Assembly: GCA_039190745.1 (NCBI GenBank)
Contig: JBCCXZ010000044.1
Span: 1-33,089 of the forward strand
DNA length: 33,089 nucleotides
Direction of reading: 5' to 3'
Source: Planctomycetota bacterium
GTDB lineage: Bacteria > Planctomycetota > Planctomycetia > Pirellulales > Lacipirellulaceae
Shown piece by piece: positions 1 to 33,089 of the stretch (positions within the stretch are counted from its first letter, which is position 1; each line of letters begins with the position of its first letter). Below the pieces are notes generated by a model, which was given only the letters and a program-made list of their open reading frames with translations, was not told where the DNA came from and ran no database searches. The translations under genes and the position numbers were made by a program.

Positions 1-151
1 CCTGATTCGCCGCCAGCCCCACGCCCTCGTGCTCGTACATCAGCTCGAACATCTGGGCGATCATCGACCGCAGATCGGCGTCCACCCGCTTGAGCGGCTT
101 CGAAACGTGGCGCAATGTCGGATGCGGGTAGTGGATGATCTGAAGCTGCAC
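1..151 (-). CDS. def: Peptide deformylase, N-terminal part (runs off the window start)
   Basis: Not in the ORF track. Manual translation from GTG at 151 gives MQLQIIHYPHPTLRHVSKPLKRVDADLRSMIAQMFELMYEHEGVGLAANQ, with the YPHPxLR start and PDF motif 1 GxGxAAxQ. Confidence 0.95.
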   Translation of the reverse strand, partial: MQLQIIHYPHPTLRHVSKPLKRVDADLRSMIAQMFELMYEHEGVGLAANQ

Positions 152-190
152 AGGAGCGTACTCAGGTTGTGAAATGCGGTTCATGCACCC

Positions 191-267
191 TTGTGTGGGA
201 GGGCTCTCCGAGCCCGATTTCGTTCGGCCTTGATGACCGTAATCGGCCTCAGAGAGGCCTGCCACAA
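191..267. repeat. REP-like imperfect palindrome, family A copy 1
   Basis: Arms ttgtgtgggagggctctccgagcccgatt and aatcggcctcagagaggcctgccacaa are imperfect reverse complements. A second copy lies inverted at 4688-4762. Confidence 0.8.
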
Positions 268-290
268 TTAGCAGAAGAAATTGAGGCCAT

Positions 291-319
291 AGTATACGCG
301 CCGACCCGCCGCTCGGAAA
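291..319 (-). promoter_or_regulatory. Putative sigma70 promoter for def
   Basis: Minus strand TTTCCG (319-314), 17-nt spacer, TATACT (296-291). Confidence 0.5.
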
Positions 320-347
320 CGCGCCGCCCAGCGCCCGCCCCCCGTCG

Positions 348-376
348 TTGACCCCCTCCGGGGCCAGCGCTACAAT
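348..376 (+). promoter_or_regulatory. Putative sigma70 promoter for the vWA-exbBD operon
   Basis: TTGACC (348-353), 17-nt spacer, TACAAT (371-376), about 60 nt upstream of ATG 436. Confidence 0.7.
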
Positions 377-435
377 CGCTGAACTTCGCCGCTCACCCAA
401 CGCGGCCCACTCCCCACAGGCAGTGGTGCTTTTCG

Positions 436-1401
436 ATGGCCAACCCGAGCGAGTCTCGCACCGCCACGACGCCGGCCTGGCTGACCTCCGTCACCCTCCA
501 CGCCGCGGCCGTCGCCCTGCTCTTGCTCGTGCCCGCCGCCAAGCCCCGGGGAGCCGCAACCGAGCCCACCCGCCAAGTCGGCATCGTCCTCAAGCCCGCC
601 GACGACTCTGCGGACCGCTACATCGGCGAGGCCGAGAGCCAACAGCCCAGCGAGCCCGTCGTCGAAACCCCTCGCTTAGACCAATCGCTCCCCACGCTCG
701 ACGATCTGCCCACCCTCGCTTCGGTTGATCTCCCCAGCGCCGGAGCGTCTCCGAAGCTATCCGGCTCCAACGGCACCCCCGCCGGCGGGGCCCGTGCCTC
801 CGGCGGACGGCCAAGCTTCCTCGGCAACAAAGCCCGCGTGAGCGTCTTCGGCGTCGAGGGCGTCGGCACACGCTTCGTCTACGTCTTCGATCGTTCCGTG
901 AGCATGGAAGGCCGACCGCTCGCCGCCGCCAAACGCCAGCTCCTCGGCAGCCTCGACGCCCTCGACAGCGTCCACCAATTCCAAGTCATCTTTTTCAACC
1001 ACCAGCCCAAGGCCTGGGACCTCACCGGCGGCCAGAACCGCATCGCGTTCGCCACCGACCGCAACAAACGCCTCGCCGCACGCTTCGTCCGCGGCGTCTC
1101 CGCCAGCGGCGGCACCTACCGCAGGCTCGCGCTCGCCAACGGCCTCGCCCTCGGCCCCGACGTCGTCTTTTTCCTCACCGATGTCGACGACCCCATGTCC
1201 GACGCCGACGTCGCCTCTGCTATTCGGCAAGCGAACAACTCCGGCACGTCAATCAACACCATCGAGTTTGGCTTGGCCCGCAAACCGCTCGGCCGCAACT
1301 TCCTCGCGACGCTCGCCGAAGGCACCGGCGGCCGCTACGGCTACGTCAGCCTCTCCGACCTCGGCTCCGACCGCCCCGCCCAGGAGCTGCCCCAGCGATG
1401 A
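436..1401 (+). CDS. Membrane-anchored vWA-domain protein
   Basis: N-terminal hydrophobic segment (WLTSVTLHAAAVALLLLV), Pro/Ser/Gly linker, MIDAS motifs YVFDRSVSM, GGT and FFLTD. Overlaps the next gene by ATGA. Confidence 0.85.
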   Translation: MANPSESRTATTPAWLTSVTLHAAAVALLLLVPAAKPRGAATEPTRQVGIVLKPADDSADRYIGEAESQQPSEPVVETPRLDQSLPTLDDLPTLASVDLPSAGASPKLSGSNGTPAGGARASGGRPSFLGNKARVSVFGVEGVGTRFVYVFDRSVSMEGRPLAAAKRQLLGSLDALDSVHQFQVIFFNHQPKAWDLTGGQNRIAFATDRNKRLAARFVRGVSASGGTYRRLALANGLALGPDVVFFLTDVDDPMSDADVASAIRQANNSGTSINTIEFGLARKPLGRNFLATLAEGTGGRYGYVSLSDLGSDRPAQELPQR

Positions 1402-2144
1402 ACCGGCCTTACACAGCCGCCGTCGCCGCCGTGCTCTTGGCATTGTTCTGCGCGGACACCTCGCTCGCCGCCACGGCCGAACCTGCTCCGACCGACCCCA
1501 TTAGCGTCATCCTCTCCGGCGGCGTCACGGCCATCGTCATCATGGTGGTGCTCGTGCTCGTCTCCATCGCCGCGGTCGCGCTCTGCGTCGAACACTTGCT
1601 CACTATCCGCCAGAGCGAACTACTCCCTGCCGGACTCGCCGACGAGGTCCGCCGCCTGCTCACCAGCGGCGACGCCGCGGCCGCCAACAAAGCCTGCCAA
1701 GCAGAGTCCAGCACTCTGGGAGCCGTCGTCTCTTCCGGGCTCGTCGAAAGCCAGTACGGCTGGGCCGCCGTCGAACAAGCCATGCAGGAGAAGCTCGACG
1801 AGGAGTCCGCCCGCCTGATGCGGCGCATCGAATACCTCTCGGTCATCGGCAACATCGCCCCGATGATCGGCCTCCTGGGCACGGTGTTCGGCATGATCTT
1901 CGCCTTCCAGGAAGTCGCCAACACACAGGGCGCCGCCCGCGCGGGCGAACTCGCCGGCGGCATCTACCAGGCCCTCGTCACCACCGTCGGCGGGCTGATC
2001 GTCGCCATCCCCTCGCTCGCCGCGTTCGCCGTCTTCCGCAACCGCGTCGACGGCCTCATCGCCGAAACCGCCTGCCAGGCCCGCCACGCCACCACCCCAC
2101 TCAAGCAGGTGCTCAGCAAACGCACCGCGAAGGGGCCGCCATGA
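1398..2144 (+). CDS. MotA/TolQ/ExbB proton channel family protein
   Basis: Signature IAPMIGLLGTVFGMIFAF and GIYQALVTTVGGLIVAIP; N-terminal signal-like extension. Confidence 0.95.
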   Translation: MNRPYTAAVAAVLLALFCADTSLAATAEPAPTDPISVILSGGVTAIVIMVVLVLVSIAAVALCVEHLLTIRQSELLPAGLADEVRRLLTSGDAAAANKACQAESSTLGAVVSSGLVESQYGWAAVEQAMQEKLDEESARLMRRIEYLSVIGNIAPMIGLLGTVFGMIFAFQEVANTQGAARAGELAGGIYQALVTTVGGLIVAIPSLAAFAVFRNRVDGLIAETACQARHATTPLKQVLSKRTAKGPP

Positions 2145-2557
2145 GGGCCGCCCCCGCCGCCGACCGCTCCATCGAGTTCAACGTCACGCCGATGATCGAC
2201 GTGGTGTTCCTGCTGATCGTCTTCTTCCTCGTGAGCAGCCACCTCGCCCAACAAAAGCCGCAGCTCGACGTCGACCTCCCCGCCGCCGCCAGCGGCGCAC
2301 CCGCCTCCGAAACGGCCCGCCACCTCACCGTGAGCGTCCTCCCTAACGGCGAGGTGTTCGTCAACGGCGAAGCGATCTCACAAGAATCCCTCGCCAAACG
2401 CATCGAACAAGCCGCCACTCAGCGCGAGGGCGACCTCGAAGTCCGCGTCCGCGCCGACCGCACCGCCGACTTCGGCGTCCTCCAACCAATCCTACTCGCC
2501 TGCTCCGAAGCCGGCGTCTGGAACATCGCCCTCGCCGTCAACGAGGGCACGCCATGA
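2141..2557 (+). CDS. Biopolymer transporter ExbD/TolR family protein
   Basis: NVTPMIDVVFLLIVFF membrane motif with conserved Asp, DLP motif and VRAD motif. Confidence 0.95.
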   Translation: MRAAPAADRSIEFNVTPMIDVVFLLIVFFLVSSHLAQQKPQLDVDLPAAASGAPASETARHLTVSVLPNGEVFVNGEAISQESLAKRIEQAATQREGDLEVRVRADRTADFGVLQPILLACSEAGVWNIALAVNEGTP

Positions 2558-2569
2558 ACAAGAGCATTC

Positions 2570-2770
2570 GGTGCCATGCCCACGCTCGCGTGGGCACGCT
2601 CACCCGGGTGACACGGACTGTCGGCCCCAGTCGATCCGGCAATCAAGCACCACCCAAACGGCCGATTGTCCGTGTGCGCAGCACAAGAGGCGAATCGTTC
2701 CCCTATGAACTCCTCGACCTGAGCCGGCTCTCGAAACAGCACATGCACACGCAAGCGTGGGCATGCCACC
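2570..2770. repeat. Inverted pair of REP-like palindromes (REPIN-like), family B, between the two exbD genes
   Basis: ggtgccatgcccacgctcgcgtgggcacg (2570-2598) matches the reverse complement of catgcacacgcaagcgtgggcatgccacc (2742-2770). Each arm is itself a hairpin. Confidence 0.85.
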
Positions 2771-2797
2771 ATTGCAGTTAGTGCCACAGCCTAACCC

Positions 2798-3238
2798 GTG
2801 CTCACCAGCCCCAAACACCGCCGCCGACCGCTCACCATCGCCATGACGCCGATGATCGACGTCGTGTTCCTGCTGCTGATCTACTTCGTCTGCACCGCCA
2901 GCTTCACCCCGCCCGAGACCGTCCTCGCCGCCGCCATCGTCGCTGAAAAGACCGAGCAAGGCGCCGGAACCGAGAACAACGCCCCGCCGCTCGAGCGGAT
3001 CGTCGTGAAGGTGAACTCCAACGGCCCGGCCTCCACCTGGGTCGTCAACAGCCGCACCATTTCCAGCCCCGCTGAGCTGACCGAAGTGCTCGAAGCGCTC
3101 GCCGCGATCGACGCCCGCCTCCCGCTGGTGCTCGACGTCACCCCCGCCACGCCGGTGGGCGTAGCCGTCGACGCCTACGACCGCTGCCTCCGCGCCGGAT
3201 TCCAGACGCTCCAGTTCGCCGTCCCGCAGCAGCCGTGA
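2798..3238 (+). CDS. Second ExbD/TolR family protein
   Basis: MTPMIDVVFLLLIYF motif; GTG start. Confidence 0.92.
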   Translation: MLTSPKHRRRPLTIAMTPMIDVVFLLLIYFVCTASFTPPETVLAAAIVAEKTEQGAGTENNAPPLERIVVKVNSNGPASTWVVNSRTISSPAELTEVLEALAAIDARLPLVLDVTPATPVGVAVDAYDRCLRAGFQTLQFAVPQQP

Positions 3239-4605
3239 TGCGCCACGTACTCGCCATCGCCGCCACCCTCTTGCTGCCGGCTACGTCGGCAGGCGACGAG
3301 TTCGCCGACAAACTGCAGCGGCTCATGGCCGCCGGCAAGGCAGGTGGGCACGCCGCTGCCGCCGAAGCTTGCCGCGAACTCGCCCTCAGCGATCCACAGA
3401 ACCCCAACGCCGCCCAGGCCCACTACGCCGCGATCGTGTTCGCCGCCCAGGCCTGGAAGACAGCGCCCGAACCTGAGAAAGAGCAAGCACAAAAGCGGTA
3501 CGGAGAACTGCTCGGTGAACACATCGACCGCTGGCCCGTCGGGCCGCACGCGCCGCAGGCCCGGCTCTTGCTGGTAGAGCACGAGCTCCGCTCCCGCGGC
3601 GTCGAAGCCATCACCGGCGCGCTCCGGCTTTCCTCCGCCGATACCCAGAAGGCGGTGATCGACGCCGCGATCGACTCGTGCAACAACGCCCTCCGATCCG
3701 CCGACGACCACGCTGAGCGGGTTACGCTGCTCAATTCCGCCCGCAAGCAACTGCAACCCCTCATCACAGGCGACAACAACGAGTGGCCCAAGCGTTGGAC
3801 CCCGCTGCAGGTACGCCTCGCCATTAGGCTCTCCGAATGGCACCTCGCCTACCACCCGCAGGGCGGCAAGTACGCCGAGCGGATGCTCACCGCCGCCGCA
3901 ACAGCGGGAGAAGAGTGCCCAGAATCTCTAAAGCGCATCGAGTTCCTGCTCGACTGCCGCGGCTTGATCGAAGACGGCCCCCGACCCGTGAGCGTAGCGC
4001 TACAGGGTTTCTTCGCTGACTCGGCTCAACACCGCGGCACGCCCGAGGAGGCCGTCCGGTTCGTCCGAGCCATCACCGCACCTCTGATCCAGTCGAGTCA
4101 AAGAACCATCACCCACGACCTCCGCCGGCTGGCGGGTGTGGGTTGGGGGTTTCTCGCCGCACACGATCTGGCCGAATCGCCCCTCGCCGAACTCAAAGAC
4201 CAGGCACGAGAGCTCGGCCTCCCGCAAGACGCGGTCATGACGATCGTGCGTTTCCGAGTGCTGTTTGCCTACGTCCACTTTCAGCGAGCGGGCTACATCG
4301 ACAAGGTGTTCCTCCAACAATCACGTGACGCCTGCCGGCGTTGGATCGAGTTGGCCCCGACAGACCTCGACGCAGTCGAAACCGACGTACACCTGCTGTG
4401 GTTTGTCGACACACTCGAGGCGAGAAAGGAAGCCCTAGTGAGAATCACCCGCCTAGAAGGGCTTTGCAAACCAGCCAGCGAGCGCTGGAGAAGAGTGCGT
4501 CGAGATCGGATCGCGATTCTCCGCAGCCTCGACCAAACCGAAGAGGCCGATAAGCTCCAGTCGCTCACCGAGCTGCTCTACCCCGACGCCGCTCTAACTC
4601 CCTGA
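3235..4605 (+). CDS. Secreted alpha-helical (TPR-like) hypothetical protein
   Basis: Signal peptide (MRHVLAIAATLLLPATSAG), Ala/Leu/Arg/Glu-rich helical composition, translationally coupled to the second exbD. The start may be ATG 3238. Confidence 0.7.
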   Translation: MMRHVLAIAATLLLPATSAGDEFADKLQRLMAAGKAGGHAAAAEACRELALSDPQNPNAAQAHYAAIVFAAQAWKTAPEPEKEQAQKRYGELLGEHIDRWPVGPHAPQARLLLVEHELRSRGVEAITGALRLSSADTQKAVIDAAIDSCNNALRSADDHAERVTLLNSARKQLQPLITGDNNEWPKRWTPLQVRLAIRLSEWHLAYHPQGGKYAERMLTAAATAGEECPESLKRIEFLLDCRGLIEDGPRPVSVALQGFFADSAQHRGTPEEAVRFVRAITAPLIQSSQRTITHDLRRLAGVGWGFLAAHDLAESPLAELKDQARELGLPQDAVMTIVRFRVLFAYVHFQRAGYIDKVFLQQSRDACRRWIELAPTDLDAVETDVHLLWFVDTLEARKEALVRITRLEGLCKPASERWRRVRRDRIAILRSLDQTEEADKLQSLTELLYPDAALTP

Positions 4606-4687
4606 CCTCCCGCCTCCGACTTCTCGCCTCTTTTTTGTTGAAACTGGGCCGGCGCACCTGCTATACAGGTACATCTGTACATATTCC

Positions 4688-4762
4688 TTGTGTGAGGCCT
4701 CTCCGAGGCCGATTACGGTCACCGAAGCCCTGCGGAATCGGCTCACAAGAGCTTTCCTACAA
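4688..4762. repeat. REP-like imperfect palindrome, family A copy 2 (inverted relative to 191-267)
   Basis: ttgtgtgaggcctctccgaggccgattacggtca closely matches the reverse complement of 235-267 (ttgtggcaggcctctctgaggccgattacggtca). Confidence 0.8.
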
Positions 4763-4955
4763 CCGTTAGGAAATCGGGGCTTTTGGCCGCGAAGCCCCTC
4801 CATTCCAGACAGAACGCACCATGCGGAGAGCCGCCCCAGAATCGACGCACCCCCAACGCTCATCAAGCGTTGCGCCGAACGCGCAGGCCGGCGCGGCGGA
4901 CTTTTGGCGTTCCGCCGCGTGTAGCCTTATCCGCGCCAAAAGTGAAACCGAGCAA

Positions 4956-5324
4956 CTACGGCTGCGTCGGGTACCAAGGCCCGCGCACGTGGTACACCCC
5001 GAACTGAGCCGTATCCGCCGGCCACATCGGCGTGTAGTTGTAACCGCCGCCGAACGGCCCCGCCCCCGGGTAGCTCCGGCCGAACTGGTGGTCCAGCCGC
5101 GAGACGTGCATGCTCGGCGCGCCCCAACTCCAGTGCGTCTGCAGGTTCGCCGTCGGCGGCACGACCAACGCCGTCGGGGCGCCGTACAGCGTGTAGTTGT
5201 AGTTCGCGTGCCAGTTGTACTGCTGGGCACGCCGCTTCGCCCGCATGTAGCCGGGCTCGGCCCCAGCCGTCCCGGCGCCAATCGACAACGCAAGCACAGC
5301 CAAAACAATCACCGTGTTCTTCAT
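4956..5324 (-). CDS. Small secreted Tyr/Pro/Gly/Trp-rich hypothetical protein
   Basis: Clear Sec signal peptide (MKNTVIVLAVLALSIGAGTAGA), GGAGAGAAG RBS upstream, high-GC third codon positions. Confidence 0.8.
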   Translation of the reverse strand: MKNTVIVLAVLALSIGAGTAGAEPGYMRAKRRAQQYNWHANYNYTLYGAPTALVVPPTANLQTHWSWGAPSMHVSRLDHQFGRSYPGAGPFGGGYNYTPMWPADTAQFGVYHVRGPWYPTQP

Positions 5325-5385
5325 GACAACAACTTCTCTCCGTTAGGCGGGGCGATGCAAAAGCGAACGGCTCTGCCCACCACGA

Positions 5386-5757
5386 TCAGTAAGGCCACCG
5401 GACGTTCTGGAAGAAGTGGTCAAACCGCAAGCCGGACGAACCGTAGCGGATCTTCGCCCGACTCCAACCCGAACCGCGGGTGTAGGCGTAGTGCGAACGC
5501 TTGTGCTCGTACAAGTACTCGTGCGGCATCCACGGCTGGTAGGTCGTGTACGTGTGCCCCACGTGCGGCGGCGTCGGCAGCGGCGAGATGTACATCGCCG
5601 CGGCGGTGCCGCTCGGGTTCGGACCCACGTAGTAGTCGGCGAACACGTCCGACTTGCTCTGGTAGCTGATCTCGCGGCGGTTCGCGGCACCGGCGTCGCA
5701 CGCAAAGCAGAAGCCCAGCGCAGCGGCAAGGGCCGCGCAAACGAAACGGTGTTTCAT
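5386..5757 (-). CDS. Small secreted Tyr/Pro/His-rich hypothetical protein
   Basis: Start reassigned to ATG 5757, which has a GGAGG RBS upstream. Signal peptide MKHRFVCAALAAALGFCFACDAGA. Confidence 0.8.
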   Translation of the reverse strand: MKHRFVCAALAAALGFCFACDAGAANRREISYQSKSDVFADYYVGPNPSGTAAAMYISPLPTPPHVGHTYTTYQPWMPHEYLYEHKRSHYAYTRGSGWSRAKIRYGSSGLRFDHFFQNVRWPY

Positions 5758-6039
5758 CAGAATCCTCCCTCTGGCCCTCGACGGGCAGGACGGCACATGG
5801 CGGGCAAACCCACCGCAAGCACGGGCGTAGCCCGGGGCAGAGCGGTCGGCAGTTCGGCGGGCGACGCGGCGGCGTCAGTCTCGGCGGGCGGAGGCCAATC
5901 CCAGAAGGGCGGCGTCCTGTCCTACGAAGTCGGCCATTCACGGTGCTGACGATGAGCAATAATCTGCCGGCCCTACCGGACGGGTTCTCCCGACGCGTCG
6001 TGCCGGCGGCACGGCCTGGGTGCGGCCCAACCGCGCCGC

Positions 6040-6045
6040 TATAAT
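6040..6045 (+). promoter_or_regulatory. Putative -10 element for the top6 operon
   Basis: Perfect TATAAT in GC-rich DNA, about 47 nt upstream of the likely TTG start. No clear -35. Confidence 0.45.
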
Positions 6046-6091
6046 CCGTAGCTTCTACCCAGATTCACGACCGCGACCGAGGAAGCGAAGC

Positions 6092-8200
6092 TTGGCCACC
6101 GCGAAGAAAAAGAAGGCGCCCCCAAAGAAGAAGGCGAAGCAGCCGGCGAAGAAAGCCCCCAAGAAGGCGCCCGCCAAGCAGAAGCCAACCAAAGCCGCGC
6201 CGGCCGCCCCAGCCAACGGGGCCCCCAAGAAGAAGCGACGCGCCTCGGCCCAGTCGATGGCCGCTTCGCAACGCGACATCTCCGTCAGCGAGTTCTTCTC
6301 CAAAAACCGCCACCTCCTGGGCTTCGACAACCCCCGCAAGGCCCTGCTCACCACCATCAAAGAGGCCGTCGACAACTCGCTCGACGCCTGCGAAGAAGCC
6401 GGCATCCTCCCCGAGATCTGGGTCCACATCGAGCAGACCGGCGGCGACCGCTACAAGATCGGCGTCCAGGACAACGGCCCCGGCATCCTCAAGAAACAGA
6501 TCCCGCTGATCTTCGGCAAGCTGCTCTACGGCTCGAAGTTCCACCGCCTCCGCCAGAGCCGCGGCCAGCAGGGCATCGGCATCTCCGCAGCCGGCATGTA
6601 CGGCGTCCAGACCACCGGCAAGCCGGTGAAGATCCTCTCCAAGGTCTCGGTCCGCAAGCCGATCCACTACTACGAGATCCAGATCGACACGAAGGTCAAC
6701 AAGCCCCGCATCCTCAACGGCAAAGGCGAAGGCGTCGACATCCCCGCCGGCGACAAGGGCGCCGCCTACATCGACAAGCACGGCATCGAGTGGGCCGACG
6801 AGAACCACGGCACCCGCGTAACGATCGAGCTCGAAGCCAAGTACAACCGCGGCCGCGGCAGCGTCGACGAGTACCTCGAGCAGACCGCCATCGCCAACCC
6901 GCACGTCACGCTGCACTACCTGGACCCCGACGGCAACGAACGCAACTACGACCGGGCCGCCGACCAGCTGCCGCCCGAACCGAAAGAAATCCTGCCCCAC
7001 CCCTACGGCGTCGAGCTCGGCCGGCTCGCAGCGATGCTCTCCGACGCCGAGGCCATGACGCTCGGGCAGTTCCTGGTCAGCAACTTCTCAAGGGTCACGC
7101 CCGGTGTGGCCCGTCGGGTGTGCAAGGCGGCGAACGTCTCTCCCCGCGCCGGCACCCGCCGCATGGGCCGCAAAGAGGCCGACGCCCTGTACCACGCGAT
7201 CCAGGGCACCAAGATCCCGCCGCCGTCGATGGACTGCATCTGCCCGATCGGCGAGGAGCTGCTGCTCAAGGGCCTGCATCAGGTGGTGCCGGGCGAGTTC
7301 TACGCTGCCGCCACCCGCCCGCCGGCCGTCTACCGCGGGAACCCGTTCCAGATCGAAGTCGGCCTCGCCTACGGCGGCACGGCTCCCACGCAGAACGTCA
7401 CGAAGGAGCTGCTCGCCGAGCTGCTCGAAGAAACCGACGCCCGCACGGTTCGGCAGTTCCTCATCAACACCTTCAACGGCCTGGGCAGCGAGGGCGCCGA
7501 CCAGATCGTCAAGAACTCCGGCCTCAGCACGCGGCAGTCGCCCTCGAAACTCAAGCCCAAAGAGTCGGCCAAGCTGCTCGAAGCGATGAAGAACGTCAAC
7601 ATCTCCGAGGGCCAGACGATGAACGTCCTGCGGTACGCCAACCGCGTGCCGCTGCAGTTCCAGCACGCCGCGTGCGCCATCACGCAAACTGTGATCGCCA
7701 ACAACTGGCGGAGCTACGGCCTGAGCCAATCCCGCGGCTCGCTCCCCAAGGGCCCGGTGAACGTCATGGTGCACATCGCCAGCGTCTGGGTGCCGTTCAC
7801 GAGTGAGTCGAAGGAAGCGGTCGCCAGCTACCCGGAGATCCAGAAGGAGGTCCGCCTCGGCCTGCAAGCAGTCGGCCGCAAGCTCGGCATGTACCTCCGC
7901 CGGCGGCAGAAGGTGAAGCAGCAGGGCGAGCGGCGGAACGTCTTCCTCCGCTACCTCGGCGAGGTAGCCGGCGCAGTGCACGAGATCAACCAGGCCGACA
8001 AGCAGAAGGTGTACGACGACCTGCTGAAAGTCGCCAAGAAGGTGACTTCAGACGCTGACGTGAAGCTCGACGACCGCGGCCGGCCGATCGAAGACCCCAT
8101 TGCCGACCTCGGCGAGAACGTGCTCATCGTCGATCCGAACGACGTAGAGCACGGCATCAACCGTGCGGCGAAGTCTGCGGATGACTCTGAAGAAGAGTAG
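6092..8200 (+). CDS. top6B: DNA topoisomerase VI subunit B
   Basis: [20 protein letters not shown] motifs [34 protein letters not shown] and GTRV, PHPYG, transducer RYANRVPL and PFTSESKEA. Start set at TTG 6092 after a GAGGAAG RBS (the ORF track starts at 6020). Confidence 0.97.
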
Positions 8201-8201
8201 C

Positions 8202-8258
8202 CACAGATGGACGCAGGTAAACGCTGATAGCCTCACGCAGAGACACCGAGACGAAGAG
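8202..8258. repeat. Left periodic repeat arms flanking the nuclease gene (10-nt triplet, then 8-nt triplet)
   Basis: cacagatgga|cgcaggtaaa|cgctgat (8202-8228), followed by ctca-cgcagaga|caccgaga|cgaagag (8232-8258). Confidence 0.75.
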
Positions 8259-8261
8259 AAG

Positions 8262-8837
8262 ATGGTTCGACGCCAACTACAGAAGCAGTTGGTTCAAGCC
8301 TGGGAACATGCCATTACCCAGGACTACTTGACCCAGAGGATCAACTCTGAACGGAGCCTGCAAGAGTCGTATTGGGCCTGCCTGAATCGGTTGCTTTCAC
8401 CGAAATCGCGCCGGATGTTCATCGAACCGCACCTCACGATTTCTACCTCAGACCATAGCAAGCGGTACTACCCTGACATTGTCATCTGCAACACGAAGCA
8501 AGTGATTGGCGTCGTCGAACTGAAGTACGAACCTCGGAAGCTTCCGAGTCTGAAGAAAGACATGGGTTCGCTAAGGGACATATCTGCTAATCGAGAACAC
8601 CTATCGATTACCAACAAACGCTTCCGAGGTCGTTCGATCGACGAAAGGCGCTATGATCTTCCAAGCAATGTTTTGTTTGTATGGGCAGGAGTTCATCGAA
8701 CGCCGGCCGATAGCTTTAGCAGTCCTAAGACCCCCCTCATGAGTGAAGGAATCGATGAACTCCGAGGCTGTTTCCTCGAACTGCACGCAGAGACATCCTC
8801 CAACGGGAACCCGAACGTGTTCTCCAGAAGCGGCTGA
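8262..8837 (+). CDS. Putative PD-(D/E)XK superfamily nuclease inserted between top6B and top6A
   Basis: Motif series SERSLQ ... FIE ... YPDIVI ... VVELKY ... KKD. Visibly lower GC and different codon usage than the flanking genes. Start set at ATG 8262 because the ORF extension to 8163 runs through top6B and the repeat arms. Confidence 0.7.
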   Translation: MVRRQLQKQLVQAWEHAITQDYLTQRINSERSLQESYWACLNRLLSPKSRRMFIEPHLTISTSDHSKRYYPDIVICNTKQVIGVVELKYEPRKLPSLKKDMGSLRDISANREHLSITNKRFRGRSIDERRYDLPSNVLFVWAGVHRTPADSFSSPKTPLMSEGIDELRGCFLELHAETSSNGNPNVFSRSG

Positions 8838-8868
8838 CGCTGATATCAGGTAGGTGTCTCGCCTGATC

Positions 8869-8895
8869 CTCTGCGCCTTTGCGTCTTTGCGAGAG
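8869..8895. repeat. Right 8-nt periodic repeat arm, inverted partner of 8232-8258
   Basis: Its reverse complement is ctct-cgcaaaga|cgcaaagg|cgcagag, the same 27-nt length and register as the left arm. Confidence 0.75.
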
Positions 8896-8922
8896 ACCGC
8901 TCCCATTAACTCACAAGATCTG

Positions 8923-10089
8923 ATGGCCAAGAAGAAAGCCCCCCGGAAGACCGGGACCGCCAAGAAGCCCGTCAAGAAAGTAAAACTCTCGGCGCGGGAC
9001 AAGAAGACGATGGACAGCCTCCGCGGGCTGGCCGACGGCGTGGTGAGCGCCGCGACCAAGAAGCGCGAGCCGCACGTCGATATCCCGTCACGAACACTGT
9101 CGAACATCAAATACAGCCCCCGCAAGCGGATCCTGGAGATGGGCTCCGGCAAGAACCGCCGGCAGTTGTTCGACCTCTCGCAGGCCAAGGCCTACATGCG
9201 CACCATGCTGGTCGCCAGCGGCTGCAAGCGGCTCATCGACGAGGGCAAGACCACCAGCCTCCGGGGTCTGTTCTACATGCTCAAGCACACGATCGAGGGC
9301 ACCAAAGAAAACACCTTCGACGAACAGAACGAGTGCGACACGATCATCGAAGACAGCGAGGTGCTGCTCGACTCTCTGCGGGAGGAGCTGCACCTCTACG
9401 CCGAGAACCGCGGGGCGATGGTCGGCAACATCACGTTCACCGACAAGGGCGACGAGATCAACTGCGCAAAGATGGGCTCGGGCGGCTACGCGATCCCCTC
9501 GATTTGCGAGCCCGAGATCATCAAACTCGACCGCAAGAAGTGCGACGCCAAGTTCATCCTGCACGTCGAAAAAGGCACGGTCTGGCAGCGGTTCAACGAA
9601 GACCGCTTCTGGGAGAAGCACAACTGCATCCTCACGCACGGCTCGGGTCAGCCGCCTCGCGGCGTGCGGCGGCTGCTCTACCGGATGCACAACGAGTTAA
9701 AGCTGCCGGTGTACTGCGTGCTCGATAACGATCCGTGGGGGTACTACATCTACAGCGTGATCAAGCAGGGCTCGATCAATTTGGCGTTCGAGTCGCAGCG
9801 GATGGCAATCCCCGAAGCGAAGTACCTGGGACTCCGCAGCATCGACTACGACCGCTGCGACCTCTCCGACGGGGTGAAGATCGCCCTGAACGACAACGAC
9901 CGCAAGCGGGCCAAGCAGGTCGCCAAGTACCCCTGGTTCGAGAAGAAGCGCAACTGGCAGCGCGAGATCGACCGGATGCTGAAGAACGACTTCAAGCTAG
10001 AAGTCGAGGCGCTGATCTCCAAAGATATCAGCTACGTCACCGAGACGTACGTCCCGGAGCGGCTCGAGGCTCAGGACTGGTTGGACTAG
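8923..10089 (+). CDS. top6A: DNA topoisomerase VI subunit A (Spo11-like)
   Basis: Catalytic Tyr motif TSLRGLFY, EQNECD, TOPRIM motifs HVEKGTVW, HGSGQP and DNDPWGYYI, and C-terminal KLEVEAL. Start set at ATG 8923 (the ORF track starts at 8854 and reads through the repeat arm). Confidence 0.97.
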   Translation: MAKKKAPRKTGTAKKPVKKVKLSARDKKTMDSLRGLADGVVSAATKKREPHVDIPSRTLSNIKYSPRKRILEMGSGKNRRQLFDLSQAKAYMRTMLVASGCKRLIDEGKTTSLRGLFYMLKHTIEGTKENTFDEQNECDTIIEDSEVLLDSLREELHLYAENRGAMVGNITFTDKGDEINCAKMGSGGYAIPSICEPEIIKLDRKKCDAKFILHVEKGTVWQRFNEDRFWEKHNCILTHGSGQPPRGVRRLLYRMHNELKLPVYCVLDNDPWGYYIYSVIKQGSINLAFESQRMAIPEAKYLGLRSIDYDRCDLSDGVKIALNDNDRKRAKQVAKYPWFEKKRNWQREIDRMLKNDFKLEVEALISKDISYVTETYVPERLEAQDWLD

Positions 10090-10095
10090 TCGCAC

Positions 10096-10515
10096 TCAGG
10101 CAAGGCCTACTCCTAATCCGAAGAAGTTGAGCGCCGCCCTGCCGAGAACGATCAGTCCAACTGCAGCCGCCCCCGCCGCGGTTACGAGCACGGCCCCGCT
10201 CGCGGCGTCGAGCGCATCGCGCACCAGGTCGTTTTTCTCGCGGACGGTTGCAACCGCAAGCCGCTCCAGCGCCGTGTTAAACAGCTCCGCGGCAAGCACA
10301 GTCGCAATGCATAGGAGCAACAGCCCCCACTCGACGAACGAGACCCGAAGAACAAACCCGGCCGCAATCACCAGTGCAGCGGCGAAGAAGTGGAAGCGGA
10401 AATGCCGCTCCTCACGGAAGGCCAAACGCACGCCCCGCACCGCGAAGCCAAAGCTCCGCACGGTGCGCGACCAGAAGCCGACGTTCTCGCCCGAGTCCCC
10501 GCTGGGTCGATTCAT
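10096..10515 (-). CDS. Diacylglycerol/undecaprenol kinase (DgkA) family protein
   Basis: SFGFAVRG..EERHFRFH, AELFNTALE and DAASGAVLV motifs; three hydrophobic helices. Confidence 0.88.
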   Translation of the reverse strand: MNRPSGDSGENVGFWSRTVRSFGFAVRGVRLAFREERHFRFHFFAAALVIAAGFVLRVSFVEWGLLLLCIATVLAAELFNTALERLAVATVREKNDLVRDALDAASGAVLVTAAGAAAVGLIVLGRAALNFFGLGVGLA

Positions 10516-10524
10516 ATCGCGTCC

Positions 10525-13500
10525 CTACCAGATGCCGAAGACGCCTTCGGGCGGCACCTCGATGCCGGTGGTCTTGGTCACCCGCAGGTCGGGTAGCGCC
10601 CGCGGCTCGATCAAGAATCGGAAACCCACGTTGTCCTTCGACTCGTCGATGTTCACGCCGATCGACGTGATGAACGATTCGCCGATGCGGGTGAACGCGA
10701 AGTTCTGACCGATGTTGCCCGCCGCACCGAAGTCGACCGCAAACCCAGCGGAGGTGATCCACTTCTCGCTGATTCGGTAGTTGTAACTGGCGAGCGCGAC
10801 CGTGCTGCTGATCGGCCCCTCGATTGAGCGGAGGCCGACCATGCCGTTGCCGCGGGAGGGTCGGTTGATCTCCACGCCGCCGTACACGGTCCGCAGTCCG
10901 TCGGCGAAGAAATCGGCTTCGCCGTTAGAGACCACCGTCAGGCGGTCGCCGACGTTCCAGCGGAGGTCGTAGTCGACCAGCCCGATATCTTCGCCGAAGT
11001 TGTCGCGGTCGGCCTTGGGGAAGTACGTGCCGTTTACGTCGACGGTGAGCCAGTCGACGATGTGCTGCCGGCCGGGGGCGCCTCGCTTGGTTTGCCAACG
11101 GTTCCTCATGCCGCCGCGTAGAGCCATCAGGTCGTCGGCAATCTCGGTGGTCGGGGCGGTTACCCAGCCCTGGATGCCTGAGCGGAACAGGCGGTTGCGG
11201 CGGTCGAACCTCAGACCGGTGACGGTCGGGTCGAGCGTCGGGTCCTGCACCCGGCGGAGGAACTCGTTGAGGTTCGTGTCGTCCAGCGGGTCGTAGAGCG
11301 GCAGGTCGGTGAAGTTCTCGTCGGAGTCGGCATAGGAGAACTCAGCGTCGAACAGCACCTTGTGGGCGAGGCCGTTCAGGTTGAACAGCGGGTCGCGGAC
11401 CTGCGGGAACACGGCCCCGGCCGGCAGGCTGGCCCGCACGCCGGTATGGATGTAGGCCCGTTGCAGTTCGTTGCCGGTGAGGTCCTCGCCCCATTGGGCC
11501 AACTCGCCGAGGCCGAACACCACCGCCTTCACGGGCCCGAGCTGCAGCGGCAGGTCGAGCTCCTGCCGGGTGACGAGCCGCTCGCCGTCGACGTCGGCTT
11601 CACCGGGCAGGGTCGTGAACTGGCTCGCCAGCGTAGCGTCGGTGGGCACGGTCGCGACATTCAGGTTGGCGTATCCGGCCTGGGAGTGTTCGAACCAGGT
11701 GAGCCGATCACCCAGCAAAGACTCGCCGAGCCAGTAATGGTCGGCCCGGGGCAGCCACTGCGTGTCGGTGAAGAATGGGTTTGCCTGCCCGTTGGCCTCG
11801 ATCGATACTGCGCGGTTGTCGACCAGCCGCTTTAGCCGCAGGCCGTTGCGTTGGTCTTTGTTCGTGTCCCATTCCTGCTCGTAGAACTGTTCGAGAAAGG
11901 TGCGGTCGCTAAGGTAGTTCACCTCGCCGGTCATCTCCCAGCCACGCCCGAGGATCTGCCGATGGTTGCCGAACAGGCGGAAGCGGTAGTCCTCTTCTGG
12001 CACGATGGCGGTGCGTCCGAGGCCGAGGTTGTCCAGGCCATCGTCGAAGATCCCCCAGAAGTCGACGAAGCCGTAGGCAGGCCCGCCGCCGAAACCGAAG
12101 AGCTGCGAGCGGTCGTATTGAAACGACGTGCCGTGCCCAATGCCCCGGTCGCTGAGGTAGTCGAGGCTCACCTGCCACTCGGTGCCTTCGAGCCGGCTGT
12201 CGAACCCTAACAGCTGGTAGGCGTCGAGGTCGGTCTCGATCTGCGTGCCGAAGATGCCGTCGTTTCCGACGCGGACCCGGTCGATCAGGAACGTGGGGTC
12301 CTGCAGATCCGTTGAGAACCGCGGCCAATAAAACAGCGGCAGGCCCCGCGCGCGGAGCACGTTGCCGCGGCTCGTAGCAAGTTGCGTACGAGTGGTGACC
12401 GGTTCGCCTGTCACCGGATCGAACACCGGGGCGCCCGTGAGCGGGTCGACCACCGCTTGGGGGACATCCTGGAAGGTGATGTCCCCCGCGGTGATTGCGT
12501 AGCCAGGCTCTTCCAACCGGCTGGTGGTGAGCAACGCGTCGGTCGCCGCAAACCGCGATTGGTCGAGCTGCCGGACGGCGGCGGCTCGCAACCGCACGAC
12601 GCCCTGGTAGTCGAAGTCCTCCGAGGGCGGCAGTGGTAGCAGCAGCTCGGCGTTCAGCAGCACGCCCACCTGCCGACGGGCGTCGTAAAACATGCGGTCG
12701 GCGTAGATCACCCGGTCGCCCTGGCGGAACTCGATGTTCCCCTCCATGTAGATTTCTAGCGGGGCGTCCTGGCTCTGGACGCCGACACCGGAGACGTCGC
12801 CCTGGATACCCGAGGTCCAGATCACAGCCCGGTCGGTTGAGATGTCAACTGTCCCGAGTTGAGGGCCCATGCCGGGGACGCCCGGGTTCGTAAGGCCGTC
12901 GATCAGCAGGCGGACGCCGCCGGTGACGATACCCGCGGTCTGCCCATCGGCGAGGTTCTTGGACTCGACCTGAAACGAGGTGCCGTTGCGGGAGAACGAC
13001 TGGATGCGACGGACGCCGGGCGGAAGCCCCAACTGCCCGTCAGGCGGGGGCAGCACCTCGGAGAACTGGGTCAACTCCATCTGCCGGTGGCGCTGCGGGT
13101 TGAACCGAGCCAAGCCGCGATCGTAGACAGCCGGCTTCTCGGCGGGCGGCTCGCCCGGCTCGGGGAGACGCAGCCGCAGCGGGGCGAGCGTTTGGAAGCG
13201 GTGGAACCACGTGGTAGCCGATTCACGGCCGAGCCGGCCGCCGGCATCCTCCGGAACCTTCTCGCCGCGGTAGTCCACCGTGACGGCGGCTACGGGCGAT
13301 CCCTCGAAGTAAGCGTTGACCTTCGTCGGGCTTTCGGTGCGGTCGATCCACACGACGCCCTCGGGCCCGCGTGCGTACGTCAGTCCTTGGTTGAGGTAGC
13401 AGTTGCCCTTCAGGTGCCAAACCTCGTAGACGCCCTGCTGCCAACGTGTGCAGTAGTCGGCAGCAAGCGTGATGCTCTGAGACGGGTCGGCGGCCGGACC

Positions 13501-13602
13501 GATCTCAGAGCCCAATACGGGGCGTGCTAAGCACAGGCTCAGCAGGAGTTGCAGGCACGCAAAGGCCCAGCGCAAGCGCACCCTTGGCGCGCGTACGGAC
13601 AC
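10525..13602 (-). CDS. LptD/OstA-like LPS-assembly outer membrane protein
   Basis: About 1000 aa with a signal-like N-terminus, an OstA-like segment (IYMEGNIEFRQGDRVIYADRMFYD), PLFYWPRFS, DYLSDRG, YLSDRTFLEQFY and amphipathic beta-strands. Start uncertain (GTG 13581 or 13602; ORF open to 13752). Confidence 0.8.
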   Translation of the reverse strand: MSVRAPRVRLRWAFACLQLLLSLCLARPVLGSEIGPAADPSQSITLAADYCTRWQQGVYEVWHLKGNCYLNQGLTYARGPEGVVWIDRTESPTKVNAYFEGSPVAAVTVDYRGEKVPEDAGGRLGRESATTWFHRFQTLAPLRLRLPEPGEPPAEKPAVYDRGLARFNPQRHRQMELTQFSEVLPPPDGQLGLPPGVRRIQSFSRNGTSFQVESKNLADGQTAGIVTGGVRLLIDGLTNPGVPGMGPQLGTVDISTDRAVIWTSGIQGDVSGVGVQSQDAPLEIYMEGNIEFRQGDRVIYADRMFYDARRQVGVLLNAELLLPLPPSEDFDYQGVVRLRAAAVRQLDQSRFAATDALLTTSRLEEPGYAITAGDITFQDVPQAVVDPLTGAPVFDPVTGEPVTTRTQLATSRGNVLRARGLPLFYWPRFSTDLQDPTFLIDRVRVGNDGIFGTQIETDLDAYQLLGFDSRLEGTEWQVSLDYLSDRGIGHGTSFQYDRSQLFGFGGGPAYGFVDFWGIFDDGLDNLGLGRTAIVPEEDYRFRLFGNHRQILGRGWEMTGEVNYLSDRTFLEQFYEQEWDTNKDQRNGLRLKRLVDNRAVSIEANGQANPFFTDTQWLPRADHYWLGESLLGDRLTWFEHSQAGYANLNVATVPTDATLASQFTTLPGEADVDGERLVTRQELDLPLQLGPVKAVVFGLGELAQWGEDLTGNELQRAYIHTGVRASLPAGAVFPQVRDPLFNLNGLAHKVLFDAEFSYADSDENFTDLPLYDPLDDTNLNEFLRRVQDPTLDPTVTGLRFDRRNRLFRSGIQGWVTAPTTEIADDLMALRGGMRNRWQTKRGAPGRQHIVDWLTVDVNGTYFPKADRDNFGEDIGLVDYDLRWNVGDRLTVVSNGEADFFADGLRTVYGGVEINRPSRGNGMVGLRSIEGPISSTVALASYNYRISEKWITSAGFAVDFGAAGNIGQNFAFTRIGESFITSIGVNIDESKDNVGFRFLIEPRALPDLRVTKTTGIEVPPEGVFGIW

Positions 13603-13781
13603 CGCGTTCGACGGTTGACCACTAATCAGCAAAACGGACGAGCTGCCTGCGGAAGAGGCTCGGGTGCGTCGACGCCCACACTCTGCACTTTTTTGTTTGC
13701 GGCGGCTCTTACGAGAGAGATCCGAAACGGGGTACAACGGCAGACGCAACAACTACTTACGGCAACGGAAAAGCGGCGGGG

Positions 13782-13811
13782 AGTATAGGAGCGGTGTTCT
13801 CAAAGGGTCAA
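13782..13811 (-). promoter_or_regulatory. Putative sigma70 promoter for lptD-dgkA
   Basis: Minus strand TTGACC (13811-13806), 18-nt spacer, TATACT (13787-13782). Confidence 0.6.
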
Positions 13812-13949
13812 GGCACGATCGAGCCAACAACCCCAACGTTAAGTGCTTACACTGTATGGCATTAGGGCGTCCATTGACGGTCACACTGATGCCCCGAACG
13901 CTAGCAGCTTAGCTTTTCCCGCCCTAGCCCGCCTCGTGCTTTCGCCCGT

Positions 13950-16199
13950 TTGAACTCAGCCGACGTGAATCCACCCGCCCACAAGTCGGCCCTCGAACTT
14001 TGGATCGACTACCGCTTTGTGCTTCTCGCCATCGGCGTGTTTGCGGCGCTCGGCGGCGGCTACGCCGGCATGGGCCTGCGCATGGACCGGTCGATTGAAC
14101 GCATGTTCGCCGACGACGACCCGACGCTGATTCCCTACCAGCGGCTGCAACGCGTCTTCGGCGAGAATGATTTGGTGATGATGGTCTTCGCCGAATCGAC
14201 CATCCGAGAGAAGAAGACCCGTGCCCGATTGGCGGCCACGGTCGCCGAAGCCCGGCGGGTTCCCGGCGTCGTCGAGGCGGTGTCGATCCTCGACCCTCCG
14301 TTCGCGGCGCAGTTCGGCGTGCCGGGCCCCGGGGAGCGGATGCGCGAGGCCTTCGCCGGATACACCCACAGCGCTTCGCTCGACGAACTGGGAATCGTAT
14401 GCCTCTTGCGTCGCCCCGAGCCCAACGACCCTTCGCGACGCGAGACGCTCAGCCAGCTGCGTGCGATCGCATCAACGCTCCCCTCCGGCACACTCGTTGG
14501 TGAAACCGTCTTGGTGCAGGAAGCGTTCGACCTGCTTGAGGCCGACGGCGTTCGGCTGAACACGTGGTGTTCGCTACTGCTCACGCTGGTGATCCTCGCG
14601 TGCTTCCGAAGCCTGCGCTGGGTGTTGCTCCCGTTGGTGGTCGTGCAGATCGCGTTGGCGATCACGCGGGGCACGCTTGCCTTGGCGGGCCTGCAGATGT
14701 CGATGGTCAGCTCGATGCTCTCGGCCATTGTCACGGTAGTGGGCGTGGCGACCGTCGTCCACGTGATCGTCCGTTACCGCGACGCGATCGCTTCGGGACA
14801 GTCGCCGGCAGAAGCGATGCGCAGCGCCGCCCGGCTGCTAGCGGCGCCGGTGACGGTGGCCTGCCTGACCGATGCGGCAGGGTTCGCATCGCTCACCATC
14901 TCACAGGTGGGGCCGGTCTACGACTTTGGCGTGATGATGGCGCTCGGCAGCCTCGCGGTGCTGTTGTCTGTGGCGCTCGCCACCCCGGCGATCGTCCTCG
15001 CTCTACCAAGTTCCACGAAGCCGGGTACCGCCGCCACCGACGATCGGCTCGCCGCCGGCCTCGGCGGGCTCTTGGCATGGTCGCTGCGGCATCGGCGGAG
15101 CCTCATCACAGCGGGCGTTTTGTTGTTGGCGCTCGGCGCCGTGGGCAGCACGCATATGCGACTTGAAACCAGCTTCATACGCAACTTCCGCTCCGACAGC
15201 CCGCTCGCCGAATCGTACGACTTCGTCGAAGACCGCTTTGGCGGAGCCGGAGTTTGGGACGTCATCCTACCAGCCACCGATGGTTTGAACGGAAAGTCAA
15301 CGCGAGAACTCTTAAACCTGGAAGCCGCTCTCCGAGAAAACTGCAAGGGGCTGACAAAAGTCCTCTCGCTGGCCACGGCGATCGACGCCGGAACGGGCGG
15401 GCTCCCTCGGGCAACGCTCGCGGCGAACCTGGCGGTCCGTACCAGCCTGAGTATCATGCGGAACCGCATCCCCGGTTTCACCAACACGCTGATCGGGACT
15501 GACCCCCTAGACGGCCGCACGTGGGTACGCGTGCTTCTACGCGCCCCCGAGCGCATGGGTACCGGAGAGAAAGCACAACTGATCCAGCGCGTTACCGAAA
15601 CAGCGATCGCCGCCGACCCCGAAGCGGAGATCACCGGGTACTATGTGCTGCTGACAAAGCTGATCGAAAGCCTGCTCAGCGACCAATGGACCACCTTCGC
15701 CGTAGCCATCGGCGCGATGTTCGTGATGATGCTGGTCGCGTTCCGGAGCGTGCCGCTCACGTTGGCGGTGCTTGTGCCCAACATCCTGCCGGTGCTCGTC
15801 TTGTTCGGGGCGATGGGCTGGTTGGGCGTGAAGGTGAATATGGGCGCGGCGATGATCGCCGCGGTGTCGCTCGGCCTCTCGGTCGACGGCTCGATCCACT
15901 ACGTGATGTCGTACCAGCGCTCCCGGCGGGCCGGGGCCGATGTCGGCGAGGCGCTCCGGCAGACGCAGAACACCGTCGGCCGCGCGGCGGTTTTCGCAAC
16001 CCTCGCATTAGTCGTGGGCTTCACCACTCTATGTCTCAGCGAGTTCATTCCCACCGTCTACTTCGGCACGCTGGTGAGCCTCTCGATGGTCGGCGGGCTG
16101 ATCGGCAATCTGATTGCGCTGCCGCTGCTTATTCACCTGGCCCACAAAGGCAACGAGGGCGGCTACGGAGCCGCCGCGGCGTCGGGGTTGAGCGAGTAG
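13950..16199 (+). CDS. MMPL/RND family membrane transporter
   Basis: Two repeats of one TM helix, a periplasmic loop and five TM helices; motifs TDAAGFASL, GLSVDGSIH and GFTTLCLSEF. Confidence 0.9.
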   Translation: MNSADVNPPAHKSALELWIDYRFVLLAIGVFAALGGGYAGMGLRMDRSIERMFADDDPTLIPYQRLQRVFGENDLVMMVFAESTIREKKTRARLAATVAEARRVPGVVEAVSILDPPFAAQFGVPGPGERMREAFAGYTHSASLDELGIVCLLRRPEPNDPSRRETLSQLRAIASTLPSGTLVGETVLVQEAFDLLEADGVRLNTWCSLLLTLVILACFRSLRWVLLPLVVVQIALAITRGTLALAGLQMSMVSSMLSAIVTVVGVATVVHVIVRYRDAIASGQSPAEAMRSAARLLAAPVTVACLTDAAGFASLTISQVGPVYDFGVMMALGSLAVLLSVALATPAIVLALPSSTKPGTAATDDRLAAGLGGLLAWSLRHRRSLITAGVLLLALGAVGSTHMRLETSFIRNFRSDSPLAESYDFVEDRFGGAGVWDVILPATDGLNGKSTRELLNLEAALRENCKGLTKVLSLATAIDAGTGGLPRATLAANLAVRTSLSIMRNRIPGFTNTLIGTDPLDGRTWVRVLLRAPERMGTGEKAQLIQRVTETAIAADPEAEITGYYVLLTKLIESLLSDQWTTFAVAIGAMFVMMLVAFRSVPLTLAVLVPNILPVLVLFGAMGWLGVKVNMGAAMIAAVSLGLSVDGSIHYVMSYQRSRRAGADVGEALRQTQNTVGRAAVFATLALVVGFTTLCLSEFIPTVYFGTLVSLSMVGGLIGNLIALPLLIHLAHKGNEGGYGAAAASGLSE

Positions 16200-18529
16200 A
16201 CCAGCACGTTCAGCGCGATCCGCGCCGCGTCTTGCCGAGAGTAGCCGGGGCACTCGGGCGATTCGTGCTGCTCGAGCGCACAGCTGATGTCGTACGGCGA
16301 GAACACCATCGCAAGCCGCCCGTCGATCTCAATACCCTCGAGCTCGGGCTCGCCCTTGAGCACCCGGGCCCGGAGCGGCTCGCCGGGGTCGGGCCGGGCG
16401 GGGTCGCGGCGTTCGACCGTGCGGATGTCGAACCCGCCGGCCACGTCGTTCATTAGTGGGTGCGCCGCCGTCAAGCGTCTGAGCTGCTTGTCTGGAAGCA
16501 CGAGGGCCATTTCCCGCCGGAACGCCTCGGCGAACTCTTTGCTGCCGCAGATCGCGTCTGCGAACAGGGTGCCGCCGTTTCGCAGGAATTCGCTGAGCTG
16601 CTCGCGTTCCTGAGCGGTGAACGAGAAGCTGTTCCGGCCGTGCATGAACGCCATGTGGAACTGGAAGAGGGTTTCGTCAGCCGGCGAGACGGGGTACTCG
16701 TCGAGGTCGACCGACAGCCGCAGTTCGCCCTGCCCCGCCGTGCGGAGCAGGTTCACCAGCGCCCCCGGGGCGTCGTTGCAGCCGCCGCCGTGCTGGAGCT
16801 TAGCGATCTGGATCACCCCGCGGCTGCCGATGCCGGCCAGCTCGTCGAGATTCTGCGTGGACGCGAAATTCTGCTCTTTGCCCTGCGGCTCGCGATTGGT
16901 GGCGTAGGCGAGCACGTTGAGCCCGATCGCGTAGGCGTCTTCTGTGCGCCCGCGGACCACCGGGGGCAAGTCGTCCGGCGACGACTCCAGCCGGCCGCCC
17001 AGTTCCCAGTAGCACGAGAGGTCGACTTCGCAGAACGCCACGCAGGTGCGGCAGCCGTACTCGACGGTCCACAACCGACCGGCGTAGGGCGACTCGGGTC
17101 GGACGAGCCTCTCGGTGCGCCACAGCGGGTGCTCAGGCCCCGCGCGGCGGAGGCGGTACTCCTTCTCGGGGAACACCTTGTCCATGAACTTGCGGAAACC
17201 GCTCTCGAACTCCTCCCCGTCGAGACAGCACGCCTCGGCGAACAGGAACCCGCCCCGGTCGAGGTACGCACGCACGCGCTCAGCGTAGGGCTCGAGCCTC
17301 GGGTTCTCGCTGCCGCTCACAAACAGAATGGGGGTCGAGAGCAGGTCTTCGACCGACGAGCCGTCCGCCTTCAGGAGTTGCCAGGTCATGTCGAGCTGCC
17401 AAGCCTTCTCCGCGGCCGCGGTGACGTTGGCGACGTCCGAGCTGTGGTTGTCCCAGTCGTCGCCCGGCTCGTGGATCAGCTTGCTCATCAGCACCGGCCG
17501 ACGCCCCTTCGAGAGGAACAGCAGCGCGTAGGCGGTGGTGATCTGGGGGTTGTTCTCGTAGGTACCCGTGCCGGTCCAGTGATGGCTGAACTGGTCCTGC
17601 TCGAGCACCAAGAACTGGGTGCCCTCGCGGTACCAATCGAAACGGTCAATCAGTCTGCGGGCCGAGAGCCGGCCGACGCGCTCGAGGGCGTAGAGGTAGT
17701 AGTAGTGCCAGACGTGGCCCATCCGGCGCAGGCCGGGGTTGCGTTTGACAGAGAAATTGTTGCCCAGCCATTTGAGGGCGCGTTCCAGCGAGTCGTCCTC
17801 TTCCTGAAGCTGGCAGCACGACACGAGCCCGTCGTCGATCACCGCGTCGCGGTTGTTGGTCCGCAGACTGCAGATGAGCGTCGAAGCGATCCCCGCGCAG
17901 GTCATGCTCCCGGTGCCCTGCTGCCAGCTGGGTTGGTAGCCCCACGAACCGTCGGCGTTCTGCCCCTCTCGCCAGTACTGCGCGGCCTTCTCCCAGGTCT
18001 CTTGCCGAACGACCGCACCGGCGCGTTCGGCCTCGTGTAGCGCGAGCACCGCAAACTGCGAGTTGCTGTTGTCGCCCTGCTGCGCGCCCTGCGGGTACGA
18101 CCAACCGCCGCTCGGCAGCTGTGTGCCCTGGAGCTCATCGGCGTTCCGCTGGATCAAGAGCCGGTCTTGCCGCGGCTGGGCCGCGCAGAACACCATCGTC
18201 TGCAGCGACGTGGTATAGGTCTTATCCGGCGTCAATCCGCGGAGGTACTTGAGCGCCTTCTGGATGCGGGGGTCTTCGGGCTCCACCCCCGCGTTGAGCA
18301 ACGCGAGGGTGCAGAGTGCCGTGACGCCGCCCGGGTATTGGTTGACGTCGTCCCACTTGCCCCGGGGCGATTGTTCTTCCAGCAGGAATTGGGTCGCCCG
18401 GCGGATCGATTCCCGCACCTGCTGAGGTGTGACCGAACCCGGTACCTGGGCCGGCGCCACCCGCGCACCCAACGGTGCGGCCAAGATCAGCGACAGAACG
18501 ATCGGGACGGAAGCACGGTGTCGGAGCAT
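16163..18529 (-). CDS. Secreted prenyltransferase-like alpha/alpha-toroid protein with two DUF4159 domains
   Basis: Signal peptide, Q..GGWSY, QNADGSWGY, DNSNSQFA, SMTCAG and YYYLYALERVG. Duplicated YLDRGGFLFAEACC and FLRNGGTLFADAIC, and IGLNVLAY and IALNVLVY. Overlaps the 3' end of the MMPL gene by 37 nt. Confidence 0.85.
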   Translation of the reverse strand: MLRHRASVPIVLSLILAAPLGARVAPAQVPGSVTPQQVRESIRRATQFLLEEQSPRGKWDDVNQYPGGVTALCTLALLNAGVEPEDPRIQKALKYLRGLTPDKTYTTSLQTMVFCAAQPRQDRLLIQRNADELQGTQLPSGGWSYPQGAQQGDNSNSQFAVLALHEAERAGAVVRQETWEKAAQYWREGQNADGSWGYQPSWQQGTGSMTCAGIASTLICSLRTNNRDAVIDDGLVSCCQLQEEDDSLERALKWLGNNFSVKRNPGLRRMGHVWHYYYLYALERVGRLSARRLIDRFDWYREGTQFLVLEQDQFSHHWTGTGTYENNPQITTAYALLFLSKGRRPVLMSKLIHEPGDDWDNHSSDVANVTAAAEKAWQLDMTWQLLKADGSSVEDLLSTPILFVSGSENPRLEPYAERVRAYLDRGGFLFAEACCLDGEEFESGFRKFMDKVFPEKEYRLRRAGPEHPLWRTERLVRPESPYAGRLWTVEYGCRTCVAFCEVDLSCYWELGGRLESSPDDLPPVVRGRTEDAYAIGLNVLAYATNREPQGKEQNFASTQNLDELAGIGSRGVIQIAKLQHGGGCNDAPGALVNLLRTAGQGELRLSVDLDEYPVSPADETLFQFHMAFMHGRNSFSFTAQEREQLSEFLRNGGTLFADAICGSKEFAEAFRREMALVLPDKQLRRLTAAHPLMNDVAGGFDIRTVERRDPARPDPGEPLRARVLKGEPELEGIEIDGRLAMVFSPYDISCALEQHESPECPGYSRQDAARIALNVLVYSLNPDAAAAP

Positions 18530-18572
18530 CAACAACCTTAACGCAGATTTCCTAGAACGCCCTCACGCCTCC

Positions 18573-18640
18573 ATCCTAGGTCTGCCGCTGCGGTTGAACA
18601 ATGCGGCCTCGTTGTCGCTTGTTGACGACGCCGATAGAAT
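18573..18640. promoter_or_regulatory. Divergent sigma70-type promoter pair (DUF4159 gene and moxR)
   Basis: Minus strand TTGTTC (18601-18596), 17 nt, TAGGAT (18578-18573). Plus strand TTGTCG (18612-18617), 17 nt, TAGAAT (18635-18640). Confidence 0.55.
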
Positions 18641-18697
18641 TGGCCGGTCGGCTGCGGCAACCGCCTGCGCCACCCCACCACCGCAGGACAACACGCT

Positions 18698-19729
18698 GTG
18701 AGCCGCAACCTCGGCGACATCCTCAAAGAGTTCCGCCAGCACCGCCACGTGATGCAGCAAGAGCTGCAGAAGGTGATCGTCGGTCAGGACGAAGTGATCG
18801 AGCAGATCTTCGCCGCCATCTTCACCCGTGGACACTGCCTGCTGGAAGGCGTCCCCGGGCTGGCCAAGACGCTCATGGTCAGCACCCTCTCGCAGATCCT
18901 CGACCTGGAGTTCAAGCGCATCCAGTTCACGCCCGACCTGATGCCTTCGGACATCACCGGCACGAACGTGCTGGACGAGGACGAGCACGGCCGTCGGAGC
19001 TTCCGCTTCGTCGAGGGGCCGGTGTTCACCAACATCCTGCTGGCCGACGAAATCAACCGCACGCCGCCGAAGACCCAGGCTGCTCTGCTGCAGGCGATGC
19101 AGGAACGCGAGGTCTCCGTCGGCCAAACCACCTACGACCTGCCGCAGCCGTTCTTCACGATCGCCACGCAGAACCCCATCGAGCAGGAGGGTACCTACCC
19201 GCTGCCCGAGGCGCAGCTCGACCGGTTCATGTTTAACATCAAGGTCGACTACCCGTCGGCCGAGGAAGAGCGGCAAATCCTTACCGCCACCACGCGGCAG
19301 GACAAGCCCGAGGTGAAGAAGGTCCTCTCGGCGAAGGCGATCCTCAACCTGCAGAAGCTCGTCGGCTCGGTCGCGGTGAGCGAGTACGTCATCCAGTACG
19401 TCGCCGCGCTGGTGCGGGCCACGCGGCCGAAGGACGAATCGGCCCCTGAATTCATCCGCGAGCTGGTCGACTGGGGCGCCGGCCCCCGCGCGGGGCAGTT
19501 TCTCATCATGGGCGGCAAGTCGCTCGCCGCGATGGACGGCCGCTTCACCGTCGCGATCGAAGACGTGCAGAAGGTGGCCGTCCCCGTCCTCCGCCACCGC
19601 GTGAGCACCAACTTCCAGGCCCAGGCCGAGGGCATGAGTACCGAAGACGTGATCGCTCGCTTGCTCGAAGAGATCCCGGTGCCCGACGTACCGAAGTACG
19701 CAGAACAGGCCGTAGTGGGTAGCAGTTAG
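18698..19729 (+). CDS. MoxR family AAA+ ATPase
   Basis: Walker [21 protein letters not shown], Walker B LLADEINR and [21 protein letters not shown]. Confidence 0.97.
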
Positions 19730-19749
19730 CGATTCGACCAGATCAGATT

Positions 19750-19880
19750 CACCACGAAGACACAAAGGCACGAAGAAGCAGAAAGGAATACCAATCGGCA
19801 CTAATCAGAATTAGTGAAGATTAGTGCTGATTAGTGTTCCTCGTCTTTTCTCTTCTTTGTGCCTTCGTGTCTTTGTGGTT
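19750..19880. repeat. Nested inverted periodic repeat element (empty) between moxR and DUF58
   Basis: Outer arms caccacgaagacacaaaggcacgaagaag (19750-19778) and cttctttgtgccttcgtgtctttgtggtt (19852-19880), 8-nt period. Inner arms ccaatcggcactaatc (19791-19806) and attagtgaag|attagtgctg|attagtg (19810-19836), 10-nt period. Confidence 0.88.
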
Positions 19881-19903
19881 CATTCCCCGCTAGCCAGTTA
19901 CGT

Positions 19904-20800
19904 ATGGCCACCGTCGAGAAGTACCTCAAGCCCGAAGTCATCCGCCAGATCTCGCGGCTCGACCTGCGTGCGCAGTTCATCGTAAAGGGCTTTCTGCAAG
20001 GCCTCCACGCGAGCCCCTTCCACGGCTTTAGTGTCGAGTTCAGCGAGCACCGGAAGTACTCCACCGGCGACGACCCCAAAGACATCGACTGGCTCGTCTA
20101 CGCAAAGACTGACAAGTACTACGTCAAGAAGTTCGAGGCCGAGACCAACATCACCGGTTACCTGGTGATGGACCTCAGCGGCTCGATGGGCTACAGCCAC
20201 GAGCAGGAGCTCACCAAGTTCGAGTACTCGATCTGCCTCGCCGCGGCCCTCTGCTACCTGATGATCCACCAGAACGACCCCGTCGGCCTGGTCACCTTCG
20301 GCGAGAAGATCCTCGACGTGCTGCCCCCTAAGTCGAAGCGGCAGCAGATCGGCAACATCCTCTCGATCCTCGCCAACCTGCGACCCAACAAGCAGACCGA
20401 CATCGCCCACAGCCTCGACCAACTCGCGGCGATGCTCCGCCACAGCAGCCTGGTGATGGTCTTCAGCGACCTGCTCGCCGAACCCGACGAGGTGATCGCC
20501 GCGTTGCGCCGGCTGCGGCACGGCGGGCACGACGTGATCCTGTTCCACGTGCTCGACCACGCCGAGGTGGAGTTCCCCTTCGACGGCCTCGTCGAGCTGC
20601 GCGACCCCGAGTCGGACCAGTCGCTCGAGGTCGACGCCGACGGCTACCGCACCGACTACCTGGAAGCGATCGCCGATTTTCGCCGCACGTACGAGAAGGA
20701 GTGCCGCCAGAGCCGCATCGATTACGTGCCGCTCGACACGAGTATGCAGTTCGACCGGGCGCTGACCGAATACCTCGCCAACCGGCACAACTGGGGCTGA
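19904..20800 (+). CDS. DUF58 domain (vWA-like) protein
   Basis: GLHASPFHGFSVEFSEHRKYSTGDDPKDIDW, KKFEAET, DLSGSM and VFSDLL. Start set at ATG 19904. Confidence 0.95.
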   Translation: MATVEKYLKPEVIRQISRLDLRAQFIVKGFLQGLHASPFHGFSVEFSEHRKYSTGDDPKDIDWLVYAKTDKYYVKKFEAETNITGYLVMDLSGSMGYSHEQELTKFEYSICLAAALCYLMIHQNDPVGLVTFGEKILDVLPPKSKRQQIGNILSILANLRPNKQTDIAHSLDQLAAMLRHSSLVMVFSDLLAEPDEVIAALRRLRHGGHDVILFHVLDHAEVEFPFDGLVELRDPESDQSLEVDADGYRTDYLEAIADFRRTYEKECRQSRIDYVPLDTSMQFDRALTEYLANRHNWG

Positions 20801-20804
20801 CGCG

Positions 20805-22949
20805 ATGGGGTTTCTCACACCAGTGCTGCTCGGCGGCGCGGCCTTGATCGCCGTGCCGATCCTGCTGCACCTGGTGATGCGCCGCCAGCCGCGGCGGCTC
20901 GACTTCCCCGCCCTGCGGTTCGTGCAGCAACGCCGCCGCTCGAACCAGCGCCGCATGCAGCTCCGCCACTGGTTGCTGCTGGCGTTGCGGTGTGCGTTGA
21001 TCGCGGGGCTGGCCTTCGCCCTAGCACGACCAACGCTTAAAGGAACCGGCTTGCGTGGGAAAGAGGGAGCACCGCTAGCCGTGGCCGTCGTGGTCGACAA
21101 CTCGCTCCGGATGCAACTAGTCTCCGGAAACCAAACGCGGCTGGAGCAAGCCCGAGAGGCGGCCGGGAGGTTCATCTCGCAGCTTCCCGAAGGCTCGAAG
21201 GTCGCGGTGGTCGACCGCAGCGGGGCGAGCAGCGGCTTCGCAGTAGACACGGCCACCGCGCGCTCGCGGGCGGACAATCTGCTGCTGGAAAGCGCCCCGA
21301 GACCGCTCGACGAGGCGGTGATCGAAGCAATCGACCTGCTCGCTCAACAACCCGACCACCGGCAAGAGCTGTTCCTCTTCTCCGACCTCACCACAGCTTC
21401 CCTGGGTCCCGACGCGCTAACGGCTATCGCCGAATCGCTAGAGTCTCATAAGGAGGTCCGGCTCTACATCGCCGACGTGGGCGTCGACCAGCCGATCAAC
21501 GCCGCGATCACCCGCGTAGAAGTCCCCAAGAAGCGGCTGCGGCAGGGCGAGCCCCTGCGGGTCGAGGCGTCGGTAGAGCTTACTGGCTTAGCCGAAACCC
21601 AGGTCGTCGAGCTGTTCGTCCGTTCCGAGGCGGGCGACGAGGTCAAGCGCGGCCAGCGGTTTGCGGAAGCCGCGGCAGACGGGACCGCCCTCGTGAAGTT
21701 CGAGGTCGCCGACCTGCCGCTGGGCACACACCAGGGGCACGTGGCACTCTCATCGTCCGACCCGCTGGCGTTCGACAACCGCCGGTCGTTCACCGTTGAA
21801 GTCACGCCGCCCACGCGGGTGTTGCTGCTCGGCCAGTCGACCGACGACACGCTGTTCCTCAGCGAGGCGTTGTCGCCCTCGTTCCTCAACAACGAAGCCG
21901 GGGCCTTCCGCTGCACCAGCAAGACGTTTGCACAACTCACGGACGAAGCGTTGCAAGGCCAGCCTCTCACTGAGTTCGACGCGGTCTGCCTGCTCGACCC
22001 GCCGCCCCTGGAAGACCGGCTGTGGCAGGCGTTGGTTGACGCCGCGGACGAAGGCCTGGGCGTCGGCATTTTCCTGGGCCACCGCGCACGCCCTTCGGCC
22101 TTCGCGGAATCACTCCCGCAGCAGTTGCTCCCGGGGCCTCTTGCCCGCCGGTCGCGTGACTCGACGCACCTCCGGCCGCGCAACCTCGACCACCCCGCCA
22201 CCGTTGGCCTCAAAAACTACGCCGAGGACATCCCCTGGCAGGTCTACCCCGTGCTGACGCATTGGCAGTTTGAGGAACTCGCTGGTGACGCGTTCGTGGT
22301 GGCGCGCTACGCCAACCGCTCCCCAGCCATCGTGGAACGGCCCGTCGGTCGCGGCCGGCTCATCACGATCACTACGCCGGTCTCCGACCCGCTTGAGCCC
22401 GAAGGACGCGAACCCTGGAACCTACTCCCGACGGGGCCGGAGCCTTGGCCTTTCGTCGCCCTAAGTCGGCAACTCGTGGGCTACCTTGCCCAGCGGGGGG
22501 AGGAGCAGCTGAACCTCCGCCCCGGCGAGACCGCGACGATACGGCTGCCCGGCGGGTCGGAACTGTCGAGCTTCGTCTTTCAGCCGCCCGACGGGCTGCC
22601 CCTGCGGCGGACGCTGCCGCCGGGAGCCGATTCGATCCAGGTAGGGTCCACCAGGGCATTGGGCAACTACCGCGTCGTCGCAGGCGGCCGCAGCGGAGAG
22701 CTCGACCGCGGGTTCAGCGTCAACGCCGCGCCCGAGCTTAGCCGGCTCGAGCGGATCGACGGGAAGACACTCACCGCAGCACTCCCGGCAGACCGCGTGC
22801 GAGTCGCCCGCGAGTTCAACGACGTGCAGAAATACGTCGACGTCGGCCGGACCGGCCGGGAACTCTTCCCCTGGGCCATCTCGCTGGTCGCAATGGTGTG
22901 GTGCGCCGAGGGTCTGCTCTCCAACCGCTTCTACCGGGGGGGAGAGTAG
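20805..22949 (+). CDS. BatA N-terminal domain plus vWA domain membrane protein
   Basis: AVPILLHL..FPALRF..WLLLALR..ALARP (BatA/aerotolerance N-terminus), VVDNSLRM, FSDL and DPLAFDNRR; C-terminal TM helix. Confidence 0.9.
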   Translation: MGFLTPVLLGGAALIAVPILLHLVMRRQPRRLDFPALRFVQQRRRSNQRRMQLRHWLLLALRCALIAGLAFALARPTLKGTGLRGKEGAPLAVAVVVDNSLRMQLVSGNQTRLEQAREAAGRFISQLPEGSKVAVVDRSGASSGFAVDTATARSRADNLLLESAPRPLDEAVIEAIDLLAQQPDHRQELFLFSDLTTASLGPDALTAIAESLESHKEVRLYIADVGVDQPINAAITRVEVPKKRLRQGEPLRVEASVELTGLAETQVVELFVRSEAGDEVKRGQRFAEAAADGTALVKFEVADLPLGTHQGHVALSSSDPLAFDNRRSFTVEVTPPTRVLLLGQSTDDTLFLSEALSPSFLNNEAGAFRCTSKTFAQLTDEALQGQPLTEFDAVCLLDPPPLEDRLWQALVDAADEGLGVGIFLGHRARPSAFAESLPQQLLPGPLARRSRDSTHLRPRNLDHPATVGLKNYAEDIPWQVYPVLTHWQFEELAGDAFVVARYANRSPAIVERPVGRGRLITITTPVSDPLEPEGREPWNLLPTGPEPWPFVALSRQLVGYLAQRGEEQLNLRPGETATIRLPGGSELSSFVFQPPDGLPLRRTLPPGADSIQVGSTRALGNYRVVAGGRSGELDRGFSVNAAPELSRLERIDGKTLTAALPADRVRVAREFNDVQKYVDVGRTGRELFPWAISLVAMVWCAEGLLSNRFYRGGE

Positions 22950-22951
22950 CC

Positions 22952-25225
22952 ATGTGGCGTGTCGACCCCGTGGGGGGCGGGTGGGCCCTGTTGTTGCTCG
23001 CCGCCTTAGTCGTGACAGTGCTCGCGGTGCGCCCGCGGGGCACGCGGCTGAACGACCGCCGGCGTCGCTTCCTCGTCGTCATGCGTCTTCTCAGCGCGGG
23101 GTTGTTATTGCTTTTACTGCTGCGTCCGAGTGTGGAGACGGTCACCACCGAAACCTTACCCGGCACCCTGCTGATGCTGATCGACGACTCCCGCAGCATG
23201 CAGGTCGAAGACTCGCTGGCCAACCAATCCCGATGGGTAGCCGTACGTTCGGTGCTGGAAGAAGCCGCAGACAAACTCGACACGCTGGGCGAAACCTGGG
23301 ACATCAAGCCATACCTATTCGCCGACCAGGTGCGGCCAGTGCCCGCCTATGAAGGCACGTTCGAATTGCCGGCAGAGCCTCTCGGTTCCCAAACCGCTTT
23401 GGGTTTCGCGATCGACGAGACTCTCCGCCGCGAGTCGCAACAGCGGATCATCGCGACACTGCTGCTCAGCGACGGAGCCCAGCGTGCGTTCGCGCCACGC
23501 GACACTCCGCCGCAGACGGCGGTGCGTAGGCTCACCACCGACGGCATCCCGCTCTACACGTTCACTTTTGGCAAGCCCGCTTCAGGCCTCCGGACCGACC
23601 TGCGCGTGAGCGACCTACTCGTTCCGCCCTCCGCGTTTTCCGAAACACCTTTGAGCGTCTCTGCCACGGTCTCCGTCGAAGGCTACAGCAACGAGTCGTT
23701 CACCGTCCGCCTGTTGTGGGAGAACGCGTATGGCGAGATGGAGACGGTCGACACGCGCAAAATCAGCGTCGACGCCAAGCCCAAGAGCAGCGTGGTCAAC
23801 TTCGCGCACACCCCGACCGCGCCGGGGGAGTATAAGATCGCCGTCGAGGTCGAGTCGCCCGAGGGCGAGTTGATCGCGTCGAACAACTCCCAGAGCACAT
23901 TCGTTAACATCGTCAAAGGCGGCGTCAACGTGCTCTACCTCGCGGGGTCGAACCGCATCGGCGGCGGCCCCGGCATTGAATCGAGGTTCGTCCGCCAGGC
24001 GCTCGCGGCGCACGCAGACATCAACGTCGACTTCCGGTTTTTCAACTACCGGCAGCCGCGGGCGGACCTCCGCAAGCTGCTCAAGGAGGAGAAACGCGAC
24101 GCCTACCTGCTAGGCAACGTCGACGCCTCGGCGCTCGACACGCCGAGCTGGCGCGTGATCGCCGACGCGGTCGAAAGCGGCGCGGGGCTCGCCATGCTCG
24201 GCGGGTTCCACAGCTTCGGGCCAGGTGGTTTCCGGGGCACGCCGATCGAGCCCACGCTGCCGATGACCATCGGCCCCGCCGAGCGGCAGAACTTCGGCGA
24301 GCCGCCCCGCCGCGATATGCACCTCGAGCCGCCGATCCTCGTCGTGCCTCGGCCCCTTGGCGGGTTGGTCCACCCGATCATGCGGCTTGAAGAAACGGTC
24401 GACTCGATGCGGGGCTGGCAGGAACTGCCACCGCTCGACGGAGCGAACCGCTTCGAGCCCCGCACGCTCAAACCCAACGCGCAGGTGATCGCCGTGGCCG
24501 AAGGCGGGCGGAAGCCGCCGTTGATTGTCACCGGGGCCTGGGGCCGGGGCCGCACTATCGCCGCGGCGTTCGACTCGACCTGGCGTTGGCAGCTCGGCGG
24601 CCACCCGGAACTGCTCAGCCGCTTCTGGCGGCAGATGGTTCTCTGGCTGGCCCAGAAGGACGAGTCCGCCGACCAGCGGGTCTGGGTCAAGCTCGACCAA
24701 CGCCGGTACGAACGCGGCAGTCGGGTCGAGTTCTCGCTCGGCGCCACCGGCGAAGACGCCGAGCCAGTTGAAAACGCCGTCTTCGAGGTCGTAGTCGAGC
24801 GCCCCGACGGAGGCGCCGTGGAGGTCCGCCCCACTGAGCGTGCCGGCGGCGTCGCGGGCGTCTTCCAGCAAACCGGCCAGCCCGGAGACTACCGCGTCGT
24901 GGTCCGGGCGAGCGCCGACGGCAAAGAGTTGGGCGGAACCACCGCGCGGTTCACCGTCCCCGACCTCGACACCGAGCTCGACCAACCCGCCGCGGAGCCG
25001 ACGCTGATGGCCTCGCTCGCCGGGCTCACCGCCGACGCGGGCGGCGAGGGGCTCGCCCCCGAGCAGTTCGGCGACCTGCTCGACGAACTCGCCGAGCGCA
25101 CGCAGGAGTTCGAGGAAGAAACCATCGAGCGGATCACGCTCTGGGACACTTGGCCGGCGATGATCGCGTTTGTCGCGGCTGTGGGGGCCGAATGGTGGCT
25201 CCGCAAACGATGGGGCCTCGTCTAA
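22952..25225 (+). CDS. Membrane protein with vWA-like and class I glutamine amidotransferase-like domains
   Basis: LIDDSRSM, LLSDG, GAGLAMLGGFHSFGPGG, STWRW, FWRQMVLWLA and C-terminal EWWLRKRWGL. Start set at ATG 22952. Confidence 0.85.
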   Translation: MWRVDPVGGGWALLLLAALVVTVLAVRPRGTRLNDRRRRFLVVMRLLSAGLLLLLLLRPSVETVTTETLPGTLLMLIDDSRSMQVEDSLANQSRWVAVRSVLEEAADKLDTLGETWDIKPYLFADQVRPVPAYEGTFELPAEPLGSQTALGFAIDETLRRESQQRIIATLLLSDGAQRAFAPRDTPPQTAVRRLTTDGIPLYTFTFGKPASGLRTDLRVSDLLVPPSAFSETPLSVSATVSVEGYSNESFTVRLLWENAYGEMETVDTRKISVDAKPKSSVVNFAHTPTAPGEYKIAVEVESPEGELIASNNSQSTFVNIVKGGVNVLYLAGSNRIGGGPGIESRFVRQALAAHADINVDFRFFNYRQPRADLRKLLKEEKRDAYLLGNVDASALDTPSWRVIADAVESGAGLAMLGGFHSFGPGGFRGTPIEPTLPMTIGPAERQNFGEPPRRDMHLEPPILVVPRPLGGLVHPIMRLEETVDSMRGWQELPPLDGANRFEPRTLKPNAQVIAVAEGGRKPPLIVTGAWGRGRTIAAAFDSTWRWQLGGHPELLSRFWRQMVLWLAQKDESADQRVWVKLDQRRYERGSRVEFSLGATGEDAEPVENAVFEVVVERPDGGAVEVRPTERAGGVAGVFQQTGQPGDYRVVVRASADGKELGGTTARFTVPDLDTELDQPAAEPTLMASLAGLTADAGGEGLAPEQFGDLLDELAERTQEFEEETIERITLWDTWPAMIAFVAAVGAEWWLRKRWGLV

Positions 25226-25311
25226 TCGTTGCCATTCAAGCAGCAAGCGGTACCGGCGAATACCTGGAAGGTGTGCCCAATGCCGCCCTACGGGCGGGCG
25301 GCCTCCGAGCC

Positions 25312-25317
25312 TATAAT
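25312..25317 (+). promoter_or_regulatory. Putative -10 element upstream of the GTPase pair
   Basis: TATAAT 35 nt upstream of ATG 25353. No good -35. Confidence 0.4.
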
Positions 25318-25352
25318 CGGCCAATGCCCCAACCCACTCCGCTCGAGGTTGC

Positions 25353-26912
25353 ATGAACTGGCTGCGAAACCGCGTTGGCCTGATCGTCGCCGCATACCTC
25401 GCGGTGATGTGCTACGCGCTGGTCGCGTGGATGCCCGCGTGGGTCGAGAATTACCGCAGCCTCGCCGAGACGAATAAGCTCCTAGCGAACGTCTACCTCG
25501 GCGTCGTCTGCCTCGCGGGCATCGTGTTTGTAGGCTTTTCGCTCTACACGCTGTACGTGCTGCTACGGAATTCCTGGCGCAAACGGGCCCGGAGGGCGCA
25601 GCGGGCCCAGAATCCAGGGCAGATGTCCTCTGCCGCGCGTCAAGCGGAACTCGACGACAACCTCGCAGCCGGCCGCGAGTACGCCGACGACCAGGAGGTC
25701 TCCGATGAGCTGCGGTTGGAAATCCAACGCGAACTCGACCAGCTTGAACTGAAGCACGGCAAGTGCCGCCTGGAGATCGTCGCGTTCGGCACGATCTCTA
25801 GCGGCAAGAGCGCTCTCTTGAACGCGCTGGCCGGCCGCGAAGTGTTCGCCTCCGACGTGGTGGGCGGCACCACCACTGTGCGCAGCGAGGTGCCCTGGCC
25901 GGGCGCCGACGAGGTGCTGCTGGTCGACACGCCGGGGCTGGCCGAAGTCGACGGCGCTTCCCGAGCCGCCGCGTCGGCCGAAACCGCCGAAACTGCTGAC
26001 CTCGTGCTGCTAGTGGTAGACGGACCGCTCAAGTCCTATGAGGTAAGCCTTACCGAGACGCTCACCCGCATGGAGAAGCGGGTCGTCGTCTGCCTCAACA
26101 AAGACGACTGGTACTCCGACCAGCAACGCGAGGCCTTGGTCGGCCAGATCGCCGAGCAACTCCCCGCCATCGACGCCCGCGATATTGTGACGGTTCGCGC
26201 CGCCGCCACGCAGCGCGAACGGGTCCGCGTCGCCGCCGACGGCAGCGAGAGCAGTGAGGTGGTCGACGTGCCGCCCAGCGTGCAGGCGCTCGCCGAGCGG
26301 ATGATCGAGATCGTCCAGCGTGACGGACGCGACCTGCTGCTGGCCAACCTGCTGCTGCAGTCGCGGGGGTTGGTCGACCGCGCCAAGGACCGCGTCCGCG
26401 AGATGCTCGACGAGCGGGCCGACGAGATCATCAGCCGCCATATGTGGGCCGCGGGCGGGACCGCCGGCATCAACCCGATCCCCCTGCTCGACATCGCCGG
26501 CGGCAGCGCCATCACGCTGAAAATGGTCCTCGAGCTCGCCCGCGTCTACAAACAACCCCTCGACACCGACTCGGCAATCAAAGTCCTCGAACAGCTCGGC
26601 AAGAACCTCATCGCCATGGTAGGCGTCACCGCCGCTACGCCCGCCGTCGCGTCCGCCGTCGGCGGGATGCTCAAGACCGTGCCGGGCATCGGCACGATCG
26701 CCGGCGGCGTCCTGCAAGGCGTCGTCCAGGCGCTGGTCACCCGCTGGATCGGCAACGTCTTCGTTGAATATTTCAAGCGCGAGATGAAGCCGCCCCCAGG
26801 CGGGCTCGCCGAACTCGCCCAGGCGCAGTGGCGCAAACTAACCACGGCCGACGCCCTTCGCGGGATGGTGCGCGCCGGGCGCGACCGACTCAACCGCGGG
26901 GGCGATTCGTGA
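25353..26912 (+). CDS. Membrane-anchored P-loop GTPase with C-terminal DUF697/YcjF-like domain
   Basis: Two N-terminal TM helices; G1 GTISSGKS, G2 GGTT, G3 DTPG, G4 NKDD; NPIPLLDI motif. Confidence 0.88.
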   Translation: MNWLRNRVGLIVAAYLAVMCYALVAWMPAWVENYRSLAETNKLLANVYLGVVCLAGIVFVGFSLYTLYVLLRNSWRKRARRAQRAQNPGQMSSAARQAELDDNLAAGREYADDQEVSDELRLEIQRELDQLELKHGKCRLEIVAFGTISSGKSALLNALAGREVFASDVVGGTTTVRSEVPWPGADEVLLVDTPGLAEVDGASRAAASAETAETADLVLLVVDGPLKSYEVSLTETLTRMEKRVVVCLNKDDWYSDQQREALVGQIAEQLPAIDARDIVTVRAAATQRERVRVAADGSESSEVVDVPPSVQALAERMIEIVQRDGRDLLLANLLLQSRGLVDRAKDRVREMLDERADEIISRHMWAAGGTAGINPIPLLDIAGGSAITLKMVLELARVYKQPLDTDSAIKVLEQLGKNLIAMVGVTAATPAVASAVGGMLKTVPGIGTIAGGVLQGVVQALVTRWIGNVFVEYFKREMKPPPGGLAELAQAQWRKLTTADALRGMVRAGRDRLNRGGDS

Positions 26913-28288
26913 GCGATCCCCCCCAGGAATCGGCCGCCCCAGAGCCCCTCGTCGGAGGCGGCGACTACGGCGACGCCATCGCGGCCGTGCAGCAGGCGAT
27001 CGATCGTTTCGATGGTTGCAGCGACGAAGAGAAGGCGGCGCTGAAGAACGACCTCGCCGCTCTCGCGACGATGTCGGAGAAGCTCCGCTCGGGCCGGGTC
27101 GAGATCGTCGTCTTCGGCGAGATCAGCACCGGCAAGAGCGCGCTAATCAACGCACTGACTGGCGGCGCGAACGCGCAGGTCGACGTCCGCGGCGGCTGGA
27201 CCAAGGATGTCTGGCACGTCCCCTGGGAGGGGGCCGGCTACTGCGTCCCTGGGCTCGCCGATTCGAGCGTAGTGTTGATCGACACGCCGGGCCTGAACGA
27301 GGTCGAGGGCGCCGCACGTGGCGAGATGGCTCGCACCGCCGCCAACCGGGCCGACCTCGTCCTGTTCGTCACCGACTCCGACCTGAACGACGCCGAGCAC
27401 GCGGCACTGGCCGACCTCGCCTCGGTCCACAAGCCGCTGATCTTGGTGGTCAACAAATGCGATCTCTACCGGCCGGAAGAGCTGGAGAACCTGCTCGACC
27501 AGTTCCGCGGGCCGCGTTACTCCAGGGTGCTCGCACCCGAGAACGTCGTCACCACAACAGCTGACCCGCGGCCGGTCGAGTACCTCATCGAGTCGGCCGA
27601 CGGCTCCACACGCACCGAGCACCGCCGCCCGCAGCCCAAGGTCGAGCAGCTCCGCGTGCGAATTGTCGAGATGCTAGAGGCCGAGGGGAAGGCCCTGCTC
27701 GCGCTCAACGCCGCGATGTTCGCCGCCGACAAGAGTGACCGCATGGCCGCCATGCGGGTGCGGCTTCGGGAGGACAAGGCGGCCGCGACCGTCTGGAGCT
27801 TTGCCGTTGCCAAGTCGCTCGCGGTGGCGCTCAACCCCGTCCCGGCCGCCGACGTGATCGGAGGCACCGCGGTTGACGCGTCGATGGTCGTGACCCTCGG
27901 ACGGATCTACGGCATCGATATCACCAAGTCCAATGCTCGCTCGCTCGTCACTTCCATCCTAAAGGCCGCCGGCTGGGTACTGTTGAGCGAAGCCGCCGTC
28001 AGCTATGCGTCTTCGGCCTTTAAGGGCCTTACCGCCGGCGCCGGAAGCGTGCTCACGATGCTCCCCCAGGGCGCCGCGGCGGGCTACGGCTCGTACATCG
28101 TCGGCGAGGCGGCCCGGTATTACTTCCAACACGGCGCGAGCTGGGGAAACCAAGCGCCCAAGAAAGTGGTCGCACAAATCCTCAAGAATTCCGACAAGGA
28201 ATCAGTCCTCCGCCAACTCAAAGCCGAGATCCGCAAGAAGATCTCCCTCAACCCGTACGCCACGGACAAACGTGGCACGAATGAGTAA
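26909..28288 (+). CDS. Second P-loop GTPase with DUF697/YcjF-like domain (paralogue, no N-terminal TM)
   Basis: G1 GEISTGKS, GGWT, G3 DTPG, G4 NKCD; NPVPAADV motif. Start set at GTG 26909 (GTGA overlap with the upstream stop). Confidence 0.88.
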   Translation: MSDPPQESAAPEPLVGGGDYGDAIAAVQQAIDRFDGCSDEEKAALKNDLAALATMSEKLRSGRVEIVVFGEISTGKSALINALTGGANAQVDVRGGWTKDVWHVPWEGAGYCVPGLADSSVVLIDTPGLNEVEGAARGEMARTAANRADLVLFVTDSDLNDAEHAALADLASVHKPLILVVNKCDLYRPEELENLLDQFRGPRYSRVLAPENVVTTTADPRPVEYLIESADGSTRTEHRRPQPKVEQLRVRIVEMLEAEGKALLALNAAMFAADKSDRMAAMRVRLREDKAAATVWSFAVAKSLAVALNPVPAADVIGGTAVDASMVVTLGRIYGIDITKSNARSLVTSILKAAGWVLLSEAAVSYASSAFKGLTAGAGSVLTMLPQGAAAGYGSYIVGEAARYYFQHGASWGNQAPKKVVAQILKNSDKESVLRQLKAEIRKKISLNPYATDKRGTNE

Positions 28289-28426
28289 CCACAAAGATGC
28301 GACGCACAGATAGTACGAAGTAGGACGGGGAACGCTAATCGACATTCATCTCCGCTAATCGGACAAGTGAGGATTAGCGAAGATGAGTGTTCCGATTTCT
28401 TTTCTTCCTTTGTGTTCTTCGTGGTG
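28288..28426. repeat. Second nested inverted periodic repeat element (empty, degenerate)
   Basis: Outer left accacaaaga (28288-28297); outer right reverse complement caccacgaagaacacaaaggaag (28404-28426). Inner cgctaatcga|cattcatctc|cgctaatc (28333-28360) pairs with gattagcgaagatgagtg (28372-28389). Confidence 0.8.
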
Positions 28427-28466
28427 AGAAGCGAACCTACCGAACAACGACAACGAGAGCAGCGCC

Positions 28467-29267
28467 CTGGAAACGATCGCCGGCGACATCTACGACTACC
28501 CCAAGTACTACGATCTGGTGTACGGGTCCGATTGGAAGGCCGAACTCGACTTCCTGCAGGACTGCTTCGACAAGTACGCGGACGGGCAAGTCGGCACGGT
28601 CTTCGAACCCGCCTGCGGCACCGGGCGGCTGCTGTTCCGCCTCGCCGGCCTCGGCTTCGATGTCGGCGGCCTAGACCTCAACCCCGCGATGGTCGACTAC
28701 TGCAACGCCCGGCTTGAGAAGCACGGCCGCCCAGGCCGCGTGACCTTGGGCGACATGACCGACTTCCGTGTGCAGCGACCCTACGAAGCGGCTTTCAACC
28801 TCATCAACAGCTTCCGGCACCTGACGACCGAGAAAGCGGCCATCGACCACCTCCGTTGCGTGGCACGGGCGTTGCATCCAGGGGGCCTGTACGTGCTAGG
28901 GCTGCACCTGACTCCGCTAGACATCGAGCCGCTGCAGGAAGAGAGCTGGCCCGCCCGCCGGGGGAACCTGGCCGTTCTGTCGCGGCTTTGGATCGTCAGC
29001 GCCGACTACCAGCGCCGGTACGAGGAGGTCGGCATGAGCTACGACGTGTACACGCCCACCAAGCAGTTCCGCATCGAGGGGAGGTCACGGTTCCGCACCT
29101 ACACCGCGGCCCAGTTTGAGAAAACGCTCAAATCCGCTGGGGTTTTTGAGGTCGTTGCGACCCACGACTTCGGCTACGACGCGGGCGAAGACATCGAAAT
29201 CCAAGGGGAAACCGAAGATATCGTCTACGTGCTGCGGGCGACGGGCCAACGACCGGGGCGGTTGTAG
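28467..29267 (+). CDS. Class I SAM-dependent methyltransferase
   Basis: Motif I FEPACGTGR, GLDLNPAM, GDMTDF and ALHPGGLYVL. The ORF track starts at GTG 28518; a probable CTG start at 28467 adds IYDYPKYYDL. Confidence 0.92.
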   Translation: METIAGDIYDYPKYYDLVYGSDWKAELDFLQDCFDKYADGQVGTVFEPACGTGRLLFRLAGLGFDVGGLDLNPAMVDYCNARLEKHGRPGRVTLGDMTDFRVQRPYEAAFNLINSFRHLTTEKAAIDHLRCVARALHPGGLYVLGLHLTPLDIEPLQEESWPARRGNLAVLSRLWIVSADYQRRYEEVGMSYDVYTPTKQFRIEGRSRFRTYTAAQFEKTLKSAGVFEVVATHDFGYDAGEDIEIQGETEDIVYVLRATGQRPGRL

Positions 29268-29344
29268 GGGCTTCGCAATCTCTGCGGCCGAAGCACAATA
29301 ACATTAGGTAGAGATCGCCGGGCCCTCCGGACGAATTCTCTTTC

Positions 29345-30703
29345 GTGAACCTACTGCACCACACCGACGCCTCGTCCAGCTGGGACACCTTTGTGACCGC
29401 CCCCTCGCAAAGCGACGCCGCCCTGGTCTTGCCCGAGTCACGCTTCACCGAGAGCGTCGACCACTTCGTCCGGCAGGCGCTAACCGCGCTAGGCTTGCCG
29501 TTCAACGACGAGGGCGAGGCCATTGCTTTCGAAGTGCCCGAGGAGGATCGGGCCGCGCTGGGCGGCGCCGAGCGTTACGCCGTGCCACTCGAATCAGGCG
29601 GCGATGTCTTCGAAGAGCATGCGGAGTTCTTCGACTGGCTGCGGAGCAAGTTTTCTACCAGCGAAGGCGCCGTCAACGCCCGCCCCGTCGGCCAGCCCGC
29701 CGCGGTGAACGACATCGCCCCCTCGTTATTCCATGCTTACCAGATCGAGGGCGGGCAGGTGCACCTCGGCGGCTGCCGGCTGACTGACTTGCCGTTCCTC
29801 CGGCTCAGCTACCTCGCCCCGGACGGAGCCACCCTCCGGCACGTTTTTGTGTCCGAGGACGGCAGCACCGTGAACGATCAGCTTGTCGGCGAACTCGGCT
29901 TGTCCGAGGTCGAGCTGCTCTCTCACGAGCCGACCCCTCGGGTCAACCCGACCATGCTCGACTCGCTACGCTCGTCTGGGCAGCGGATTGCAGCGAAATC
30001 GACCTCCCACAGAGACCCGTCCGCCGCGGCGGTCCCGCCGAAGCTCGCGACACTGGTCTGGGTTAAGCGGGTCGAGGGGCACCTGGAGTTTACCGTGGGC
30101 GAGGAGTCGGCTTCTCACAGTTTTGAGGGCTGGGCCCGCACCTTGAAAGCAGAGCCGTTCGTCGGTCCATTCTCCGGCCTCAGCGGTTTCCAGCTGGCGG
30201 CGACCGACGAGGGCCAGATCGACGTCGCTGAGGGGATCGGTCGGTGCGAGCACTCTGGGCAACGGTTCTTGGCAAGCGAGCTCGTCCGGTGTTCTCCAAA
30301 CAACCAGCTCGTCCACAGAAGCTACACGCGTCGCTGCCCGGTCACAGGCGAGTCCTGCCTAGAAGAAGCCTTCGAGGTGTGCGTGACCTGCGGCGAGGAG
30401 GTCGGGGCGCCCTCGCTCGAGGGCGGCGAGTGCCTAGCTTGCCGGACTGTTGCGGCGATCTCGAAAGACGATCCTCGCGTGGTGTGGATACTGGGTGAAC
30501 ACCCCAGTCTCGATGCCTGGAAACGTTGGAGGATGTCGGAAACCGAAGACGTCTACATCATCCGACTCGCGAGTGTGCTCAAGAGTCTTCTTCTCGTGGT
30601 CGAGAAAGACACGCTCGCGGTCCGTCGGATCGTGAAGCGTGGGCCCTTCGCTTCCCGGTGGGCGCCCTTGTCCGAAGCGGAAATCCAACAAACGCTTGGT
30701 TAG
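29345..30703 (+). CDS. Hypothetical protein with C-terminal Cys-rich (putative zinc-binding) repeats
   Basis: Long ORF with coding-like codon usage; CEHSG, CSPNN, CPVTG, CVTCG and CLAC. Start uncertain. Confidence 0.75.
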   Translation: MNLLHHTDASSSWDTFVTAPSQSDAALVLPESRFTESVDHFVRQALTALGLPFNDEGEAIAFEVPEEDRAALGGAERYAVPLESGGDVFEEHAEFFDWLRSKFSTSEGAVNARPVGQPAAVNDIAPSLFHAYQIEGGQVHLGGCRLTDLPFLRLSYLAPDGATLRHVFVSEDGSTVNDQLVGELGLSEVELLSHEPTPRVNPTMLDSLRSSGQRIAAKSTSHRDPSAAAVPPKLATLVWVKRVEGHLEFTVGEESASHSFEGWARTLKAEPFVGPFSGLSGFQLAATDEGQIDVAEGIGRCEHSGQRFLASELVRCSPNNQLVHRSYTRRCPVTGESCLEEAFEVCVTCGEEVGAPSLEGGECLACRTVAAISKDDPRVVWILGEHPSLDAWKRWRMSETEDVYIIRLASVLKSLLLVVEKDTLAVRRIVKRGPFASRWAPLSEAEIQQTLG

Positions 30704-31034
30704 CAACCTCTGATCATTGGTCGCCGCAAAGCACAGGCAGCCCAAGCCTTAGGCGCCGCCGCCTAATCTACAAGGCGGGCCAAGAACCCGGTAGAATTGC
30801 CGGGATTCTGCTGAAGATAGTGGACCCCGCACTGCAATTTTGTATAATTATAGCGGAAGTCAGTTGCACCCCACCGTCTGGTAGTACACGAACGCCGAGC
30901 ACACCACCCACTTTGACGGCACCGCCCGATCCGGCTTGCTCCCTCTCCTGTGGTGACAAGGACGCCCCAATGGTTTGTTGGTGCGTGAAACCCGGTCTCG
31001 CCGCCGCCCGCCTCAACGGCACTCCCCCTGTTGG

Positions 31035-31066
31035 TCTGCAAGGCAATCGATCTGCAAGGCAATTGA
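31035..31066. repeat. 16-bp tandem duplication
   Basis: tctgcaaggcaatcga followed by tctgcaaggcaattga (one mismatch). Confidence 0.8.
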
Positions 31067-31647
31067 AGAGTTACCAACGCTAGACAAGCGGATTCCTAGC
31101 CACTAAACGCGACTACGGGGCCCATTGCTTGGCGTTCCCATGGTCTAGTGGCAGCCTAGCACGTGTTCGCCGGCGGATGGCGCGGATGGCCCAAACGGGA
31201 TGGGCTTGGTAGCCGTCGGACGGCGGATGCGATTTCATGTGGGAGCGGCAACGCTCAGTTTCACTAGATGATCAGTTTCGCCAGAGAACGGTGAAGCTCG
31301 AAATCAATACCCGCACGGGGCAGGTGCGGCCGGATTCACAAACGCCCTTGAATCGGGCCATTGTGATGAAACGCGCAAACTCTAGGCGGGCAGGAGCCGT
31401 TGAGATGGGCTGCTGTCTAGATGGACGGAAGTCGCTTCGACGCGGCTGCAACCCACGAAAAGACTCGGGGCCACAAGTAAAGACTCGATCGGAACCGCGG
31501 GAACGCGGGTCCGGAACAGTTGCCTAACCGGCAGAGCCCCCGGCAGAAAACTGTGCGAACCGGCGATAGGAACCGCTCGTTGATTCGTTTGATGCAAAGG
31601 TAATTTCTTCACAAATGCCCGCGGCGAGAGGCCGCAACCCTAAGCGG

Positions 31648-31656
31648 TGTTAGAAT
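31648..31656 (+). promoter_or_regulatory. Putative extended -10 promoter upstream of the sigma factor gene
   Basis: TG-T-TAGAAT matches the TGnTAnAAT pattern. Confidence 0.45.
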
Positions 31657-31999
31657 TCGTTGTCACGTTTCCGAAACAGAATTGATCAGACTTTGCGGCG
31701 GCAAGAAGCGACGCTTCAGCGAGAAGCAGCCGGCCGCCGTACAAGTTTTTCAAAGCAGCAATTGCCGGCGCGACCGCGGCAGTACTCGAGGGGATCCTAG
31801 TCAAACGACCGCCGCGCAAGCGGTGGTCCGCGCCGGCGGGCGCTTCCCATCACATCCGCCGCCGTCGCCAGACCCCTCGCCGAGCCGAACTGTTTTCTCC
31901 CGATCCCTCAGCACGACCGACAAGGTTTGCCTGACGGGGCGGGAGCCAACACGGCACGCGACGCGTAAGGACGCCTAAAACAAGCTCAGGAGCAACGCT

Positions 32000-33089
<1,090 letters not shown>

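What the first reader, a model, noticed from the sequence alone, without database searches (positions are those of the whole stretch)
8201..8895. Nuclease cassette bounded by inverted periodic repeats splits the topoisomerase VI operon
Seen: a lower-GC ORF of about 190 aa with a PD-(D/E)XK-type motif (YPDIVI..VVELKY) sits between top6B and top6A. It is bracketed by 27-nt inverted arms (8232-8258 and 8869-8895) made of three 8-nt units (roughly CRCRRAGR). The left arm ends 3 nt before the ATG. A 10-nt triplet arm starts right after the top6B stop, and the 9-mer acgctgata occurs on both sides (8221-8229 and 8837-8845). There is no transposase or integrase in the window. Established: top6B and top6A are normally adjacent. 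Inference: this is a promoterless, repeat-bounded cassette that inserts at gene junctions and uses host operon transcription. The nuclease is either the mobiliser or swappable cargo such as a defence gene. From memory, similar periodic arms flank GxxExxY-type nuclease genes in other bacteria; I have not checked this.
Basis: partly seen in the sequence, partly recalled or inferred. Interest (0 to 1): 0.85.

Follow-up and report, generated by a model that had tools for sequence, protein, structure and literature searches.

The report
Passenger nuclease inside a hairpin hotspot
A foreign-looking nuclease gene sits between two mirror-image repeat arms wedged into the topoisomerase VI operon; relatives carry the same arms at the same spot empty or around other unrelated small genes, so the hairpin seems to be a slot for incoming genes and the nuclease is a passenger, not the engine.

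Summary
The 191-aa ORF (GC3 0.61 against 0.90 for its neighbours) has a confidently predicted PD-(D/E)XK fold and lies between imperfect 27-nt inverted arms. A congener (G001) joins top6B to top6A across 39 nt, without the cassette.

The arms belong to a dispersed family of periodic hairpins, found in 109 of 120 family genomes. This scan noted that family before on other DNA, around GxxExxY genes.

New here: at this one junction, 25 of 89 scored genomes (this one included) have an arm pair. Nineteen are empty; six enclose six unrelated, sense-strand ORFs.

The nuclease is not the general mobiliser. Its family occurs in 8 of 120 genomes, is usually armless elsewhere, and has attC-like flanks at 14 of 120 loci. 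It also sits armless at this same junction in genus g19, whose genomes have no 8-nt arms.

The 9-mer is not a target duplication.

Best reading (0.6): a resident hairpin whose loop takes up foreign genes, with alleles swapped by recombination and GxxExxY as the candidate cutter in trans. No step of movement is shown.

The parts
6020..8200 (+). top6B, topoisomerase VI subunit B (start codon uncertain; ORF as listed from GTG)
   Evidence: PF09239 E 2e-52 and HATPase_c
8201..8229 (+). Lone left arm of the 10-nt-period family, directly after the top6B stop. No right partner. Carries a 6-codon micro-ORF at 8207-8227. Shared with G001, so older than the difference between the two genomes.
8232..8258 (+). 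Left (purine-rich) arm of the 8-nt-period family, degenerate; ends 3 nt before the ATG
   Evidence: pair identity 18 of 25, tied lowest of 19 junction pairs
8262..8837 (+). Cargo ORF, 191 aa, solitary PD-(D/E)XK-fold putative nuclease of an unnamed family (invariant E30, P71-D72, E86-x-K88)
   Evidence: 179 homologs; alignment A1; AF2 pLDDT 94; structural matches Z 9.0 SduA, 8.2 NucC, 8.0 BglII; no Pfam, PADLOC or PHROGs hit
8837..8845 (+). Second ACGCTGATA; inside the right arm, so not a target-site duplication; unexplained
8869..8895 (-). Right arm of the 8-nt-period family (pyrimidine-rich on the + strand)
8896..8922 (+). 27-nt leader of top6A; the right arm ends 14-38 nt before the ATG in 24 measured junctions
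8923..10089 (+). top6A, topoisomerase VI subunit A
   Evidence: PF21180, PF04406; found in 118 of 120 family genomes
19753..19877 (.). Second, gene-less member of the arm family in the window: an 8-nt-type pair with a 10-nt (CACTAAT) hairpin nested in its loop

Best explanation
The arms are one copy of a dispersed family of periodic inverted repeats that sit just downstream of stop codons and form hairpins. The loop of such a hairpin works as a slot for incoming DNA, and the nuclease gene is one of many passengers. SHOWN: (1) the arm family is genome-wide and mostly empty; (2) the top6B-top6A junction holds these arms empty or around six unrelated ORFs; (3) loops also hold REP-like palindromes and other arm pairs, and loop content differs between congeners while the arms stay; (4) the nuclease family travels without arms, including between attC-like sites. 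INFERRED: (5) a foreign ORF enters the loop by repair of a break at the hairpin, most plausibly cut in trans by the GxxExxY nuclease, which is the one gene family repeatedly found inside arms in this genome; (6) filled and empty alleles then spread between lineages by homologous recombination in the conserved top6B and top6A flanks or between arms; (7) the passenger is read from the operon transcript, the purine tail of the left arm serves as ribosome-binding region, and closing of the stem may damp its translation; (8) the protein is a stand-alone DNase, most likely of defence or abortive type (about even odds).
For: Arm-like hits: 171 raw against 13 in the reversed-sequence control. Adjacent arms are purine-arm-first 47 times and the reverse once; pairs lie after co-directional (28, one a false pair) or convergent (14) genes and only twice at divergent ones, of 50 pairs. 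Junction survey: 105 loci, 92 resolved, 89 scored; 25 have both arms, 8 one arm, 56 none. The six filled pairs hold this nuclease, a glyoxalase-family gene, a weak SMI1/KNR4-like gene (E 0.05) and three unknowns; all seven armed cargos (including a glyoxalase with a decayed right arm) are on the sense strand and six have GC3 0.18-0.35 below the host. In congener G001 the same 10-nt arms hold a short loop where G000 has a ~95-codon ORF (C2) or a REP-like insert (C29), and at G000 C36 a GxxExxY gene in perfect 8-nt arms is replaced by a different, empty arm family. The ORF family is in 8 of 120 genomes against arms in 109 and GxxExxY in 112. Homolog loci: arms on both sides in 5 of 113 other rows (4 distinct loci); attC-like ends in 14 of 120 rows, swapped control 0. 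One origin for all arm-flanked homologs tested is rejected (p-AU 0.0007). Hotspots without mobile elements that turn over by recombination at flanking core genes are described in PMC5635113 (section read).
Against: No cut, intermediate or recombination tract was observed; steps 5-8 are inference. G001 lacks arms and gene together, which also fits a unit that moves whole. Within this family the gene lies in full or partial arms in 5 of the 6 carriers whose genomes have arms, a tighter link than a random passenger needs. A single origin for this protein and the armless g19 copies at the same junction is not rejected (p-AU 0.37). GxxExxY and arms co-occur imperfectly: 6 genomes have GxxExxY but no 8-nt arm, 3 the reverse, and the 5 lacking both are only 3 lineages. 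No G-U bias on the transcribed strand (47 against 48, and 22 against 28), so an RNA-level role of the stem has no support from this test. Armless inserted genes are also common at this junction, so arms are not required for insertion there. No defence-system match and few defence neighbours.
Confidence: 0.6

Rival explanations
1. The arms plus gene are a true non-autonomous mobile unit (REPIN- or MITE-like) that is excised and inserted whole at gene junctions by a protein acting in trans, probably GxxExxY.
For: G001 lacks both 8-nt arms and the gene. A more distant relative in run X6 also joins across the block, a weak hint of gain in this lineage (one contig, depth 3). Arms of one pair resemble each other more than arms of other pairs (22.3 against 20.4 of 25). 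Whole spacers are replaced between congeners. Arm counts vary from 0 to over 200 per genome.
Against: No target-site duplication. No second copy of this cassette in the genome. These arms are among the most decayed while the gene is not adapted to host codon use. The same position before top6A is used across the family with different cargo. No joint skipping the block in run X1, which holds the full allele (contigs drop rare variants).
Confidence: 0.2
2. The arms are ordinary intergenic hairpins, and genes lie between them only because insertions in a loop at a tolerant hotspot do little harm. There is no dedicated capture mechanism.
For: 29 of 92 resolved junctions exceed 400 nt and most inserted genes there are outside arms (ExoD, DUF6498, an 82+89-aa pair in up to 19 junctions). 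Homologs split other operons without arms, e.g. soxX-soxY in L112.
Against: Genes inside arms are mostly one-off and start 3-30 nt after the left arm. The same gene family lies in arms at independent sites. Nested architecture is frequent.
Confidence: 0.13
3. The nuclease itself is selfish: a free-standing homing-type enzyme that cuts the empty top6 junction or the arms and copies itself in.
For: The family occupies this junction in two distant genera and one origin is not rejected. It is solitary, with no methyltransferase among neighbours scanned. PD-(D/E)XK homing endonucleases exist (table row in PMC3424549).
Against: Only 3 of 92 resolved junctions carry it. Its closest fetched homologs (51-56% identity) are not at top6. 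Many unrelated sites and attC-like contexts. Single copy per genome.
Confidence: 0.07

Closest known systems
REPIN / RAYT systems (PMC3116915; REP dimers in PMC3733652; passages read)
   Same: Inverted doublets in extragenic space that can form hairpins, mostly gene-less, close to 3' ends of genes, with singlets as remnants and a candidate mobiliser in trans.
   Different: Arms here are three periodic 8-10-nt units, not tagged palindromes. Spacers run from 3 to over 600 nt and hold whole ORFs. No Y1_Tnp gene was found in G000. The partner gene inside arms is a PD-(D/E)XK protein, not an HUH transposase.
Core-gene-flanked transfer hotspots without mobile elements (PMC5635113; abstract and section 10 read)
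   Same: Rapid gene turnover between two conserved genes with no integrase; the same cargo families recur in distant genera.
   Different: A defined hairpin marks the slot for part of the cargo. Recombination in the flanks was not tested here.
Integron gene cassettes (general features recalled)
   Same: Promoterless single ORFs read from a host transcript; overlapping cargo pool (14 of 120 homolog loci have attC-like ends).
   Different: The gene lies inside one hairpin's loop instead of between successive hairpins. No attC pair at this locus and no arrays.
GxxExxY family (PF13366 PDDEXK_3; function 'Unknown' in PMC3424549)
   Same: Small solitary PD-(D/E)XK gene inside the same periodic arms at operon junctions.
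   Different: Separate family (profile probability 0.7%, only the catalytic strand aligns). Rare, single-copy and mostly armless, whereas GxxExxY is multi-copy and nearly ubiquitous here.
Shedu SduA, NucC and type II restriction enzymes
   Same: Top structural matches share the nuclease core (Z 8-9).
   Different: 6-12% identity, tied scores, no partner gene or sensor domain; a shared fold does not show function.

Membership tests
PD-(D/E)XK superfamily | Restriction-endonuclease-like alpha/beta core fold | tested here: met
   AF2 pLDDT 94; the top 40 VIA-align rows are dominated by PD-(D/E)XK nucleases, best Z 9.0, rmsd 4.2, 153 aligned; Foldseek had no hit at E 0.001 but ranked SfsA and NucC first; Hjc hit in 21 of 113 members at E up to 0.1
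PD-(D/E)XK superfamily | Conserved catalytic E ... PD ... ExK | tested here: met
   E30, P71, D72, E86, K88 invariant in 113 of 113 aligned sequences
PD-(D/E)XK superfamily | Metal-dependent nuclease activity | not testable with these tools
   needs purified protein
GxxExxY / PF13366 | Match to PF13366 or its profile | tested here: not met
   no Pfam hit; profile comparison probability 0.7%
REPIN / RAYT | Inverted doublets able to form a hairpin, extragenic | tested here: met
REPIN / RAYT | Units are palindromic REPs with a GTAG or CGTC tag | tested here: not met
   arms are non-palindromic periodic repeats without such a tag, by inspection
REPIN / RAYT | Cognate RAYT gene flanked by the same repeats | tested here: inconclusive
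   PF01797 not found in G000 (95% complete, 125 contigs); 2 over cut-off in G001, flanks not examined
MITE / non-autonomous IS | Target-site duplication outside both terminal repeats | tested here: not met
   9-mer copy lies inside the right arm; the G001 allele shows no matching target
MITE / non-autonomous IS | Multiple copies of the same element | tested here: inconclusive
   arms are multi-copy, the loaded cassette is single-copy
Integron cassette | attC sites on both sides of the ORF | tested here: not met
   own locus not among the 14 of 120 with both motifs; a crude motif test, not a covariance model
Homing endonuclease | Family tied to one insertion site | tested here: not met
   many unrelated neighbours; 3 of 92 top6 junctions
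Homing endonuclease | Cuts the empty allele | not testable with these tools
   needs biochemistry
rRNA intervening sequence | Located in an rRNA and excised by RNase III | tested here: not met
   lies between two protein genes; no Rfam match in the window; RNA processing not testable
Described anti-phage defence system | Match to a PADLOC model | tested here: not met
   0 for the query; at most 2 of 113 members with weak hits
Core-gene-flanked hotspot | High gene turnover between two core genes | tested here: met
   29 of 92 junctions over 400 nt with varied genes
Core-gene-flanked hotspot | Raised homologous recombination in the flanking genes | not tested
   needs conspecific strains; only one congener was available

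The most novel reading that the evidence does not exclude
The periodic hairpins are a dedicated, integrase-free gene-capture system: a trans-acting GxxExxY nuclease opens hairpin loops placed inside host operons, foreign ORFs from the same pool that feeds integrons are installed there and expressed at once from the host transcript, and the stem tunes or hides the insert.
Probability: 0.3. Interest if true: 0.8.

Novelty: new variant of a known kind. Interest (0 to 1): 0.55.

Why it matters
Many transfer hotspots have no recognisable mobile element, and how the first copy of a gene gets in is open. Here one core-operon junction shows an allelic series in a single family: no arms, empty arms, nested arms and at least six different armed genes. 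That gives concrete substrates and a candidate enzyme of unknown function (GxxExxY) to test. It also separates engine from passenger for this repeat family, and adds an unnamed PD-(D/E)XK family, shared with integron-like cassettes, as a candidate defence gene.

Tried and rejected
9-mer as target-site duplication: rejected (wrong position). Vertical inheritance of the gene at this junction: unlikely, since g1 and g19 are far apart on the top6B tree and 89 of 92 junctions lack the gene, but the protein trees do not exclude one origin (quick trees; AU test, 5000 replicates, fewer than the program advises). RNA-strand selection on the stem: no G-U bias. Promoter scan: none; one terminator-like site on the - strand, at chance level. 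Rfam: none. Pfam, PADLOC, PHROGs: no hit for the query. ESM Atlas: only unnamed clusters close; nearest named are MunI and PDDEXK_18 at 0.78. Sequencing runs: no RNA holder listed; X1 holds the full allele and may be the source sample; X2 shows the same joined form as G001 and is not counted as independent. My first attC pattern was too strict and found almost nothing; it was replaced. Fisher test of arms against GxxExxY (p 1e-4) is not used, because kin are not independent. Early note that no relative has the gene at this junction was wrong and was corrected. Literature: searches gave no listing that describes these arms; most results were seen as listings only.

Full report
1. OBSERVATION. 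The window is contig C44 of genome G000 (3.9 Mb, 65% GC), a planctomycete (family probably Lacipirellulaceae, inferred from titles of loci of same-family genomes). Between top6B and top6A lie 722 nt: a 10-nt-period arm (8201-8229), an 8-nt-period arm (8232-8258), a 191-aa ORF (8262-8837), the inverted 8-nt arm (8869-8895) and a 27-nt leader. The arms match at 20 of 27 positions; 0 of 300 shuffles did as well. The ORF has GC3 0.61 against 0.90-0.91 for its neighbours. The 9-mer repeat is there (0.8% by shuffle) but one copy is inside the right arm, so it is no target duplication.

2. THE PROTEIN. It has no Pfam, PADLOC or PHROGs match but 179 homologs among 227 candidates of similar length. In 113 aligned sequences E30, P71, D72, E86 and K88 are invariant. 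The AlphaFold model is confident (pLDDT 94). Its best structural matches are SduA (Z 9.0), NucC (8.2), BglII and BstEII (8.0), which are tied and at 6-12% identity; Foldseek found nothing at E 0.001. So it is a PD-(D/E)XK-fold protein of an unnamed family, distinct from GxxExxY. Activity is inferred.

3. THE ARMS. Loose patterns for three units of period 8, 9 or 10 give 171 raw hits (166 merged) in G000 against 13 in the reversed control. Adjacent arms within 700 nt are purine-arm-first 47 times, the reverse once, and same-direction (nested) 16 times. Of 50 pairs, 28 lie between co-directional genes (one is a false 11.6-kb pair), 14 between convergent, 2 between divergent and 6 were unresolved. 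Most loops are short, or hold other arm pairs or REP-like palindromes. G000 has six GxxExxY genes; three have clear arms on both sides, one has a left arm at a contig end, and two have other short repeats. The 8-nt arm pattern is found in 109 of 120 family genomes, from 1 to 239 matches, with controls near 0.

4. THE JUNCTION IN RELATIVES. Congener G001 (top6A 98% identical) has a 39-nt spacer with only the 10-nt arm. I examined 105 top6A loci; 92 resolved to a top6B-top6A junction (13 had no top6B within the stretch fetched) and 89 were scored (3 with gaps under 10 nt dropped). Both arms were found in 25, one arm in 8, none in 56. The right arm ends 14-38 nt before the top6A start in the 24 measured. 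Nineteen pairs are empty. Six enclose an ORF: this nuclease, a glyoxalase-family gene (G018), a weak SMI1/KNR4-like gene (G041) and unknowns of 95, 84 and 134 aa (G020, G120, G043); G135 has a glyoxalase with a decayed right arm. All seven are on the sense strand; six have GC3 0.18-0.35 below the host. Genes outside arms at this junction recur more widely: ExoD and DUF6498 in 4 junctions each, and an 82+89-aa pair in up to 19; the pair also has low GC3, so low GC3 is not special to armed cargo. Arms are scattered over the top6B tree (85 sequences); ancestral presence with many losses and repeated insertion at a preferred spot cannot be told apart.

5. HOW ALLELES DIFFER BETWEEN CONGENERS. Comparing G001 arm loci (20 of the 8-nt type, 30 of the 10-nt type) with G000 shows three patterns. 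Some sites are conserved. At some the arms stay and the loop changes: G000 C2 holds a ~95-codon ORF and C29 a REP-like insert where G001 has short loops. At others the whole spacer changes: at C36 G000 has a GxxExxY gene in perfect 8-nt arms and G001 has an empty nested pair of other arm types. Many loci had no collinear counterpart, so I give examples, not rates.

6. WHERE ELSE THE GENE LIVES. In the family it occurs in 8 of 120 genomes, one locus each. Four g9 genomes have it in full or partial nested arms beside a cold-shock gene (name recalled from the translation), one frameshifted, and in opposite orientations relative to that gene. G129 has it without arms. G019, G081 and metagenome locus L114 have it at the top6 junction without arms, at 42-45% identity, coupled to the top6B stop. 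G019 and G081 have no 8-nt arm anywhere. Across 131 locus rows, 114 had usable flanks; besides this locus 5 rows (4 distinct loci) have arms on both sides. Fourteen of 120 rows have attC-like motifs on both sides, swapped control 0 (rows include duplicates and the own locus). Of 120 neighbouring ORFs scanned (of 137 picked), named ones are mostly unrelated housekeeping genes; McrC, a type I restriction subunit and YoeB appear once each, and no methyltransferase. AU tests on 47 sequences reject one origin for this protein with four other arm-flanked homologs (p 0.0007), but not one origin with the g19 copies (0.37) or the g9 copies (0.21).

7. WHO MOVES IT. A gene present in 8 genomes cannot maintain arms in 109. 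GxxExxY is in 112 of 120; five genomes (three lineages) lack both it and the 8-nt arm, six have it without that arm, three the reverse. No Y1_Tnp gene was found in G000. GxxExxY is therefore the candidate, not a shown mobiliser. Run X1 holds the full allele with no skipping joint; X2 and X6 join across the block; contigs cannot show rare excision, and no RNA holder was listed.

8. MECHANISM. Best reading (0.6): a resident hairpin whose loop takes up foreign DNA, with filled and empty alleles exchanged by recombination and expression by read-through (no promoter-like site). The stem closes next to the cargo start codon in the predicted fold, which could damp translation, but wobble pairs show no strand bias. 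Rivals: a whole mobile unit (0.2), a neutral tolerant spot (0.13), a self-mobilising nuclease (0.07). Whether G000 gained or G001 lost the block is open: low GC3 and the X6 joint favour gain; decayed arms (18 of 25) and arms at the same place in a neighbouring genus favour older arms.

9. WHAT IS KNOWN. It works like REPINs in layout and like core-gene-flanked hotspots in turnover, and shares cargo with integron-like cassettes; it fails membership tests for REPIN units, MITEs and integron cassettes. Papers seen: PMC3116915 and PMC3733652 (passages), PMC5635113 (abstract and one section), PMC3424549 (passages). Eight searches returned no listing that describes these arms; 'GxxExxY' occurs in 3 papers, seen as listings only. 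The library lacks most subscription papers, and I read no supplements, where repeat catalogues might list these arms. This scan noted the GxxExxY hairpin family on other DNA several times and other inserts at top6B-top6A; it had no note on this protein family.

10. VERDICT. Real, and a new variant of known kinds. The cassette itself is one passenger; the value lies in the allelic series at a single core junction and in the clear split between cargo and candidate engine. Interest 0.55; 0.8 if a dedicated capture system is shown (probability 0.3).

Noticed in passing
window 19753-19877: Gene-less nested arm set (8-nt-type pair around a CACTAAT hairpin) just before a DUF58 gene; the same nested design recurs on at least seven other contigs.
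   Followed up: partly
window 8207-8227; L002 junction: The 10-nt arm encodes a 6-7-codon micro-ORF right after the top6B stop; in G001 it ends 9 nt before the top6A start and could relay ribosomes. Untested.
   Followed up: no
window 8845-8867: Small inner hairpin (ATCAGG ... CCTGAT) between the cargo stop and the right arm, overlapping the second 9-mer.
   Followed up: no
L195, L256, L270, L272 and others (top6B-top6A junction): An unannotated 82+89-aa gene pair recurs in up to 19 of 92 junctions; one member has a weak ParE hit (E 0.02). It looks like a toxin-antitoxin pair resident at this hotspot.
   Followed up: partly
L080, L082, L147 against L077, L081: The nuclease homolog lies in equivalent triple-nested arms beside the cold-shock gene in opposite orientations, with a different gene on the far side; suggests inversion or rearrangement through the arms.
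   Followed up: partly
G000 C36:13216-13686 against L274: Same gene junction (glutamate synthase subunits, name recalled) carries a GxxExxY gene in perfect 8-nt arms in G000 and an empty nested pair of other arm types in G001.
   Followed up: yes
L112:2112-3506: An armless homolog splits soxX from soxY, so this family also enters tight operons without arms.
   Followed up: partly
L012 junction: A 7-nt-period repeat family (GTTGGAA units, inverted copies downstream) occupies the same top6B-top6A junction in G021; REP-like palindromes do so in L011, L025 and L026.
   Followed up: no
G000 C2:126756-127098 and C20:48762-49024: Two more small unannotated ORFs (about 95 and 55-70 codons) inside 10-nt arm pairs in this genome; the first is absent from the G001 loop.
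   Followed up: partly
G019, G081, G049, G075, G013, G115, G116, G002, G004, G017, G112: Eleven family genomes have no 8-nt arm at all while others have over 200; natural contrasts for finding the protein that maintains the arms.
   Followed up: partly
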